From Candidatus Latescibacterota bacterium (GTDB lineage: Bacteria > Latescibacterota > UBA2968 > UBA8231): a stretch of DNA of 64,000 nt. This document shows, in pieces, positions 1 through 64,000 of the stretch. Below the pieces are notes generated by a model. It saw only the letters and a program-made list of their open reading frames with translations, did no database searches and was not told where the DNA came from. How positions within the stretch are numbered: the first letter of the stretch is position 1; the number at the start of each line of letters is the position of its first letter. The stretch covers positions 1,664,001 through 1,728,000 of the forward strand of contig CBDETY010000003.1 of the NCBI GenBank assembly GCA_965243025.1. The letters are read 5' to 3'. Both the position numbers and the translations under genes were made by a program.

Positions 1-86
1 ATGCGCTCCTTCAGCAGTCTGGAGAAGATGTCATAGGCGCGTTCTCCGCGTCCTGTCTGCTCGATGACTACGGGAATTACCGCCAT
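1..86 (-). CDS. clpP: ATP-dependent Clp protease proteolytic subunit, 5' end (runs off window)
   Basis: Reverse strand from ATG at 86 reads [28 protein letters not shown], the classic ClpP N-terminus. Confidence 0.93.
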
Positions 87-148
87 GTCGAAAGCTGTGG
101 TGCGTCCTGTGCTCGGGTGGTTGACAAGCGAAAAAACGATTATTGCGG

Positions 149-177
149 ACGATAGACAGCTGCTGTGCTTCTGTCAA
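149..177 (-). promoter_or_regulatory. putative sigma70 promoter for clpP
   Basis: TTGACA (rc of 172-177) - 17 bp - TATCGT (rc of 149-154). Confidence 0.5.
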
Positions 178-210
178 CCAGGGCCGATGTCCCCACGCAG
201 GGTGCTTTGA

Positions 211-239
211 TTGACATCCGGTTCCGCGACACCTAGATT
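211..239 (+). promoter_or_regulatory. putative sigma70 promoter for hflKC operon
   Basis: TTGACA (211-216) - 17 bp - TAGATT (234-239), 40 bp upstream of hflK. Confidence 0.6.
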
Positions 240-279
240 CCCGCTGATTTCAATTCAGACCGAAAGGCAGTGAAAGGCA

Positions 280-1269
280 GTGCCGCAGCAGTTCGACTTT
301 CCCAAGGCTTCCGTACCTTCGCTGAAGCTGAACCCCCGAACCGTTTACCTCGTCGTCGGTGTTCTCTTCGGACTCTGGCTTCTCAGTGGAATCTACACCG
401 TAGCGCCCGACGAGAAAGCGGTCGTCCTCCGTTTCGGCAAGCTGCATTCCGTCGTCGATCCGGGGTTGCACTACCACCTGCCGTCGCCGATCGAAAACCG
501 CATCACAAGATCGGTTACACAGGTGTACCGCGAGGAAATCGGATTCCGAACCATCGACCCGGGGCCCCCTGCGCGCTACACAGCCAAGCCCAAGGAATCG
601 CTGATGCTGACAGGGGATGAGAACATCGTCGATGTCGAGATGGTGGTTCAGTACCGCGTTTCCAGCGTCGTCGATGCTCTCTTCAGTGTTTCCGGCTTGG
701 GGGTTTTCGAGGGCCGCAGTGCGGGCCTGGTGCACGATGCCTGCGAAGCCGCACTCAGGCAGGTGGTGGGTCGCCATCGGATCGACGAAGCGTTGACGGA
801 AGGCAAGCTCCGCATCCAGACCGAAATCCATGAAAAACTCCAGGAGCTGTTCGACCGCTACCAGTGCGGACTGTCCGTGGAATCCGTGCAGTTGCAGACG
901 GTCGGCCCCCCGGCTCAGGTCGACGACGCCTTCAAGGATGTCGCCAGCGCCAAGGAGGACCGCGAGCGCCTTGTGAATGAAGCAAGGGGTTACCAGAACG
1001 ACGTCATTCCCAAGGCCAGGGGTGAAGCACAACGCCGGATCAAGGAAGCCGAGGCGTACAAAGTCGAACGCATTCGCCGTGCCCAGGGCGATGCGGACCG
1101 TTTCCGAGCCGTTTATGCTGAATACAGGAAAGCTCCGTCTGTTACGGAGAAGCGTCTTTATCTCGAGACAATGGAAACGATTCTTCCGGGCCTGAAGAAG
1201 TACATCATCAAATCCGACAAGAAGGGCGGGCTCCTCAACATCCTCAACCTCGATCAGTCCAGGAATTAG
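280..1269 (+). CDS. hflK: FtsH protease modulator HflK (SPFH/Band 7)
   Basis: N-terminal TM, VVLRFGK, PGLHYHLP, MLTGDENIVDV, VIPKARGEA motifs; followed by hflC. Confidence 0.95.
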   Translation: MPQQFDFPKASVPSLKLNPRTVYLVVGVLFGLWLLSGIYTVAPDEKAVVLRFGKLHSVVDPGLHYHLPSPIENRITRSVTQVYREEIGFRTIDPGPPARYTAKPKESLMLTGDENIVDVEMVVQYRVSSVVDALFSVSGLGVFEGRSAGLVHDACEAALRQVVGRHRIDEALTEGKLRIQTEIHEKLQELFDRYQCGLSVESVQLQTVGPPAQVDDAFKDVASAKEDRERLVNEARGYQNDVIPKARGEAQRRIKEAEAYKVERIRRAQGDADRFRAVYAEYRKAPSVTEKRLYLETMETILPGLKKYIIKSDKKGGLLNILNLDQSRN

Positions 1270-1289
1270 CAGAGGAAGAGCATAGGACC

Positions 1290-2147
1290 ATGCGTTCCGC
1301 CGCCGCCCTCGTCATCGCGATTGCCGTCGCCGTGTTTGGCGCCAATCTCGTCCTTTTCACCGTTACCGAGATCCAGCAGGCCGTCGTCACCCAGTTCGGT
1401 GAACCTGTCAGAGTAATTACCGAGCCAGGGTTGCATTTCAAGTTTCCGAATCCGGTTCAGAAGGTCAACTATTTCGACAAGCGCCTTCTCGACTACGACG
1501 CCAATCCGGACCCGATCTATACCAAGGACAAAAAAATCCTTCTTCTCGACAATTACGCCCGCTGGCGGATTGTCGACCCCTTGGTGTTTATGAGGGCGCT
1601 CCGAACCGTTGACGAGGCCACGGCACGTCTGGACGATATCGTATTCTCGGAGCTGCGCAAAGAGCTGGGTCAGCACGAGCTTTCTGAAGTGATCGCGACA
1701 AACCGCGAGACGATCATGCGTGAGGTGACCTCGCGATCGGCTGAAGCAGCCCGTCCGTACGGGATCGAGGTTCTCGATGTGCGCGTCAAGAGGGCGGACT
1801 TGCCGCCTGAGAACGAGGCGTTCGTGTTCAGCCGCATGAGAGCCGAGCGCGAGCGGGAAGCGAAGGCCTACCGGGCCGAGGGCGAGGAGCAGGCACTGAA
1901 GATTCGCGCCGAGACCGATCTCGAGGCGGCCAGTATCAGCGCTGAAGCGTATGAACATTCCCAGAGAATCCGCGGCGAAGGTGATGCGGAAGCCCTCAAG
2001 ATCTATGCCGGCGCGTACAAGAACGCCGGCAAGTTCTACGAGTTCACCCGCACTCTCGAGGCGTATGAAAAGTCCCTCACCGAGAACACCGTCCTCGTGC
2101 AACCTCTCGACACCGAGTTCTTCAAGTTCCTTCAAGGACGAGATTGA
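1290..2147 (+). CDS. hflC: FtsH protease modulator HflC
   Basis: QAVVTQFGEP, PGLHFK, DVRVKRADLP, RMRAERER, FYEFTRTLEAY motifs. Confidence 0.95.
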   Translation: MRSAAALVIAIAVAVFGANLVLFTVTEIQQAVVTQFGEPVRVITEPGLHFKFPNPVQKVNYFDKRLLDYDANPDPIYTKDKKILLLDNYARWRIVDPLVFMRALRTVDEATARLDDIVFSELRKELGQHELSEVIATNRETIMREVTSRSAEAARPYGIEVLDVRVKRADLPPENEAFVFSRMRAEREREAKAYRAEGEEQALKIRAETDLEAASISAEAYEHSQRIRGEGDAEALKIYAGAYKNAGKFYEFTRTLEAYEKSLTENTVLVQPLDTEFFKFLQGRD

Positions 2148-2250
2148 GGCGACCAGCCCCTGGTTCGCCTTTTCTTTTTCCGATCTTCCTTCCGGCAGTT
2201 ACTCCTGGGGTTCAGCCCAAACCGCCCGGTGAGACGGCGATTGCGCGGCG

Positions 2251-2853
2251 ATGCCGGTCCAGCTTGTCGGAATCACGGGGAACATTGGCGCTGGCAAGTC
2301 GACTTTTTCTGCAATGCTCGCCAGAAGGGGAGCTCTTGTAGTTGATGCCGACCGCGTTGCCCACGAGGTACTCGACTGCCCCGAAGTAGTCGAAGCGGTT
2401 ACCCATTCCTTCGGTTCCGGAATCCTGAATCCCGGAGGGGGTGTCGATCGCGCAAAGCTCGGAAGGGTGGTTTTCTCCGATCCCGGCAAGCTGCAGATTT
2501 TGACCGACATTCTGCGCCCGGTGCTGGAACCCGAACTCTGGAACAGAGTCGATTTCTGCAGGCGAGCCACCCGGGAGCCGGGAGCGGTCATACTCGATGC
2601 CCCTCTGATCCTGGAGTGGGGAGTGCAGGATCGGTTCGACCTGCTGGTCGTCCTGGTGGCGGACCAGTCGGTGGTGGGTGACCGCCTGGCGTCGCGTCGC
2701 GGCACAAGCGAGGAAGAGGTCGCCAGACGAACCCGGGCGCAAGCGCCGGAGGCGGAAAAGGTCGCTGCCGCAGATATCGTGGTCGACAACAGCGGCACCC
2801 TGGCAGAGCTCGAGAAAGCCGCCCGTGACCTGTGGAAAAAGGTAGCCATTTGA
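2251..2853 (+). CDS. coaE: dephospho-CoA kinase
   Basis: VGITGNIGAGKST P-loop, DAD, DAPL, ADIVVDNSG. Confidence 0.93.
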   Translation: MPVQLVGITGNIGAGKSTFSAMLARRGALVVDADRVAHEVLDCPEVVEAVTHSFGSGILNPGGGVDRAKLGRVVFSDPGKLQILTDILRPVLEPELWNRVDFCRRATREPGAVILDAPLILEWGVQDRFDLLVVLVADQSVVGDRLASRRGTSEEEVARRTRAQAPEAEKVAAADIVVDNSGTLAELEKAARDLWKKVAI

Positions 2854-3965
2854 AAACGACGGTCCTGAGGGAAACCCATCTTGCCGAGTCGGCAAGGATG
2901 GTCCCATTCAACGGCTGGGAAATGCCGGTTCAGTATCGCGGCATCGGTCATGAACACCTCGCCGTCCGTTCCGGAGTCGGGATTTTTGATGTCAGCCACA
3001 TGGGTCAGCTGCATATCGCTGGGCATGGATGCGTCGAGTTCCTGAAATACCTGCTTCCTGTCGATGCAAGCAGGATACGCGTCGGGGCGATGAAGTACGC
3101 GGTCATGTGCAATGAGCATGGCGGCGCAATAGACGACCTGGCTGTCTACCGCCATGGTGAGAGGGAGTTCCTCCTCGTGGTAAACGCCGGTCGAATCGAC
3201 GCGGACCTCGAGTGGATTCGAGGGGTTGCCCGCGGCACGGAGACCGTCGTCGAGGACCGAAGCGCAGCCACCGGAATGGTCGCCATCCAGGGTCCCGAAG
3301 CGGAAGCTGCAGTCGCCGCTATCGCAGGCCCCGGAGTAGTGGAGCTGGGTTACTTCCACTTCGCATCCTTCTCCTTTTGCGGAGCGGATCTCCTTGTCAG
3401 CCGTAGCGGATACACTGGAGAAGACGGCTTTGAAATCATGTGTCCTGTTGCCCTGACCCCGGAACTGTGGGGCGCCGCCCGAAACCTCGGGGCCACGCCC
3501 GCCGGGCTAGGGGCCCGGGATACCCTGCGCACGGAGATGGGGTACTGCCTGTACGGGCACGAGCTGGACGAGGGAATCACCCCGCTGGAGGCAGGTCTCG
3601 ACCGCATCCTCGGTCTCGACGCGAGCCGGGACAGGGATTTCATCGGCCGCCAAGCGCTTCTCGCGCTTCGCAATCGGGGAGGCTACAGACAGTTGATCGG
3701 TCTGACCGTGAAAGGGCGGGGGGTGCCCCGCCCCGGACATGAGGTCCTGGCCGACCGGCAGGGGGTGGGCTCGGTCTCGAGTGGTACCTATTCGCCGAGC
3801 TTGCGGAGAGGCATCGCCCTGGCTTTCGTCGACCCGGCCGCTGCTGCTTGCGGACCGCTCCAGGTCGACATCAGGGGAAACCTCCAGCCAGCTGAGGTAA
3901 CGCCGCTGCCGATGGTTCCGAGCCGGGTACGAACGCGGCGGAAGAAGAAAAACCCGGATGGGTAG
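2850..3965 (+). CDS. gcvT: glycine cleavage system aminomethyltransferase T
   Basis: [46 protein letters not shown]; TTG at 2850 overlaps coaE stop. Confidence 0.95.
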
Positions 3966-6888
3966 TCCCCTTTCAGCAACCACCACAGGAGGCGCCGCCG
4001 GTTCGAAGAGCGCCCCCTTTTCCCGCCGGCATATAGGTCCCAGTCCACGGGACCAGGAGCAGATGCTGCACAGCCTCGGGATCGACCGCCTCGATGAACT
4101 GATTGAAGAAACCATCCCGGCCGCCATTCGTTCAGCGCAGGAACTCCCGTTCCGGGAGGCGGTCAGCGAAAGAGGTCTCCTCGGGGAACTGGAGGAGGTC
4201 TCACGTCAGAACGAGAGGGTGCGCTCCTTCATCGGCACCGGGTACGCAAACTGTGTCACTCCCCCCGTCATCCAGCGCAACATCCTCGAAAACCCCGCCT
4301 GGTACACCCAGTACACGCCGTACCAATCCGAGATCGCACAGGGAAGGCTGGAAGCGCTGTTGAACTTTCAGACGATGATATGCGATCTCACCGGCCTGGA
4401 GCTCGCCAACGCCTCCCTGCTTGACGAGGGCACCGCTGCCGCCGAGGCGATGGCAATGATGAAAAGGCATCAGCGCAGGAACCGGTCACAGGCATTTTTC
4501 GTGTCCTCTGCCTGCCACCCGCAGACCAGGGCCGTCCTGCGAACCAGGGCCCGGCCCCTTCGGATCGAAATAACCGAAGGGGATCACCGGAGCTTCGATT
4601 TCGGTGCGCATCCTGTTTTCGGCTGCCTCCTGCAGTACCCCGCGACCGACGGCGCACTGTGCGACTACCGGGAATTCTGCTCCCGCGCCCACGAGGAAGG
4701 CGCCCTCGTGGCCGTCGCCGCCGAACTGCTGGCGCTTGCCCTGCTGACGCCGCCGGGTGAATTCGGCGCCGACGTCGCCGTCGGCAGCGCCCAGCGCTTC
4801 GGAATGCCGATGGGGTACGGAGGTCCGCACCCCGCCTACCTGGCCGCGAGGGAAGAATTCAGGCGCCAGGTACCGGGCCGCATCATCGGCGTATCCCGGG
4901 ATGCAAGGGGCAGCAGGGCGCTGAGAATGGCCCTGCAGACCCGCGAGCAGCACATCCGCCGGGAGTCGGCGACCAGCAACATCTGCACCGCACAGGTTCT
5001 CCCCGCGGTGGTGGCCTCATTCTTTGCCGTCTACCACGGTCCCGAGGGCTTGCGCGCCATAGCTTCGAGGATTCACCGCCTGACCGCCTGGCTCGGTCGG
5101 GAGGCCGAGCGGCACGGGTATCGCGTCGTCCACCGCCAGTTCTTCGACACCATCCGCCTGCAGGCCGAAGGCTGCGGGATCGACGCCGCCGTGGACCGCG
5201 CCCGGACCCGGGGAATCGAGGTGCGCCGGCTCGACGACGAGAACATCTGCATAACCCTCGACGAGACTACCCGGCCTGAAGATGTCGACGAGCTGGCAGC
5301 CGTCCTCGCGAATGCATGCGCCAGGGAACCCCGGAGCGCTGGGGCACCTGAGCTGGGTTGCGGCCCCCCTGCCTGGGAATCGGGCCTGTTGCGGCAAAGC
5401 CCCTACCTGACCCACCCGGTGTTTCACTCCTATCGCTCGGAGACCGAGCTGTTGCGCTACATGCGCCGGCTCGATGCCCGCGATCTTTCGCTGACCACCT
5501 CGATGATCCCGCTGGGGTCGTGCACAATGAAACTGAATGCGACCGCGGAGATGATGCCGATCACCTGGCCCGCGTTTGCCGACGTTCACCCCTTCTCCCC
5601 GGTGGAAAAAAACCTGGGGTACCGGCGGATCTTCACCGACCTGGAGGAAATGCTCTGCGATATCACCGGCCTTGCAGCCGTCTCCCTGCAGCCGAACGCG
5701 GGCTCACAAGGGGAGTACGCGGGACTGCTGGTGATTTCCAGGTATCACGAAACCCGGTCCCGGGGCCGGCGGGACGTCTGTCTGATTCCCGCCTCCGCTC
5801 ACGGCACCAACCCCGCTTCGGCGGCGTTGGCCGGCCTGACCGTGGTCGTCGTCGCATGCGACGAGGAGGGCAACATAGATCTGGCAGATCTGCGAACCAA
5901 AGCGGATGCCCATGCCGACCGGCTCGGAGCCTTGATGGTGACCTATCCGTCGACCCACGGGGTATTCGAGGAAGGAATCGGGGAGATCTGCGAGATCGTT
6001 CACGACCGCGGCGGCCAGGTTTACATGGACGGGGCCAACATGAATGCCATGGTCGGCCTGTGCCGGCCCGGGGATTTCGGAGTGGACGTCTGTCACCTCA
6101 ACCTGCACAAGACGTTCTGCATCCCGCACGGGGGCGGAGGGCCGGGGATGGGGCCGATAGCGGTGGCGGCACACCTTCGTGGCTTTCTTCCCGGACATCC
6201 CGTAGTTCCCGTGGGCGGCGCCGGGGCGATCGGGCCTGTCGCATCAGCCCCCTGGAGCAGCGCTCTTATCCTCCTGATTTCGTGGGCCTACCTGCGGCTG
6301 ATGGGAAGCCCGGGCCTGCGCAACGCCACCGAGGTCGCCATACTCAACGCCAACTACGTGGCGGCGAGGCTCGACCCGCATTACCCGGTCCTGTTCCGCG
6401 GCTCCAACGGGCGCGTAGCGCACGAGGCGATTCTCGACCTGCGGTCCTTCAGGGCCGTGGGAATCGAGGTGGACGACGTGGCCAAGCGTCTGATGGACTA
6501 CGGCTTTCACGCCCCCACTGTCCATTTCCCGGTTCCGGGGACGATGATGGTCGAACCGACCGAGAGCGAATCGAAGGCGGAGCTGGACCGTTTCTGCGAC
6601 GCCATGATCGCAATCCGAGCGGAGATCGCCGAGATCGAGAATGGGAAGGCGGACCCGCAGGACAACCTCCTGAAGAACGCCCCGCATACCCTCGACATGA
6701 TCCTGGCCGACGAATGGGGCCACTCGTACAACCGTGAGCGCGCCTGCCGGCCGGCCCCGTGGACGAGGAACCACAAGTTCTGGCCGGCGGTCGCCCGCGT
6801 CGACAACGCCGCCGGAGACCGGAATCTCGTCTGCACCTGTCCGCCGGTTGAAGCGTACTCGGACCCGGAGCCGGGGGGGGCTCCGTGA
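3958..6888 (+). CDS. gcvP: glycine dehydrogenase (decarboxylating), single-chain P protein
   Basis: [43 protein letters not shown]; 976 aa. Confidence 0.97.
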
Positions 6889-7859
6889 ACCGGAAAAGCG
6901 CCTTGATAACGGGTATCACCGGCCAGGACGGATCCTACCTCGCCGAGTTCCTGCTGGCTCGGGATTACCGGGTGTTCGGGCTGATTCGCCGAAGCAGCAC
7001 GGTCAATTTCGAGCGCATAGCCCACATTCAGGACGAAATCGAGGTTCTTTCGGGGGACTTGCTGGACGAAAATTCCCTTCAGGGAGCAATACAGGAAGCG
7101 CGGGCCGACGAGGTCTACAACCTCGGAGCGCAGTCGTTCGTGCCGGTGTCATGGGAGCAACCCCTTCTCACCGGCGAGATCAACGGACTGGGTGTGACCC
7201 GGCTCCTGGAGGCGATCCGCAGCGTCGACAGGAACATCCGCTTCTACCAGGCCAGCAGCAGCGAGCTGTTCGGACAGGTTCGCGAAACCCCCCAGAACGA
7301 AACCACCCCCTTCCATCCGCGTTCTCCCTACGCGGTCTCCAAGCTCTACGCCCACTGGATCACGATCAACTACCGTGAATCCTACGGCATGCACTGCTGT
7401 GCGGGTATCCTGTTCAACCACGAATCGCCGCGGCGCGGCCTGGAGTTCGTTTCGAGAAAAGTGACCCGCGGTGTGGCGCGGATAAAGCATGGACTGGCGG
7501 ATCAGCTCGCACTCGGGAATCTCGACTCCCGCCGCGATTGGGGGTTCGCCGGTGATTACGTCGAAGCGATGTGGCTGATGCTGCAACAGGAGAAGCCGCG
7601 GGATTTCGTCATCGCCACCGGTGTCGACCACTCGATCCGGGACTTCTGCCAGGTCGCCTTCGCCTGCGCCGGACTTCACTGGGAGGACCATGTAGTGGTC
7701 GATGAGAAATTCATGCGCCCCGCCGACGTCGAGATCCTTCGCGGCGATGCCGGCAATGCCCGCCGCGTTCTCGGGTGGCAGGCCAGGACCAGCTTCGAGG
7801 AGATGGTGCGCATGATGGTCGACAGCGACCTGGAAGCGGTCGGCCGTGAAACCCGCTGA
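6885..7859 (+). CDS. gmd: GDP-mannose 4,6-dehydratase
   Basis: [47 protein letters not shown]. Confidence 0.95.
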
Positions 7860-8081
7860 CATTCCGCCCGTCTGGCGAATCGCCTGCTGCTGCCTTCCCG
7901 GGCTGACCGCCTGCCAGGGAGATCCCGCGGTCACCCGGCAGGAAGTGCGCACCACCCTCGGGGTTCCCGGGCTTCGCAACCCCCTTGCGGCGCAGCTGGT
8001 GTCGCGCTGGAAGAACGGACGGTATCCGGGTCCGTTTCCAGGGCCGGCGGGGAGACTTCAGCCCGGCGCTGGTCTGGCCGC

Positions 8082-8870
8082 TCAGACGCCCCTTCTCAAT
8101 CCCTGCGAAAACTTCCTTACCTGGCCGCAGATGCGATGAATCACCATGGCGTCGCGCCGCTCCAGAGGGGTCCGGGTCAGGAAACGCCGCAGCACCCGGG
8201 CGAAGGTTCCCGGATCGTCGTTGTACGCCTTGAAGCCGATGGCCGCCATGGTATCCAGGACATTGCGGATAACGCGCTCGGTCTGTTCCGCGGTGGCCAG
8301 GGAAAGCTGCGGAGAACCCGGCTCAGGCCCGCCGGATTTCTCGCTCCCCGCCGCGTGAAAGAGCTCGTAGGCGACCAGCAGCACGGCGTGGGAAAGGTTG
8401 AACGAGGGGTAGGGAACAGCCGCGGGAATGCGCAGCAGCCAGTGGCATTGCTCGAGTTCCCGCGACCACAATCCGTCGCGCTCGCGCCCGAAAACCAGGG
8501 CGACCCGATGGCTTCCCGCGCAATCGCAGGCTCTGGCAAGCAGGCCGCGATAATCGTCCTCCAGCTCCCGCAGGCGGCCGGCGCGGCAGGTGGTCCCGAT
8601 TACGAGATTGGCGTGCCGGACGGCGGCTCTCAAGTCGGGGAAAACAGTGCAGTTGTCCAGGATTTCCCCGGAGGCATGCGCCATCCACCTGGTCTCGGGA
8701 AGATCCCAGTTGCCGGGATTGACAAGTGACAGCTGCCCGATTCCGGTGTTCTTGAGCACCCGGGCGACCGCTCCGATGTTGCCGGGCGATCCCGGCTCGA
8801 CCAGGACCACCGAGATGTTGCCGAGAGGAGGGCCCGGCGGCCTTTCTTCCGTCGTCGAATCGGATTCCAT
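8082..8870 (-). CDS. trmJ: SPOUT tRNA methyltransferase, TrmJ/LasT family
   Basis: VLVEP, GNIGAVAR, ALVFGRERDGL, YPSFNLSHAV. Confidence 0.85.
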   Translation of the reverse strand: MESDSTTEERPPGPPLGNISVVLVEPGSPGNIGAVARVLKNTGIGQLSLVNPGNWDLPETRWMAHASGEILDNCTVFPDLRAAVRHANLVIGTTCRAGRLRELEDDYRGLLARACDCAGSHRVALVFGRERDGLWSRELEQCHWLLRIPAAVPYPSFNLSHAVLLVAYELFHAAGSEKSGGPEPGSPQLSLATAEQTERVIRNVLDTMAAIGFKAYNDDPGTFARVLRRFLTRTPLERRDAMVIHRICGQVRKFSQGLRRGV

Positions 8871-8936
8871 GGCGGTTTCGAAGTTGGATGGGCGTCGTGG
8901 TTTCCCGAAGCTACGGCAGGGCCGGGGCGGGGCAAA

Positions 8937-10466
8937 GTGCCGTCCGGGCCGCTTGCTCTTTCCGGGGGCGGCAGTACATTGGACGGGTCAACTGCGCCTG
9001 TTCACGGCAGACGCTCCTCCTGGGAGCGCCATCCCACCGTCCCGGTATCTCCGGCATTGCGATCCAGAAATGGAGGGACACTCCCGCTTTCCGACCGCGG
9101 GAATCCATCCAACCCCTCCCTTGTTCCGGCGCCAGACAAACCGGCCTGTACCGGTCATCCGGACGAGGTTGTTTCAACCTGCGCAATCGACACCCATCCA
9201 CTCGCGGATGGGGTGAATCTCCACCTTCATCCCACATCCCTGTACAAATCGACCCGCGTCGACATTTTCCTGACTGCGGAACTGCGTTCCCCGTCGGCCA
9301 CGGAGCGCGCCCTGACCGCGCGCCTGCTCGAGCGCGGAACCTCCTCGCTTCCCGACGTACGCCTCCTCAACTCCTTTCTCGACGGTCTCTACGGGGCGGG
9401 CTTCGGAGTCGGTGTGGATCAATACGGGAGCAGCCAGGTCCTGCACGCGACCTTGGAGGTGATCGACCCCGGTTACCTGCCGGAGCAGGACGATCTCCTC
9501 GGGCGGGGCTTGCGCTTTCTTCGCGACGTGCTCAGCGACCCCAGCGTCGAGGGGGATCCGTGCGGTTTCCCGGAGGCGGTGGTTGGCCAGGAGAAGGAGG
9601 CTCTGAGGAAGGAGATCGAATCCGTTTTCAGCGACAAGACCGCCTACGCCCACCGTCGCTGCATCGAGATCATGTGTGCGGGAGAGCCGTGCGGGATCGC
9701 CCCACACGGCAGAAGTGAAGATTTATGGCAGCTGAATGGCGCCGGCCTGCTTGCCTCCCACAAGGATGGGCTGAAAAGACACGGAATCGACATCTACGTC
9801 AGCGGAGGAGAGCCGTCCGCGCGGGTGCTCCGCCTTTGTGAAGAGCTTTTCTCCTGGCCCCGCGAGTATGCGTCTCCTTCCCCGGACCTTACCGCGGCCC
9901 CCGCTCTCGAGGTGAGGGAAGTGGTGGAAGAGGAGGCGGTCCAACAGGGAAAGCTTGTGTGTGGATACCGCACCGGGGTTACGGTCAGGGACCCGGAGTA
10001 CCCGGCGATGCTGCTCCTCGACCTCCTTCTTGGCGGAGATCTGCACTCCCGCCTGCAGCGGTCCCTCAGGGAGGAAAGGGGGCTGTGCTACCACGTGGCC
10101 TCGTTCATCGAACCCCTCTGCGGGCTTCTGTTCATCGAGGCCAGTGTCGACGCAGGAGACTATGTGGAGGCGCGCAGCCAGGTCGACAACCAGCTCGACT
10201 CCCTTGGCGACCGCGGCCCCGACCGGGAGGAGCTCGAGACCGCGAAGGCAGCGGTGCTGCAACGCCTCTCCACGATGGCCGGGGACAGGGAAGCGCTCGT
10301 CCGCTTCCATTTCCAGCGACGGCTCGCAGGAGTGAGCGCGTTTCCCGCCCAGCTTGGGGAGCAACTGCGATCGGTAACCTCCCCGGAGGTCGCGAACATG
10401 GCGCGCAACACCTTCCTGGACACGGCCTTTTATCTCCGCAACGGCAAAGCCCCGTCCTCGAGTTGA
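8937..10466 (+). CDS. M16 peptidase non-catalytic subunit (YmfF-like); true start probably further downstream (~9160-9213)
   Basis: LHLHPTSLYKST, LDGLYGAGF, QGKLVCGYR, LGGDLHSRL, REERGLCY; lacks HxxEH. Confidence 0.85.
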   Translation: MPSGPLALSGGGSTLDGSTAPVHGRRSSWERHPTVPVSPALRSRNGGTLPLSDRGNPSNPSLVPAPDKPACTGHPDEVVSTCAIDTHPLADGVNLHLHPTSLYKSTRVDIFLTAELRSPSATERALTARLLERGTSSLPDVRLLNSFLDGLYGAGFGVGVDQYGSSQVLHATLEVIDPGYLPEQDDLLGRGLRFLRDVLSDPSVEGDPCGFPEAVVGQEKEALRKEIESVFSDKTAYAHRRCIEIMCAGEPCGIAPHGRSEDLWQLNGAGLLASHKDGLKRHGIDIYVSGGEPSARVLRLCEELFSWPREYASPSPDLTAAPALEVREVVEEEAVQQGKLVCGYRTGVTVRDPEYPAMLLLDLLLGGDLHSRLQRSLREERGLCYHVASFIEPLCGLLFIEASVDAGDYVEARSQVDNQLDSLGDRGPDREELETAKAAVLQRLSTMAGDREALVRFHFQRRLAGVSAFPAQLGEQLRSVTSPEVANMARNTFLDTAFYLRNGKAPSSS

Positions 10467-10478
10467 GATGAGTCCGCG

Positions 10479-11774
10479 ATGTCCTTGCGCCTCGAGCAGA
10501 TCCGAAACCCCCGCATCCGCGAAAGCATGTTTGTGGGAGCGGGCCACCGCCCTGTCCCCGTGTATGTCCACCCCAAACCCGAGGCGCACCATGCCCACGC
10601 CCTGCTCGCGGTCGAGTACGGCGCGATTGACGGTCTGTCCACCGGGTTTACTCCGGGTGTAGCCCACTTTCTGGAACACCGCCTGTTCGAAAAGCGGGAA
10701 GGGGATATCAGCGCGCGGTTCTCAGCCCTCGGCGCCGATGTCGACGCGCAAACCGGTTTGACGCAGACCTCGTTTTCCGTCACCTGCGCCGACGGCCTCG
10801 CCGCCTGTGTCGAATTGCTCATTCGCCTGGCCCTCGAACTCCATCTCAGCGATGAAGGAGTCGAGCGGGAACGGCGTATCATTCTGCGCGAGATCGAGTT
10901 GTTCGCAGACAACGTCGAATCGGTCTGCTTCGCAAATGCCCTGCGGGCCCTCTACCCGGACCATCCGATCAGCACCGACATCGCCGGGACCCCGGCGAGC
11001 CTGGGGGAGATCGACCGCCCTTTGCTGCGCGCCAGCCACGAACATTATTACAGCGCCGGACGCATCTCCCTTTTCGCGTCGGGAAAAGCGGCGCCGGAAG
11101 AGCTGTGCGAGGTGGTCGACGCCCATACCTCATCCCTTTGCCGCTGTCCCGCCGGCAACCTTCCCCGGAGAAGGGCTCCTGTGCCTGCGCCCCACCGGAT
11201 TTCTTCCCGGCTGGCAGTTGTGCGCCCTCGCGTGTACATGGCCTTTCACGACAGCGAGTCCGGCCTCGAGGGAATCGAGCTGCTCAAGAAGGAAATCTGC
11301 CTCGACATGGCCGCGGATATCCTCTTCGGACCGTCGAGCGAGTTCTTCGCCGAACAGTACGAAGCCGGGGAAATCGACGGGGATGGTTTCGGCTGGGAGA
11401 TCTACGCCGAGCCCGCGTTCCTGTTCGCCGTGATAGGGGGGGACGTTTCCAATGCCGGACGATTCGAGGAATCGGTGCTGAAGCGGTTGTCCCGTGGGGT
11501 TCGCGAGGGGATTGCGAGCGCGGACTTCGAGCGCGCCGCCCGCAAAGCGTACGGCACTCTTCTGTTCCGCTACGAGGACATCGAGAGCTGTGCCGCCATG
11601 GCCCACGGCGAGGTGAGCCGCGGAGCGCGGCCCTTCGACTCCGCGGCGGCACTTGAACAGGTTCGCCGGCAGGATGTCGAGCACTGCCTGCGGACTTGCT
11701 TCACCTCGGAAAACTGCGCCGTTTCCGTGGTCGAACCGTTGCCGAGGTCTTCAACAGGGGTTCCCGTAACATGA
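10479..11774 (+). CDS. M16 zinc metallopeptidase catalytic subunit (YmfH-like)
   Basis: GVAHFLEHRLFE (inverzincin HxxEH), EGVERER..I.REI, HPISTDIAGT. Confidence 0.9.
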   Translation: MSLRLEQIRNPRIRESMFVGAGHRPVPVYVHPKPEAHHAHALLAVEYGAIDGLSTGFTPGVAHFLEHRLFEKREGDISARFSALGADVDAQTGLTQTSFSVTCADGLAACVELLIRLALELHLSDEGVERERRIILREIELFADNVESVCFANALRALYPDHPISTDIAGTPASLGEIDRPLLRASHEHYYSAGRISLFASGKAAPEELCEVVDAHTSSLCRCPAGNLPRRRAPVPAPHRISSRLAVVRPRVYMAFHDSESGLEGIELLKKEICLDMAADILFGPSSEFFAEQYEAGEIDGDGFGWEIYAEPAFLFAVIGGDVSNAGRFEESVLKRLSRGVREGIASADFERAARKAYGTLLFRYEDIESCAAMAHGEVSRGARPFDSAAALEQVRRQDVEHCLRTCFTSENCAVSVVEPLPRSSTGVPVT

Positions 11775-12787
11775 CCTCCGGCCCGGGCACGGAGAAGATC
11801 CACGACTTCTACATTACTACGGTCGCCGGCCTCGAAAACGCGGTGCTCGAGTCCCTGCGCTCGCAGCTTGCCGGTGCGACGGGGTTCGAAACCGAGTCCG
11901 ACCGACGCAACGGACGGGTTTTCTTCAGATACACCCGCTCTCCCGCAAAGTTGACGACAGTTCGTTCGGCCCTGTCCACCGCGGGGGTGGTTGCCCGTTT
12001 CCGGGGTGTGACCGTGGGCGCCCCGGGACTTGACCGCCTCTGCGAGCGCCTTCGCAGGGTGGACCTGTCCGCAGCGCGGAACCTTGTCCGGGCATGTCAT
12101 CCCGAAACCGACGTCGATCGTTTCCAGCTGGCCTGCACCCTCTCGGGCTCGCACCGGTTCACGCGCCGTGATGTGGAAGAGAGGGTCCGCGCAATCCTGG
12201 CCGCAGAACACGCCCTGCAGCCTGCCGGAAAGGAGACGGGGCTTCGCTTGAGGCTGCGAATCGTCGGATCCCAGGCGTTGTTCTGCGTTCAGGTCGGTCC
12301 GCGGAGGCACCCCGGGGGACCGGGCAAGGGACTGTCCGAGGCGATGATCGCCTCGCTGATGGGGCTGTTGGAACCAGGACCCGAGGATGTCGTCCTCTGC
12401 CTGAACTGTCAGAAGGAAGGACTGGAGGAGTTGTCCCGGGCAGGCCCGAGACGCGTCGGTGCCCTCGGCGACCGCACCTTCACCCTCCAGGGAAGTGCCC
12501 TTCCCGGTGGCTTGCCCGTCGCCCCGGCACACGAAGCCCTGCCTGCCGGATCTCACTCCGCCAGCTGCGTAATCGACGGCAGCGCCGGACCGGGCATCCG
12601 GGAAAGGCTCGAGACCTTTTCCGCGGTCCTGGCGCCTGGCGGCGTGGCGGTGATTCCGTTTGCCGACCTGGAGGGGGTCGTGGCCGGGTTGCGCACCGCG
12701 CGGCTGCCTTTCGAGATTCTCGCGGCTCTGCCAATTTATATCGAAGGAAGCCCCTTCAAGTGCTGCATCCTCGAACGGCTGCAATGA
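11771..12787 (+). CDS. THUMP-domain protein with a degenerate RNA-methyltransferase-like C-terminus
   Basis: FYITTVAGLENAV N-terminus and GSHRFTRRDVE resemble THUMP/Trm14-type MTases; ATG 11771 overlaps upstream stop; SAM-binding DPxCGxG absent. Confidence 0.6.
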   Translation: MTSGPGTEKIHDFYITTVAGLENAVLESLRSQLAGATGFETESDRRNGRVFFRYTRSPAKLTTVRSALSTAGVVARFRGVTVGAPGLDRLCERLRRVDLSAARNLVRACHPETDVDRFQLACTLSGSHRFTRRDVEERVRAILAAEHALQPAGKETGLRLRLRIVGSQALFCVQVGPRRHPGGPGKGLSEAMIASLMGLLEPGPEDVVLCLNCQKEGLEELSRAGPRRVGALGDRTFTLQGSALPGGLPVAPAHEALPAGSHSASCVIDGSAGPGIRERLETFSAVLAPGGVAVIPFADLEGVVAGLRTARLPFEILAALPIYIEGSPFKCCILERLQ

Positions 12788-13431
12788 GCATCCGGCAGGA
12801 ATCGCCGGAAAAGATCCCGGCGGCCAGGCGTGAACCTCGGTATTCCGGTTCGGGTCACAGGAGCCGGTCCCCGGTCGGTTCCAGGTTCGGGCGGCTGCTC
12901 CTGCCGCTCCTGCTGTCCTTCGCTGCAACCACCTGCGGTTGCAGCGAAGAGATCGATCGCAGCGATGAATTCGGCCTTGATCAGGGTGGAGGCCGAGTCG
13001 AGGTGATCGTTCTCGACTCGAGCGGCATTCAGTACGGAGAAACCCCGGAATCAGGCGGCCCGGTCAGAGAAGGGGATAAGCCCTTTACCGGACCTGCCGG
13101 CTCTGACGGATCAACCGGGACCTCCGCTGGATCAACGGAAGACAAGGATGGACGCCAGGGGCTGCTCGCCGGAGCTGTTGCCTACCAACCGGACGGGGAG
13201 TTCACCGTACAGGTGGGCGTGTACTCCGATGTCCTGAAGGCCGGCGAGCGGGTGACGGAGCTGAGCGCTCTGGGATATCCCGCGTACGTCATCGCCCAGC
13301 CGGACGGCAAGGGGTTCCGGGTGCGCATCGGTTATTTCGGGACGCGGGAGGATGCGCGCGCGTTCGGCGACATTTTTTCCGAGGATCACGGGTCCGATTT
13401 CTGGATCGACCGCCGCGTCAATGAGCTCTGA
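12784..13431 (+). CDS. SPOR-domain (peptidoglycan-binding) protein, probable lipoprotein
   Basis: Hydrophobic stretch ending CGCS, low-complexity linker, C-terminal FTVQVGVY...FRVRIGYFGTREDA SPOR pattern. Confidence 0.8.
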   Translation: MSIRQESPEKIPAARREPRYSGSGHRSRSPVGSRFGRLLLPLLLSFAATTCGCSEEIDRSDEFGLDQGGGRVEVIVLDSSGIQYGETPESGGPVREGDKPFTGPAGSDGSTGTSAGSTEDKDGRQGLLAGAVAYQPDGEFTVQVGVYSDVLKAGERVTELSALGYPAYVIAQPDGKGFRVRIGYFGTREDARAFGDIFSEDHGSDFWIDRRVNEL

Positions 13432-13837
13432 CCGTCCGCGGCCTCGCGTTCTTTGTTGCGGCACCTTCGATCATTTCCATCCCGGGCACGAGTCCTTCCT
13501 GGCCCAGGCCGCGGCATTGGGCACGGAGCTGTTCGTCGTGATCGCCCGCGACGAGAACGTAAAGCGGATCAAAGGGCGGCTTCCCGATCACAGCGAGGAA
13601 GAGCGCATGGCAGCGGTGGAGGGAGCGGGAATCGCCGATGACGTCAGGTTGGGAAACAAGGGGTCGAACCTCCTCCAGGTAGTCTCCGAGATAGCCCCCG
13701 ACGTGATCGCTCTCGGGTACGATCAACGCCCCCCGAAGGGTCTGGCCGATGCCTTTCCGCAGAGCGAGATCGTCACGTTGAAACCGCACCGGCCCGACAT
13801 CTACAAGTCGTCGCTGTTTCGCCGGGGGGAGGAGTGA
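13421..13837 (+). CDS. cytidylyltransferase-family protein, archaeal-type FAD synthase (RibL-like)
   Basis: GTFDHFHPGH (HxGH), LFVVIARD, KGR.P...EEER, PDVIALGYDQ; ~138 aa from ATG 13421. Confidence 0.75.
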   Translation: MSSDRPRPRVLCCGTFDHFHPGHESFLAQAAALGTELFVVIARDENVKRIKGRLPDHSEEERMAAVEGAGIADDVRLGNKGSNLLQVVSEIAPDVIALGYDQRPPKGLADAFPQSEIVTLKPHRPDIYKSSLFRRGEE

Positions 13838-13858
13838 GAGAAGCGGCCGGGGCGGACG

Positions 13859-15058
13859 CTACTCCAGGTACCCCAGATCACGCAAGCGGCGTTCTATCAG
13901 GGCCTCCTGCCCCGGCTCCAGGGGCATGGGTCCGGGAAGGTCTGAATACACACTGCTCGCCATGAGCCGGCGATACCTGCCGGCATAGAAAGCCACGGTC
14001 CGAGGCTGTGCTACCGATTCCAGAACGCGGTCGGTCAATGTCTCCGTAAGGACTCCCGTCCCCGACTCTTCGTCGTAGGCGAACTTCCTTCCCTCGTCGA
14101 ACAGGGCCCACAGCAACCCTCTCCCCGGCTCCTTCCCCGGTACACCTCCGGGTTTCTCGATCCTCGTTCCCCCGCCGTTCAAGGGAGCGATCTGCGCCAG
14201 GTACTGCTCGTTCTCCCCGGCGGGTTCCCACAGCGGTCTGCCGAATCCCCGGTAGTCGCAGGAAACCCCCAGCAGACCGAGCGCGGTCGGAAACAGATCG
14301 ATGAGAGACACCAGGTTCCTGTTTACGAAGCGACGGTTGTCTCGGAAAGGCACGTGGAGAAGCAGGGGGACGTGCAGGACGCTGTTGTCGAGGGTCTGGC
14401 CGTGATACGGCTCTGAAGCCGTCCAGCTCTCGCCGTGGTCTCCGAAAACGAAAATCGCCCATTGAGCCAGATCGAGGCCTTCGATCAGGGGCGCGAGTTT
14501 GCGCTCGAAAACCTCCTCGACGGCGCGCCGATAACGAGCCGTGACCACGTCGAGCCGCCCGCTGGCGAGCAGGTCGGCGGTCTCCCCGAGAGCCATTCCG
14601 TCAGCCGCTCCGTACGGGGTATGCGTGCTCCAGTAATGGAGGAGGACGCACTGGCTTTCGGGCATCGAGCCAAGCCGGGAGAGCACCTGTCGAACACCCC
14701 CGTCAACCCCCGGGGACAGCGGCTCGACCTGGGCGCCGAGGTCGAGTCCCTCGAAGATCTCGGCGGCTTCCGAGAAAGCTGCACAGGACATCCCGGCGCC
14801 GCGGCAGGCATCGAAAAGGTTCGGAAGGCCCCTCCGCTGACGGCTGTGGCGCTGTGACAGGATACCGTGCTCGAAGGGGTAAAGGCCGGAGACCAGACTG
14901 AGGTGCACTGGCCGGGTTGCCGAGGAGACGGAGAAGCAGTTCGGCGCCATGCCGAAGTCCGCGGTCAGGCAATCGAAGCGGGGCGTTGCAACATCGGGAT
15001 GGGTGCGCGGCAGGTGATCCCCGCGCAGGCTGTCGATCGATACCAGGAGCAGGTTCAC
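13859..15058 (-). CDS. sulfatase-like / alkaline phosphatase superfamily hydrolase
   Basis: NLLLVSIDSLRGD, HTPY, GDHGE, HGQTL...HVPLL, C-terminal RLRDLGY; GTG 15058 overlaps upstream stop. Confidence 0.85.
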   Translation of the reverse strand: MNLLLVSIDSLRGDHLPRTHPDVATPRFDCLTADFGMAPNCFSVSSATRPVHLSLVSGLYPFEHGILSQRHSRQRRGLPNLFDACRGAGMSCAAFSEAAEIFEGLDLGAQVEPLSPGVDGGVRQVLSRLGSMPESQCVLLHYWSTHTPYGAADGMALGETADLLASGRLDVVTARYRRAVEEVFERKLAPLIEGLDLAQWAIFVFGDHGESWTASEPYHGQTLDNSVLHVPLLLHVPFRDNRRFVNRNLVSLIDLFPTALGLLGVSCDYRGFGRPLWEPAGENEQYLAQIAPLNGGGTRIEKPGGVPGKEPGRGLLWALFDEGRKFAYDEESGTGVLTETLTDRVLESVAQPRTVAFYAGRYRRLMASSVYSDLPGPMPLEPGQEALIERRLRDLGYLE

Positions 15059-16173
15059 GTAAGCAGGCCGCGGCCGGCGATCTCCCACACGCACTCGACG
15101 ACGCCCCCGCGGATTCCGACGAAGCGGTCGTGGAGAAAAGTGGTGCTGTCACTGTACCAGGGCAGCAGCTCGATGCGCTCCCCGACTTCGGGGCCCTGGT
15201 ATCCGTCGCGGACCGAAAAAACACCGTGCTCCGCCGACAGGTAGCGAAGCTCGAGGTCGTCCCGGCAGAGGGGGCGGGGAGCGTTCTCCGACTGAGACAG
15301 GGTCTTGAAACCGGAGTCGAGAACGACATGGCCGCGCTGGCGGCTGCTGACCGTCGCCAGCACGCTGAGGGCGAACTGCAGACCTTCGACGTGGCAGCTC
15401 TCGCGGTACATCGCGTCCATGAAGATACCGCCGCCAGCCTGCAGTTCAGTGATCCCGTCGAAGGCTGCGGTGATGGTGTACGTCCCGGTGCCCCCGGCGC
15501 TGACGATGTCGCAGCGATGGCCCTGTTGGAGGAGGGCATCCCTGCTGACAACCAGCTTTTCCAGGGCCTCGTGGCAGGCCCGCTCCTTCGCTTCGGGCGG
15601 CTCGGTTTCCAGCACGTGGCCCTCGTACCCCATGATCCCCTCCAGGCGCAGTCCCTTTCTTGCCGAGATCGCTTCGGCGAGCCCGACCACCTGCTCTCCG
15701 GGGCGGCAACCGGTGCGGTTCATGCCGATGTCGACGTCGATCAGCACCGGGATGGTCGTCCCCGCGGCGGCTGCGGCGGCGGCCATCGGCTCCAGCACGA
15801 CCTCGGTGTCGACGATCGCGATCACCCGCCCCTGGTTCTGGATCTCGGCGAGCCGGCGCTGTTTCCCCGCGCTCCCCAGCTGGTTGGCGAGCAGGATATC
15901 CCCGACGCCGTGGGACACCATCATTTCCGCTTCGCTCAGCTTCGCGCAGGTGATTCCGACGGCTCCAGCCGCCACCAGCAGATGGGCGATCTCCGGTGAC
16001 TTGTGCGCCTTGCTGTGAGGTCTCCAGGCGGTGCCGTGGCCGCGGCAGCAGGCGGCGATGGCGGCGATGTTCGACTCGAACCTGTCGAGGTCGATCAGCA
16101 GGACCGGAGTGTCGAGCTGCTCCTTTTCCAGGCCTGTCAGGGACCGGGGTGAAATCGCGGATGCAGGTGTCAT
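15055..16173 (-). CDS. DSD1 / D-threonine aldolase family PLP-dependent enzyme (fold type III)
   Basis: LDTPVLLID, RPHSKAHK, GMNRTG, GIMGYEGH, SAGGTGTY, TELQAG, LSAEHG; ORF open to 16299, ATG 16173 preferred. Confidence 0.88.
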   Translation of the reverse strand: MTPASAISPRSLTGLEKEQLDTPVLLIDLDRFESNIAAIAACCRGHGTAWRPHSKAHKSPEIAHLLVAAGAVGITCAKLSEAEMMVSHGVGDILLANQLGSAGKQRRLAEIQNQGRVIAIVDTEVVLEPMAAAAAAAGTTIPVLIDVDIGMNRTGCRPGEQVVGLAEAISARKGLRLEGIMGYEGHVLETEPPEAKERACHEALEKLVVSRDALLQQGHRCDIVSAGGTGTYTITAAFDGITELQAGGGIFMDAMYRESCHVEGLQFALSVLATVSSRQRGHVVLDSGFKTLSQSENAPRPLCRDDLELRYLSAEHGVFSVRDGYQGPEVGERIELLPWYSDSTTFLHDRFVGIRGGVVECVWEIAGRGLLT

Positions 16174-16333
16174 GGCTGTTGCGGGTTTCGAGGCCAGGGG
16201 GACGGGTTCGGAGCCCCGGGGGAGATTCCGACCGAAGCCGGGCGGCCCGGAGCAGGTCGGTCGCTTTCGCGCCGTGAACCCCGACCTGTCGGCGGCCATT
16301 CCGGGGAGAGGTATTCCGCCATGACAGTCCCTT

Positions 16334-17302
16334 CTACTCGAAGGCGTGGGGAAGGCCCCAGGTCTGGGGGTAGAGCAGCTCGCTGCCGTCCATGGCCAGG
16401 GGGGCGAGTTCCTTCATCAGATCTTCATGCAGAGGCCCGGCGGCGACCGCGGCCATGTTCTGTTCCAGCTCCGTCCTGGAGAAGGTCCCGAACAAGGTCA
16501 CGTCCGCCTGCGCAGGACCGTAGGCGGCGAAACGCAGGGCGCATTCGGACAGACCGATTCCGTGCGCGCCCGCCACAGCCGCTGCCTTGCGGGCGGCCTG
16601 CTTCAGCGGCTCCATGTTCGCCGGATAGCTTTCGGTCCGATGGGACAACACCCCCTGCAGGAACACCGAGCGCAGCACGACTCCCAGCCCCTTCTTCCGG
16701 CAGTCCGGCAGAACCCGGCGCTCGAGGCTCCTGTCGAGCAGGTTGTAGGCCACCTGGATCGTCCGAAAAGGCTTCCCCTGGCGGATCACCGCTCTGGCGT
16801 CGGCCGGGCCGTAGGAGGTCGCACCCCAGAAGCGGACCTGGCCCCTGGCGGTCAGGGACTCGACCGTTTCCAGAAGGGGAGAGCGGATTTCCTCGCGCAA
16901 GAAGGTATCCTCCTCGACGTACACCTGCACCAGGTCCAGACTGTCCGCCCTGAGACTGGCGAGGCTTTGCCTGACCGAAGCACACAGGTGCTCCGAAAGC
17001 CCGGCCCCCTCGAGCTCCGGTCCGGAGGCGGAGGCGCGCATCTTTACCTTGGTGGCGATGACGGGGCGGGATGCTCCCATGCCCGAGAACGCCTTGCCCA
17101 CCAGCTCCTCGCTGCGCCCGTACCCGGCGGCGGTATCGAAATATGTGATTCCCTGGTCGAGGGCGGCGCGCAACAGTCCGATGCACTCGTCGTCGGGGGG
17201 AGGATCGGGAAGCCCGATCCCGTACGGCAGTCCGATTTCCACTGTTCCCAACCCGACCCGGGAAACCTCGAGATCCGTCCCTCCCAGAATGCCGTTTTTC
17301 AT
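16334..17302 (-). CDS. aldo/keto reductase
   Basis: LGGTDLEVSRVGLGT, YFDTAAGYGRSEE, IATK, QVAYNLLD, RSVFLQG; ATG 17302 overlaps murQ stop. Confidence 0.9.
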   Translation of the reverse strand: MKNGILGGTDLEVSRVGLGTVEIGLPYGIGLPDPPPDDECIGLLRAALDQGITYFDTAAGYGRSEELVGKAFSGMGASRPVIATKVKMRASASGPELEGAGLSEHLCASVRQSLASLRADSLDLVQVYVEEDTFLREEIRSPLLETVESLTARGQVRFWGATSYGPADARAVIRQGKPFRTIQVAYNLLDRSLERRVLPDCRKKGLGVVLRSVFLQGVLSHRTESYPANMEPLKQAARKAAAVAGAHGIGLSECALRFAAYGPAQADVTLFGTFSRTELEQNMAAVAAGPLHEDLMKELAPLAMDGSELLYPQTWGLPHAFE

Positions 17303-18228
17303 GGGGAGGCTACTCCTGAGCGGCTCCGTTCCCCGTGGCCGACCACTTCCCTGATCCGCCCCTCGTGCTCGACGAGCAAGGCCGCCGCCCGGTTTCGACC
17401 GACTCGGCACAGTTTCATCACGATTGCCACCTTCAGGTCGCCTCCGGCGGCGCGCAGGCTCGCTTCGGAAGCCTCCCTCGTGATCCCCGTCACCATCTGA
17501 AGAATCCGCAACGACCGGTCCCGCAGCTTGGCGTTCCCGGGTTGCAGGTCGACCATGAGGTTTCCCAAGGTCTTTCCCAGCCGGATCATCGCCGCCGTGG
17601 AGATCATGTTGAGGACCATCTTGGTTGCGGTGCCCGCTTTCAGCCGCGTCGATCCGGTAACGACTTCGGGGCCTACCTGTGGCGCGATGCGGACATCCAC
17701 CCCGGGACCTTCCTGTCCCGGGACTCCACAGGTGAGCAGGATCGTGGACGCCCCGCGGGCCCTCGCCTCGCCGAGACCGCCAAGCACGAAAGGGGTGACC
17801 CCGCTCGCGGCGATTCCCATTACACAATCACCCGTCCCCACCTGGCGCCGGCGCAACTCCCCGGCTCCGGAACCGGCCTTGTCTTCGGCTCCCTCTACGG
17901 CGGCGAAGACCGCCTCCGGTCCCCCGGCGATCACCGCCTGGACCATCTCGGGATCCGTGTTGAAGGTGGGAGGGCACTCGGCCGCATCCAGCACCCCGAG
18001 GCGTCCGCTCGATCCGGCTCCGATGTAGAAGAGCCTGCCGTTCTCTCGCAGGGCGCGGACCACGAGCTCCACCGCCCTGGCGACCTGGTCGAGCTCTTTC
18101 TCCACCGCCGCGGCGACCGAGGCGTCCTCGCGGTTCATGATGCGCAGCATCTCCGCGGTGGGAGCCTCGTCGATGCGGGCGCTTGCTTCGTTGCGCTGCT
18201 CGGTCGGCAGGTCGGCCCAGTGTGCCAA
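17299..18228 (-). CDS. murQ: N-acetylmuramic acid 6-phosphate etherase
   Basis: TEQRN, GAGSSGRLGVLDAAECPPTF, EGAED, GPEVVTGSTRLKAGTATK, NLMVD. Confidence 0.95.
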   Translation of the reverse strand: MAHWADLPTEQRNEASARIDEAPTAEMLRIMNREDASVAAAVEKELDQVARAVELVVRALRENGRLFYIGAGSSGRLGVLDAAECPPTFNTDPEMVQAVIAGGPEAVFAAVEGAEDKAGSGAGELRRRQVGTGDCVMGIAASGVTPFVLGGLGEARARGASTILLTCGVPGQEGPGVDVRIAPQVGPEVVTGSTRLKAGTATKMVLNMISTAAMIRLGKTLGNLMVDLQPGNAKLRDRSLRILQMVTGITREASEASLRAAGGDLKVAIVMKLCRVGRNRAAALLVEHEGRIREVVGHGERSRSGVASP

Positions 18229-18310
18229 GGTCGGTCCTGGTGACAGGGTGTGAAAAACCGGAATGGGAGTTCAGGCGCAGACCGGCGCAGTCCTCTCATG
18301 TTTCGGTGCA

Positions 18311-18339
18311 ATTATATCATCGCTTCCCCCGGCGTGCAA
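18311..18339 (-). promoter_or_regulatory. putative sigma70 promoter for murQ operon
   Basis: TTGCAC (rc 18334-18339) - 17 bp - TATAAT (rc 18311-18316). Confidence 0.6.
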
Positions 18340-18439
18340 AGGCCGTCCGGAATTGCCATCGTTCGATGCGCCCCCCTATATTGAACTGATTGTAGAACAC
18401 GCAGTTACAACGAAAATCCCCGACTGCTGAAAGCCTTTC

Positions 18440-21190
18440 ATGTCGCTGAATCTGCCGACGAAGTACGACCCGGCCGCCGAAGCGGAATGGTACTCGTTCT
18501 GGGAGCGCGGCAACTATTTCGCCGCCCGTGTCAATCCCGGAAAAAAGCCTTTCTGCGTAACCATTCCGCCCCCGAACGTCACCGGCGAGCTGCACATGGG
18601 TCACGCCATCCAGCACGCCATCCACGACAACGTGGTGCGCCGGCGCCGCATGCAGGGGTACGAGACCCTCTGCCTTCCGGGAACCGACCATGCGGGAATC
18701 GCCACCCAGATGCAGGTGGAAAAGCGGCTCGACGGAGTCACCCGCTACGATCTCGGGCGGGAGCAGCTGCTCGAGCGCATCCGGGCATGGAAGGAGAAGT
18801 ACGGCGACACCATCTACCGGCAGCTGCGCCAGCTCGGCTGCAGCTACGACTGGAGCAGAATCCGCTTCACCCTCGACGACGACTACGTCGAAGCGGTGCT
18901 GCTCGCCTTCGAACGCTTCTACGACAACGGCTGGATATACCGCGGCACGCGCATGATCAACTGGTGCCCCTCCTGCCGCTCGGTGATCTCCGACCTCGAG
19001 ACCGAAGAGCGCCTGCTGCAGGGCAACCTCTGGCATATCCGCTACCCGGGGGCGCCGGGTGCCGAGGGCGTCGTCGTCGCCACCACCAGGCCGGAAACCA
19101 TGCTGGGGGACACCGGGGTCGCCGTCCACCCCGGGGACAGAAGGTGGCAGGCCTCGGTTGGGAGCACGGTTCTGTTGCCGCTGATGGAGCGCGAGATCCC
19201 TATCGTTGCCGATGAGCACGCCGACCCGGAAATGGGAAGCGGTGCCGTAAAGGTCACCCCCGCCCACGATCCCAACGATTACGAAATCGGCAAGAGACAC
19301 GGCCTCCCCGAGATCGCCGTCATCGGCTTCGACGCGGTGATGACCTCCGCGGCCGGCCGCTTCGCCGGGCAGGAGCGCTACGAGTGCCGGCGCAACGTCC
19401 TGTCGGCCCTGGAGTCGGAAGGCTTTCTCGAGGATACGGAGGAGTACGAGCACTCGGTTCCGCATCACGACAAGTGCGGCACCGTCATCGAGCCGCTGCC
19501 GATGGAGCAGTGGTTCATGGACATGAAGGCCCTGGCGGAAAAGACCCGTCCCTTCCTCGAGGGCCGGGAGATCGCCTACGTCCCGGACCGCTTCCGGGAG
19601 TACGCCATCGACTGGCTCGACGACATCCGCGACTGGGCGCTTTCGCGCCAGATCTGGTGGGGCCACCGCATCCCCGCCTGGTACTGCGTTCACTGCAGCG
19701 GCCCCGGAATCACGCCTTCCGGAGACATGCCGCGCGACCGCGCCCTGGCCGAGGGCAGCTTCCAGGTCTCGGTCGAAGCGGGGGCGAAGCCTGTAGTACA
19801 GAGAGAACGGCCGGACCGCTGCGGCCGGTGCGGGGGGAACGAGTTCGTCCAGGATCCGGACGTCCTCGACACCTGGTTTTCCTCGGCCCTCTGGCCGTTC
19901 GCCACCCTGGGGTGGCCGCAGACCGACGAGTCCCTGGACTACTTCTACCCGACCGACCTGATGATCACCGGCAGGGACATCCTCTACCTGTGGGTCCTGC
20001 GCATGGCCTTCACCTCCCTGGAGTTCACCGGACAGGTCCCGTTCAAAACCGTGCTCGTTCACCCCACGGTGATGACGAGGGACGGACGCCGCATGAGCAA
20101 GAGCCTGGGAACGGGGCTCAACCCGATGGATCTCGTCCGTCTGTACGGGGCCGACGCCACGCGCTACTCGCTGCTTCACCAGGCGGGGGCGATGCAGGAC
20201 ATCCGCTTCGACGCCGAAATCGCCGACAACGAGGTGAAGTCCTCGCAAAGCGCGAAGTCGGGACAGGCGTTCTGCAACAAGCTGTGGAACGCTGCGCGTT
20301 TCGTGCTCATGAACCTGGAAGGGTACGAGCCGGTGGATGAACCGAGCCCGAGCGCCGAGCTCGCGGACCGCTGGATCCGCAGCAGCTTGGCCCGGACCAT
20401 CGAACGCGTCGACGAGCACCAGGAGGGGTTCCGCTTCAGCGAGGTAACGCGCGCCCTGTACAGCTTTCTGTGGAACGACTACTGCGACTGGTACCTCGAG
20501 CTGGCCAAGCCCCGCCTGCGGGGTTCCGCTCCGGAACGCGCCATGGCGCAGGAAATCCTCGTCGAGGTGCTCGAACAGTCCCTGCGCCTGATGCACCCTG
20601 TCATGCCCTTCATCACCGAGGCCCTGTGGCAGGCATTGCCCCGGCGGGCATCCGCCGGAGAGGCGGTCATGACCGCGGCCTGGCCGGCTGCCCGAAGCGG
20701 GGACTGCGACGAAGCGGCGATGGAGGAGATGACTTTCGTGCAGGAAGTGGTCTCGGCGATCCGCAACATTCGCGGGGAGCTTCGGGTGCCTCCCGGAAAG
20801 CGGGTCGACGTCAGGCTGTCTGCGGGGCCGGCATCTGCCGAGCTGCTCGAAGGCCGGCTCGGTTACGTCGAGACGCTTGCCCTGACCCGGACCGCAGAGG
20901 TTGGGAGCGGCCTGGAGAAACCTTCGGGGGCTGCAAGCGCCATGGTCCGGGACGTCGAGGTTCAAGTTCCCCTGGAGGAGCTGATCGACGTCGGCGCGGA
21001 ACGCCGGCGCCTGCAAAAGGAGATCGACAAGCTCGGCAGGCTGTTGCAGGGGCTGGACTCCAAGCTGAACCAGTCCGCCTTCCTCGAAAGGGCTCCAGGG
21101 GAGGTGGTGGAACGGGAACGGCAGCGGCAGACCGAGTACCGGGAAAACCTGGCCAGACTCGAGACCAGTCTGGACGACCTGGGATCCTGA
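18440..21190 (+). CDS. valS: valine--tRNA ligase
   Basis: PPPNVTGELHMGHA, TTRPETMLGD, SRQIWWGHRIP, DVLDTWFSS, MSKSLG, C-terminal coiled coil. Confidence 0.97.
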   Translation: MSLNLPTKYDPAAEAEWYSFWERGNYFAARVNPGKKPFCVTIPPPNVTGELHMGHAIQHAIHDNVVRRRRMQGYETLCLPGTDHAGIATQMQVEKRLDGVTRYDLGREQLLERIRAWKEKYGDTIYRQLRQLGCSYDWSRIRFTLDDDYVEAVLLAFERFYDNGWIYRGTRMINWCPSCRSVISDLETEERLLQGNLWHIRYPGAPGAEGVVVATTRPETMLGDTGVAVHPGDRRWQASVGSTVLLPLMEREIPIVADEHADPEMGSGAVKVTPAHDPNDYEIGKRHGLPEIAVIGFDAVMTSAAGRFAGQERYECRRNVLSALESEGFLEDTEEYEHSVPHHDKCGTVIEPLPMEQWFMDMKALAEKTRPFLEGREIAYVPDRFREYAIDWLDDIRDWALSRQIWWGHRIPAWYCVHCSGPGITPSGDMPRDRALAEGSFQVSVEAGAKPVVQRERPDRCGRCGGNEFVQDPDVLDTWFSSALWPFATLGWPQTDESLDYFYPTDLMITGRDILYLWVLRMAFTSLEFTGQVPFKTVLVHPTVMTRDGRRMSKSLGTGLNPMDLVRLYGADATRYSLLHQAGAMQDIRFDAEIADNEVKSSQSAKSGQAFCNKLWNAARFVLMNLEGYEPVDEPSPSAELADRWIRSSLARTIERVDEHQEGFRFSEVTRALYSFLWNDYCDWYLELAKPRLRGSAPERAMAQEILVEVLEQSLRLMHPVMPFITEALWQALPRRASAGEAVMTAAWPAARSGDCDEAAMEEMTFVQEVVSAIRNIRGELRVPPGKRVDVRLSAGPASAELLEGRLGYVETLALTRTAEVGSGLEKPSGAASAMVRDVEVQVPLEELIDVGAERRRLQKEIDKLGRLLQGLDSKLNQSAFLERAPGEVVERERQRQTEYRENLARLETSLDDLGS

Positions 21191-21327
21191 CGGAGCTTCC
21201 ACCCGGGGCGGGCCGCTCCTGACGCGCCCGGCTGCCGGCGGTCTGGTCCCTGGCAGGCAGGCCGCTTCCGGAAACCCGCAGTCCTCGAGCCGGAGTTGTT
21301 CCGGGCGGAAACGGGAATCGGCACCAA

Positions 21328-23103
21328 TTGTCCTTCGATCTCTTCACAATCCATTCGGTCGCCCTCGAGCTCAACGAGATGTCTGCCGGCGGCAGGATCG
21401 CTCGGGCCGGCTTCTCCCCGGGGCAGGGGAGGGATGCCGGCAAACCGTCCGCAGACAGACCGGCTCTCGCCATAGCCTGCGAACGGGACTCCTACTTGTC
21501 GTTCGAACTCGGCGCGCGGGGATTCGTCAGCCTGCAGTCGGCTGGAATGCCTGCGGTTTTCGCCGTGCACGGAGCCGGCGAGCGCTACCTCCAGGGTGCT
21601 GCTGTCGACTCGGTGCACGCCGACCGGCGGGACCGCGTCCTGCGGATCCGGCTTTCCCGCGACAATCAGCGGGGGGAAAAGACCTACGGCCAGCTGCTCA
21701 TCGAACTGATCCCCCCGCGCGTCCAGGCGGTCCTGGTCGCGGAGCGGTCGCAGTCGATCAAGGGAATCTGGCCAAGCCCTGACGGAACGGGTCAGGGACG
21801 CCGGCTGCGGCAGGGCGGGACGTACTCGCCCCCGGGGAAACCCAGGCTGCTGCCGGGAACGGACTGCATTGACCTATTCCCGGCTGCCCTCGCCGAAGAG
21901 CTGCGGAGACAGGAGGGCAACCTGCCGCTGGCCCTGCAGCGGACGATCGCCGGAGCGGATCGAGGGGTGGCTGCGGAACTGCTGTTCCGGGCAGGGTTCG
22001 CACTGCCCGGGGTGGAAACGGACCGCCCGCGGGGGACCGTCGACGACGCCCTTGTCCGGCGGCTCTGGAGCGTCGGGGCCGGGATGTTCGCCGAGAGTCC
22101 GGATGGGAAGGGCGGTTTCCTGTTCACCGAGGGTGGAAGGCTGATGGTTTCCTCCCTGTGTCCGCGGCGACCGGTCGAGGATCTTCGCCGTTTCGATTCA
22201 ATACTGTCAGCCCTTGCGGAATGGCGCGAGAACCGGGAGCGGACCGAGGAGCGAAAGGCCGGCTTCAGGCGCGCCCGTCATGCCCTTGCCAGCGAACTGC
22301 GCCAGGCGGCGCGCTCCCGGGAAGCGGTGGAGCGGGATCTCGACGAAGCGGCCGAAGCTCCTTCCCTGCTGCAACGGGGAAGCCTCCTGCTCGCCCACCT
22401 CAAGGAGGTGAAGCCCGGGACGGCTCGCGTGGAATTGCCCAATTCCTTTGCAGGGGCGGAGGCCGATCGCCTCGCCATCGAGCTCGACCTGCGTTTCTCC
22501 CCTGCGGAAAACGCGGCGCGGCTTCTCAAGCGGGCGCGCAAGCTCCAGAAGCGCCTGCAGGTGCTGCCGGAACGTCTGAGCCGGGTGCGGCGGCAGGAGC
22601 AGACCCTGCGACGGATGCTGGGCGGATTGGAGACCGGTGCAGGCGAACTTCCGGAGGATGTGAGGAAATGGATGGAACATCGCGAGCCCGAACAGAGACC
22701 GAAGAAGGGGGATGCTGCAAAAGCCCACCCGCGTCGCTACCGCACCAGCAGCGGCTGGACGGTGTGGGTCGGGCGCAACCAGCGCGAAAACGACCAGCTG
22801 ACCCACCGCATGGCTTCGCAGGAAGACCTCTGGTTTCACGCCAGCGGGTACCCGGGCTCTCACGTGGTGCTGCGCCGGGAGGGGCGCAAGGAAGAGCCCG
22901 GGGCCCGGAACATCGAAGAAGCGGCGGCTCTTGCCGCCTACTGGAGCAAGGGCCGCTCCGCTCGCAAGGTGCCGGTCGTGTATACCCGGGTGAAGCATGT
23001 ATCGAAACCCCGGGGGGGCGCCCCGGGGCTCGCAGTGCTGAGGCGGGAGAAGACGGTGATAGTCGCGCCCCTGCTGCTTGCGACCGAGGACGAGGCGGGG
23101 TGA
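21328..23103 (+). CDS. rqcH: NFACT/RqcH (Rqc2 homolog) ribosome quality control protein
   Basis: N-terminal MSFD, DR motif (DRRDRVL), SPAENA, C-terminal NFACT-R VGRNQREND, DLWFHA, PGSHVVL, AAYWSK. Confidence 0.85.
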   Translation: MSFDLFTIHSVALELNEMSAGGRIARAGFSPGQGRDAGKPSADRPALAIACERDSYLSFELGARGFVSLQSAGMPAVFAVHGAGERYLQGAAVDSVHADRRDRVLRIRLSRDNQRGEKTYGQLLIELIPPRVQAVLVAERSQSIKGIWPSPDGTGQGRRLRQGGTYSPPGKPRLLPGTDCIDLFPAALAEELRRQEGNLPLALQRTIAGADRGVAAELLFRAGFALPGVETDRPRGTVDDALVRRLWSVGAGMFAESPDGKGGFLFTEGGRLMVSSLCPRRPVEDLRRFDSILSALAEWRENRERTEERKAGFRRARHALASELRQAARSREAVERDLDEAAEAPSLLQRGSLLLAHLKEVKPGTARVELPNSFAGAEADRLAIELDLRFSPAENAARLLKRARKLQKRLQVLPERLSRVRRQEQTLRRMLGGLETGAGELPEDVRKWMEHREPEQRPKKGDAAKAHPRRYRTSSGWTVWVGRNQRENDQLTHRMASQEDLWFHASGYPGSHVVLRREGRKEEPGARNIEEAAALAAYWSKGRSARKVPVVYTRVKHVSKPRGGAPGLAVLRREKTVIVAPLLLATEDEAG

Positions 23104-24197
23104 ACCTCACCACCGGCATCGTCGGCCTGCCGAACGCCGGCAAGACGACCCTGTTCAACGCTTTGACTTCGGCATCGGCCGAGGCTTCGAGCTACCCCTT
23201 CTGCACCATCGACCCCAACGTCGGCGTGGTCGAAGTGCCGGACGGACGGCTCCGGATCCTCGATGAGCTGTTGAACCCTGCCAGTTGCACCCCGGCGAGC
23301 ATCAGGTTCACCGACATCGCCGGCCTGGTGCGGGGCGCCAGCAAGGGTGAGGGAAGGGGAAACCAGTTCCTCGCCGACGTACGCGACACCGACGCCCTGA
23401 TTCACGTGGTCCGCTGTTTCGAGGATCCCACGGTTTCCCACGTCGAGGAAGTCCTGAACCCGGTGCGGGATGTCGACACCATCGAGAGCGAGCTCATGCT
23501 CGCCGATCTCCAGTCGGTCGAGGAAGCCATGCCTCATCTCGAAAGGGTGGTTGCCACCGACCCGCGCAGCCCGCGCCGGTCCGAGCTCGAGGCCCTCCGG
23601 AAGATCGGTTCGGGCCTGCTCGAGGGTGTTTCCGTCCACGCCAACGGCGAGGTCACGCCCGGCGACCTGCAGGCAGTGCGCAGCTACAACCTGCTCTCGG
23701 CCAAGCCGGTGCTCTATGTCGCCAACATCGGGGAAACCCCGGATCAGGAGGACCCCGGGCTCGATCAGCTCCGGGGCAGGGTGGGGGAGGACCGGGTGCT
23801 GCCTGTCTGCGCCCAGCTGGAAGCGGAGGTGGCGCAGTTGGAGGAAGGGGAAGAGAAGGGGGAACTCCTGGCCGAGCTGGGACTGGAGTCCAGTGGGATC
23901 GACCGCCTGGTGAGGGCCGCCTACCGGCTGTTGCGTCTGATCGCCTTTTACACGGTCGCCAACGAGAAGTTGCAGGCATGGCCGCTCCCCTCCGGAAGCA
24001 CGGCCTCGGCGGCGGCCGGCAGAATCCACAGCGACATGGAGGAGGGCTTCATCCGCGCCGAGGTCACAACAGTCGAGGACCTGGCCGCTGCCGGAGGGGA
24101 GCTGCAGCGGCTCCGGCAGCAGGGGAAGCTGCGTACCGAAGGCCGGGATTACGTTGTCCGCGACGGGGACGTCGTGCAGTTCCTGTTCCGGGGCTGA
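23100..24197 (+). CDS. ychF: ribosome-binding ATPase YchF
   Basis: GIVGLPNAGKTT, YPFCTIDPN, DIAGLV.GASKGEG.GNQFL, IHSD..GFIRAEV, EGRDY.V.DGD; GTG 23100. Confidence 0.95.
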   Translation: MNLTTGIVGLPNAGKTTLFNALTSASAEASSYPFCTIDPNVGVVEVPDGRLRILDELLNPASCTPASIRFTDIAGLVRGASKGEGRGNQFLADVRDTDALIHVVRCFEDPTVSHVEEVLNPVRDVDTIESELMLADLQSVEEAMPHLERVVATDPRSPRRSELEALRKIGSGLLEGVSVHANGEVTPGDLQAVRSYNLLSAKPVLYVANIGETPDQEDPGLDQLRGRVGEDRVLPVCAQLEAEVAQLEEGEEKGELLAELGLESSGIDRLVRAAYRLLRLIAFYTVANEKLQAWPLPSGSTASAAAGRIHSDMEEGFIRAEVTTVEDLAAAGGELQRLRQQGKLRTEGRDYVVRDGDVVQFLFRG

Positions 24198-24313
24198 TGG
24201 CCGGGTTCTTCCGACCGCGGCTTCAGCACACAGCTACCCGTGGTTTTAAGCCGAAGAGGCCGCCTCCAGCTGAATCGCAGCCACCCGGAAACCGGGGCGA
24301 ATCCCGCTTCCGC

Positions 24314-24342
24314 TTGACGTCCCTGCCGCGCCCGGCTAGCTT
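24314..24342 (+). promoter_or_regulatory. putative sigma70 promoter
   Basis: TTGACG (24314-24319) - 17 bp - TAGCTT (24337-24342). Confidence 0.55.
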
Positions 24343-24396
24343 CACTTTCTTTCCTGATGCTGCAAGCCATTCCCCAACAGTAAATTAAGCTCACCC

Positions 24397-25413
24397 ATGC
24401 GCGGATCCATCGCAGTCCTTGCCGCCCTGGTTAAGGCTGGGGTTTCCCTGTGCCTGTTGACCCTGCTTTTGTGGCTGGTAGCGAGCCCGGAAGAGCTTTC
24501 TGACAATCTGCTCGCAGCGGATCCCCTGTATCTGCTCCTTGCCCTCGCAGGAAGCCTCGCCGGGGTGGCGATCCAGTGGCGTAAATGGCATGAGCTTCTC
24601 CTGTCGATCCGGCCCGCGACCCGGGCTGGTGAAAGCCTGCGCTCCCTGCTCGTGGGCTTCTCCCTGGGAATGGTATCGCCGGGAAGGGTGGGGGAGCTGG
24701 GCCGGGGGGCCTTGTTCGAGGGGAGCAGGGTCGAGGCCATGACCATGGCCGGTCTCGACCGGGCCCTTTCCGCGGGGATCACCATCTCCGCAGCGGTAAT
24801 CGGGCTGGCCTTCATCGACTTGACCTTGGCCCTGGCCGGTGGAGTTGCCATGGCCGCGGCCGGAGGGCTCCTTTTCCGCCATGGTGGAGCGTTGCCGGCC
24901 GGTCTGCAGAAACGGGGTTTGGCAAAGCCCTGGAATGCAGCTGCCGCCAGGCTGTCGAAGGCACTCCGCTCCATCTCCAGGGCCCTGTTGCTGCGGGTTC
25001 TGCTCTGGTCGTTCCTGTTCAACCTGGTTTTCTTCGCCCAGTTCTACCTCCTGGCCCTGAGCTGGACCGAACTGCCCCCAAGGGGAATCGCCGCCATTCC
25101 GGTTGTATTCGGCTTGAAAACCCTCGCCCCGGTCGGACTTCTCGATCTCGGGCCCCGCGAAGCAGCCTCGGCTTTTGTCTTCTCCGGAATCGGCCTCGAT
25201 CCGGTTCCGGCCGTCAACGCCGCCCTCCTGCTGTGGCTGCTCAACCTCGCCCTGCCCGCGATCGCAGGCGGAGTCTGGGTATCGGTAGAGGCGGCCAGGA
25301 AGCTGTTCGAACGGCCCCGGGCCGACTCCGTCCCTCCTGCCGGCGAGTTTTCGCCTGTTTGCGGTCGAAGCGCCCGGTTTGCCGGCAAACTCGAGGGGAC
25401 CGCGGGCGGATGA
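24397..25413 (+). CDS. lysylphosphatidylglycerol synthase TM-domain (UPF0104, flippase-like) membrane protein
   Basis: Multiple TMs, KWHELL, PGRVGELGR, LGPREAA. Confidence 0.8.
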   Translation: MRGSIAVLAALVKAGVSLCLLTLLLWLVASPEELSDNLLAADPLYLLLALAGSLAGVAIQWRKWHELLLSIRPATRAGESLRSLLVGFSLGMVSPGRVGELGRGALFEGSRVEAMTMAGLDRALSAGITISAAVIGLAFIDLTLALAGGVAMAAAGGLLFRHGGALPAGLQKRGLAKPWNAAAARLSKALRSISRALLLRVLLWSFLFNLVFFAQFYLLALSWTELPPRGIAAIPVVFGLKTLAPVGLLDLGPREAASAFVFSGIGLDPVPAVNAALLLWLLNLALPAIAGGVWVSVEAARKLFERPRADSVPPAGEFSPVCGRSARFAGKLEGTAGG

Positions 25414-26078
25414 CGGAAACCCGGCTGCGCCAGGAAATCTGCGAGGTGGGGAGGCGGATCTACAATCTCGGCTTCGTGGCCGGGAACGACGGCAACATCT
25501 CCGCACGGCTCGAGGAGGATCGACTGCTGTGCACGCCGACCGGGGTCAGCAAGGGGTTCCTCGCTCCGGACATGCTCGTCGTCTGCGATCTCGACGGCAA
25601 CCGGATCGACGGGGACCGGGAAGTCACCACGGAGATCCTCATGCACACCGAGTCGTACAGGTTGAGGCCGGAAACCGGCGGAATCGTGCACGCCCATCCC
25701 CCTACCGCCACGGGGTTCGCCGTGGCCGGCATCGATTTGAAGGAATGCATCCTGCCTGAAGTGGTCGTCCACCTCGGGGGAATCCCCCTTGCTCCCTACG
25801 GAACCCCGGGGGGGCCGGAGATAGTCGAGCCGATGGTGCCGCTGCTGCGCCAGAACTACGACGCCGTGCTGCTGGCCAATCACGGGGCAGTGACCCTGGG
25901 AGCCGATGCAATGGATGCGCACTTCAAGATGGAGACCGTCGAGTTGTGCGCCCGCATCGCCCTCGTTGCCCGCCAACTGGGACGCACCAACACCCTCGAC
26001 GACGACCAGGTTCAGGCTCTGGGCGACCGCTACGGGTCCGGGGACAAACCGCGGGGAGAATTGCCGGCGGATTCCTGA
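25410..26078 (+). CDS. class II aldolase/adducin family protein (FucA-like)
   Basis: GNISAR, TPTG.SKG, E..MH, HAHP, LLANHGA zinc ligands; ATG 25410. Confidence 0.9.
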   Translation: MTETRLRQEICEVGRRIYNLGFVAGNDGNISARLEEDRLLCTPTGVSKGFLAPDMLVVCDLDGNRIDGDREVTTEILMHTESYRLRPETGGIVHAHPPTATGFAVAGIDLKECILPEVVVHLGGIPLAPYGTPGGPEIVEPMVPLLRQNYDAVLLANHGAVTLGADAMDAHFKMETVELCARIALVARQLGRTNTLDDDQVQALGDRYGSGDKPRGELPADS

Positions 26079-26082
26079 AGCC

Positions 26083-27165
26083 ATGTCCATTCCCATTCTG
26101 AAAGCGACGATGTCGAGGCTCGCGAACCTCCTTGCGCTTGCGGCCGTCCTGTTCAACATCGGCCCTGTACCCGGGTCTGGAGCTCAGACTGCTGCGGCAC
26201 CTGACACCCAGGCAACCGAACTGCCGCCGATGGTACGGCTGGTTCAGGAAGCGGAGTTACTCGCCGGACGGGGTCAGCTCAAGCCCGCCATCGACCGCTA
26301 CGAAGAGGCGTTGAAACTGGGGGCGGGAAGCGCCGAAGTGCTCAACCGGCTCGGAACGCTCTACCTGGCCGATGGAAAAGTTGCCGAGTCGGTCGCCGCC
26401 TTCAAGCGCTCCATGGCGGAAAGACCGGGCCAACTCCAGGTCTATTCGGCCCTCGGGGAGGCGTTCCTCGCCGCCGGACAGCTCGATTCCGCCATAGCCG
26501 TCATCGAGGCGGCCCGCCGCCTGGCTCCCCAGGTGTCGGTCATTCAGAGTTCTCTAGGTTTTCTCTACATGCAGGCCGGCAACCGGTCCAGGGCCAAGAC
26601 CCACCTCGACTCCGCCCTGCTTCTCGACGAACGCAATCCCGAAGCTCACCGCTACCTCGGGTTCCACTACACCCGCGTAGATTCCCTGGAAAGGGCCATC
26701 CCCCATTACGAAACCGTAACGGAGCTGCTGCCGCGGGACGTCGAGGCCTACAACAACCTCGGCTTCCTGCACTCGCAACAGGGGCGCTACTCCCAGGCCC
26801 TCTCCTACTACAAGCGCGCCAAGGAGTTGTCGCCGGATCCGGACGTGATGCATGCGATAAACCTCAACATGGAGGCTCTGCGCGCGATCATGGCGGGGAA
26901 GCTGCGGGCGCGCATGATCCTGGTCGATTCCGAGGAGCAAGGCCGCGACCTCCTCAGGCGGGTCGAGGCAGGGGAGGACTTCGCCCAGCTCGCCATCAAG
27001 TTCTCGAAGGCCCCGAACGCGCGCGACGGCGGGGATCTCGGGTTCTTCGGTCCCGGGGATATGCTGGAGGCAGTAGAGGAGGCGGTGCTGAAATTGCAGG
27101 TCAGTGAGGTGAGCGGGATAATCCGCATTCCCCAGGGGGTGATGCTCCTGCAGCGGCTGAACTGA
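26083..27165 (+). CDS. exported TPR-repeat protein with C-terminal parvulin (PpiC) PPIase domain
   Basis: Signal peptide, multiple TPRs (AYNNLG), GEDFAQLAIKFS, GGDLGFF. Confidence 0.85.
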   Translation: MSIPILKATMSRLANLLALAAVLFNIGPVPGSGAQTAAAPDTQATELPPMVRLVQEAELLAGRGQLKPAIDRYEEALKLGAGSAEVLNRLGTLYLADGKVAESVAAFKRSMAERPGQLQVYSALGEAFLAAGQLDSAIAVIEAARRLAPQVSVIQSSLGFLYMQAGNRSRAKTHLDSALLLDERNPEAHRYLGFHYTRVDSLERAIPHYETVTELLPRDVEAYNNLGFLHSQQGRYSQALSYYKRAKELSPDPDVMHAINLNMEALRAIMAGKLRARMILVDSEEQGRDLLRRVEAGEDFAQLAIKFSKAPNARDGGDLGFFGPGDMLEAVEEAVLKLQVSEVSGIIRIPQGVMLLQRLN

Positions 27166-27169
27166 AGAA

Positions 27170-27199
27170 CGGCCGGAAGCAGTAAACTGCTTCCGGCCG
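27170..27199. terminator. perfect 13-bp hairpin, probable terminator
   Basis: CGGCCGGAAGCAG-TAAA-CTGCTTCCGGCCG just after the stop at 27165. Confidence 0.55.
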
Positions 27200-27553
27200 C
27201 AAGGGAGGGTGCGGGCCCAGACCGGGAGGGCCCGCACTGTGTATGACGCTCCCCGGGCGGGGGAGTTCCGCTTTTTGTTCCCGAACAGCAAAAAAACCCG
27301 GCCTTCCTTTCCTCTTTGAGGGACACAAAAAATGATGGGAGTATTTCTTGTTGTTCTCCAAATAGATGCAATCAATATTTGATATGACTCCCTAGATCAG
27401 CGTCACAGACAGTGCAGACTTGAGACCATCCGCGTCAGCAGGGCCGGTCAGAGCCGGACATCGGGACCAGGGACAGAACCGGCCGCAAGGACCGTTTGGA
27501 CGCCTCGCGGTCCTGAAAGCCCACGACCGCCGGCGAGCCGTGCGGGCATTCGC

Positions 27554-28123
27554 TTGCGGGTTCCAGCTTATTTGAAACGCTCCTTCTCGATCCGGGTCCA
27601 GGCGGAGCTCGCCTTCGCCATTGCCCTTGCCGCCGTACTGAGCCTCTTCAAGCTCAAGCTGCCCCACCTCCTCTACGGAGGCTCGGTGAGCCTGGATTCG
27701 GTTCCCTTGTTCGTCGCCGCCTTCCGGCACGGTCCGGCTGCCGGAGGGATGGCCGGCCTCGCATACGGAATTGTCCACTTCGCCATGTCTCCCTATTTCG
27801 TGCATCCGGTCCAGTTGGCCCTTGATTATCCCCTGGCCTACGCGACTGTGGGGATCGCCGCCCTCGGGGCCTCACGGCGCGTCGCGGAAACGGGTCTTGC
27901 CTGGCCTCGCCTGGCCTCGGCCATCGCGGCGGCGGAGGCGGTCCGGCTTGGCCTCCATTTTCTATCGGGAATCGTCTACTTCGGCCACCTGGCGCCGGAG
28001 GGCATGGAAGTCTGGCGGTATTCCCTCGGGTACAACGCCAGCTATCTCATCCCCGAGGTCGTTCTCTATATCCTGCTCGTGCCCATGGTGTTGCGACGAC
28101 TGCCTCCCCCGACAGGGGGATGA
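27554..28123 (+). CDS. thiT: ECF S-component, thiamine transporter ThiT-like (start uncertain)
   Basis: GGSVSL, FRHG...G...G, HPVQLALDYPLA, HFLSGIVYF, APEG, YSLGYNASY. Confidence 0.82.
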   Translation: MRVPAYLKRSFSIRVQAELAFAIALAAVLSLFKLKLPHLLYGGSVSLDSVPLFVAAFRHGPAAGGMAGLAYGIVHFAMSPYFVHPVQLALDYPLAYATVGIAALGASRRVAETGLAWPRLASAIAAAEAVRLGLHFLSGIVYFGHLAPEGMEVWRYSLGYNASYLIPEVVLYILLVPMVLRRLPPPTGG

Positions 28124-28162
28124 CCGGCACCTCGGCAAACTCACTTCCTCTGGAGGAATTCC

Positions 28163-29350
28163 GTGAACCTGGAACAAAACCTGCCGGCAAGACTGGATCC
28201 CTCGCAGCGCCTGCTCATGGGTCCGGGCCCCAGCAATGTCCATCCACGCGTGTACGCCGCCCTGGCAGCGCCCGTGGTCGGGCATCTCGACCCACAGTTT
28301 CTCGAGGTCATGGAGGACTCGAAAGACCTTCTGAGACAGGTGTTTCAGACGCAGAACCGGCTGACCATCTCGGTTTCGGGCACCGGCAGCGCGGGCATGG
28401 AGACCTGCTTCACGAACCTCGTCGAGCCCGGGGACCGGGTCGTCGTGTGCGCCTGCGGAGTTTTCGGCCTGCGCATGCAGGACGTCGCCGAGCGCTGCGG
28501 GGCGGAAGTCCACACGGTTGCCGCCGAATGGGGCCGGCCGGTCGACCCGGATGAGGTCGCCGGAACCCTCGCAGCGATTGCAGGCGATGTAAAGCTGCTG
28601 GCCATGGTGCACGCCGAGACATCGACAGGAGTCCTGCAACCACTGGAGGAGATAGCCGCCCTCGCCCGCGGCCGCGGAGCCCTGCTCGTCGTCGACGCCG
28701 TGACCTCGCTGGCGGGAATCGACGTCGATGTGAACGCCCTGGGTATCGATGCCTGCTACAGCGGCACCCAGAAGTGCCTGAGTTGTCCCCCCGGGCTGTC
28801 ACCCGTAACCCTGAACGACCGCTGCCTCGACCTGATCCGCAACCGGCGCGAGAAGGTTCGGAGCTGGTACCTCGACCTGTCGATGATCGAGCAGTACTGG
28901 GGAAGCGACCGCGTGTATCACCACACCGCCCCGATATCGATGAACTACGCCCTCAGGGAAGCGCTCTCCCTCGTTCTCGAGGAGGGCCTGGAAGCTCGCT
29001 GGGGGCGGCATGCGGAGAATCACCAGGCCCTGGTCCGCGGGCTGACGGCAATGGGCCTCGACCTCGTCGTCGACGAGCCCTTCCGGCTTCCCACCCTGAC
29101 GACGGTGCGGATTCCGGACGGCGTCGACGACGCCGCCGCCCGCCGCCGCCTGCTGGAGGAGTTCAACATCGAGATCGGAGGGGGTCTCGGCGACTTCAAG
29201 GGCAAGGCCTGGCGCGTCGGCCTGATGGGGCACACTTCGAGCCTGGAGAATGTCCTGCTCTTTCTGGCGGCGGCCGCAGCCGTTCTGCGCGGCCAGGGAG
29301 CCTCCGCGAACGCCGGGGCGGCGCTCGAGGCAGCCCTGTCTCCTGGTTGA
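28163..29350 (+). CDS. alanine-glyoxylate / serine-pyruvate aminotransferase (class V)
   Basis: [45 protein letters not shown]. Confidence 0.92.
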
Positions 29351-29451
29351 GCCAGGTTTCCGGTTCGAGCCGGCCGGATACCAGCCCCGTTCCCACGCAT
29401 CGAGCTTCCAGCGAGGGGGACTGGTTCGAACCGGGAGGGAAGCTGTGATTC

Positions 29452-29480
29452 TTGCAGGTGTCATGCGCCAAAGGTAGATT
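29452..29480 (+). promoter_or_regulatory. putative sigma70 promoter for thrC-metB
   Basis: TTGCAG (29452-29457) - 17 bp - TAGATT (29475-29480). Confidence 0.45.
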
Positions 29481-29550
29481 CCTGACTTTTCCCCCAAAGG
29501 ACTGAACCGGTATCCGCGCGACCTCGAAAACCCTGCACGGCGGAAGGATC

Positions 29551-30903
29551 ATGGGTTATCAGGCCTGGTTCCAGTGCATCAAGTGCAACGAGACGTATCC
29601 GCTTACGGACATGATCTACGAATGCGGGAAATGCGGAGGCCTGCTGTCCGTCCAGCACGACATGACGGAACTGCGGAAGAGACCGGGGCCTGAATGGCGT
29701 GAGCTCTTCGACCGCCGCTACATGCGCACTGTCTTTCCATACGGCAGCTCGGTCTGGGGCAAGCAGGAGATGGTCTGTCCCGAAGTCGACGAAGGGAACG
29801 TCGTTTCGATGTACGAAGGGGGGAGCAACCTGTTCTGGGCGGAGAGGCTCGGCCGCGAGATCGGCCTGGAGGACCTCTGGGTAAAGCAGTGCGGGAACAG
29901 CCATACCGGATCGTTCAAGGACCTGGGAATGACGGTGCTGGTCTCGATGGTGCGCCAGATGCGTTCGGGGGGCACCGACATTCCGGCGCTGATCTGCGCC
30001 TCTACCGGCGACACCTCGGCCGCCCTGGCCGCCTACGGGGCGGCTGCAGGCATTCCCGTTATCACCTTCCTGCCCAAGGACATGATCTCCCTTTCGCAGC
30101 TGATTCAGCCGATCACGAACGGCGCTCTTACGCTGTCGATCCGGACCGATTTCGACGGGTGCATGCAGCTGGTCCAGGAAATCTGCAGGCGCGAGAACCT
30201 CTACCTCGCGAACTCGAAGAACTCCCTGCGCATCGAAGGTCAGAAGACCGTGGCAGTCGAGCTGACCCAGCAGTTCGACTGGAAGGTGCCGGACTGGGTC
30301 CTCATTCCGGGGGGCAACCTCGGCAACGTCAGCGCCCTGGGAAAGGGATTCCTCGAAATGAAGGAGATGGGGATCATCGACGCACTGCCGGGCATTGCCG
30401 TGGCGCAGTCGGCCCAGGCCAACCCCCTCTACCTCAGTTATCTGGACAATTTCGAGTCGTTCGTCTCGCAGCGCGCCGGCAGCACCCTTGCCAGCGCCAT
30501 CCGCATAGGCAATCCCGTCAGCTGGGAGCGCGCCGTCCGCGTTCTCAAGCAGTTCAAGGGGGTAGTGGAAGAGGCGACCGAGCAGGAGCTGTCCGAAGCC
30601 GCCGCCCGGGCGGACCGCACCGGGCTGTTCACCTGCCCCCACACCGGAGTGGCGCTGGCCGCCCTGTTCAAGCTCGTCGAGCGCGGGACTATCGCCCCGG
30701 ATGAAACCGTGGTCGTGATCTCCACTGCGCACGGCCTGAAGTTTCCCGACTTCAAGATCGACTACCATTCCGACAATCTGCGCGAGGTTTTCGGGGTCGT
30801 TCCCCTGAACGCCAACCGTCCCGTCGAGGTCGACGCCGATTACGAGCAGGTGCGCTCGACGGTGCTCAGATCGATCGAAGCGGTACCCACCCTTGCCGGC
30901 TGA
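29551..30903 (+). CDS. thrC: threonine synthase (plant-like subfamily)
   Basis: SHTGSFKDLGMTVLVS, CASTGDTSAAL, NSLRIEGQKT, PDW..PGGNLGN, CPHTGVA. Confidence 0.95.
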   Translation: MGYQAWFQCIKCNETYPLTDMIYECGKCGGLLSVQHDMTELRKRPGPEWRELFDRRYMRTVFPYGSSVWGKQEMVCPEVDEGNVVSMYEGGSNLFWAERLGREIGLEDLWVKQCGNSHTGSFKDLGMTVLVSMVRQMRSGGTDIPALICASTGDTSAALAAYGAAAGIPVITFLPKDMISLSQLIQPITNGALTLSIRTDFDGCMQLVQEICRRENLYLANSKNSLRIEGQKTVAVELTQQFDWKVPDWVLIPGGNLGNVSALGKGFLEMKEMGIIDALPGIAVAQSAQANPLYLSYLDNFESFVSQRAGSTLASAIRIGNPVSWERAVRVLKQFKGVVEEATEQELSEAAARADRTGLFTCPHTGVALAALFKLVERGTIAPDETVVVISTAHGLKFPDFKIDYHSDNLREVFGVVPLNANRPVEVDADYEQVRSTVLRSIEAVPTLAG

Positions 30904-32158
30904 TTCGGAAAAACCGGTGTCCGGGAAACCTGTCGATTCCCGGAAAGAGGAAACCCCGGCCGCTGCGGAGACCATTCTGCCCGGTGGGGGACTCCCCGGT
31001 GCCTCTACGCGCTCCGTTCACGGGGGAGAAGACCGGGTCAAGGGAGCCAAGTCCCTGACCAACCCGATAGCGCAGACTTCGACCTTCGTCTTCGATACCC
31101 TCGATGAGTTCGAGGCCTACAAGGCGGGCGAGCGGACGCAGTACGAGTACGGCCGCTACGGCAATCCGACCCTGGCCGCGGCGGAGAGGAAACTCGCCGA
31201 CCTCGACCACGCGGCGCAGGCGCTGCTTTTCTCCTCGGGAATGAGCGCGATCTCGACCGCCCTGATGGCGATGCTGCGTTCGGGCCAGCACCTGGTCGTA
31301 ATGGAGGATTGTTACCGGCGTACCGTGCAGCTGTGCGACGTCCTCGGCAAGTTCGGGATCGAGAGCAGCTTCGTGCGCCCAGGGGATTTCGATCAGCTGC
31401 GGCAGGCCCTGCGGCCGAAGACGCGGCTGATCTTCACCGAATCTCCCACCAACCCGCATCTGCACGTCGTCGACCTGGAGAAACTGGTCGCCTTCGCCAG
31501 GGAGCGGCGTCTCAAGGTCCTGATCGACAGCACCTTCGCGACGCCGGTCAACCAGTGTCCCCTCGACTTCGGCGTCGACCTCGTCTTCCACAGCGCCACC
31601 AAGTACCTGGGAGGACACAACGACCTGATGGCCGGATCGGTCTGCGGCGCCGAGGGGATCATCTCCGCCATCAAGGAATTCCGCGACATCGTCGGCACAA
31701 TGGCCGATCCGCACTCGAGCTACCTGCTGATCCGCGGACTGAAGACACTGGCCGTCCGCATGGCGAGGCAGAACGACACCGCGCTCAAAATCGCCGCCTT
31801 CCTCGAAGAGCACCCCAAGGTCAAGCGGGTCTACTACCCGGGTCTTCCCAGCCATCCGGATTACGAAGTCGCCGGAAGGCAGATGCACGGGTTCGGCGGG
31901 GTCGTCAGTTTCGATCTCGACGGCAACCTGGAGACGGCCAGGGATTTCGTTCACAGGTTGTCGATACCTTACCTGGCGCCCAGCCTCGGAGGCGTCGAGA
32001 CCCTGGTATCTCATCCGGCGACGATTTCGTACTACGATCTGAGTTGGGAAGACCGGCAGGCGATCGGCATTACCGACGAACTGATACGGTATTCCGTCGG
32101 CATCGAGGACCCGGAAGATCTCATGAGCGACCTGGCGTCGGCGCTTGCCGCGGTTTGA
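30893..32158 (+). CDS. metB: cystathionine gamma-synthase (plant-like subfamily)
   Basis: EYGRYGNPT, DCYRRT, ESPTNP, HSATKYLGGHND, APSLGG. Confidence 0.85.
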   Translation: MPADSEKPVSGKPVDSRKEETPAAAETILPGGGLPGASTRSVHGGEDRVKGAKSLTNPIAQTSTFVFDTLDEFEAYKAGERTQYEYGRYGNPTLAAAERKLADLDHAAQALLFSSGMSAISTALMAMLRSGQHLVVMEDCYRRTVQLCDVLGKFGIESSFVRPGDFDQLRQALRPKTRLIFTESPTNPHLHVVDLEKLVAFARERRLKVLIDSTFATPVNQCPLDFGVDLVFHSATKYLGGHNDLMAGSVCGAEGIISAIKEFRDIVGTMADPHSSYLLIRGLKTLAVRMARQNDTALKIAAFLEEHPKVKRVYYPGLPSHPDYEVAGRQMHGFGGVVSFDLDGNLETARDFVHRLSIPYLAPSLGGVETLVSHPATISYYDLSWEDRQAIGITDELIRYSVGIEDPEDLMSDLASALAAV

Positions 32159-32295
32159 GGTGCATATCCTGCCCCTGCACGAGGTGCGGTATCCCGGGTC
32201 CGGGCGGAGGCTGCGTTTCGTGAAAACGACCGCCGCGATCACCGGGAGCTCCCTCTTTCGGTCCGCACCCTTTTCCCGCCGTTCGAGGTCAGGCG

Positions 32296-33333
32296 ATGAA
32301 TGATGGACCGGCCGGGGTCCCGGCCTCCGGGCAGTCGCTTCCGGGAATCGGTCCACATCGGCCCAGGCGCCTGCGCCGCAGCCCGCTCATCCGCGGCATG
32401 GTCCGCGAGACCAGCTTGCGGACCGAAGATCTGGTGATGCCGTTTTTCGTCTGTCCGGGGGAGGGGGTGCAGCGCGAGATCCGGTCGATGCCGGGGAACC
32501 ACCAGCTCTCCATCGACCTCCTGGTCGAGCAATGCCGTGAAGTCGCCGGTTTGGGGATTCCAGCCGTACTGCTGTTCGGGATTCCCGGGGAGAAGGATGC
32601 GGTCGGGACTTCCGGGTACGACCCGGACGGGATCGTCCCCGCGGCGACCCGCGCAATAAAGGACGCCGGCCTGGACCTGCTCCTCATCGCCGACGTCTGC
32701 CTTTGCGAGTACACCGATCACGGGCACTGCGGCCTTCTCGATGATCGAACCGCGGGAATGGACGGTCCCGAGGTCGACAACGACCGCACCGTGGAGTTGC
32801 TGGCGCGGGAGGCTCTGGTCTACGCCGAAGCCGGGGCCGACATGATAGCCCCTTCCGACATGATGGACGGGCGCATCGGACGAATCAGGGCGATGCTCGA
32901 TGGCAACGGTTTCGCGGGCGTTCCCATCATGTCGTACGCGGCGAAGTACGCCTCCGCTTTCTACGGGCCGTTCCGGGAAGCCGCCGAGTCGGCGCCGCAG
33001 ACCGGGGACAGGCGCGGCTACCAGATGGATCCTCCCAACAGGCGCGAAGCGATGCGGGAAATCGAGCTCGACCTGGCGGAGGGTGCCGACATCATCATGG
33101 TAAAACCGGCGCTGGCCTACCTCGATGTGCTGGGCGAAGCCCGGCGGCGTTTCGATGTCCCCCTCGCCGCCTACAACGTCAGCGGCGAGTTCGCGATGGT
33201 CAAAGCGGCGGCGGAGAAGGGCTGGATCGACGAGGTGCGCATCAGGGACGAAATTCTTGTCGGAATCAAAAGGGCAGGAGCAGACCTGATCATCACATAC
33301 TTCGCCAGAGATGTCGCCCCAGGCCTCGGCTGA
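32296..33333 (+). CDS. hemB: porphobilinogen synthase (Zn-dependent)
   Basis: [42 protein letters not shown]. Confidence 0.97.
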
Positions 33334-33384
33334 ACGGCGAGATCGCCAGTTCCCGCCCTGCGCCGTCGGCGGCAGCGGTAAGGA

Positions 33385-34329
33385 ATGAAGAACTACCTGA
33401 AAATCATGGCGGGATCGAGCAACCCTGAGCTCGCCCGGGAAATCTGCGATTATCTCGACTGCCCCCCGGGACGTCTGTCGATCGATCGCGCCTCAAACGA
33501 CACCATCAAGGTCCAGATCAACGAGAACGTCCGGGAGGACGACGTCTTTGTAGTTCAAACCTCCTGTCCGCCGGTGAATGACCACTTCATCGAGCTCCTG
33601 CTCATTATCGACGCCCTGAAATACGCCTCGGCGCGCCGCATAACCGCGGTGTTGCCTTACTACCCTTACGTGCGCTCCGACAAGAAGGACGAGCCGCGGA
33701 TTTCCATCAGCGCCCGTCTCGTCGCCGATCTGCTGGAAACGGCAGGCGCCGACCGCATCCTGACCATGACCCTTCATTCGCCCCAGATCGCCGCTTTTTC
33801 GCGCATCCCGGTCGATCAGCTGTGGGCGACCAACCTGCTGTGCAATCACCTGTTGCAGACCCGGGATCTCACCAACGCGGTGGTGGTTTCTCCCGACGTC
33901 GGCAGCGCTTACGAGGCGAACCACTACGCCCGCCGCCTCGAGCTTCCCCTCGCCATCATGGACAAGAGGAGAAAGGGGGACGACGAGGTCGCCGAGGTGC
34001 AGACCGTCATCGGCGACATCGAGGGCCGGGACGCGCTTCTGTTCGACGACGAGGTGCTGACCGGCAGCTCGATGATGGAGGCCATCCGCCTGCTCAAGGA
34101 CCGCGGGGCCCGGCGCATCCTGGCGGGATGTACCCACGGGGTTTTTTCAGGCGACGCCATCGCCCGCATAGAAGCCTCCCCGGTAGAGCTGTTTCTGAAG
34201 ACCAACACCGTACCGATGCCGCCCGGAACAGGTGCGGAAAAGATCGAGGCGATCTCGGTCGCGCGCCTTTTCGGCGATGCGATCAAGGCCATCCATCACG
34301 GGGAGTCGGTCAGCCGCCTGCTCGACTGA
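33385..34329 (+). CDS. prs: ribose-phosphate pyrophosphokinase, paralog 1
   Basis: ENVR..DVFVVQ, ASARRITAVLPY, RSDKKDEPRISI, LHSPQ, DKRR, DDEVLTG, ESVS.L. Confidence 0.9.
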   Translation: MKNYLKIMAGSSNPELAREICDYLDCPPGRLSIDRASNDTIKVQINENVREDDVFVVQTSCPPVNDHFIELLLIIDALKYASARRITAVLPYYPYVRSDKKDEPRISISARLVADLLETAGADRILTMTLHSPQIAAFSRIPVDQLWATNLLCNHLLQTRDLTNAVVVSPDVGSAYEANHYARRLELPLAIMDKRRKGDDEVAEVQTVIGDIEGRDALLFDDEVLTGSSMMEAIRLLKDRGARRILAGCTHGVFSGDAIARIEASPVELFLKTNTVPMPPGTGAEKIEAISVARLFGDAIKAIHHGESVSRLLD

Positions 34330-34358
34330 CGGAGCCGCCCCAAGCCCTTGAGGATCAC

Positions 34359-34520
34359 ATGGCGAGCAGATTCAGTATCATCTTCGAGTTGTGGGCCTTT
34401 ATGCAGGTGCGGAAGAAGTGGTGGCTGGGACCGATTTTCGCCACCCTTGTCCTGCTCGGGATGCTGATCGTCCTCACCGAGGGATCGGCGCTTGCTCCAT
34501 TCATTTACACGCTTTTCTGA
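34359..34520 (+). CDS. small membrane protein, DUF5989/SxtK-like (53 aa)
   Basis: MASRFSIIFELWAFMQVRKKWWLGPI...GSALAPFIYTLF. Confidence 0.85.
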   Translation: MASRFSIIFELWAFMQVRKKWWLGPIFATLVLLGMLIVLTEGSALAPFIYTLF

Positions 34521-34681
34521 TGGTGGACCGATTCCCGAATCCACAGTCGCTCACCCACCTTTCCCGCCTCTTTGACTGCCGGAACCCGGGAGACTTATGT
34601 TAATATGTAACAGTAAGTTCCGTCATTTTTTCGACGCCCTCCCCGCAGCGATACGGGCCCGGGATCAGCGGTCGAACACCT

Positions 34682-35227
34682 ATGGACAGTGTCGGTAAGG
34701 CCGAGGTCGATCGCTTGACTGATTTGATCAGGGACATCCCCGACTTTCCGAAACCGGGGATACTTTACCGGGACATTACCACCCTGCTCAAAGACCGATC
34801 CGGGTTGAGGGCGGCGGTCGCGGCGATGGCCGCCCCTTTCGGCGCCCCCGAGGTAGACATGGTCGTCGGGGTGGAAGCACGCGGCTTCATTCTCGGGGCT
34901 CCTATCGCGGTCTCCCTCGATTGCGGGTTCGTTCCGGTGCGGAAGTCCGGAAAGCTGCCTGGAGACGTTGTCGGGCAAGAGTACGAACTGGAATACGGGA
35001 CCTCGGAGGTGGAAGTACACCGCGATGCCCTGCACCCCGGGGACCGGGTGCTGATGGTAGACGACGTTCTCGCAACGGGCGGCACAATGGCTGCTTCCTG
35101 CCGCCTGCTCGAACAGCTCGGGGCAAACATCGCCGCAGTCAGTTTCCTGGTCGAGCTGAATGCTCTCCGGGGGCGCGACCGGCTCGGCCGGTACCGCGTC
35201 GAGTCTGTCATACAATATCCCGATTGA
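34682..35227 (+). CDS. apt: adenine phosphoribosyltransferase
   Basis: IPDFPKPGI..RDIT, EARGF, RK.GKLPG, LEYG, VDDVLATGGT. Confidence 0.96.
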   Translation: MDSVGKAEVDRLTDLIRDIPDFPKPGILYRDITTLLKDRSGLRAAVAAMAAPFGAPEVDMVVGVEARGFILGAPIAVSLDCGFVPVRKSGKLPGDVVGQEYELEYGTSEVEVHRDALHPGDRVLMVDDVLATGGTMAASCRLLEQLGANIAAVSFLVELNALRGRDRLGRYRVESVIQYPD

Positions 35228-35242
35228 CGACAAAGGTGCCAG

Positions 35243-35905
35243 ATGGCAAAGAGGGAAAGACCTACCAGGGCAGAGCTCGAGGAAGACCGTTTCGTCGAGT
35301 GGATCATGCAGGCCGCGGACTTCCTGAAGGAGCGGATGCAGTTCGTCATCGCCGCCGCCGCAGCGGCGGTGGTGATCGTCGTGCTGATCACCTACATGCG
35401 CAGCGCCGAGGAAAAGGCACGCCTGGAAGCGTCGGCGAAGTTCGGCCAGGTTCTGATAGCGGACGCGAACGGGGAGGCAACGCAGGCGATGGAGATCGCC
35501 GAACACCTGATCAGGGAAAATCCCGGGACCCCCGCGGCGGCCCAGGGAGTGGTCTACCTGGCCAACCGCTACTTCCACCAGGGTCGGCTCGACGAAGCCC
35601 AACGCCTGTACGAAACATACCTCGAGGACTACGGGGATGTGGACGTTCTCGTGTTCGCTGCCTGGAGCGGTGTAGCGGCCTGCATCGAATCGCAGGGGCA
35701 GTTCGCCCGGGCGGCGCAAAAATACGAGCAGTTTGCCGACCGGCACGATGGACAGCAGGGGGCACTGGCCCTGATGAGCGCTTCACGCTGTTTCGCCCTG
35801 GCCGGTGACACCGCGGCGCAGAAGAAGGCTCTGGGCCGAATCGCGCGCGATTTTCCCACCTCTCCCCTTGTCGCCAAGGCCCGCGAGCAACTGAGGAGGC
35901 TGTGA
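35243..35905 (+). CDS. membrane-anchored TPR protein (YfgM-like)
   Basis: N-terminal EDRF segment, single TM, TPR-like helices, FPTS C-terminus. Confidence 0.75.
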   Translation: MAKRERPTRAELEEDRFVEWIMQAADFLKERMQFVIAAAAAAVVIVVLITYMRSAEEKARLEASAKFGQVLIADANGEATQAMEIAEHLIRENPGTPAAAQGVVYLANRYFHQGRLDEAQRLYETYLEDYGDVDVLVFAAWSGVAACIESQGQFARAAQKYEQFADRHDGQQGALALMSASRCFALAGDTAAQKKALGRIARDFPTSPLVAKAREQLRRL

Positions 35906-35930
35906 GCAGGCTGCTGTCAGCGGAGAAGGG

Positions 35931-36869
35931 GTGATGACCAACAAGCTCAAGGTCTTCGCAGGAAACAGCAATCCCGACCTCGCGGCGAGAATCTGCGAAT
36001 CGCTGGGGGTGGCGCCGGGGGGCCTCGAGATCATCCGTTTCAGCAACGAAAACCTCAAGGTCAAGATCTGCGAGAACGTCCGCGGCTGCGACGTCTTTTT
36101 CATTCAGACCTCCTGCGCTCCGGTCAGCGAGCACCTGATGGAATTGCTCATCGCCCTGGACGCTTTGAAGTTCGCTTCCGCCGGACGCATCACCGCGGTA
36201 TTGCCATACTACCCGTATTCGCTCGCCGACAGCAAGGACGAACCCCGCATATCGGTCGCCGGCCGGCTGATGGCCGACCTGCTCACCGAGGCAGGCGCCG
36301 ACCGCATCCTCACCATGACCCTGCACAGCCCCCAGATCATGGGGTTCTGCAGAATACCGGTCGATCAGCTCAGTGGGGTTTCAACCATTTGCGAGGACTT
36401 TCGCAGCAGGGAAATAGAGAATGCCGTCGCCGTCGCACCCGACATCAGCCGCGCCAAGGTCACCGAGGGATACGCGCGTCATCTCGGGTTGCCGCTCGTA
36501 GTCCTCGACAACCGGCGAACTCAGGAAGGGGAGGCCGGGGACATCGGCGCAATCGGTGACGTCGAGGGAAAAAATGCCATTCTGTTCGACGATGAAATAA
36601 TAACGGGGGACTCCGTAATTGCCGGCTCCGAGGCTTTGGTAGCAAGGGGCGCTGAAACGATCTACGCGGGATGCGTGCACGGCACCCTCGCTGAAGCCGC
36701 TCTCCCCAGGATCGACAAGTCCATTCTGGCGGGGTTGACGGTGACCGACACGATCCCGCAGGCTCCCGAGGAAGACCACTCCAAACTCACCGTCCGTTCC
36801 GTGGCCGACCACTTCGCCAACGCGATAAAGGCGATTCACGAAGAGACTTCCATCAGTGCTCTCTTCTGA
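35931..36869 (+). CDS. prs: ribose-phosphate pyrophosphokinase, paralog 2 (several catalytic residues altered)
   Basis: LKVFAGNSNP, RFSNEN, ENVRG, ASAGRITAVLPY, LHSPQ, DDEIITG, SISALF. Confidence 0.88.
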   Translation: MMTNKLKVFAGNSNPDLAARICESLGVAPGGLEIIRFSNENLKVKICENVRGCDVFFIQTSCAPVSEHLMELLIALDALKFASAGRITAVLPYYPYSLADSKDEPRISVAGRLMADLLTEAGADRILTMTLHSPQIMGFCRIPVDQLSGVSTICEDFRSREIENAVAVAPDISRAKVTEGYARHLGLPLVVLDNRRTQEGEAGDIGAIGDVEGKNAILFDDEIITGDSVIAGSEALVARGAETIYAGCVHGTLAEAALPRIDKSILAGLTVTDTIPQAPEEDHSKLTVRSVADHFANAIKAIHEETSISALF

Positions 36870-36948
36870 CTACCGGGGTGGCTGCAGCATGCCTCTCAAG
36901 CCGGGTTTCCGTGGGGCAGTCCCCCCGGATCGTCGCTGAAACCGTTCG

Positions 36949-37671
36949 GTGAAATACGCCATCCTCGCTGACGTACACGCCAACCTCGAAGCTCTCGAGG
37001 CGGTGCTGATCGCCGCGGAAAAAGAGGGAGCCGATCACTTCGTTGCCGTCGGGGACATCGTCGGCTACGGTGCGGACCCGGTCGCCTGCGTCAACAGACT
37101 GCGGGAGCACGAGTTCGTGTGCGTGCTCGGGGATCACGACCAGGCCCTTGTCGACAGCAGACAGTCCCGAAGCTTGAACGCCTTGGCCCGCAATGCGATC
37201 CTGCGTTCACGCGATCTCGTTTCCGAAACCGAGCTCGACTACATCCGCCACTTCGGCTTCCGGCACGTTGAATTCGATGCTGTTTTCGCCCACGCAAATC
37301 CGGTCCGGCCCGAGAACTGGCTGCACCTGGTTCTTCACCGGGACATCTCCTGGTGTCTCGAGCGGCTGGACTGGAGGGTCGCCTTCGTCGGCCATACCCA
37401 TTACCCGGGGATCTATTGCCGAACCGGAGGCCAGGTGACCTCGCTCACTTCATCGGAAGTCTCGGTGGGACCGCATCGGTATCTCGTCAACCCCGGGAGC
37501 GTCGGACAGCCTCGGGACGGGGACCGCAGGGCCTCGTACGCACTCTGGGATGTTGACTCGGAGTATGTCCAGCTGCGCCGGGTCGAGTACCCCGTCGAGA
37601 GGACGCAGGATAAACTCCGCCAGGCTGACTGGCCCGAATACCTGGCCGAGCGCCTCGGAAGAGGGGAATAG
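36949..37671 (+). CDS. calcineurin-like metallophosphoesterase
   Basis: DVHAN, GDIVGYG, GDHD, GHTH, NPGSVGQPRDG. Confidence 0.9.
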   Translation: MKYAILADVHANLEALEAVLIAAEKEGADHFVAVGDIVGYGADPVACVNRLREHEFVCVLGDHDQALVDSRQSRSLNALARNAILRSRDLVSETELDYIRHFGFRHVEFDAVFAHANPVRPENWLHLVLHRDISWCLERLDWRVAFVGHTHYPGIYCRTGGQVTSLTSSEVSVGPHRYLVNPGSVGQPRDGDRRASYALWDVDSEYVQLRRVEYPVERTQDKLRQADWPEYLAERLGRGE

Positions 37672-37677
37672 TCGAGG

Positions 37678-38598
37678 ATGAGGGGCCTTGTGCTGCGGGT
37701 TTCCGGGCTGCAATCGACCGTAGAGGCGGATGGCAGGAGCTGGCAATGCGAGCTTCGAGGCCGGATGAAATCGGGGCCGCGGGAAATCCAGTCTCCGGTC
37801 GCTACCGGGGACTGGGTCGAATTCGAGCCTACGACCGAATCTACCGGCGTTATCGAGGAACGCCATCCCAGGCATTCCAAGCTTTCCCGTGCGATGGCGG
37901 GAAAGCGGCCATGCGAACAGATTCTCGCCGCCAATGTCGATTGCTTCGCCGTGGTCGTGGCCGCCCGTCAGCCAGCCGTCAGCCCGGGGTTCATTGACCG
38001 CGCCCTGGTGATGGCTCAGGAAGGAAAGGTCGAGCCCCTGATCTGTCTCAACAAAATCGACCTCTTGAAGGACCCGGCGGTGCATGAAGTAGTGCGCATC
38101 TACGGGGACCTGGGATACCGCGTACTTCTCACTTCGGCAAGGACGGGGGAGGGGATCGACGCCTTGGCGGAGACGCTGGCCGGCCGCGTGTCGGCGCTCG
38201 TGGGACAGTCCGGTGTCGGCAAATCCACAATTCTCAACTGCATCGACCCGGGCCTCGACCTTTCTACGGCCGGGCTGATGAAAAGGCACGACCGCGGGCG
38301 CCATACCACGACTGCCGTTCACCTTCACAGGCTGCGGCGCGGCGGTTACGTCGCCGATACCCCAGGGGTCAAGTCGCTGCAGCCGTGGGGAATCAACCGC
38401 CGACAGCTCACCAGGTATTTCGTCGAAATGGCGCCCTTGGCCGGACGGTGCCGGTTCCGGGACTGCACCCACATCCGCGAGCCCGGGTGTGCGATTCGCG
38501 ACGCGGTGGAGTCCGGGAGGATAACGGGCGTGCGCTACGAGGGCTTCAAGCGCATCCAGGAAAGCCTTCCGGAGCCGACAGCCGAATGTCGGAACTGA
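37678..38598 (+). CDS. rsgA: ribosome small subunit-dependent GTPase A
   Basis: NKID, GQSGVGKS, GRHTTT, DTPG, CRFRDCTH..EPGC zinc finger. Confidence 0.95.
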   Translation: MRGLVLRVSGLQSTVEADGRSWQCELRGRMKSGPREIQSPVATGDWVEFEPTTESTGVIEERHPRHSKLSRAMAGKRPCEQILAANVDCFAVVVAARQPAVSPGFIDRALVMAQEGKVEPLICLNKIDLLKDPAVHEVVRIYGDLGYRVLLTSARTGEGIDALAETLAGRVSALVGQSGVGKSTILNCIDPGLDLSTAGLMKRHDRGRHTTTAVHLHRLRRGGYVADTPGVKSLQPWGINRRQLTRYFVEMAPLAGRCRFRDCTHIREPGCAIRDAVESGRITGVRYEGFKRIQESLPEPTAECRN

Positions 38599-39533
38599 CG
38601 ATAGATGCGCTGCTGAAACAGTACGGGCGCCCGCTGGGCCTGCGTCTGCTCGCCGGGGACAAGGGGATCGGACGCACCATCAACAGCGCCGACGCCAACC
38701 GTCCGGGGCTGACCCTTACCGGTTTCGTCGAGATCTTCACATTCGCCCCGGTCCAGATCCTCGGCAATCTCGAAATCGACTACCTCCGCAGCCTGCCTCC
38801 GGACCGGCGCCTGCAGGCACTGGAGATCATCTACCAGTTCGAACTCCCCTGTATCGTGGTGACCGGCCGCGGCCGCTTGCTTCCCGAGCTGAGAATCCTC
38901 GCAAACAAGAACAACATCCCCCTGCTCAGAACGGAATTCGACACAACCAAGTTCATCCACCTCCTGCACTTCTACCTCGATCCTGTCTTTTCTCCCCAGG
39001 TCACCATGCACGGCACCCTCGTCGACGTCCACGGAGTCGGCCTTCTCGTCGTCGGTCGCAGCTCCATTGGCAAGAGCGAAATCGGCCTCGACCTGGTGGA
39101 GAGGGGGCACCGCCTGGTCGCCGACGACACCGTTATCATCACCAGGCAGGCCCAGGGCATCCTCGTAGGACGCAGCCCCGAGCTGTTGCAGGATCACATG
39201 GAGATCCGGGGAATCGGCGTCGTCGACATCAAGAGGCTGTTCGGAATCGGCGGCACCCGCCGGCAGAAGAGGGTGGAAGTGATGGTGACCCTGGTAGACT
39301 GGCAGGCGGATTTCGACTACGAGCGCATCGGGATCGACGACAAGGGCAAGCTTATTCTCGGGGTCGAGGTCCCGGAGATCACCGTGCCGATCTTCCCGGG
39401 TAAAAACATCACCGTGATTGCCGAGGCAATTGCCTTCAACTACCTGCTGCGTCTCGACGGCTATCACGCTGCCCAGGAGTTCAACAAGCGGCTGATCAGA
39501 AGGATGCAGCGCAAGAAGCGGGGCGACTCCTGA
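38586..39533 (+). CDS. hprK: HPr kinase/phosphorylase
   Basis: NRPGL.L.G, HGTLVDV.G.G, GKSE, GHRLVADD, EIRGIG, PGKN; ATG 38586. Confidence 0.95.
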   Translation: MSELTIDALLKQYGRPLGLRLLAGDKGIGRTINSADANRPGLTLTGFVEIFTFAPVQILGNLEIDYLRSLPPDRRLQALEIIYQFELPCIVVTGRGRLLPELRILANKNNIPLLRTEFDTTKFIHLLHFYLDPVFSPQVTMHGTLVDVHGVGLLVVGRSSIGKSEIGLDLVERGHRLVADDTVIITRQAQGILVGRSPELLQDHMEIRGIGVVDIKRLFGIGGTRRQKRVEVMVTLVDWQADFDYERIGIDDKGKLILGVEVPEITVPIFPGKNITVIAEAIAFNYLLRLDGYHAAQEFNKRLIRRMQRKKRGDS

Positions 39534-39660
39534 ACCTCCCACATTCCCCGATGCGCGTTGATCTCACCTGGGCCCCGGGGTATTTTCCAACGGATCTCCC
39601 GGCGTTCAGCCCCCCTGCCTTCAATCGGGCCCGCAGCCGTTCATTTCCCAGAGCAGGTCG

Positions 39661-40560
39661 ATGCCCCACCCGGTGTTCGAGCTGGCCATCGTCGGCTCGG
39701 ATCGCATCGCCGAGCACGAAGCTGCAATTCGAAAGCAGCCCTATCTGCACCTGTCAACTCGCATTGGGGAATCACCCACTGACCGGGTATCGAGTTCCGG
39801 GACGTTTGGAGATTTCGATTTCAACGCCGCCGATATCGGAGCTGTCGTCGTCAGCACGCCAGCCTCCGAAAGGGAGTACTGGACTCTCAAGAGCGCTCGC
39901 GCCAACAAGGCCGTCATTGTCGACGGCCCTCCGGCCGGATCGTCAGCGGGACTGCTGGAATTGCGGCGCCTCGACCAGTGCATGGGGGAGCAGGTCCTCA
40001 TGGCCTCGACCGTTCTGTCATCGGACATCGCCAGGGACCTGCTGGCAGCACGCGGCCGCCTCGGGCGCTGCCTGTACATGGATCTCCACATGAGCATTCC
40101 GAAGGAGTCGCTTCCGTCCACCCGTTCGGGGATCGCCTCCCTGGGTGCGACCGAGCTGCTGCTGTTGAGCGAGCGTTTCTCCGGGCCTCTCGATTCCGTC
40201 CACGCCCGCAGCCGCAGCCTGCTGACCAACCGGCCCGGCGAAGACGCGGTCTGGGCAATGCTCCGGTTTTTCAACGGCGTCGAGGGAGTGCTGCAAGTGC
40301 GCGGACTCGACTCCACGGAACGGGCGACAATTACCGTCCATGGGACCGAGGGCACACTGAAGCTGTCGACCAGCCTTTCCCGGCAGACCGGAGAAATACG
40401 GGACAGACAGTACGAGAACCTCGTTCAGGTTCTGACGGGACACGGCAAACCGGCGTGTGGGGTCCGGGACATCCACCGCTGCCTTTTCCTGGGCACCTGG
40501 CTGGATCAGTCGGCCCGCCAGGACCGCGAGCTTTTCAGTTCCGACGTACGGGTTGAGTGA
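39661..40560 (+). CDS. divergent Gfo/Idh/MocA-like oxidoreductase fold protein
   Basis: LAIVG Rossmann start, AVVVSTP, ED.V.A.LRF.NG..G, I.V.GTEGTL; canonical EKP motif missing. Confidence 0.6.
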   Translation: MPHPVFELAIVGSDRIAEHEAAIRKQPYLHLSTRIGESPTDRVSSSGTFGDFDFNAADIGAVVVSTPASEREYWTLKSARANKAVIVDGPPAGSSAGLLELRRLDQCMGEQVLMASTVLSSDIARDLLAARGRLGRCLYMDLHMSIPKESLPSTRSGIASLGATELLLLSERFSGPLDSVHARSRSLLTNRPGEDAVWAMLRFFNGVEGVLQVRGLDSTERATITVHGTEGTLKLSTSLSRQTGEIRDRQYENLVQVLTGHGKPACGVRDIHRCLFLGTWLDQSARQDRELFSSDVRVE

Positions 40561-40564
40561 ACCG

Positions 40565-41182
40565 ATGCAGGAGCGCGAACCGGGAGCAAGGCCTTCGCTG
40601 TCCAACCCGGAGACGCCGTCCATCGGGCCGGTCAGATTGGCCCTGATGCTGGCCTCCGGGCTGATGGCCGTGCTCGTTCTGATAAACGCGCTGGGTGGGG
40701 GAGCAACCCCGGTTGACGAGGACAGGTTCCTCGAGCTCGCGCAGGCGGGAGTGGTTGAAAGCATCGTTATCGAGGGGCCGGTGAGTCTGACCGCGGAGTT
40801 GCGCAGCGCTGTCAACTTGCGCGATGCAGGCGACCCGCGCGCCCCCGAATACGTCGAAAACCAGGGAGGAGGGGCGGCCAGCTCTGTCTTCGTCGAGTTC
40901 AGCCAGCCGATCTCCGCGGCGCAGCGGGTGGTGTGGCGCAACCTCGGGATTCCCGTGAGGGAAGGGGAGCCGGGTTCCAGCCGCAGAAGCGGGCTTTGGG
41001 CAGCCATCGTGTTCGGCATGCTCGGTCTGGGGATCTGGCACCTGGTAACCCAGGCGAGAAACAACCTCCGGTTCGGCAGCCCGCGTCAGCTGCTTCAGGA
41101 AGTCGAAAGCCAGTTCCGTGAAGGACTGATCTCGAGGGAGGAGCGCGACCGCAAGGTGGAGGAAATCTCCGCTCGGCTCTGA
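40565..41182 (+). CDS. two-TM membrane protein with FtsH-extracellular-like loop and SHOCT-like C-terminus
   Basis: TM1, EDRFLELAQAGVVESIVIEG, TM2, LQEVESQFREGLISREERDRKVEEI; ATG 40565. Confidence 0.6.
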   Translation: MQEREPGARPSLSNPETPSIGPVRLALMLASGLMAVLVLINALGGGATPVDEDRFLELAQAGVVESIVIEGPVSLTAELRSAVNLRDAGDPRAPEYVENQGGGAASSVFVEFSQPISAAQRVVWRNLGIPVREGEPGSSRRSGLWAAIVFGMLGLGIWHLVTQARNNLRFGSPRQLLQEVESQFREGLISREERDRKVEEISARL

Positions 41183-41202
41183 CTCGCAATGCGTCAAAAA
41201 CC

Positions 41203-43017
41203 ATGAGTCCCAACATATACAGACTGTCGGAGAACGTAATCGGCAAGATCGCCGCGGGGGAGGTGATCGAAAGGCCGGCTTCGGCAGTCAAGGAGCTGGT
41301 CGAGAACTCTCTCGATGCGGGAGCGAAACGCATCAACGTCGACACAGCCGCCGGGGGCCGGCAGCTGATCCGGGTCGCCGACGACGGAATCGGAATGACA
41401 GCTGAAGATGCCTGCCTGTCGGTCGAACGCCACGCCACCAGCAAGATGCGCAGTCCCAGCGACCTGTTCACAATCGACACACTTGGATTTCGAGGCGAAG
41501 CCCTGGCGAGCATCGCCGCGGTTTCCCGGCTGACCATCGAAACCTCCAACGGGGAACAAGGGGAAGGTACCCGGATCGAGGTGGAAGGGGGGGTGCGCAC
41601 CTGTCTCGGCTCAATCGCCAGGGATACCGGGACTACAGTGACTGCACGGAGCCTGTTCTTCAACACCCCGGCGCGCAGGAAATTCCTCCGGCACATGGAC
41701 ACCGAAGCCCGGTACATTACCCGGTGCGTCGCCCAGTTGGCCGTCGCCTATTCCGAGGTAGCGTTCCGTGTGACCCACAACGACCGCGTGACACTCGACC
41801 TGCACCCGGGAGACCGTGCGCAACGCGTCTCCGATGTGGTTTCGGTCGATCCCTCGCTCCTGCTGCACGCAGCCTCCAGAGTCGAGGCCGGAGCAGCTGG
41901 CAGCATCTCAGTTGAAGTGCTGGCAGGATCCCCCCAGACATGTCAGCGCAGCCGCTCCCGGCAGTACGCGACCGTCCGCCGGCGGCCGGTGTACCATCGG
42001 AAGCTGAACTCCGCGGTTTACGGCGCCTTCGGCAGCCTGTTGCCCCATAACGCTCATCCGGTATTCGCTCTCTGGCTCGATATGGACCCCAGGACTGTCG
42101 ACGTCAACGTCCACCCAACCAAGAAAGAAGTCCATTTCTCCTCCGAAGGAGACCTCGTCAAAGCGGTGCAATCCGTTGCGCGAGAGGCACTTGAAATACC
42201 AGAGGCGAGTGGTTTCAAAGGCGCCGCCGGATTCGATTCGCCGGCGGAGAAACCGGATTACGGGAAAGCCGCCGGGACTGCCGGTCACAGCAGAGTCCTG
42301 GAAGCGCCCATGGATCCGTTCGGCACCGAGACCTCTGCAGACCTCGATCAACTGTCGCTTTCCCTGTTGCCTCCAGCCAGGCTGGAGACCTCGGGAAGTA
42401 CGGAGCAACCGCTGACGCCGCAGGAGGTTTTTCAGCTGTCATCGGCCGCCGAATCAACCCCGATGTGGCAGATTCACAACAAGTACATCGCGGCGCCGAC
42501 CTCCGACGGCATCGCCATAGTCGATCAGCACGTTGCCCACGAGCGCATCCGTTTCGAGGAAGTGCTTGAGGATCTGGAAGGGGAGCAGAGGATCTCCCAG
42601 CAGTTGCTGTTGCCTCTGACACTCGATTTGTCTCCAGTGGAGATGGTCGCATTTCAGGATGCCCGGCCCCTGTTCGAAAGAATCGGTTTTGGAGCGCGTG
42701 AATTCGGTCCGACCAGCCTGATTGTCGATTCCATCCCGAGCGAGCTCAGGAACTGGGGAGACGGCGCGGTATTTCAGGAGATCATCAGCGACCTGATCGA
42801 GGAGAACGAGACCCGTGCGACCACGCAGCAGGCCCTTGCTGCCTCGATGGCCTGCCACACTTCGATCCGGGCAGGAGACCGACTCAACCAGGAAGAGATG
42901 AGGACCCTGGTTCAGCGGCTGCTCAAAGCCCGGGAGCCTTTTTCCTGTCCCCACGGTCGGCCGATAATTATCCGGGTTCCACTCAGCCACCTCGACAGGC
43001 TGTTCGGCCGAACCTGA
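41203..43017 (+). CDS. mutL: DNA mismatch repair endonuclease MutL
   Basis: IAAGEVIERPAS.VKELVENS.DA, GFRGEAL, DVNVHPTK, DQHVAHER, ACH, CPHGRP. Confidence 0.97.
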   Translation: MSPNIYRLSENVIGKIAAGEVIERPASAVKELVENSLDAGAKRINVDTAAGGRQLIRVADDGIGMTAEDACLSVERHATSKMRSPSDLFTIDTLGFRGEALASIAAVSRLTIETSNGEQGEGTRIEVEGGVRTCLGSIARDTGTTVTARSLFFNTPARRKFLRHMDTEARYITRCVAQLAVAYSEVAFRVTHNDRVTLDLHPGDRAQRVSDVVSVDPSLLLHAASRVEAGAAGSISVEVLAGSPQTCQRSRSRQYATVRRRPVYHRKLNSAVYGAFGSLLPHNAHPVFALWLDMDPRTVDVNVHPTKKEVHFSSEGDLVKAVQSVAREALEIPEASGFKGAAGFDSPAEKPDYGKAAGTAGHSRVLEAPMDPFGTETSADLDQLSLSLLPPARLETSGSTEQPLTPQEVFQLSSAAESTPMWQIHNKYIAAPTSDGIAIVDQHVAHERIRFEEVLEDLEGEQRISQQLLLPLTLDLSPVEMVAFQDARPLFERIGFGAREFGPTSLIVDSIPSELRNWGDGAVFQEIISDLIEENETRATTQQALAASMACHTSIRAGDRLNQEEMRTLVQRLLKAREPFSCPHGRPIIIRVPLSHLDRLFGRT

Positions 43018-43061
43018 AAAACCCTAACGAGGATGGTTCTGGGGAATCGATCAACCTTGGA

Positions 43062-43089
43062 AAGTCACATAAACAACTTTATGTAAATA
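43062..43089 (+). other. dif-like (XerC/XerD) site
   Basis: AAGTCACATAA-ACAACT-TTATGTAAATA: 11-6-11 layout with CATAA/TTATG core, compare E. coli GGTGCGCATAA-TGTATA-TTATGTTAAAT; lies at the gene-strand convergence. Confidence 0.65.
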
Positions 43090-43164
43090 ACCAACCCGGA
43101 ATCAACCAGCATTTGGAGATATCCGGGGACTCCTGGGAAGAATGGTATTTTCCCGGCCGGTAAA

Positions 43165-44094
43165 TCAGGACCCGTACCGGATTCTCGCTACAGCTCCTCG
43201 TGCCGCCAGCTGCCCACGTGCATAGTGACCGGGCATTTGCGGCGAGGTCCAGCGGCCCGCAGTCTGCATTTCCGCTATCGAGGCGCCTCCCGCCGCAAGC
43301 GACTGGGCCCCGCCAACCCGCAGGGAGTGACCGGAGACCTTACCGTCGATTCCCGCGGCCGCACATCGGTGTTTGATGATGTTCCGGACGGATACCGTGC
43401 TCAAAGCCTTGCTTCCCACCCGGTCGCCGCGGAACAGGCGCCTGAACACCGGCCCGTCGTCAATTCCGGCCGCATCCATCCAGGCTTTGATCTTCCACGC
43501 AGTCGGCACCCCGAGAAACAGAACCACTCCGGATCCTTCCTGATCCGTTTTGGAGTGGTGGATCGTCAACCTCGCCGAGCCGTCGCTTTCAAAGGAGATG
43601 TCGGGTACCTGTACGCCGGCAACCTCCGAAACGCGGAGCAATCCGTCGGAAGCGACCGCCAGCAGGGCGGAGTCGCGCAAACCAGCCAGGGAATCATCCG
43701 AGGCAACCGCGGCCGCCGCATCCGCCTGGGCGAACTGGACCCCCTGCACCTGACCCCGACCGCGGTCCTTGCCCGCACGGCGAATTCCCGCCAGCACCCT
43801 GTCCGTTGCCGGACCGGCCGGGGAGGGCTCGCCCTGCATCCTTGCACGGAACTTTACCGCGGCGACTGCCTGTGAACAGGTGGCCGGAGACTTTCCTGCC
43901 ATGTGCAGTCCCGCGATATAGTCGGCAAGATACACATCTGTCAGCGGGAGGTCGCCGAGATGGCTGTCGATCTTTGCCAACGCATGCCGGTAGGCCCTGA
44001 GCGTGTTTTCCGAGACGCTGGCATGAACCAGGTCCCGGATGGCGCCGGAATTGGCGAGCTCTTGCGGAGAGTTCGCGGTGATCAGATTACCCAT
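43165..44094 (-). CDS. Cre-like tyrosine recombinase/integrase
   Basis: SENTLRAY N-terminal domain; catalytic R (LRVSE), K (SKTD), HSLR, W (GRW), Y (HYAR); GHSLRVGGA resembles Cre GHSARVGAA. Confidence 0.93.
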   Translation of the reverse strand: MGNLITANSPQELANSGAIRDLVHASVSENTLRAYRHALAKIDSHLGDLPLTDVYLADYIAGLHMAGKSPATCSQAVAAVKFRARMQGEPSPAGPATDRVLAGIRRAGKDRGRGQVQGVQFAQADAAAAVASDDSLAGLRDSALLAVASDGLLRVSEVAGVQVPDISFESDGSARLTIHHSKTDQEGSGVVLFLGVPTAWKIKAWMDAAGIDDGPVFRRLFRGDRVGSKALSTVSVRNIIKHRCAAAGIDGKVSGHSLRVGGAQSLAAGGASIAEMQTAGRWTSPQMPGHYARGQLAARGAVARIRYGS

Positions 44095-44099
44095 GCCAT

Positions 44100-44149
44100 C
44101 CTGGTTGATTAGTTTTGATAACGTGAATTATACAAACTAATAATCCAGG
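44100..44149. repeat. imperfect palindrome, lox/dif-like recombinase core site
   Basis: ATTAGTTTTGATAA (44108-21) - CGTGAA - TTATACAAACTAAT (44128-41), 12/14 complementary, outer CCTGG/CCAGG. Confidence 0.75.
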
Positions 44150-44155
44150 CGTCAA
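44127..44155 (-). promoter_or_regulatory. near-consensus sigma70 promoter of the recombinase
   Basis: TTGACG (rc 44150-55) - 17 bp - TATAAT (rc 44127-32), 32 bp upstream of the ATG. Confidence 0.75.
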
Positions 44156-44384
44156 CGCGGGGGGTTTCCCGGCTTGTGGTTTGTTGGAAAACACCGTCGC
44201 TTCGGGACTCCTTTTCGGATCTGGAATATTACTTTTGATAATTACTTTCGGAATTTGTTATCGCCGTTGATGTCCTGTGCGAATCAACTCCTGACCAGCC
44301 CCGGGTTCCAATCCTTGGTTTGAGCTGCCCTGGGGGCGGACATGCCAATAACCTCGATATTTACAAAATGAAATTTACATGGCA

Positions 44385-47363
44385 TCAGACCACTATATTG
44401 ACGATCCTCCCCGGGACATACACAAACCGCTTGGGTACGGCCGAATCCGGAAGGTACCGGCGAACGTTGTCCAGTTTCAGAATCAGATCCCTCGCTGTTT
44501 CTTCGGTGATTCCAGCCGGAACTTCAACACTGGCCCTTACCTTGCCGTTGACCTGCACGGGCAGGGTCAACGTATCCTCGACCAGCAGATCTTCCTGTGG
44601 TTGCGGCCAATCCTGGACCGACAAATCCCCGTCGCCGAAACCCCAGATGCTCCACACCTCCTCTCCAAGGTGCGGGGCAAACGGCGACAGCATCAAAACC
44701 AGAGATCGCGCCATCTCCTCGGAAACAGCCTCTTTCCCCACCAGGTCGTTATTCAGCTCGATCAGCGCCGCGATGGCTGTGTTGAGCCGCAATCCCTCGA
44801 TATCCTCGGTCACCTTGGCCATTGTCCGGTGGAGCTTCCTGCGCAGAGCGACATCCTCCTCATCCTTTCCCGGAGCCATCCTCCTCGCCGTTCCATCCTG
44901 GGAAACCAGGTTGCGCCACACGCGCTGCAGGAAACGCTGCATCCCGCGTATTCCCTCCATGCTCCACGGCGTGCTCTGCTCGAGGGGGCCCATGTACATC
45001 TCGTACAGGCGCAGGGTGTCGACCCCGTACTCCTCCCCGACTTCTTCGGGAGGCAGCCCGTTCTTGTAGCGTTTCCCCATCTTGCCGCCGGAACGGGTCA
45101 GCGCCTCACCGGTCTGCGAGTGGAAAGGCCGCCCGTCGCGCAGCTCGACCTCGCGGATGTCGACGTAGACTCCGCGGGCATCCGTGAACGCATCGGCGGT
45201 TATCATTCCCTGGTTGAACAGTTTCTTGAACGGCTCGGGTGAAGAGACGTGGCCCAGGTCGAACAACGCCTTGTGCCAGAACCGGGAATACAACAGGTGG
45301 AGCACGCCGTGCTCGGCGCCGCCGATATACAGATCGACCGGCATGAAATGCCGCTCCCTGGCAGGGTCGCAGAATGCCTGGGTGTTGGCTGGATCGATGA
45401 AACGCACGAAATACCAGCAGGACCCCGCCCACTGGGGCATGACGTTCAGTTCCCGCTCGCACTGGGTTCCATCCATGCTGACGAACCGCCAATCGTCCGC
45501 GGCGCGTCCCAGCGGCAGCGAAACCGGAGTGTCGGGATCATCGGAGGTCTGCGGACGGAAGTCCTCCATCTCGGGAAGCAGGACGGGAACCTCGGTAGCG
45601 ACTGAAAAGCCGTCCGGAGTGGTGGCCAGCGGGAAGGGCTCTCCCCAGTATCTTTGCCTGGAAAAAATCCAGTCGCGCAGCTTGTAGCGGACCGCAAACC
45701 TTCCAAGGCCGGCCCTTTCCAGTGCGGAAGTGATTTTTTCCCTGGCCTGTTGCGTCCCCAGGCCGGTGATGGAGAACTCGCTGTCTCCATCGGCGGGAGA
45801 ATTGATGCTGGTCCCCTCCCCTGTGAAGCAACCCCCCTCTTCGGTTCTGTCGCTGTCCGGCGCCTGGACGACCTGGATCACCTCCAGGCCGTAGTTTGAG
45901 GCAAACTCGAAATCGCGGTCGTCGTGCCCGGGAACCGCCATGATCGCCCCCGTCCCGTATTCCATCGAAACGTAGTCGGCGACAAAAACCGGAATGACAG
46001 CTCCGCTGGCAGGGTTGCGGGCCCATATTCCAGTGAAAACCCCCGACTTCTCGCGCTCGTCGAATTCCCTTGCGACCTGAGTGGCTTCCGCTGCCGCGGC
46101 GACATAGTCCGCGACCGCTACCCGAGGTCCTGAGATGGTTCCCTTTTTCCAGACCTCTTTCGTGCCTTCGGGCCAGCGTGCCGGCACGAGATACGAGGAG
46201 TGTTCCGGATCGAGAAGCCGGTGCCCGGGAGCGACCGCCATGAAGGTCGCTCCGAACAGGGTGTCGGGACGCGTGGTGAAAACTTCGAGGCGCGCGGCGA
46301 TTTCCGTGGAACCCGGTTTCAGCAGGTCGAACAGGATTTCCGCCCCCCCGCTGCGGCCGATCCAGTTCCGCTGCATCAGCTTGATCGGTTCGGGCCAATC
46401 CAGTGCGTATCTGCCTCCGCGTCCGTCTGGCAGATCCGCTGAATCCAGATCCTGCAACAGGCGGTCGGCGTAGTCGGTAATGCGAAGCATCCACTGCCTG
46501 AGCGGGCGCCTGTACACAGGAAAATCGCCGATCTCGCTGCGGCCTTCTCCGGTGACCTCCTCGTTGGCCAGGACCGTTCCCAGCCCGGGACACCAGTTGA
46601 CCGTTACTTCTTTCTGATATGCCAGCCGATAGTTGTTGAGCACGGCAGCCCGCCCGGCCTCGGTCAGTTCGTACCAACCGGGGTTCGAACCGCTCCCGTT
46701 CTGCCTTCGCGAAATTGAGGCAAGGGTTTCGAGATCGCCGTCTGAAAGGGCACGACGTCCACGGATAAAAGCCTCTTCCAGCTCCCGGATCGGCACGGCC
46801 TTGCCCTTGATCTCGCGACCTGCCGCATCGAACTGAATAGCTTCCGGATCGAACCAGCAGTCGTAGAGCTGCAGAAAAATCCACTGGGTCCAGCGGTAAT
46901 ACTCTGCGTCCGAAGTCGCCAGCTCCCGATCCCAGTCGTAGGCCAGGCCCAGGACCTGAAGCTGTCCGCGCATGCGGTCGATACACTCGCGTACCGCCGT
47001 GGACGGATGCACGTTGTTTGCGATCGCGTACTGTTCCGCCGGCAGGCCGAAGCTGTCGAACCCCATCGGATGCAGAACGTTGAATCCCCGCATCCTCTTG
47101 AAACGGCTGTAGATGTCGCTGGCGATATAACCCTTGGGATGGCCTATGTGGAGCCCGTCGCCGCTGGGATACGGAAACATGTCGAGGACATAGCACTTTG
47201 GCCGGGTATCGGTCGTGCGGTCTTCCCCGGGACCTTGCGTCCTGAACGTCTTCTCCCCCAGCCAGCGTTCGCGCCAGCGGCGTTCTATCTCCTGGTACTG
47301 GTAACTTCCCCTCTTCATCTTTTTTTGTCCGTCAAGTTCCAGTCCGCCGGTACGTGGACTCAC
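44385..47363 (-). CDS. leuS: leucine--tRNA ligase (long form; start uncertain)
   Basis: LDMFPYPSG.GLHIGH, VFTTRPDTLFG, SRQRYWGEP, MPQWAGSCWY, KMGKR, VQVNGKVR. Confidence 0.96.
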   Translation of the reverse strand: MSPRTGGLELDGQKKMKRGSYQYQEIERRWRERWLGEKTFRTQGPGEDRTTDTRPKCYVLDMFPYPSGDGLHIGHPKGYIASDIYSRFKRMRGFNVLHPMGFDSFGLPAEQYAIANNVHPSTAVRECIDRMRGQLQVLGLAYDWDRELATSDAEYYRWTQWIFLQLYDCWFDPEAIQFDAAGREIKGKAVPIRELEEAFIRGRRALSDGDLETLASISRRQNGSGSNPGWYELTEAGRAAVLNNYRLAYQKEVTVNWCPGLGTVLANEEVTGEGRSEIGDFPVYRRPLRQWMLRITDYADRLLQDLDSADLPDGRGGRYALDWPEPIKLMQRNWIGRSGGAEILFDLLKPGSTEIAARLEVFTTRPDTLFGATFMAVAPGHRLLDPEHSSYLVPARWPEGTKEVWKKGTISGPRVAVADYVAAAAEATQVAREFDEREKSGVFTGIWARNPASGAVIPVFVADYVSMEYGTGAIMAVPGHDDRDFEFASNYGLEVIQVVQAPDSDRTEEGGCFTGEGTSINSPADGDSEFSITGLGTQQAREKITSALERAGLGRFAVRYKLRDWIFSRQRYWGEPFPLATTPDGFSVATEVPVLLPEMEDFRPQTSDDPDTPVSLPLGRAADDWRFVSMDGTQCERELNVMPQWAGSCWYFVRFIDPANTQAFCDPARERHFMPVDLYIGGAEHGVLHLLYSRFWHKALFDLGHVSSPEPFKKLFNQGMITADAFTDARGVYVDIREVELRDGRPFHSQTGEALTRSGGKMGKRYKNGLPPEEVGEEYGVDTLRLYEMYMGPLEQSTPWSMEGIRGMQRFLQRVWRNLVSQDGTARRMAPGKDEEDVALRRKLHRTMAKVTEDIEGLRLNTAIAALIELNNDLVGKEAVSEEMARSLVLMLSPFAPHLGEEVWSIWGFGDGDLSVQDWPQPQEDLLVEDTLTLPVQVNGKVRASVEVPAGITEETARDLILKLDNVRRYLPDSAVPKRFVYVPGRIVNIVV

Positions 47364-48656
47364 TCAAGGATACAACCGCTGCAGCGTGCGCGGAAACGGA
47401 ATGGTCTCGCGCACGTGCCTGATTCCGCACAGCCACCCTACCACGCGTTCTATCCCCATCCCGAAACCGGCGTGCGGCACCGATCCGTACCGGCGCAGAT
47501 CGAGATACCACTCGAATGCCGACCTCGGCAGGCGGTGTTCTTCGATACGCTCCTCGAGGATCCGGAGATCCTCTTCGCGCTGGCCTCCTCCGACGATCTC
47601 ACCGTATCCCTCGGGAGCGAGCATGTCGACGCAGAGAGCGAGCTTGTCGTTCTCCGGATCGCGCTTCATGTAGAAGGCCTTCACCTCCGCCGGGTATCGA
47701 TGCACGAGGACTGGCGACGTGAACTGCTCGGAAAGAACGGTTTCGTCATCCCCGCCGAGATCGGCCCCCCACTCGATATCGCTGCCATTGCTCCGGAGAT
47801 TTTCCACCGCTTCGTCGTAGGTCATGCGGGGAAACGGCTTGGTTACCGCTTCCAGGGGACCGGGGTCGCGCTCCAGCACGGAGAGCTCGTCGCGTCCCTG
47901 TTCGAGCACGCGCTGGACCACGTAGCAGAGGAGGTCTTCGGCCACCTGCATGTTGCCGTCGAGGTCGCAATAAGCGATCTCCGGTTCCATCATCCAGAAC
48001 TCAGTCAGGTGCCGCCGCGTCTTTGACTTTTCCGCTCGAAAGGTCGGGCCGAGACAGTACACTTTTCCGAAGGCCATGGCCGCCGCTTCCATGTACAGCT
48101 GGCCGCTCTGGGTAAGGAAGGCAGTGTCTCCGAAATAGTCGGTCTCGAACAGCGTAGTGGTTCCCTCGCATGCGGCAGGAGTCAGAATCGGGGCGTCGAT
48201 CAGGATGAACCCCTCGCGGGCCATGAAGTCGCGGCATGCCTGGATTACGTAGCTGCGGATTCTCAAGGTCGCGTGGGGGCGCGAGGAGCGCAGCCAGAGG
48301 TGTCTGTTCTCCATCAGAAACGACACCCCGTGGTCTTTTGGTGAGATCGGGTATTCGGCGGCCTCGTGAACCGCTTCGATCGAGGAGACTCCCAGTTCGT
48401 GGCCGAGTGCGGAACGCTCATCCCGGCGCACCTCTCCCCTGACGACAATCGCCGACTCCTGGGGCAGGTTGCCGGCGCGCTCGAACGCCTCGTCACCGAC
48501 ATCCTCCTTGAACAGCACGCACTGAATGAGGCCGGTTCCGTCCCTGACCTGGAGAAAGTGGAGCCTCCCGCTCGACCGCTTGTTGTAGAGCCACCCCCGC
48601 AATTCGACTTCGCGGCCCTCAAAAGCAGCGATTTTCCGAATTTCTACTCGTTCCAT
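47364..48656 (-). CDS. asnS: asparagine--tRNA ligase
   Basis: [58 protein letters not shown]. Confidence 0.96.
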
Positions 48657-48711
48657 AATGCGTAGAAGGGATTGTCGTCACCCGCCGCCCCCGGTGGGGA
48701 TTTACAACCAA

Positions 48712-48747
48712 AAAGACTACCGAACAGAAACCTGGGCGGTAGTCTTT
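48712..48747 (-). terminator. rho-independent terminator after pnp
   Basis: AAAGACTACCG...CGGTAGTCTTT 11-bp inverted repeat with U-tract on the minus strand. Confidence 0.7.
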
Positions 48748-48788
48748 GTCAGTGCCCCTGGAGCAAGGGCGGTGTTCGCCGGACCCGG

Positions 48789-50906
48789 TCAGCGGCTTTT
48801 TTCGAGGTTCCTTTCCCGGTTGCGCCGATTATTCGGCCTGTCGAGTGTTGCCTTGTGGCTGAGTCGGATTTTCCCCGAGTTGTCGATTTCGAGAACCTTT
48901 ACGGCAATTCTTCCACCTTCCTCGACGACATCTTCGACTGATTCGACCCGCTTGTGGTCGAGCTCGGAGATGTGGAGGAGACCTTCCTTTCCTGGAAGGA
49001 TCTCGACGAAGGCTCCGAAAGGCATGATGCGCTTGACCGTACCTTCGTACTGCTGGCCGATCTCGGCATCGGCGGTGATCGCCTCGATCATCTCCCGGGC
49101 GCTGGCCGCGGCGCCCGACTCGACGGACGAAATGGTAATCTTGCCGTCGTCCTCGACGTTGATGGTAGCCCCCGTCTTTTCAATCTCCCGGATGGTCTTT
49201 CCACCCGGACCGATGACTGCTCCTATCTTCTCGACATCGATTTTCATGAACTCGATGCGCGGGGCGAATTCGGACAGCTCCTGGCGGTGGCTTGCTATTT
49301 CCTCGTTCATGGCCTCGAGGATCTGAAGACCGGCCTCGCGGGCACGAGCGAATGCCTCTTCGAGGATTCCGATCTCGACACCCTGGATCTTGTTTTCCAT
49401 CTGAACCGCGGTGATCCCGTCGACGGTTCCAGCCACTTTCAGGTCCATGTCTCCGAGGAAATCCTCGGCTCCCTGGATGTCGGTCAGCAGCTCCCAATCA
49501 TCCCCTTCGCTGATCAACCCGACCCCGGACGCGGTGACCGGGTTCTTTATCGGCACCCCGGCATCCATCAGCGCCAGCGAACAACCGCATACAGTCGCCA
49601 TCGAGGTCGATCCATTGGACTCCTCGATGTCGGAAACCAGGCGGATTGTGTAGGGAAAGGAGTCCACCCCCGGGACCACGGGCTCGATGGCGGTTTCGGC
49701 CAGGTGGCCATGCCCGATCTCCCGCCTTCCGGGCCCGCGCGGGAACGATACTTCCCCGGTGCTGTAGGAGGGAAAGTTGTAATCGAGGAAATAGGATTTG
49801 AACGACTTCCCGCTCAGGTCGTCTATCATCTTCTCGTCGAGCTTGCTGCCCAGGGTCGCCACGCACAGGGCCTGGGTCTGGCCACGGGTGAACAACGCTG
49901 ACCCGTGTGCTCTCGGAAGTATCTGTGTTTCACATGTGACCGTTCTGACCTCATCGAGAGCGCGGCCATCTATGCGGCGCTTTTCCTCGAGGACCATGCG
50001 CCGCATGTCCGCTTTGATAAGTCCGTAAATGATGTCGTCGATCTGCTGGTCCGATTCCGGGAAGCGCTCGGCCAGAGCTTCACGCGTATCCTTGTAGATT
50101 CCATCGACGAGGTCGTGGCGCTCTTCCCGGCTGGTGGTGTGGTTGGCTTCAGTTATGCGCCCTTCAGCCAATTCGCGAACCGCAGCTTCGAGCTCGGGGG
50201 CAACAGCCTGCCCGACAAAGGCCATCTTCTCCTTGCCGGCCAGCGAAACAAGCTCTTCCTGAAGGTCGATCAGTTTCACGATATGCTCATGACCGAACTT
50301 CAATGCGTCTATCAGATCCTTTTCGGAAACCTCGTGAGCTCCGCCCTCGACTGTCCCTATGGAATCCCTGGTTCCAGACAGGATAAGGTCCATGTCGCTT
50401 TCGTCCCGCTGGCCCATCGTCGGGTTGATGACGAATTCGCCGTCGACGCGGCCGACCCGGACGGCACCGAGTGGTCCGGCAAAGGGTATGTCCGAAAGGC
50501 CCAGTGCCGCGGAGCTGCCCACCATTCCCAGAACATCCGCGTCGTTTTCGTTGTCAGACGACAGAATGGTTATGAAAACCTGAACCTCGTGGGCAAACCC
50601 TTTCGGAAACATCGGGCGGATCGAGTGATCGGTCAGTCTGGCGCTGAGGGTCTCTTTCTCCCCCATCCTCCCCTCGCGGCGAAAGAAGTTACCGGGGATC
50701 CGCCCGGCTGCATACGACTTCTCCCGGTACTCCACGGTCAAAGGGAGGAAGTCACGGTCTGTCGCGTTCTGCGACCTGCAGGCGGTGACAAGACAGATGG
50801 TATCCCCATAGCGAATCCATACCGCCCCATGCGCCTGTTTGGCAACCTTTCCGGTCTCCAGGGACAGCGTGCGTCCACCTAGTTCAGCTTCGACTTTGTG
50901 AATCAT
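48789..50906 (-). CDS. pnp: polyribonucleotide nucleotidyltransferase
   Basis: DFLPLTVEYREK, HGSALFTRGQTQ, RREIGHG, ESNGSTSMA, KH and S1 domains. Confidence 0.97.
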   Translation of the reverse strand: MIHKVEAELGGRTLSLETGKVAKQAHGAVWIRYGDTICLVTACRSQNATDRDFLPLTVEYREKSYAAGRIPGNFFRREGRMGEKETLSARLTDHSIRPMFPKGFAHEVQVFITILSSDNENDADVLGMVGSSAALGLSDIPFAGPLGAVRVGRVDGEFVINPTMGQRDESDMDLILSGTRDSIGTVEGGAHEVSEKDLIDALKFGHEHIVKLIDLQEELVSLAGKEKMAFVGQAVAPELEAAVRELAEGRITEANHTTSREERHDLVDGIYKDTREALAERFPESDQQIDDIIYGLIKADMRRMVLEEKRRIDGRALDEVRTVTCETQILPRAHGSALFTRGQTQALCVATLGSKLDEKMIDDLSGKSFKSYFLDYNFPSYSTGEVSFPRGPGRREIGHGHLAETAIEPVVPGVDSFPYTIRLVSDIEESNGSTSMATVCGCSLALMDAGVPIKNPVTASGVGLISEGDDWELLTDIQGAEDFLGDMDLKVAGTVDGITAVQMENKIQGVEIGILEEAFARAREAGLQILEAMNEEIASHRQELSEFAPRIEFMKIDVEKIGAVIGPGGKTIREIEKTGATINVEDDGKITISSVESGAAASAREMIEAITADAEIGQQYEGTVKRIMPFGAFVEILPGKEGLLHISELDHKRVESVEDVVEEGGRIAVKVLEIDNSGKIRLSHKATLDRPNNRRNRERNLEKSR

Positions 50907-51151
50907 CTCTTTCTTCTCGTTCTCTTTTTTTGAGTTTTGTGTGCTTCACCACGGATGCCGGATGTCCCGGTTCCTGTATGCCTCCCAATGGCTGGCGCAA
51001 TCAACGGCCCTCACGAAATACCCTCCGCAAGCGACGATATCGATGGAGCACGGATTTCAGGCACGCCTCCAGCCGGAGAAAACCGGAGGCGACTCTTCCA
51101 GCTTATTTCGGGAGTCCTTGCTTGTGGAGAACCTCCCTCCCTGACCTTTGA

Positions 51152-51421
51152 TCAGCGCCGAAGTTGGAGATCCTTGATGAGCTGGGCGTACCCTTCGGGG
51201 GTTTTTTTCTGGTAGTACCTCTGCAGCCGCCTCCGCCGCCCGATCAATTGCAGCAATCCGCGACGTGTCGCGAAATCCTGCCGGTGAGTCTGCAAATGGG
51301 TCGTGAGCTTCACGATCCGTTCCGACAGGATGGCAATCTGCACCGCCACAGCTCCCGAGTCGGTTTCGTTCCTTCCGTACTTGACGGTCAGTTCCCTGGT
51401 TCGCTCTGCAGTAATGGACAA
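51152..51421 (-). CDS. rpsO: 30S ribosomal protein S15
   Basis: DSG...VQIAIL, HL..H..D..TRRGLL, RRRL..Y; 89 aa. Confidence 0.96.
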   Translation of the reverse strand: MSITAERTRELTVKYGRNETDSGAVAVQIAILSERIVKLTTHLQTHRQDFATRRGLLQLIGRRRRLQRYYQKKTPEGYAQLIKDLQLRR

Positions 51422-51457
51422 AGTCTCCCTCCATGAGAATCGGAATTGGTCAATCCT

Positions 51458-51853
51458 TCACTTGTCGCCTTGTTCAGTGGACTGAATTACCTCTCGCGCT
51501 CTCTCGACGTCTTTTTCCAGCTGTTGAACCAAGGTCTCGAGGCTGGGAAAGCGCCGTTCATCCCGCAATTTCTCGACTGTTCGGATTCGCAAGGTCTTTC
51601 CGTACAGATCTCCGGCGAAATCAATTATATGGACCTCAACAGCCAACTCGCCGGATGAAAAGGTCGGCCTGACCCCCACGTTTACGACCGCGGCATGCTC
51701 CATTCCTGCTCCTGCCCAGAATGCCGTTGCGGCATATACTCCGGTCTCGACAATCCTCCTTACGTCCCCCTCGACATCGAGATTGGCAGTAGGAAATCCG
51801 AGCGTCCGTCCCCGACCGTCCCCAGCCACCACTTTTCCAGTCACCGCGGGCAT
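51458..51853 (-). CDS. monofunctional riboflavin kinase (RibF C-terminal domain only)
   Basis: G.VV.G.GRGRTLGFPTANL, GVYA, NVGVRPT, EVHI.DF..DLYG, LRDE..F; only 39 bp to the truB stop. Confidence 0.9.
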   Translation of the reverse strand: MPAVTGKVVAGDGRGRTLGFPTANLDVEGDVRRIVETGVYAATAFWAGAGMEHAAVVNVGVRPTFSSGELAVEVHIIDFAGDLYGKTLRIRTVEKLRDERRFPSLETLVQQLEKDVERAREVIQSTEQGDK

Positions 51854-51892
51854 CCGGGCGGTATCCGGAAAACCTGTGCGCGGGCAGGGCCG

Positions 51893-52837
51893 TCAGTCCT
51901 CAACTCCATCCGGCAGCAGAACCTTTGCCGGCCGTAACCTCGAACGGCTGCCGCCGACCCAGGCCCCAAGACCACACAGACGTTCTGCTTCGTCATATAC
52001 TACGCATGTCTCCACATTCGCGTCTTCCACCACACCGGTTGTTGACGCAGGTTCGCCAACCGATTTCGTGGCGACGGTCCCGCCCTGCAGAAACGTCTTT
52101 GCTTCCCGGGGCGCCAGCCTAACCGCAGGAAGCGAACTCAAAGCGCGGGCAGTCGGGACCAGGATTTCCTCGAGCCCGCTCTCATCTACGGCCTTCTGCA
52201 CCTCCTCCACAGTCACCGCAACCGACAGGTCCAAGCTCCCGACTCTCGTCCTGCGCAGGTCGACCACATACGCACCGCACCCCAGGGCGTCGCCAATATC
52301 CATCGCCAGCGAACGGATGTAGGTCCCCTTGGAACAGACCACGCGCATTTCGAAGTCGGGGAATCCGTACTTCAAAACTTCGAGCTGCATTATTCGAACC
52401 GGCCTTGCTGGTATCTCTACCGCCTTTTTCCGGCGAGCGAGATGGTAACTGCGAACCCCGCCGACTTTCACCGCGGAGTGAGCCGGGGGGATTTGCCAGA
52501 TCTCGCCGCGGAAGCGGCCCACAACCGCGCCGGCCTCATCCTCGCTCGGAATTCGCATTTCCGGCACCGGTTCGATGACGCCTTCGGAGTCCCCGGTATC
52601 GCTCCTGGCTCCGAGGCGCAGACGCACCAGGTATTCCTTGTCTGTCCCCGCAATTGTTTCACTCAGCCGTGTATAGGTGCCAAAGCAGAGCACCAATACC
52701 CCTGTTGCGAGCGGGTCGAGAGTACCGCAGTGACCGATGCGTTGCATACCAAGGGTCCGACGCATCCGGGCGACAATATCATGCGACGTCGGACCTGCTT
52801 CCTTGTCAATGGCAAGGATTCCTCGACCGGGCTTCAT
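51893..52837 (-). CDS. truB: tRNA pseudouridine(55) synthase
   Basis: DK..GPTSHD, GH.GTLDPLATGVL, Q.PP..SA.K, CSKGTYIRSLA. Confidence 0.96.
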   Translation of the reverse strand: MKPGRGILAIDKEAGPTSHDIVARMRRTLGMQRIGHCGTLDPLATGVLVLCFGTYTRLSETIAGTDKEYLVRLRLGARSDTGDSEGVIEPVPEMRIPSEDEAGAVVGRFRGEIWQIPPAHSAVKVGGVRSYHLARRKKAVEIPARPVRIMQLEVLKYGFPDFEMRVVCSKGTYIRSLAMDIGDALGCGAYVVDLRRTRVGSLDLSVAVTVEEVQKAVDESGLEEILVPTARALSSLPAVRLAPREAKTFLQGGTVATKSVGEPASTTGVVEDANVETCVVYDEAERLCGLGAWVGGSRSRLRPAKVLLPDGVED

Positions 52838-53201
52838 CGCCGCTGCCGGCAGATCCTGTTGCAGACACCGCCTTTTCTATGAGTGCCGTCAGTCGCGCCC
52901 CTCTCTCCGGGGTGTCGTCGTATGCCAAACTGATTTCGGGAGCCTGACGCATGGAAATCCGTTGTGCGATCTCGTACCGGATATGGCCGAGTGCATTCTC
53001 GAGCGCCGCAATCGCCTGCGTCTTCTCCTTTTCCGAACCGAGAACGCTGACGAACATTCGCGCGTGTTTCAGATCCGGTGACACTTCTGCGTCCGCTACC
53101 GTAACCAATCGGATGCGCGGATCCTGGAGGTTCCTGACGATGTCACTGAACTCGCGGTGCAGCGATTCGCGAACCCTGCTGACCCGGTGTGAGGCGCCCA
53201 T
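52806..53201 (-). CDS. rbfA: ribosome-binding factor A
   Basis: DPRI..VTV...VSPDL.HA, R.APE...YD. Confidence 0.94.
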   Translation of the reverse strand: MGASHRVSRVRESLHREFSDIVRNLQDPRIRLVTVADAEVSPDLKHARMFVSVLGSEKEKTQAIAALENALGHIRYEIAQRISMRQAPEISLAYDDTPERGARLTALIEKAVSATGSAGSGDEARSRNPCH

Positions 53202-53209
53202 AAACGGGA

Positions 53210-53491
53210 CTACCGCTCCTCAACAGAAGCGTCGAGCACCTGCACCCGGCCCTCGTCTTCTATGTAGCGGATCGCTTTTGATATCACCTCGTCCGCATGG
53301 TCCATTCCGTTGCTGACGACGGCGAGTGCCAAGGTACTGCGCTGCCATAGTTCGCTGAATTCCACTTCGGCCACGGACACGTTGAAGCGGTTGTGCAGGC
53401 GATCCTTGAGGCTCTTGAGAACCTGCCGCTTGTCTTTCAGCGATCTGCTTTCCGGCAGGTACAGCTGAACTTCACCTACCAATACGATCAC
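53210..53491 (-). CDS. DUF503 / YlxP family protein
   Basis: SLKDKR, RFNVSVAEV, WQR; usual position between infB and rbfA. Confidence 0.9.
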   Translation of the reverse strand: MIVLVGEVQLYLPESRSLKDKRQVLKSLKDRLHNRFNVSVAEVEFSELWQRSTLALAVVSNGMDHADEVISKAIRYIEDEGRVQVLDASVEER

Positions 53492-53524
53492 TTTCCAGTA
53501 CGGATAATTCCAAGTGGGAATGGA

Positions 53525-55921
53525 TCAAAGGGAACGAGCTGCTTCCACAACTTCCAGAACCTCAAGGGAGTCCCCTTCCGAAATGTCCTCGAAACCAGCT
53601 ACCGCCACCCCGCACTCGAAGCCCTCGAGGACCTCCCGGACATCGTCCTTGAAGCGTCTCAGTGAAGAAATGCTGCCTTCGAAAAGCGACTCGCCATCGC
53701 GCATCACGCGGACCTTGTTGTTGCGCGTGATCTTGCCACTCTGGACATAACAGCCGCCGATCTTGCCATCCCGGGAGGAGGAGAAGATCTGTCGAATCTC
53801 CAGGGTTCCGATGACGCGCTCCTGGAGTTCCGGAGCGAGCAGACCCGAAAGCGCCGCACGCAGCTCTTCAAAAACTTCGTAGATAACTTCGTAGTTCCGA
53901 ATGTCCACGCCGTCCCTGGCGGCAATCTCCCGCGCCTTCGCCTCTGTCGACACGTGAAAGGCGATGACGATTGCATCCGACGCGGCGGCCAGAAGCACAT
54001 CCGATTCCGATACCTGGCCGACACCGCTGTGTATGACCGAAATCCGAACCTCTTCATGGGTAATGCCGCCCAGTTCCTGGGTTATCGCTTCCACGGAGCC
54101 GTCGACATCCCCCTTAACGATCACCTTGAGCTCGTTGATTCTCTTTTCCTGGATCTGAAACTGAAGATCCCCCAGCGTCATTCCGCGACTGCTGCGGATT
54201 TCGTGCTCGCGCTTGATCTGCTGCCGCCTCTGGATGATTTCGCGCGCCTCACGCTCGGAAGGCGCCACCGCGAAGTTGTCCCCTGCCTGGGGTACTCCGC
54301 TTCCGCCCAGGACCTGAACAGGAATGGAGGGCCCTGCCTCCCGGACTCTTTGCTGATGCTCGTCGAACAGGGCTCTCACCCGCCCGCCGGACACTCCCGT
54401 TACGAACGGATCTCCGACGCGCAGAGTGCCCTCCTGCACCAGTACGGTGGCAACAGGACCCCTGCCCTTGTCCAGTTGGGCTTCAATGATCGTGCCGCGG
54501 CATCTCCTGTCGCGGACTGCCTTGAGCTCGAGGAGTTCCGCTTCCAGGATCACCAGTTCGAGAAGCTTTTCGATCCCTTGCCCCGTTATCGCCGAAATCT
54601 CCGCGCATGGAACCTTGCCGCCCCAATCCTCCAGAAGGACGCCACGCTCGCTCAATTGCCGCTTGACCTTTTCGGGATCTGCGGTCGGCAGGTCCATCTT
54701 GTTGATGGCTACTACAATGGGAACCTGTGCCGCCTTGGCATGGTCGATAGCCTCGACCGTCTGGGGCATGACGTCGTCATCGGCGGCAACGACAAGGATT
54801 ACCAGGTCGGTGACCCGCGCACCCCGGGCGCGCATGGCGGTGAAGGCGGCGTGTCCCGGAGTATCGAGGAAGGTTATTGCCTCGCCATTGGGAGCGGGAA
54901 CTGCGTAGGCTCCGATATGTTGAGTAATTCCCCCGGATTCACCCTCGACCACATCGGTTTTGCGCAGAAAATCCAGCAGCGAAGTTTTTCCGTGATCTAC
55001 GTGACCCATTACGGTGACAACCGGCGATCGCGGTTCAAGCTCGCCCGTCACTTCCTCTTCGAGTCCGAGATCCTCCTGCAGTTCCTCTTCCTCCTCCTCT
55101 TCCATCGGCCTCGCTTCAAAACCGAATTCGTCCGCCACGGTCACGATCGTGTCCATGTCGAGGCGCTGGTTGATCGTGACGACGACCCCGAGCTGCAGAC
55201 AGGTGGCGATCACCTCGGCGGAACGCACCTCCATCTGATCGGCCAACTCTCCGACAGTGGAGAATTCCCTGACCCTGATCTGGTGTGCTCCACCTCCCGC
55301 TCCCTCTTCCCCCTCCTCGCCGCCCCCGCGGTCGTAGCGGCGCCTGGTCCGGCCTTCTGCGATCTCGCTCAGGGTTTTACGGACGTTGTCCTGAACCGAC
55401 TGGGTATCGGTCTGCCGCCGGCGCCTCGGCCTTCCTCCGCCTCGCCAACGACCGCTGAGGTCGGACGCGGTGTCGGGGGCGACGTCCCCAGGTTTGCCTG
55501 CCGGCTCCCGGCGCTCTGAGCTGTCCCCGCGTTTGCCACGACGTTTGGAGCGTCTTCGATCACCTTCTTCCTTTGTCGGCAGGGGAGTTATTCCCGGGGC
55601 CCGTTGTCTCCCGATTATCTCGCGGACGCGCTGGCCGGCTCCACGATCTCCCGGTGCGGGAGCATCGCTTCGCGTCCGGCCTGCCCGGGCCTGGCGCTCC
55701 TGTCGTCGTCGAGACTGCTCTTTCTCCTTCTGTCGCTGTACCTCCTCCTTCGAGGCCGTTTTCTCTTCTTCGATCTTCCTGGTGATCGCCTCGGTCATCT
55801 CGGGCGTCACCACGCTCATATGACTTCTGACCTCGTGACCGAGCGACTTGAGCATCGAGATAAGCGCGTCACTCGAAAGCTTGATTTCCTTTGCTACCTG
55901 GTAAACCCTGCGTTTTTCCAA
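53525..55921 (-). CDS. infB: translation initiation factor IF-2
   Basis: GHVDHGKTSLLD, GGITQHIGAY, DTPGH, NKMD, KGDVDGS.EA, GFECG. Confidence 0.98.
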   Translation of the reverse strand: MEKRRVYQVAKEIKLSSDALISMLKSLGHEVRSHMSVVTPEMTEAITRKIEEEKTASKEEVQRQKEKEQSRRRQERQARAGRTRSDAPAPGDRGAGQRVREIIGRQRAPGITPLPTKEEGDRRRSKRRGKRGDSSERREPAGKPGDVAPDTASDLSGRWRGGGRPRRRRQTDTQSVQDNVRKTLSEIAEGRTRRRYDRGGGEEGEEGAGGGAHQIRVREFSTVGELADQMEVRSAEVIATCLQLGVVVTINQRLDMDTIVTVADEFGFEARPMEEEEEEELQEDLGLEEEVTGELEPRSPVVTVMGHVDHGKTSLLDFLRKTDVVEGESGGITQHIGAYAVPAPNGEAITFLDTPGHAAFTAMRARGARVTDLVILVVAADDDVMPQTVEAIDHAKAAQVPIVVAINKMDLPTADPEKVKRQLSERGVLLEDWGGKVPCAEISAITGQGIEKLLELVILEAELLELKAVRDRRCRGTIIEAQLDKGRGPVATVLVQEGTLRVGDPFVTGVSGGRVRALFDEHQQRVREAGPSIPVQVLGGSGVPQAGDNFAVAPSEREAREIIQRRQQIKREHEIRSSRGMTLGDLQFQIQEKRINELKVIVKGDVDGSVEAITQELGGITHEEVRISVIHSGVGQVSESDVLLAAASDAIVIAFHVSTEAKAREIAARDGVDIRNYEVIYEVFEELRAALSGLLAPELQERVIGTLEIRQIFSSSRDGKIGGCYVQSGKITRNNKVRVMRDGESLFEGSISSLRRFKDDVREVLEGFECGVAVAGFEDISEGDSLEVLEVVEAARSL

Positions 55922-55940
55922 AAGGAGATCCGCCCGTTAT

Positions 55941-57491
55941 TCACTCGCTTCGTTGGTTTACTTCCTCGTTTGCAACGGCAGATTCATCGCTACTGGCGGC
56001 ATTGCCTGGTTCGCCGGCGGCGGGAAACGCGTCTGTTTCTGAAACTCCTGACCCCGCATGGCTCCCGGCGGTGGTGGCGGGCACGCTTGCAACTTCGGTT
56101 TCCGCACTGACTGCGGGGATATCCCGCAACTTCGCCCCTTCAGCGGCCTCGGCGGTTTCTTCCCTGGCAGCCGAAGCCTCCATCGCTTCAAGCTCCTGGA
56201 TCGTCGCAGGTCGCAACTCTTCCCCACGCGCCCCCGCCGCGCTCACGTATTCTTCTGCCTTTGCCTTGAGCCTGGCAGCAAGAACTCCATCTTCATCTTC
56301 GAGACCGGGCACGGTCTGCAGAAGTTTGACCTCGACCTCCGCGATCGCCCGGATCGAGATGAACCCCGAACTGGCCAGACTGATGGCAATCAGTTCGCTG
56401 ACTCCCTCCAGCTTCCGCAGCTCCTGCTGGCTCTCATCGATCCGTTGCCGTCGGACCTGGTACTCTTCTTCCGTGAGGATATCGAGACCCCACCCTGTAA
56501 GCTGCACGGCGAGGCGGGAATTCTGGCCCGATCTGCCAATCGCCAGGGAAAGCTGGTCCGACTCGACGATTACAGAAGCCCGTTTGCGCCTTTCGTCGAC
56601 GATGACACGGGATGTCGCAGCAGGACTGAGTGCGCGGGATATAAAAATCTGAGGTTCGTCGATCCAGGGCACGATGTCGATCCGCTCACCGCTGAGTTCT
56701 CTGACGATCGCCTGTACCCGGGATCCCTTCACTCCGACACATGCGCCGACAGGATCGACTCTCTCGTCGTTGGAACTCACTGCGATTTTCGCCCTTTCGC
56801 CAGGCTCCCTGGCGACGGCGTGTATCTTCACGATACCTTCCGCGATTTCGGGCACCTCGATGGAAAACAGCTTGCGCAGGAACTCGGGGTGGGTGCGAGA
56901 AAGCAGCACCTGAGGGCCGCGGCTGGACTTCAGAACTTCGTAGATGTATCCGCGAACGCTGTCCCCCTGGCGGTATCTCTCGCGCCGGATCTGCTCTTTC
57001 AAAGGAATCGCGGCTTCCGCCCGCCCGAGGTTCATGATGATGTCCCCGTGGCTGATCTGCTGAACGATCCCCGATTCTATCTGAGTCAGTCTGCCGCTGA
57101 ATTCGTCGTAAATCCTGTCGCGCTCCGCCTCCCGAACCCGCTGGATCAGAATCTGCTTGGCTGCCTGAATCGCATTTCGACCGAAATCGGCAAGGTTCAA
57201 CTCCTCGAAGACGACCGATCCCAGCTGCGCCTGCTTGTCGATCTGACGCGCATCCTCCAAGTCGATTTCAAGTTCGGGCTCGTTGACCTCTTCGACCACG
57301 GTCTTGCGAGCCAGGACTGCCATATGTCCAGTATCGGCATTGAGCTGGACCTCGAAGTTGTCGGCATTTTCAAACCGCTTCTTTGCTGCTGATACCAGAG
57401 CGTCGGTCAAAGTCTCGATTACCAGCCGACGATCCACGTTCTTCTCCCTGGCTATCTGACTGAGCGCTTCGACTATGTTGATGTTGTTCAT
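55941..57491 (-). CDS. nusA: transcription termination/antitermination factor NusA
   Basis: FGRNAIQAAKQ, SRTHP, AREPG.RAKIAV, DPVGACVG, AIGRSGQN; ATG 57491 (ORF open to 57518). Confidence 0.97.
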   Translation of the reverse strand: MNNINIVEALSQIAREKNVDRRLVIETLTDALVSAAKKRFENADNFEVQLNADTGHMAVLARKTVVEEVNEPELEIDLEDARQIDKQAQLGSVVFEELNLADFGRNAIQAAKQILIQRVREAERDRIYDEFSGRLTQIESGIVQQISHGDIIMNLGRAEAAIPLKEQIRRERYRQGDSVRGYIYEVLKSSRGPQVLLSRTHPEFLRKLFSIEVPEIAEGIVKIHAVAREPGERAKIAVSSNDERVDPVGACVGVKGSRVQAIVRELSGERIDIVPWIDEPQIFISRALSPAATSRVIVDERRKRASVIVESDQLSLAIGRSGQNSRLAVQLTGWGLDILTEEEYQVRRQRIDESQQELRKLEGVSELIAISLASSGFISIRAIAEVEVKLLQTVPGLEDEDGVLAARLKAKAEEYVSAAGARGEELRPATIQELEAMEASAAREETAEAAEGAKLRDIPAVSAETEVASVPATTAGSHAGSGVSETDAFPAAGEPGNAASSDESAVANEEVNQRSE

Positions 57492-57596
57492 CTGTCTCCA
57501 GAGAATGGCGGTTTCCAATTCATTGCGCGTTCAATAGCAAGCTGCTTTGAGAAACCGGGGCAAACCCGAATCTGTCAATCAGGCCAACCCTGCATT

Positions 57597-58103
57597 TCAC
57601 ATTTCCACTTGAATCGTCGCCTTCACTATTTCCGAGCGATGGATGCGATCCACCACCTCTTCAACCTGCAACTCGATCGCGTCGTTGTCCCAGTCGGCGA
57701 GCCGCCCGGAAACAGAGCGCCCCGAATTGAGCAGGACCTTCAGGTGTTTTGACAAGGCGCGCGCGAAGTCGCTGTCGGTGACGAGAGGCCGGTCAAGGCC
57801 GGGAGACGTGACCTCGAGACGGTAGCGACCTGAAACCGGGTCTTCGACATCGAGCAGGTCCCCAACTTCCCGGGAGATCGACTCACACAGGTCAAGGGTG
57901 ATTCCAGGATCTTTGTGGATCAGAAGTCGGATGGAGCGGGAATTTCTCTTTCCCATAACCTCGACATCCACAAGCGATACCTCATAATCAGAGAGGACAG
58001 GCTCGACAAGGTCAACCAGGAGTTGCCGCAAAGCCTCTGGATGAGCATCGAATTCACGATGGCGGTCCGTGCAGGTCTCCGGGGTATCGGTTATCCGGCT
58101 CAT
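57597..58103 (-). CDS. rimP: ribosome maturation factor RimP
   Basis: LVDVE, GITLD.C..ISR, LDVED, Y.LEVTSPGLDRPL. Confidence 0.94.
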   Translation of the reverse strand: MSRITDTPETCTDRHREFDAHPEALRQLLVDLVEPVLSDYEVSLVDVEVMGKRNSRSIRLLIHKDPGITLDLCESISREVGDLLDVEDPVSGRYRLEVTSPGLDRPLVTDSDFARALSKHLKVLLNSGRSVSGRLADWDNDAIELQVEEVVDRIHRSEIVKATIQVEM

Positions 58104-58306
58104 TTATTCACGTGCTGTCAGCGGGAATACGCCAATGCCATGGAACCCTGTACTCAGAGTCAGATATAGACTTCTAAAGATAGAGTCATTCGTAGGAGTT
58201 ATGCAAGATGGAATAATACAGATTCGCAGATTGTTTCTCTAACGCCCTCTGGTTCAATTGATTAGCAGAAATAGGCCACGCGTGTTCCTGCGGGGCAGCA
58301 ATTCGG

Positions 58307-58810
58307 TCAGGAGAGAAACTTCAGGAGGCTCTCAAGCTCAGTCCGCAATTCCGACAGGAACTGGAAAAGCTGTCGACGGTCAGTGTGGCTGTTGCGGCCC
58401 CCGCCCGAGTCCGAGCCCGCCCTGGCTGGAGCCCTTGCGGGCGGCAGGCCTGCAGGGGCCTCAGGTGTGGGCGACGTCGCCATCCCACCCCCGGCATGGC
58501 GGAATTCCGTGCCCGACTCCCCCGCGCTGCGGACGAGCTCGGGCTCGTTCTTCAGTTTCTGCCGTGCACCGCGAGTCGAATAGCGATCGTGGTGCAACAG
58601 ACGCTTTATGAGGAGGATGATGCCTATGTCGCGCTCGCGGTAGGCGCGGTTTTTCCCGCGCACCCGGCGGGGCCTCAGACAGGGAAATTCCTTTTCCCAA
58701 GCGCGCAAGGTGTACTGCGGCAATTTGGTAATCTCTGCAACTTCCCCAATGCTGTAATAGAGCTTCCTATCCAGGGCGCGTCTTGATCCGGATGAGCCGA
58801 ATGGGGACAC
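58307..58810 (-). CDS. MerR-family HTH protein
   Basis: KLYYSIGEVAE, LRAWEKEF, R.Y, IKRLLH...YST.GA. Confidence 0.88.
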   Translation of the reverse strand: MSPFGSSGSRRALDRKLYYSIGEVAEITKLPQYTLRAWEKEFPCLRPRRVRGKNRAYRERDIGIILLIKRLLHHDRYSTRGARQKLKNEPELVRSAGESGTEFRHAGGGMATSPTPEAPAGLPPARAPARAGSDSGGGRNSHTDRRQLFQFLSELRTELESLLKFLS

Positions 58811-58825
58811 CTGTTCGAAAAACTC

Positions 58826-60202
58826 CTATCCTGCCGGGTTGCCCTTGCGGTGTCGGCTTCGCCAGAAGATTCTCACCGGGGAACCCTCAAAATCAAAGGC
58901 TTCCCGAAGGCTGTTTTCCAGATAGCGAGAGTAGGAATCAGACACCAATTCGGGATGATCTGCAAAAACGATAAAGGAAGGTGGCGATACCGACTGTTGT
59001 GTTGCATACAGGATATTTACCGAACGTCCACTTCCACGGGCAGCGCTATTCGCGACCCGCCGTAAATGCCTGTTCAGACGTGCTGTTGGCACTCGACGTC
59101 GCCGGCTGTCGAAAACTGCAGCTGCAGTTTCCAAACATCTCGAGACCCGGCTCCCTGTCAAGGCGGAAAGAACTACAAATGGAAAATCCCGGAGGAAAGG
59201 GTATTGTCCTCGAATGCCGTTGGCGAACTGCCCGGCGTCCTTGGGGAATTCGATGGCATCCCATTTGTTGACGGCAACGACCATTCCGCTTCCAGACTCC
59301 AAGATCTTGGACATGGTCCTGGCGTCCTGCGTCGTGACTCCCTCGACCGCGTCGATCATCGCCAGGGTGACATCCGCCTGCTCAATCGCACGTGTCGCGC
59401 GCAGCGAACAATAGTACTCCACCGGGTCATCGATCCGACGCCGCCTGCGCACCCCGGCCGTGTCCATCAGCAGGAACCGGCGTCCCTCCCACTCGATGCG
59501 GATTTCGGTGGTGTCGCGGGTGGTACCGGGCCGGTCGTGGACGATGGAGACCCGAGACCCGGCGAGTCGGTTCATCAGGGTGGACTTCCCGACGTTAGGC
59601 CTGCCGGCAAGCACCACCCGAATCGCATGCTCATCATCCCCGGCATCGGCCGGAGTTCCCCGGGCTTCGAACCGGGCGGTAAGAGAATCAAGAAGGTCTC
59701 CCGACAGTCGCCCGGATGCCGCCGACACGGGAATCGGTGCCCCCAACCCCAGGCGGAAAAAATCCCCCAACAGCGAATCTTCCTGCCCTGGGTGATCGAG
59801 TTTGTTCACGACCACCAGCGACTCCGCACCGCTTCGTCGCAGCACCTCGGCGACTTCGCAGTCAGTGGCAGTGGCACCGGCAGCGGCGTCGCACACGAGC
59901 ATGACGATATCCGCCTGCTCCACGGCGCGCTCTGTCTGCACTCGTACCGCCGATTCGATTGCATCCCTGGAAAAGGGAACGAATCCGCCAGTATCCATCA
60001 GGGTAAAACGGCAACCATTCCACTCTGCCTCAACGGCGATGCAATCCCTTGTAATTCCGGGGTGATCGTCGGTAATTGCCTGCCGCCGACCTGCAAGCCG
60101 GTTAAACAGCGTCGACTTGCCGACATTTGGACGGCCGACGATAGCCACAAGCGGCCGCAACAATCCAGCCGGTAACTCCCATCCAGTCGGCTTTCGGTTC
60201 AC
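58826..60202 (-). CDS. der: ribosome biogenesis GTPase Der (EngA)
   Basis: Two GRPNVGKS P-loops, G.TRD, DTGG/DTAG, NKLD/NKWD, RYLEN.LR..F.F.G.P. Confidence 0.96.
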   Translation of the reverse strand: MNRKPTGWELPAGLLRPLVAIVGRPNVGKSTLFNRLAGRRQAITDDHPGITRDCIAVEAEWNGCRFTLMDTGGFVPFSRDAIESAVRVQTERAVEQADIVMLVCDAAAGATATDCEVAEVLRRSGAESLVVVNKLDHPGQEDSLLGDFFRLGLGAPIPVSAASGRLSGDLLDSLTARFEARGTPADAGDDEHAIRVVLAGRPNVGKSTLMNRLAGSRVSIVHDRPGTTRDTTEIRIEWEGRRFLLMDTAGVRRRRRIDDPVEYYCSLRATRAIEQADVTLAMIDAVEGVTTQDARTMSKILESGSGMVVAVNKWDAIEFPKDAGQFANGIRGQYPFLRDFPFVVLSALTGSRVSRCLETAAAVFDSRRRRVPTARLNRHLRRVANSAARGSGRSVNILYATQQSVSPPSFIVFADHPELVSDSYSRYLENSLREAFDFEGSPVRIFWRSRHRKGNPAG

Positions 60203-61605
60203 CGTGGTTCAGTTTCACCCCCATTTCCCGATCCGACGAAAAAGCCGAGTTCGGACAGCTGCCTGCCGTCGCCGCGGGAACGCACCGACGCCCGAATACC
60301 ACCCTCTCCGAGAAGGTTTCCGAGTCCGCGAGCAAGGTCGTACTCTCCGACCGAAATGGGGATCCCTGCGGCGGTCTGCAGATCAGCAACGGTCATTTCG
60401 TCGATTGTCAGGCCATCTCCGTTGATACAATTGGGAGGCAGTACAGCCAGGTCATGCGGACTTCCCTTCAATGCGGCAATGATATCCTTACCCGTCAGAA
60501 GGCCGGAAACGGTGATTCCGGTCCCGAAGAAATCATTTTCGACAGGGACAAGAGCGGCCTTGGGTAGTGCGAGTTCCCTCAGTTCATCGACCACGGGAGC
60601 GAGGAACCTCGCTGCCAAAGTTCCTGTCACCAAAGCCATCCGCACCGAAGTCCCCCGCCCCGCACTCAGGTTTGCAAGGCCGCCAAGATTCCGTTTTCCC
60701 CGTTCCCAACGGTCCAGAAACGTTCTCACCATTCCAATCCCGTTTTCGATCTGGGGGAAACTGTCATAGTCGCCTGCCTGCGGTGGTGGACGTCCAGCAA
60801 GTAGAAAAAACTCATCGGCAGCATAGATGAAGCGTTCTCCGAGTTCCTCGACGAACCTCGACCCCCAACTCTCCGCAGCCTCGAGGTAATCCACGGCAAG
60901 TTCCGGAGTAACAGACCGCAGACTCGGCAAGTGTGATCGGAAACGGGTAAGCCCAACCGGGACAAGGGCCAGGGAGCGAACATCCGGATAGAATTCGGCC
61001 AAGTCGCGGACCGTGCGCTCCAGGTGCGAACCGTCGTTAATCCCGGGACAGATCACGACCTGTGCATGCATCTCGATTCGGTGCCCTGCGAGCAGGCGAA
61101 TCCTGTCAAGTATCGGGACGGTCGGTTGCCTGCGGCCTAACATTTGCTGGCGAAGCGATGGATCAGTCGCGTGAACGGAGATGAACTGGGGCGAGAGTCT
61201 CTGCTCGATGATACGCTGGAGATCCTTTTCCCTCATGTTGGTAAGGGTGACGTACGATCCGTGCAGGAAAGACAATCGATAGTCGTCGTCCTCAAAGTAG
61301 AGGCTTCGCCGCAAACCCTTCGGCATCTGATGCAGGAAACAGAAGACGCATTTGTTGTTGCAGCGCCTCAGCCGCATCTCCTCGAAGTGGATCCCCATAT
61401 TCTCGCCATGCACCCTGTCGATCTCGACGGCATAGATCTCTCCTTCCCGTTCTACTTCGAACAGGAGCTGGGAATCCGCGCTGTGAACCTGAAAATCGAT
61501 GAGATCGCGAATTTCTTCGCCATTTACCGCCAGAATCCGGTCCCCACGCCGGAAACCTGCCCGCGCTGCCAGCGAACTTCCTTCGATATCCCTGACTGAA
61601 ATCAT
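60199..61605 (-). CDS. PDZ + DUF512 radical-SAM-like FeS protein
   Basis: N-terminal PDZ (GDRILAVNG), CNNKCVFC, DDYRLSFL.GSYVTLTN, QIENGIG. Confidence 0.9.
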   Translation of the reverse strand: MISVRDIEGSSLAARAGFRRGDRILAVNGEEIRDLIDFQVHSADSQLLFEVEREGEIYAVEIDRVHGENMGIHFEEMRLRRCNNKCVFCFLHQMPKGLRRSLYFEDDDYRLSFLHGSYVTLTNMREKDLQRIIEQRLSPQFISVHATDPSLRQQMLGRRQPTVPILDRIRLLAGHRIEMHAQVVICPGINDGSHLERTVRDLAEFYPDVRSLALVPVGLTRFRSHLPSLRSVTPELAVDYLEAAESWGSRFVEELGERFIYAADEFFLLAGRPPPQAGDYDSFPQIENGIGMVRTFLDRWERGKRNLGGLANLSAGRGTSVRMALVTGTLAARFLAPVVDELRELALPKAALVPVENDFFGTGITVSGLLTGKDIIAALKGSPHDLAVLPPNCINGDGLTIDEMTVADLQTAAGIPISVGEYDLARGLGNLLGEGGIRASVRSRGDGRQLSELGFFVGSGNGGETEPR

Positions 61606-61845
61606 GGCTCTGGCTTCCGTTACCTCCCCCGGGTCACGAACAAACCTGGGGGCGCCGGTGTATCGGCCGGTAAATTCTGGGCAGTTTAGGGTAGATCAAG
61701 GGGGCGGGCTTCCAGTTGCAGCGACGAGAGGCTTTTCCGGCCAGCCCCGAAAACCTCCCGAAATGGACCGCTCTCTCAGCCGGTTGCATCAGGGAAGTTG
61801 CCGGGGGATCGTTTGCTCGGACGAAGGGTGCAGCGGGAAAAGAAA

Positions 61846-61920
61846 TGGAGCGGGAGACGGGAATCGAACCCGCGACATCAAGCTTGGGAAGCTTGCGTTC
61901 TACCCCTGAACTACTCCCGC
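61846..61920 (-). tRNA. tRNA-Gly(CCC)
   Basis: GCGGGAG...CAAGC-TT-CCC-AA-GCTTG...GGTTCGATTCC...CTCCCGCTCCA. Confidence 0.97.
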
Positions 61921-62014
61921 TCCAGAAGAGGCTGTTCCTCCCGGGTCTCCTGCCTTCGTCGAGAACGCCTTCGGGTAGGTGCCAATTGAAGCCAACTATT
62001 TGTTGTTTAACAAG

Positions 62015-63061
62015 TTAAGATAATGGATCGAAACTCTGTGTCAATGTCTGTTCATCCTGGAAACCGGTGTGTCCAGGTTCCAGTTCAGCAGCGGCCCCGA
62101 CGCAGTTCACCTGGGCTGCAATTCGCTCCAACGCCCCCCGTTCCCCAAGGTTGTCGAGATCGAGCCAGCGCAGGCGGCGGTCCTTTCTGAACCAGGTGAT
62201 TTGACGCTTCGCGTATCTGCGCGAACGCCGTTTGATCGCCTCGACCTCCCTCGCCAAGTCGGTTCCGTTCTCGATATGACGGGCAAGTTCCTCGTACCCA
62301 AGCGAACCGAGACCTGCGCTGGACCTGGTGAACCCCATTTCAAGCAGCTTGGCGGTCTCAAGCACCCACCCCTCTGCCATCATGGCATCGACGCGGTCAT
62401 TCACGCGCCGGTACAAGGCTCCGCGATCGCGCCACAAACCGAACATGATCGGTGTATCTTCAAGCCCGGTCCGGGAATGCGAGCGAAAATGCTGTGACCG
62501 ATTTGCCGGGGTTCCCAGGGCGATCTCCAGGGCGCGAAGAATGCGGGGCTCATCGTTTGGGGATATTCTGGCGTAAGCGATCGGATCGAGTCTGGCGAGC
62601 TCGTTATGAAGACTTGCCAGGCCTTCGTCTTGCAACCTGCTGATCAGGGCACGCCTGAGATCGAGATTGGGGCTGTCCGCCTCGAACAGTCCGTCGAGGA
62701 GGGCAGACAGGTACAGGCCCGCCCCCCCGATAAACACCGGCATTACCCCCCGGCACTGAAGTTCGGAAATCAGGGAACGGGCCTCACGCGCGAATCGGCC
62801 TGCGCTGTAGTATTCGTCGGGATCGCAAATGTCGATGAAGTGGTGGACGATCTCCTCCCGGTCTTCACGGGTCGGCTTGGCAGTGCCGATATCCATGAAG
62901 CGATAGATCTGACGGCTGTCGGCAGAGATGATCTCGCCATGGAAATATCGCGCCAACCTGAGTCCAAGGGCTGACTTTCCCACTGCCGTTGGTCCGACAA
63001 TTACGACAGTATCCTTTTTTCTACGTGGGTCGGTCAATTTCCCGTCGATGCCACAATTCAA
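62015..63061 (-). CDS. miaA: tRNA dimethylallyltransferase
   Basis: GPTAVGKS, SADSRQIY..MDIGTAKP, R..RALEI, RRYAKRQITWF. Confidence 0.96.
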   Translation of the reverse strand: MNCGIDGKLTDPRRKKDTVVIVGPTAVGKSALGLRLARYFHGEIISADSRQIYRFMDIGTAKPTREDREEIVHHFIDICDPDEYYSAGRFAREARSLISELQCRGVMPVFIGGAGLYLSALLDGLFEADSPNLDLRRALISRLQDEGLASLHNELARLDPIAYARISPNDEPRILRALEIALGTPANRSQHFRSHSRTGLEDTPIMFGLWRDRGALYRRVNDRVDAMMAEGWVLETAKLLEMGFTRSSAGLGSLGYEELARHIENGTDLAREVEAIKRRSRRYAKRQITWFRKDRRLRWLDLDNLGERGALERIAAQVNCVGAAAELEPGHTGFQDEQTLTQSFDPLS

Positions 63062-63093
63062 TACTCAGGACCCCCGGCAGGAAGGATTGAACC

Positions 63094-63133
63094 AAAAAAA
63101 CTCCTGCAATCAATCTCTGATCACAGGAGTTTG
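63094..63133 (-). terminator. rho-independent terminator after the tRNA cluster
   Basis: Minus strand AAACTCCTG...CAGGAGTTT followed by a U-run. Confidence 0.7.
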
Positions 63134-63135
63134 GA

Positions 63136-63213
63136 TGGTCGGGGTGGGCGGATTCGAACCGCCGACCCCCTGCTCCCGAAGCAGGTGCGCTAACCGGACT
63201 GCGCTACACCCCG
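63136..63213 (-). tRNA. tRNA-Pro(CGG)
   Basis: CGGGGTG...CCTGC-TT-CGG-GA-GCAGG...GGTTCGAATCC...CACCCCGACCA. Confidence 0.97.
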
Positions 63214-63307
63214 AAGCCGACCATGTGGGGACACCTGAATAGTAAATGGGCCACGAGCCACTAGCTCCCTGTCCAGGGAGATGACCCATGACCCATTTGT
63301 GGAAAGA

Positions 63308-63384
<77 letters not shown>

Positions 63385-63415
63385 ACGACCTGTCTACCTC
63401 ACGAAACGAGAAAAA

Positions 63416-63492
63416 TGGCGAGCTATACAGGATTCGAACCTGTGACCTCTAGCTCCGGAGGCTAGCGCTCTATCCAGCTGAGCTAATAGCTC
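63416..63492 (-). tRNA. tRNA-Arg(CCG)
   Basis: GAGCTAT...CTAGC-CT-CCG-GA-GCTAG...GGTTCGAATCC...ATAGCTCGCCA. Confidence 0.96.
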
Positions 63493-63531
63493 GAATCTGC
63501 GGCCGGATCCCCGTCATAGGGACCACTGCGC

Positions 63532-63627
63532 TTACAGAGCGCGCTTCTTGTGTCGGTTTTTGCGCAAACGCTTCTTGCGTTTGTGTGTGTTGATCTTATG
63601 CCGCTTTCTCTTCCTCCCACACGGCAT
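63532..63627 (-). CDS. 31-aa basic protein, AURKAIP1/COX24 (mS38/bS22-like) ribosomal protein family
   Basis: MPCGRKRKRHKINTHKRKKRLRKNRHKKRAL; below the ORF-track length cutoff. Confidence 0.85.
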   Translation of the reverse strand: MPCGRKRKRHKINTHKRKKRLRKNRHKKRAL

Positions 63628-63928
63628 CTTTCTTTGCTCCTGTCGGGGAACCGCTATGTTCAACCCGGCCCCTCAGTTCCTTTGATGGTTTGAAAACCGG
63701 CGCTCGACGTCTCGATATCTTGACCTCAGAACCGGTACGAGGATTGCGCCCTGTTCGCGGCGCTCTACTGATGGCTTTGAATGTTCCGAATCCTCTGATT
63801 TCTATGTGATCGCCGTTCTGCAGGGCATCGACCACGGATTCGATAAAGCCATCGACCACTGCTGCCGTGTCGGTTTTCGTCAAGCCCGTGGCATGGGCGA
63901 TCTGCCGAACGATGTCAGCCTTGGTCAA
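63596..63928 (-). CDS. HU/IHF family DNA-binding protein
   Basis: TKADIV, IEIRGFGTF, RTGRNPRTG, PVFKPSK; TTG 63928 after GGAGGAG RBS. Confidence 0.94.
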   Translation of the reverse strand: MTKADIVRQIAHATGLTKTDTAAVVDGFIESVVDALQNGDHIEIRGFGTFKAISRAPRTGRNPRTGSEVKISRRRAPVFKPSKELRGRVEHSGSPTGAKKDAVWEEEKAA

Positions 63929-64000
63929 GACCGCTCCTCCCTTTGTCAAGCGTGGCCCGAAGGTTAGGCAGCCCCTTCATTGACGCAATGCTCAAGAGAA

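Follow-up and report, generated by a model that had tools for sequence, protein, structure and literature searches.

Reciprocal active-site losses in two linked prs paralogs point to a candidate heteromeric PRPP synthase in Latescibacterota

PRPP is the ribose donor for nucleotides, and PRPP synthase (PRPS) is a universal and essential chokepoint enzyme. Bacteria typically have one PRPS, according to the part of a recent account that treats the family (PMC12238573). The window analysed here, a stretch of 64,000 nucleotides from a Candidatus Latescibacterota bacterium, carries two linked prs paralogs, which we call A and B, and public records label both products 'ribose-phosphate diphosphokinase'. 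The locus raises the question of whether these genes encode two enzymes or two parts of one. The original prediction held that each protein had lost a different portion of the active site, such that only a mixed hexamer would build a complete one.

Class I enzymes build each active site across a 'bent dimer'. One subunit contributes several loops (flexible, PP, catalytic and ribose-5-phosphate), and the other contributes the FLAG hairpin, in which Phe35 stacks against the adenine moiety of ATP. The premise that this adenine pocket is supplied by the neighbouring subunit agrees with the literature, in the sections concerned with the FLAG region (PMC12238573; PMC9232217), and in the E. coli enzyme F35 from the adjacent chain is described as pi-stacking with adenine (PMC9232217). 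Among human PRS1 mutants, K99A is reported to have undetectable activity and F35A, according to the text of the source, lacks normal activity.

Both proteins belong to the PRPS family by every profile score that we obtained except one. They exceed the curated cut-off of TIGR01251 (113 bits; scores in Table 1) and pass that of NF002320 (297 bits; A 348.2, B 313.2), and both contain two PRT-type domains (Pfam PF13793, PF14572 and PF00156), although PF00156 in B scores 25.7 bits, slightly below its cut-off of 26.3. Matches of A and B to solved PRS chains range from 44 to 58% identity with E values of 1e-63 to 1e-92, and B aligns with these chains end to end over 307 residues with gaps of merely 1-3 residues. 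The two proteins are 52% identical to each other. B can be read from a GTG at 35931 (312 aa) or from an ATG at 35934 (311 aa), the latter as in public protein P0004.

Table 1. Genes and active-site motifs of the prs cluster, in positions of the window.
Feature	Coordinates	Strand	Comment
prs paralog A	33385..34329	+	314 aa; predicted catalytic subunit; TIGR01251 348.8 bits
A FLAG region RASNDT	33487..33504	+	Ala36 occupies the Phe35 position
A regulatory flexible loop YVRSDKK	33667..33687	+	Arg96 and Lys99 equivalents retained
A PDVG	33892..33903	+	Motif read at its gene
A catalytic flexible loop DKRR	33961..33972	+	Lys194 and Arg196 retained
DUF5989 membrane ORF, 53 aa	34359..34520	+	PF19451 83.8 bits; between A and apt
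apt, adenine phosphoribosyltransferase	34682..35227	+	NF002636 233 bits
TPR_21/YfgM-like TPR protein	35243..35905	+	PF09976 35.3 bits, PF13428 39.2 bits
prs paralog B	35931..36869	+	TIGR01251 301.8 bits; predicted catalytically dead, FLAG donor in trans
B FLAG region RFSNEN	36036..36053	+	Phe retained
B degenerate flexible loop YSLADSK	36216..36236	+	Leu at the Arg96 position, Ser at that of Lys99
B degenerate PP loop PDIS	36438..36449	+	Gly172 to Ser
B degenerate catalytic loop DNRR	36507..36518	+	Asn in place of Lys194; unconstrained among orthologs

The genomic arrangement is conserved. Of 24 orthologous loci, 22 have the order hemB-A-apt-TPR-B on a single strand, and the remaining two begin within the cluster, at a contig end. 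The gene apt, whose product consumes PRPP and whose adjacency the original prediction had mentioned, is always flanked by A and B, and the TPR gene is always flanked by apt and B. A promoter and terminator scan of positions 32000-39000 yielded six terminator-like sites against 4.6 expected, which is chance level, and no such site on the plus strand in the intergenic spaces from A to B, a result that speaks neither for nor against an operon.

All eight motifs on which the prediction was built are present in the expected paralog (Table 1), and we evaluated them against 120 cluster representatives of each type, together with 19 A and 23 B sequences read from loci. The A-type relatives retain R96, K99, H131, D170, G172, K194, R196 and T225 in 120/120 cases, and A itself, judged from its residues, has the complement that a class I enzyme must supply in cis (R96, K/R99, H131, D170, G172, K194 and R196). 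Not one of the 120 has Phe at position 35, which is instead hypervariable (Ala 29, Ser 27, Thr 22, Glu 16, Gly 16). The claim that A had lost its adenine-pocket motif holds in this narrower form: Phe35 is gone, but Asn37, Asp38 and Asn39 are mostly retained among the representatives. The nearest intact relatives read F-S-N-E-N, and measured against these A truly lacks the Phe alone. The residue that follows, Ser in the intact relatives, is Pro or Ala in 100 of the 120.

B-type relatives exhibit the opposite pattern. Their FLAG region is F-S-N-x-N without exception, with F35, S36, N37 and N39 each found in 120/120, so that the predicted retention of this hairpin extends to every representative. 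Losses fall on ATP and transition-state residues: R96 is present in 0/120, K or R at position 99 in 5/120 (113 have Ser), G172 in 6/120, K194 in 40/120 and R196 in 52/120. The ribose-5-phosphate loop of B has, in addition, lost its second Gly. These counts bear out the proposed losses of the flexible-loop Arg and of the Gly of PDxG, and they add that of Lys/Arg99. The proposed loss of the catalytic-loop Lys is true of the B protein at this locus, which has Asn there, but is not uniform in the family: the position, like that of R196, drifts freely among orthologs (Lys 40, Arg 35, Asn 34). Ribose-5-phosphate and metal ligands (H131, D170, D220, D221 and T225) are retained in 114-120 of the 120. 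By its sequence, B belongs to the family through descent but is not a competent enzyme. An incomplete protein, P0260, carries G172S, R196Q and G227A, its FLAG and flexible-loop positions being missing.

Might such a pattern arise by chance, or be peculiar to one genome? Three comparisons bear on this point. First, unbiased column scans were made. Of the 76 columns whose conservation across 32 canonical PRS sequences reaches 85% or more, nine are lost in A and eight in B, with one in common; among 156 columns conserved in nine close single-copy relatives, eight are lost in A alone and 12 in B alone, the other paralog keeping at least 90% in each case, and three are lost in both. Second, same-phylum single-copy relatives have F35, R96, K99, G172, K194 and R196 in 9/9 cases, none of the nine showing any of the losses. 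Third, in a diverse set of 150 PRS representatives, Phe or Tyr occupies position 35 in 140/142, R96 is Arg in 139/149 and K194 is Lys in 143/147. With the pattern present in every ortholog looked at, these alignments indicate that the reciprocity is neither chance nor a one-off, and the ortholog comparison proposed at the outset has in this respect come out as anticipated, family-wide.

Both genes are also under strong purifying selection. In six close pairs, dN/dS is 0.042-0.081 for A and 0.053-0.091 for B; for apt it is 0.11-0.20, and A and B are therefore more tightly constrained than apt. Among the 63 genomes of the family, each at least 85% complete, 57 have both A and B, and none has A without B once contig-edge cases are set aside. 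We found no third prs at E<=1e-20 in 47 of the 57 two-gene genomes, 15 of which are closed (single-contig), and a TIGR01251 search of five of these 47 gave, above the cut-off, nothing beyond A and B. The source genome, its genus and seven other family genomes do have a third prs that is fully canonical, and thus the pair is not necessarily essential in the source genome. The original prediction had named a third canonical gene alongside an unconstrained pair as grounds for rejection; the third gene is real, yet the pair is constrained. Existing third copies fall into at least three unrelated types. The possibility that B corresponds to 'Class XI' or 'Class IC' of a 2026 preprint was considered and rejected, as the motifs of these classes instead match the unrelated third copies typified by L060/L061 and by L058/L063.

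We consider it probable, by a fair measure, that A and B pair as a 'bent' heterodimer with one live composite site, most likely within an A3B3 assembly, and that B acts as a prozyme-like partner. In such a heteromeric class I PRPP synthase, the live site would combine the intact loops of A with the intact FLAG hairpin of B, and all defects would be gathered in a second, dead site made of the degenerate loops of B and the Phe-less FLAG hairpin of A. The expected A3B3 hexamer would hold three live sites. B would be dead yet necessary, and A alone would be badly impaired in ATP binding. The invariance of the B FLAG region despite decayed loops in the same protein fits a hairpin that faces the live site of A, and the hypervariability of position 35 in A fits a hairpin that faces the dead one. 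Each computational test run favours this heteromer, giving it partial support at the level of sequence, from which we infer that A pairs physically with B, in what stoichiometry, and that neither protein is active by itself. A homomers may keep some residual activity, the F35A comparison having been made with the human enzyme.

If the second site were simply 'dead', the retention of Asn37, Asp38 and Asn39 in A and of H131, D170, D220, D221 and T225 in B would be left without an explanation. A more demanding version of the proposal, which we advance tentatively and at somewhat less than even odds, is that an obligate A3B3 heterohexamer is the source of all PRPP in the family, neither product being active alone, and that the degenerate sites are perhaps sensors of ribose-5-phosphate, PRPP or Pi. 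Three sites would then be without ATP binding and catalysis while keeping their ribose-5-phosphate and metal ligands.

It seems unlikely, although worth serious thought, that A is a self-sufficient homo-oligomer that either tolerates the absence of Phe35 or has thereby become less specific for its nucleotide, with B as a PRPSAP-like regulator or scaffold that is dispensable for catalysis. The complete set of cis catalytic residues in all A-type representatives would suit such an enzyme, as would two precedents: eukaryotic PRPSAPs are described as dead partners of a fully active PRPS (PMC12238573), and PRPS classes II and IV are reported as active despite remodelled adenine contacts (10.64898/2026.06.01.728777). 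However, human PRS1 is reported to lose normal activity with F35A, a new function would predict one fixed replacement at position 35 rather than many, a mere scaffold would not be expected to keep an invariant FLAG region, and, among the 63 family genomes, A is never found without B away from contig edges. Considerably less probable is a separate function for B, for example as an unpaired sensor or regulator responding to ribose-5-phosphate or PRPP, with A acting alone or with some other factor. Although this would suit a protein that keeps ribose-5-phosphate and metal ligands while losing ATP and transition-state residues, it leaves unexplained why the genes are so strictly linked, the invariance of the trans-acting FLAG hairpin of B, and the loss of Phe35 in A solely where B is present. 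That A and B are both decaying redundant genes, made dispensable by a third canonical prs such as that of the source genome, is hardly credible given dN/dS values of 0.04-0.09, the failure to find a third prs in 47 of the 63 family genomes and the unrelated types to which the third copies belong.

How the A:B heteromer would have arisen is a separate matter. Two quick trees unite A, B and the single-copy forms in a clade with 98-99 SH-aLRT support, without resolving its inner branching. The branch leading to B is long (0.83-0.92), and its clade contains bacterial single-copy forms. A and B are not sisters in these trees, and forcing an exclusive A+B clade costs 25.3 lnL (p-AU 0.015), for a grouping chosen after the first tree had been seen. 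Because the two are not sisters, a simple history of duplication followed by subfunctionalisation is not established; B may stem from an older duplication or from transfer within the phylum.

Subfunctionalisation and constructive neutral evolution both predict complementary degeneration in textbook fashion, but few clear natural examples exist. If the obligate A3B3 version is true, these genes would provide a clean natural example at a shared inter-subunit active site, and the family-wide reciprocal losses would demonstrate this route to an obligate heteromer. There is also a practical consequence of the shared label: metabolic reconstructions would count B as an enzyme and would miss the possible dependence of A on B.

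A mixed pair has so far been described for PRPP synthase in eukaryotes only, and A and B, by their residues, probably function only as such a pair. The recent surveys consulted report PRPS pseudoenzyme events only for eukaryotes. The main text of a 2026 PRPS survey (10.64898/2026.06.01.728777 = PMC13252144) states that the prokaryotic classes all keep their catalytic residues and does not describe a bacterial PRPS pseudoenzyme or heteromer. Its Supplementary File 5 assigns the A orthologs of three family genomes (L007, L013 and L014) to Class IB, at 314 aa; the B proteins of the same genomes were not found in its tree, and the B motif gave no match in the searched part of its sequence table, which is not evidence of absence (PMC13252144). 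A B profile search of representatives clustered at 50% gave, among the fully scored representatives listed, none with the B pattern, a result with little bearing on the reach of the B type. Should the obligate heterohexamer hold, the pair would be, as far as we have found, the first prozyme-type enzyme described in bacteria, and B the first such PRPS pseudoenzyme partner.

The closest counterparts within the enzyme family are PRPSAP1/2 (PAP39/41) and PRPSAP-like pseudoenzymes of eukaryotes, dead class I PRPS paralogs that, in the relevant sections of PMC12238573, are thought to build a minimal dimer together with an active isozyme. The analogy, drawn in the original prediction, stands insofar as PRPSAP and B have both lost catalytic residues and kept the FLAG region, and PRPSAP paralogs are said there to keep their dimer interfaces as well (PMC12238573). 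Beyond this the fit is loose. The catalytic flexible loop of PRPSAP is interrupted by a large non-homologous insertion, which B lacks, and PRPSAP2 is described as lacking D170 and T225, both of which B keeps (PMC12238573). PRPSAP descends from eukaryotic PRPS1, whereas B, lying in a clade of bacterial sequences, has an independent, bacterial origin. Furthermore, PRPS1 is active alone, whereas A lacks Phe35, for which reason mutual dependence is predicted.

In this respect the pair would resemble the trypanosomatid prozymes, in which an impaired deoxyhypusine synthase, AdoMetDC or PRMT1 is activated through hetero-oligomerisation with a dead paralog, and for deoxyhypusine synthase both genes are reported as essential (PMC3663545, PMC5201418). 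An indirect pointer to such impairment is that A of the window has Ala at the very position where F35A is reported to take away normal activity in human PRS1. Joint retention under selection, as with prozymes, is likewise seen here, both genes being kept in 57/63 genomes at dN/dS 0.04-0.09. Those systems belong to other enzyme families and to eukaryotic parasites, and they work by relief of autoinhibition; for A and B, a hairpin supplied in trans is predicted to complete an inter-subunit site. Finally, A and B share the fold, family and loops of the homohexameric class I PRPS enzymes of E. coli, B. subtilis and human (PRPS1), and the same bent-dimer and parallel-dimer architecture is expected. 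Those enzymes build six identical composite sites from one gene, whereas the A and B proteins are predicted to build three live sites and three degenerate ones.

The two class I PRPP synthase (prs) paralogs of the window, A and B, both carry two PRT-type domains and far exceed the curated cut-off of 113 bits for TIGR01251 (class I ribose-phosphate diphosphokinase), with 348.8 bits for A and 301.8 bits for B. They are 52% identical, and their closest solved structures are the PRS chains 7pn0_A/5t3o_A (E 3e-92 for A, 2e-80 for B). Active-site residues were mapped by aligning B to chain 7xmu_A, whose numbering is the E. coli numbering of PMC9232217. Paralog A retains Arg96, Lys at the Lys/Arg99 position, His131, Asp170, Gly172, Lys194 and Arg196, and carries Ala in place of Phe35. 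Paralog B has Phe35, His131, Asp170 and Arg196, and carries Leu, Ser, Ser and Asn at positions 96, 99, 172 and 194, respectively. On re-reading the sequence, each motif quoted for these proteins in the original prediction was present at its stated place.

Both genes belong to one run in which the order A-apt-TPR-B recurs at 22 of 24 loci, the remaining two starting within the cluster at a contig end. In an alternative reading of the ORF list, a longer spurious ORF masks the DUF5989 ORF.

Gene run containing prs paralogs A and B, all on the same strand
Feature	Coordinates	Strand	Remarks
hemB	32296-33333	same as A	
prs paralog A	33385-34329		314 aa
DUF5989 ORF	34359-34520	+	53 aa, hydrophobic; PF19451, 83.8 bits; between prs A and apt
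apt	34682-35227	same as A	
TPR_21-like protein	35243-35905	same as A	
prs paralog B	35931 (GTG) or 35934 (ATG) to 36869		
metallophosphoesterase gene		same as A	after B
rsgA		same as A	after metallophosphoesterase gene

The reciprocal loss first read from this one pair is shared across two gene families. The same pattern recurs in the A and B sequences (19 and 23, respectively) taken from orthologous loci (a one-genome-per-species scan gave 48 loci, 22 of them orthologous, and closed genomes added two). It also holds in a large protein collection, for the 120 top-ranking cluster representatives of either type. None of the best 120 A-type representatives has Phe35 (Ala 29, Ser 27, Thr 22, Glu 16, Gly 16, others 10), and every one keeps R96, K99, K100, H131, D170, G172, K194, R195, R196, D220 and T225. 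Conversely, F35, S36, N37 and N39 are each present in all of the best 120 B-type representatives, where position 96 is never Arg (Leu in 118), position 99 is Lys or Arg in five (Ser in 113), G172 is kept in six, the second Gly of the R5P loop in seven and R196 in 52; position 194 is Lys in 40, Arg in 35 and Asn in 34. For background, among 150 diverse PRS representatives position 35 is Phe or Tyr in 140 of the 142 with a residue there, position 96 is Arg in 139 of 149, and position 194 is Lys in 143 of 147.

Unbiased column scans agree with this motif-based pattern. In 32 canonical PRS, 76 columns reach 85% conservation or more; A has lost nine of these and B eight, with one loss common to both. 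A second scan covered 156 columns conserved in at least eight of the nine closest single-copy relatives: both paralogs keep 88, three are lost in both, 45 are intermediate, eight are lost in A only and 12 in B only, the other paralog keeping them at 90% or more. The C-terminal Phe313 is found in none of the best 120 A-type and in 116 of the best 120 B-type representatives, and Gly306, which in human PRS1 lies close to the allosteric ADP pocket (passages of PMC4363470), is Glu in 119 of the best 120 B-type representatives. These sequence differences hint that allosteric sites, too, might be divided between A and B. In the alignment with single-copy relatives, partitioned positions beyond the active site are residues 137, 176, 179 and 313 for A and 57, 273 and 305 for B.

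Three possible breaks were seen: an A ortholog has an in-frame TGA, a B ortholog in a closed genome is split over two frames, and at one locus both genes are fragmented (jointly, G043:C103:21300-22232, G062:C1:4492392-4493299 and L026). Either faulty assembly or genuine decay could account for them. Separately, the PRS-like representatives P0350, P0253, P0304, P0327 and P0338 lack three to five of eight key residues (P0350 keeps three) and may be further PRS pseudoenzymes.

Could these substitutions simply be tolerated in this phylum? None of nine single-copy relatives, drawn from five further families of the phylum, carries them: F35, R96, K99, G172, K194, R196 and F313 are present in every one. 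Five of the nine adjoin hemB, as A does. Among 153 genomes of the phylum, B-type proteins (at least 65% identity) occur only in the window's own family. A second possibility is that a third, canonical prs leaves the pair unconstrained. Its first half is correct for the window's genome, which has a fully canonical third prs (G000:C3:5156936-5157856; L002:1486-2427) of 313 aa, 3.4 Mb away, 47% identical to B and present also in the genus's two other genomes. Its second half fails: both paralogs are constrained despite the third copy, with dN/dS values across six pairs of close genomes of 0.042-0.081 (A) and 0.053-0.091 (B), lower than the 0.11-0.20 of apt and of the TPR gene.

That third copy is also the exception in the family. 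Of the 63 genomes of the family with a completeness of 85% or more, 47 (15 of them single-contig) have A and B and no third match at E<=1e-20, ten have A, B and a third prs, one has B only, at a contig edge, three have a canonical prs only, and in two no prs was found. In five pair-only genomes, a search with the family profile placed only A and B above the cut-off; one of the five had an additional 90-bit partial match below it. PRPP is indispensable, and the A/B pair must therefore supply it in these 47 genomes. The third copies fall into at least three unrelated types, which suggests sporadic, repeated acquisitions and not an ancestral third gene. Extra copies at L058, L063, L059, L060 and L061 (genomes G016, G006, G012, G004 and G033) have motifs resembling 'Class IC' (FSEGNL / DKER / DDFTIS) and 'Class XI' (FSNDC / AGSKRR) of the 2026 survey.

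In trees, A, B and the single-copy forms fall in one clade (98-99 SH-aLRT), within which A and B are not sisters and B has the longer stem (0.83-0.92 versus 0.33-0.39 for A). Grouping A and B alone in a clade was disfavoured by an AU test (lnL difference 25.3, p 0.015), with two caveats: the group was chosen once the first tree was known, and B is a long branch. Paralog B may go back to an earlier duplication, or it may have been acquired by transfer between members of the phylum.

How might two such proteins work together? As described in passages of PMC12238573, ATP is coordinated by the FLAG region (the hairpin with Phe35) of one monomer, and its neighbour contributes the catalysing RF, PP, CF and R5P loops; passages of PMC9232217 have adenine pi-stacked by F35 of the neighbouring chain in E. 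coli PRPS. Both bear out the earlier statement that the adenine-pocket motif comes from the neighbouring subunit. Because FLAG acts across subunits, it matters only to the partner's site. Since the FLAG of B is invariant although the loops of B have decayed, it must serve a working site, and A alone has intact loops to offer. Position 35 of A drifts freely; the FLAG of A evidently serves no live site, and selection has therefore not favoured A:A dimers. Both observations point to an A:B bent dimer, in which one site would be complete and the other doubly defective; in the usual architecture, such dimers would build an A3B3 hexamer. In published mutagenesis of human PRS1, F35A lacks normal activity and K99A shows none detectable; A of this window has that very Ala at position 35, and B has Ser at position 99.

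We conclude that A and B are genuine complementary half-enzymes, kept as a pair by selection across the family. They fairly probably form a heteromeric PRPP synthase that is obligate or nearly so. A simple dead-site view fits poorly with two features: H131, D170, D220, D221 and T225 are kept in 114-120 of the best 120 B-type representatives, and FLAG residues N37, D38 and N39 in 105-114 of the best 120 A-type representatives. Given these residues, the degenerate site may still bind ribose-5-phosphate, PRPP or phosphate; that it might have a regulatory role would be a bold reading.

In our full-text literature search, no bacterial case of a PRPS heteromer or pseudoenzyme came to light. In the parts of the 2026 survey covered (PMC13252144), all 37 pseudoenzyme events are eukaryotic and prokaryotic classes retain the catalytic residues. 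Its tree lists A orthologs from three of the examined genomes under 'Class IB'; their B partners were not found in the tree, and the sequence table was covered in part. Mechanistically, the closest counterpart is the prozyme of trypanosomatids, as in deoxyhypusine synthase (PMC3663545). Heteromeric PRPS with dead partners (PRPSAPs) is established in eukaryotes (passages of PMC12238573), and the A/B pair would be a new bacterial variant of that theme, with reciprocal loss in both partners as the added twist.

Follow-up and report, generated by a model that had tools for sequence, protein, structure and literature searches.

Introduction

Chromosome dimer resolution is nearly universal among bacteria with circular chromosomes. 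All dimer-resolution recombinases known to us belong to the Xer family: XerCD, XerS, XerH, XerA and XerL. The passages on single-recombinase Xer systems in PMC5357621 and PMC1914069 suggest that a gene adjoining its own site may be a hallmark of such systems. Cre-loxP is able to substitute for XerCD-dif within ter, as stated in a passage of PMC2680272 that cites Leslie and Sherratt (1995).

Here we analyse a locus from an uncultured, sponge-associated Candidatus Latescibacterota bacterium with a 6.8-Mb chromosome (~65% GC on average), where a gene for a Cre-family recombinase lies between two dif-like sites. In our main reading, to which we give a probability of roughly one half, a dif-linked Xer recombinase was swapped in situ for a domesticated Cre/lox-like module that would serve chromosome dimer resolution. 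The genomes used are all metagenome assemblies; "the genus" refers to G000, G001 and G002, and G019 belongs to another genus. Feature coordinates are those of the window, that is, the whole stretch of 64,000 nucleotides that was analysed.

Results

A Cre-like gene between mutL and leuS at the terminus

The ORF list and synteny with relatives, searched by tblastn, identify the neighbours of the locus as mutL on the left (41203..43017, plus strand), which is conserved family-wide, and leuS on the right (44385..47363, minus strand), likewise conserved. The only long open reading frame between the dif-like sites L and R is 43165..44094 on the minus strand. It encodes a tyrosine recombinase of 309 amino acids, in agreement with the initial annotation of a single intact Cre-like recombinase (R-K-H-R-W-Y) and no cargo. 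That annotation also spoke of an AT-richer island, which holds for both intergenic spacers (49-55% GC) and does not hold for the gene itself (62-69% in 300-bp windows, against 65% for the genome). Three species of the genus share the order mutL, Cre-like gene, leuS. Within the window the Cre-like gene has housekeeping neighbours, and nothing points to a phage or plasmid context.

On contig C3 the cumulative GC skew is lowest at 4.88 Mb, reaches a maximum plateau at 1.662-1.702 Mb and declines thereafter. Site L is located at contig position 1,707,062 and the dif-like sites span 1.7071-1.7084 Mb, where the cumulative skew turns. L and R lie where the replichores meet, which is the location that marks dimer-resolution sites and bears out the earlier placement of dif-like sites at the terminus. 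An octamer-skew scan revealed no KOPS-like motif (top skew 0.79).

The dif-like sites L and R

Site L (AAGTCACATAA-ACAACT-TTATGTAAATA; 43062..43089, plus strand) has a dif-like 11-6-11 architecture and lies 75 bp beyond the 3′ end of the Cre-like gene. Site R (ATGCCATGTAA-ATTTCA-TTTTGTAAATA; 44358..44385, minus strand) is inverted with respect to L and abuts the leuS stop codon, which it overlaps by one base. The arms of the two sites are identical at 7/11 and 10/11 positions and the TTxTGTAAATA arms face inward; positions, arm matches, orientation and the contact with leuS are all as first annotated. When the whole 6.8-Mb genome was searched on both strands, R alone had at most five mismatches to the 22 arm positions of L. 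A dif-like weight matrix, trained exclusively on sites of other genera, ranked L first (37.4) and R second (28.9) genome-wide, with the next match at 21.6. Neither is a chance match; both belong to the dif-like sites that this Latescibacterota family has at its terminus.

Between G000 and G002 the arms of L are identical at 18/22 positions and the spacer at 0/6; in G001 the left half of L is deleted. An R-type site is found in all four genomes that carry the Cre-like gene at this locus, and R matches the main dif-like site of another genus (g3, genomes G020 and G004) in position and orientation.

XerX, the gene that usually fills the gap

We use the label XerX for a family-specific Xer-type recombinase that is encoded between mutL and leuS. 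It is single-copy in 27 of 36 family genomes, is present in 60 of 75 in a wider set and was detected in none of 92 genomes from other families of the phylum. A dif-like site lies just past its 3′ end, often accompanied by a second, inverted one upstream: with a leave-one-out matrix, 21 of the 27 loci have a dif-like site beside XerX and in seven an inverted pair faces inward. No XerX was found in G000, G001, G002 or G019, which are the four genomes that carry the Cre-like gene in the mutL-leuS gap; two of these assemblies are single contigs. Besides G000, 15 family genomes are without XerX, and in the 12 of these that are fragmented (at least 100 contigs) the absence may reflect an assembly gap. 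The Cre-like gene occupies the same slot as XerX in the opposite orientation.

These comparisons indicate that the Cre-like gene took the place of XerX in situ, in the genus and separately in G019. The dif-like sites are not the cassette's own; their distribution marks them as ancestral to the family, normally bracketing a Xer-type recombinase. The L/R motif is unchanged whether XerX or the Cre-like gene sits between the sites. This, together with the retention of the L arms beside a diverged spacer, suggests that L and R are still read by a protein that all these genomes share; the XerD-like protein, whose catalytic tyrosine is intact, is probably the one. If such a shared protein still reads them, Xer-type resolution possibly persists without the Cre-like enzyme.

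A Cre-family enzyme under purifying selection

Among solved structures the recombinase matches Cre best (E 2.6e-21, residues 56-305), with XerD reaching 8.9e-4. The XerD, XerA and XerC models gave 40-45 bits, far below their cut-offs (45 bits against 329.6 for the XerD model). R154, K182, H256, R259, W282 and Y291 align with the catalytic hexad of Cre, given in a section of PMC10250229 as R173, K201, H289, R292, W315 and Y324. Across 13 homologues K182 is conserved to at least 90% and the other five residues never vary. The matches place the enzyme nearer to Cre than to the Xer or integrase families over both domains, and since it falls outside the Xer family, "Xer-like" could apply to its function only.

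Within the genus the Cre-like gene has a dN/dS of 0.10-0.12 at a dS of 0.6-1.0, on par with mutL (0.12-0.15) and leuS (0.11-0.13); the XerD-like (0.20-0.31) and XerC-like (0.28-0.33) genes both lie above it. The dif-locus gene has descended vertically under strong purifying selection. Otherwise the Cre-like family is multi-copy, also within the genus, and present across many phyla, as is seen with mobile genes; a 2.56-kb unit is repeated at 98.5% and 90% identity.

This spread would suit a passenger, whether selfish or neutral. In that reading a mobile Cre-like gene brought its lox-like site along when it landed between the dif-like sites and displaced XerX, and it has no role in segregation; it could have arrived by illegitimate recombination or by an exchange of cassettes such as has been proposed for Acinetobacter-type dif modules. 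The geometry is that of dif modules, with cargo within inverted XerC/D-type sites (PMC12907356, in its account of these modules), and the family motif is kept at both L and R. On the other hand, the low dN/dS over a dS of about 1 and the stable synteny in three species would be unexpected for a passenger, and there is no known donor: of 86 other Cre-like loci examined, none lies near a dif-like site with a score of 20 or more. The cargo that was swapped in is, moreover, again a tyrosine recombinase, apparently twice. We regard a passenger as unlikely.

The initial annotation had proposed a self-contained mobile element using dif-like sites, or else a domesticated single-recombinase system of the XerS/XerH kind. 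The same dif-like sites were looked for at the flanks of homologues and, at the threshold of 20, were absent from all 86 loci; this result and vertical inheritance under purifying selection weaken the first proposal. The second fits better, in an altered form in which the dif-like sites are ancestral and the likely cognate site is another one, P. Among the Cre-like loci examined, no copy of the dif-site/Cre-like module was found in another context. One weak dif-like match (19.5) was seen at Cre-like locus L102.

The locus copy of G019 is sister (100/100) to a non-dif copy of G167, which belongs to the same genus and has kept XerX. Two separate replacements by a tyrosine recombinase seem to have occurred. 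That the four dif-locus Cre-like copies form one clade was rejected by an AU test (p 1e-12), which was run after a quick tree had been inspected.

XerC-like and XerD-like homologues

Whether xerC and xerD exist in this genome had been left for checking. Homologues of both do, and the genes are kept in 54 of 61 (XerC-like) and 59 of 61 (XerD-like) relatives; the XerC-like protein of the genus, however, has neither the catalytic tyrosine nor His-II. If the Cre-like gene were a passenger, dimer resolution at L or R would fall to a pair formed by the XerD-like protein and the non-catalytic XerC-like one, and the wide retention of both genes agrees with this. The classical two-step XerCD reaction would then be short of one catalyst, since both XerC residues are missing, which argues against the passenger and is easier to reconcile with a domesticated Cre/lox-like module.

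Of 32 family genomes, 17 lack the XerC-like tyrosine, and the four with the Cre-like gene at the locus are all among them. Altogether, 16 of these 17 have either XerX (12) or the locus Cre-like gene (4), and the four genomes with neither gene at the locus have an intact XerC. The remaining genome, G013, has a XerC without the tyrosine; its assembly (84% complete, 150 contigs) yielded no XerX and no full-length Cre-like gene. Because kin are not independent, this co-distribution serves as a consistency check and not as a statistical test.

The lox-like site P and the predicted promoter

A lox-like 13-8-13 inverted repeat, site P (ATTAGTTTTGATA-ACGTGAAT-TATACAAACTAAT; 44108..44141), is located 14 bp upstream of the Cre-like start codon, with arms complementary at 11/13 positions. 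The initial annotation did not include it. The full site is unique in the genome, the next-best full-site matches having 8/26 arm mismatches; G000 has a single P, and it has two dif-like sites (L and R). A predicted sigma-70-like promoter (TTGACG-17 nt-TATAAT; 44127..44155, minus strand), defined solely by an 11/12 match to the consensus, has its -10 box within P; two promoter-like sites were found against 0.4 expected from shuffles. An additional P-like half-site (ATTACTTTTGATA), identical to the left arm of P at 12/13 positions, is followed by a ATTACTTT repeat (44228..44248, plus strand). The spacer in which this half-site lies measures 290 bp in G000 against 174 bp in G001 and 167 bp in G002.

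The palindrome is weaker in G001 and G002, where none of at least 10/13 is present although the sequence block is conserved. An upstream 13-6-13 palindrome with an ATAA-N6-TTAT core was detected at nine of 90 Cre-like loci from several phyla, against none in 50 shuffles and three in the remaining 346 kb of locus sequence. Between G000 and G019 the arms of P co-vary with the enzyme and the dif-like arms stay constant. Probably the Cre-like enzyme recognises P both as its cognate site and as its operator.

The inner core of P, ATAA-N6-TTAT, is identical to that of the dif-like sites. It could thus be argued that the enzyme, as the successor of XerX, acts at L and R, alone or with the XerD-like protein, and that P is an operator only. 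L closely follows the 3′ end of the Cre-like gene, just as the main dif-like site does that of XerX, and both L and R are maintained. The outer arms of P differ from those of L and R, however, and it is the P arms that follow the enzyme; L is half-deleted in G001, and a mixed Cre/Xer tetramer has, to our knowledge, no precedent. Action at L and R therefore seems improbable to us.

The inverted arrangement of L and R would also allow recombination between them to flip the 1.3-kb segment as a switch. XerX of G012 is directed away from mutL, unlike at the other loci showing both genes, which could be a trace of such an inversion. In the contig sequences of all four Cre-locus genomes the segment has one orientation, and because the predicted promoter and P lie inside it, inversion would leave the gene unswitched. 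We consider a switch very improbable.

Discussion

We propose that domestication made the Cre-like/P module the recombination system of the terminus, or an indispensable component of that system. With a single P per chromosome at the replichore junction, a Cre-like homotetramer would resolve dimers there, by analogy with Cre acting on a loxP site inserted at dif of E. coli, and the enzyme bound at P would also autoregulate its gene. XerX would have become dispensable and been lost, the catalytic tyrosine of the canonical XerC homologue having gone beforehand. The conservation of L and R would mean that a family-wide host protein, most obviously the XerD-like one, still reads them or that the Cre-like enzyme uses them too; the crossover site could be P, L or R. 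Tentatively, we also consider it possible that a Cre-type recombinase and a lox-like site form the dimer-resolution system of this lineage and displaced XerX twice independently, in the genus and in G019.

If true, this would be the first case in nature of a Cre-type enzyme doing the work of Xer, and a natural counterpart to the classic replacement of dif by loxP. The family background, a third Xer gene between inverted dif-like sites and a XerC without catalytic activity in roughly half of the genomes, would likewise be undescribed. The locus suggests that dimer resolution may be transferable to an unrelated branch of tyrosine recombinases, the route of the hand-over being gene replacement in situ at the terminus, with a gene from the cell's own mobile Cre-like pool. 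The ancestral inverted-dif bracket and the widespread loss of the XerC tyrosine may bear on how single-recombinase systems originate from XerCD. In practical terms, the many natural Cre-type enzymes of uncultured phyla, with their predicted lox-like sites, could be raw material for orthogonal genome engineering.

IMEX elements (CTX phage and gonococcal genetic island, among others) resemble the locus in placing foreign DNA at dif; their flanking dif-like sites are directly repeated, whereas here the sites are inverted, are older than the insert and surround a recombinase gene. The section of PMC5357621 on IMEX elements describes them as using the dif and Xer of the host. Acinetobacter-type (p)dif modules share with the locus the inverted XerC/D-type sites around a cargo that differs between related genomes. 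In contrast to these modules, the locus is at a chromosomal terminus and not on a plasmid, the cargo is a recombinase in both states, and the same module was not found in other replicons or contexts (0/86 Cre-like loci).

XerS/difSL of streptococci and lactococci, XerH/difH, archaeal XerA and Legionella XerL are, like the system proposed here, lineage-specific single tyrosine recombinases adjoining their terminus site, as far as the relevant passages of PMC1914069, PMC5357621 and PMC9765430 describe them; for XerS these place the site immediately upstream of the gene, as is P. Those enzymes belong to the Xer family, whereas the present one is of the Cre family, and, unlike XerS-type systems, the locus has two further dif-like sites around the gene and coexists with canonical XerC and XerD homologues. 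With Cre/loxP of phage P1 the locus shares the protein family and the catalytic hexad, and the predicted site P, near its gene, has the architecture given for loxP in a section of PMC10250229 (34 bp, 13-bp inverted arms, 8-bp spacer). Unlike phage P1 Cre, the enzyme is encoded by a natural chromosomal gene that has housekeeping neighbours and is inherited vertically across the genus, and unlike loxP of P1, P overlaps the predicted promoter of its gene.

A Cre-like gene lies between inverted dif-like sites in the mutL-leuS gap

The window, C3:1664001-1728000 of the source genome (G000; 6.8 Mb, 65% GC, three contigs), carries mutL at 41203-43017 on the plus strand and leuS at 44385-47363 on the minus strand. 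The sole long open reading frame in the gap between them (43165-44094, minus strand) codes for a protein of 309 amino acids, which matches the Pfam family Phage_integrase with an E value of 1.4e-12 and obtains only 40-45 bits from the XerD, XerA and XerC models, the cut-offs of which are 220-335. The closest solved structure is Cre (E 2.6e-21, residues 56-305; XerD 8.9e-4), and the alignment places the Cre hexad at R154, K182, H256, R259, W282 and Y291. The initial annotation had reported a Cre-like gene between inverted dif-like sites in an AT-richer island. The gene and its bracketing sites are confirmed; the AT-richness applies to the two intergenic spacers only, the gene itself having 62-69% GC.

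The two 11-6-11 sites, L (43062-43089, plus strand) and R (44358-44385, reverse complement and thus inverted relative to L), read exactly as first written down, with the TTxTGTAAATA arms facing inward, and R shares one base with the stop codon of leuS. A search of both strands of the whole genome with the 22 arm positions of L, allowing up to five mismatches, returned R, 1.3 kb away, as the sole match. A weight matrix trained on 23 dif-like sites, all from other genera, scored L at 37.4 and R at 28.9, the two highest values in 6.8 Mb (next 21.6). These two genome-wide scans rule out that L and R are chance matches or remnants. Comparison of L between G000 and G002, a genome of the same genus, showed 18 of 22 arm positions but none of the six spacer positions to be identical (binomial P 4.6e-4), at a within-genus divergence (dS 0.6-1.0) where neutral DNA is expected to be about 45% identical. 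By our count R is identical at 20 of 28 positions. Seven or more genomes of genus g19, in another family of the class, also share a dif-like sequence with the spacer AGACTG and near-identical arms (loci L127, L128, L131, L133 and L137); it could be the dif site of that genus or a conserved stretch inside a gene.

The dif-like sites belong to an older recombinase locus

The core CATAA-N6-TTATGT was searched in 61 relatives, and the matches often adjoin mutL or leuS. In two of these genomes (G020 and G018) the 1.2 kb from the site to the far neighbour code for a different tyrosine recombinase of 314-320 amino acids, here called XerX, a divergent Xer protein (124 bits with the XerC model, 118 with XerD, 102 with XerA). 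A single XerX gene was found in each of 27 out of 36 family genomes. When more genomes were sampled, 60 of 75 from the family had one such gene (split over two matches in two cases), and none of 92 genomes from 13 further families of the phylum did. Wherever both mutL and leuS were seen, XerX sits between them and, except in G012, reads in the same direction as mutL. Sites beside XerX were scored in 27 loci with a leave-one-locus-out matrix and a threshold of 18. At least one dif-like site was found in 21 of these loci, usually 12-150 bp downstream of the gene and with the TTATGTAAATA arm facing it, and seven loci have an inward-facing inverted pair around XerX. Since XerX loci show the same sites and pairs, an inverted pair around a recombinase gene is a family trait, and L and R are older than the Cre-like gene.

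XerX was very probably replaced in situ by the Cre-like gene

XerX was not found in G000, G001, G002 (all of one genus) and G019 (genus g18) at E 1e-30 or 1e-40; the top tblastn match of XerX in G000 is the XerD-like gene, with 25% identity. These four are exactly the genomes with a Cre-like gene between mutL and leuS, and the Cre-like proteins of G001, G002 and G019 are 85, 84 and 63% identical to the one in the window. G002 and G019 are single-contig assemblies; the 12 other XerX-less family genomes have at least 100 contigs each, and the absence there may be an assembly gap. One further genome, G013, has only C-terminal Cre-like fragments, and mutL and leuS were not found near them. The arrangement is shared by all four genomes: the Cre-like gene is oriented opposite to mutL and followed by a dif-like site, of which G001 keeps only the half-site TATGTAAAT, and towards leuS there is at least one dif-like site in inverted orientation. 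An evolutionary replacement of XerX by the Cre-like gene in situ is very likely (probability roughly 0.85). The locus is best regarded as a "dif-xer-dif" module of the terminus, common to the family, in which a Cre-type gene bringing its own lox-like site has taken the place of the recombinase gene.

On the leuS side of its Cre-like gene, G019 has two oppositely oriented dif-like sites separated by only 53 bp (L015:1257-1337), and on the mutL side it has a third. The close-set sites may be a scar of a replacement event.

The stretch was also compared with contigs of four public sequencing runs, in which rare variants are invisible. It is identical in contigs of two runs, which may be its source; a contig of another study, about 95% alike, covers L, the gene and the lox-like site (42681-44289), and a 3225-base contig of another organism has about the same spacing. 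Neither a strand-changing joint, as expected from inversion, nor an empty site joining mutL to leuS without insert was seen in the contigs of the four runs. Contigs of run X2 break off at L and close to R; nothing is drawn from this, because the run has low depth and about seven breaks in 2.7 kb.

A lox-like palindrome overlaps the predicted promoter of the Cre-like gene

Site P (44108-44141), 14 bp upstream of the start codon, is a 13-8-13 inverted repeat with arms complementary at 11 of 13 positions. The counterpart in G019 has different arms that are again mutually complementary, which is co-variation; G001 and G002 show sequence conservation across the block but a weaker palindrome. P is the only full site of its sequence in the genome. 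The next-best matches have eight mismatches in the 26 arm positions, and several of them resemble sites of paralogous copies. A sigma-70-type promoter (11/12 match) is predicted on the strand of the Cre-like gene, with its -10 box within P.

Searches within 1 kb of the gene have previously revealed native sites of Cre-type enzymes, as passages of PMC10250229 describe. We surveyed 90 Cre-like loci from at least 12 phyla for 13-6-13 palindromes with an ATAA-N6-TTAT core up to 800 bp upstream. Nine of the 90 loci have one, against none in 50 shuffles, and such palindromes number nine in 69 kb of upstream sequence versus three in 346 kb of gene plus downstream sequence. With looser criteria, sites are also found upstream of the Cre-like paralogues of this genus. 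The surroundings of the other 86 Cre-like loci contain no dif-like site that scores 20 or more (a match in L102 scores 19.5). Since P-type upstream sites recur among the homologues and dif-like ones do not, we conclude that P, but neither L nor R, arrived together with the Cre-like gene. L and R do not look like attL and attR left by integration through P: the arms of R, compared by eye, fit the dif-type consensus far better than they fit the arms of P.

The Cre-like family is mobile apart from the dif locus

Homologues occur in metagenome-assembled genomes labelled Poribacteria, Dadabacteria, Nitrospinota, Acidobacteriota, Gemmatimonadota, Gammaproteobacteria and others. G001 has seven Cre-like matches at E 1e-60 or better, and in G000 there are also a paralogue at 66% identity, one copy interrupted by a stop codon and one fragment. 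The family is thus mobile apart from the dif locus. The decayed copies in G000 are located at C3:2266950-2270849 (L035) and C3:6024762-6028249 (L038/L041); in one, 52% identical, an in-frame TAA interrupts the gene, and of the other only a C-terminal part is left, split between two frames. In G001 a unit of 2.56 kb occurs in three copies (98.5% and 90% identity; L044:2340-4902, L045:2337-4901, L046:2308-4889), each with a Cre-like paralogue at its right end. A lox-like palindrome precedes the paralogue by about 400-440 bp, and functionally unassigned antisense ORFs occupy the left half; the unit looks like a small mobile element. Outside the window, lox-like sites at C3:4250250, 5933581 and 6035320 of G000 have similar spacers (TGGTGGGT, AGATCGGT, TGATGGGT) and similar right arms (TAAACxAxCTAT). 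One of them is upstream of the 66% paralogue (C3:5932173-5933081), and the three are possible target or att sites of a paralogous element. On OY760735.1 (23,101 bases, titled chromosome 2 of a metagenome-assembled Vicinamibacterales genome), three Cre-like matches (L056, L059, L058; all 57%, E 1e-86) lie 9,605 bases apart, which suggests that the record is a concatemer of a circular element (about 9.6 kb) with a Cre-like gene.

In a careful tree of 23 Cre-like sequences, the dif-locus copy of G019 is sister (100/100) to L048 on contig C6 of G167, a genome of the same genus that retains XerX; mutL, leuS and a dif-like site were not found near L048. The dif-locus copies of G000, G001 and G002 group with paralogues of their own genus (85/76). 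A single clade of the four dif-locus copies is rejected by the AU test (p 1e-12), which was set after a quick tree had already been seen. A secondary move out of the dif locus in G167 would mimic this result; two independent captures of the Cre-like gene are the simpler reading of the tree.

The Cre-like gene is constrained and the XerC-like protein lacks its tyrosine

Within the genus, dN/dS of the Cre-like gene is 0.10-0.12 at dS 0.6-1.0, equal to the flanking parts of mutL (0.12-0.15) and leuS (0.11-0.13); the XerC-like and XerD-like genes have 0.28-0.33 and 0.20-0.31. The initial annotation had left it to be seen whether xerC and xerD exist here: both homologues are present, but the XerC-like protein is without the catalytic tyrosine in this genus. 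Among 61 relatives, XerD-like genes occur in 59 and XerC-like genes in 54. The uvrC-adjacent XerD-like protein (L179, G000:C3:6498532-6502446; 305 amino acids) reaches 284 bits with the XerD model, the cut-off of which is 329.6; it keeps its tyrosine, and its first catalytic histidine is Ala in this genus and Gln in several relatives. The topA-adjacent XerC-like gene (L191, G000:C3:5010181-5014320) is an open frame of 380 codons, and in this genus its product also lacks the second histidine.

When the XerC-like proteins of L191-L222 are aligned, the catalytic column holds no tyrosine in 17 of the 32 family genomes, among them the four with the Cre-like gene at the locus, and such proteins are usually without the second histidine too. 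Since the frame stays open and dN/dS is about 0.3, the XerC-like protein may be a non-catalytic Xer partner. Twelve of these 17 genomes have XerX and four the Cre-like gene at the locus, the remaining one being the fragmentary G013. The genomes with neither XerX nor a Cre-like match at E 1e-60 or better (G005, G014, G017 and G034) all have an intact XerC. As related genomes are not independent, this co-distribution serves as a consistency check only.

Terminus position and proposed function

On C3 the cumulative GC skew is lowest at 4.88 Mb and rises to a plateau at 1.662-1.702 Mb, after which it falls; L, at 1,707,062, is just past the plateau. The skew is flat for about 40 kb (window 1-43000; C3:1,662,000-1,702,000) before it turns at the dif locus, and the switch is therefore not sharp on the left side. 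A scan of octamer skew for KOPS-like polarity gave no strongly skewed octamer.

The analysis shows an ancestral dif locus with a very probable replacement in situ, a lox-like site over the predicted promoter and strong constraint. We propose that the Cre-like enzyme binds P as Cre binds loxP, and that this binding would repress the gene's own promoter. Recombination of P with P in a dimeric chromosome would resolve the dimer, because P is single-copy and situated where the replichores meet. That the module of Cre-like gene and P serves chromosome dimer resolution is, judged from these genomic data, about an even bet. Its main loose end is the conservation of L and R with an unchanged motif, which points to a reader protein common to the whole family, probably the XerD-like protein. 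If L and R are kept by such a reader, there is room for rival explanations in which the Cre-like gene is a passenger or the system a hybrid. Overall, the earlier interpretation of the cassette, as a self-contained element or a domesticated single-recombinase resolution system, is supported in part.

In the limited literature collection searched (articles without supplementary files), we found no description of a Cre-type recombinase at a chromosomal terminus or of a Xer gene bracketed by inverted dif sites. The proposed function has a parallel in the E. coli terminus region, where Cre-loxP substitutes for XerCD-dif (Leslie and Sherratt, 1995, as cited in a passage of PMC2680272). According to passages of PMC1914069 and PMC5357621, a gene beside its site is typical of single-recombinase Xer systems, and further lineage-specific systems continue to be discovered, XerL being an example (excerpt of PMC9765430).
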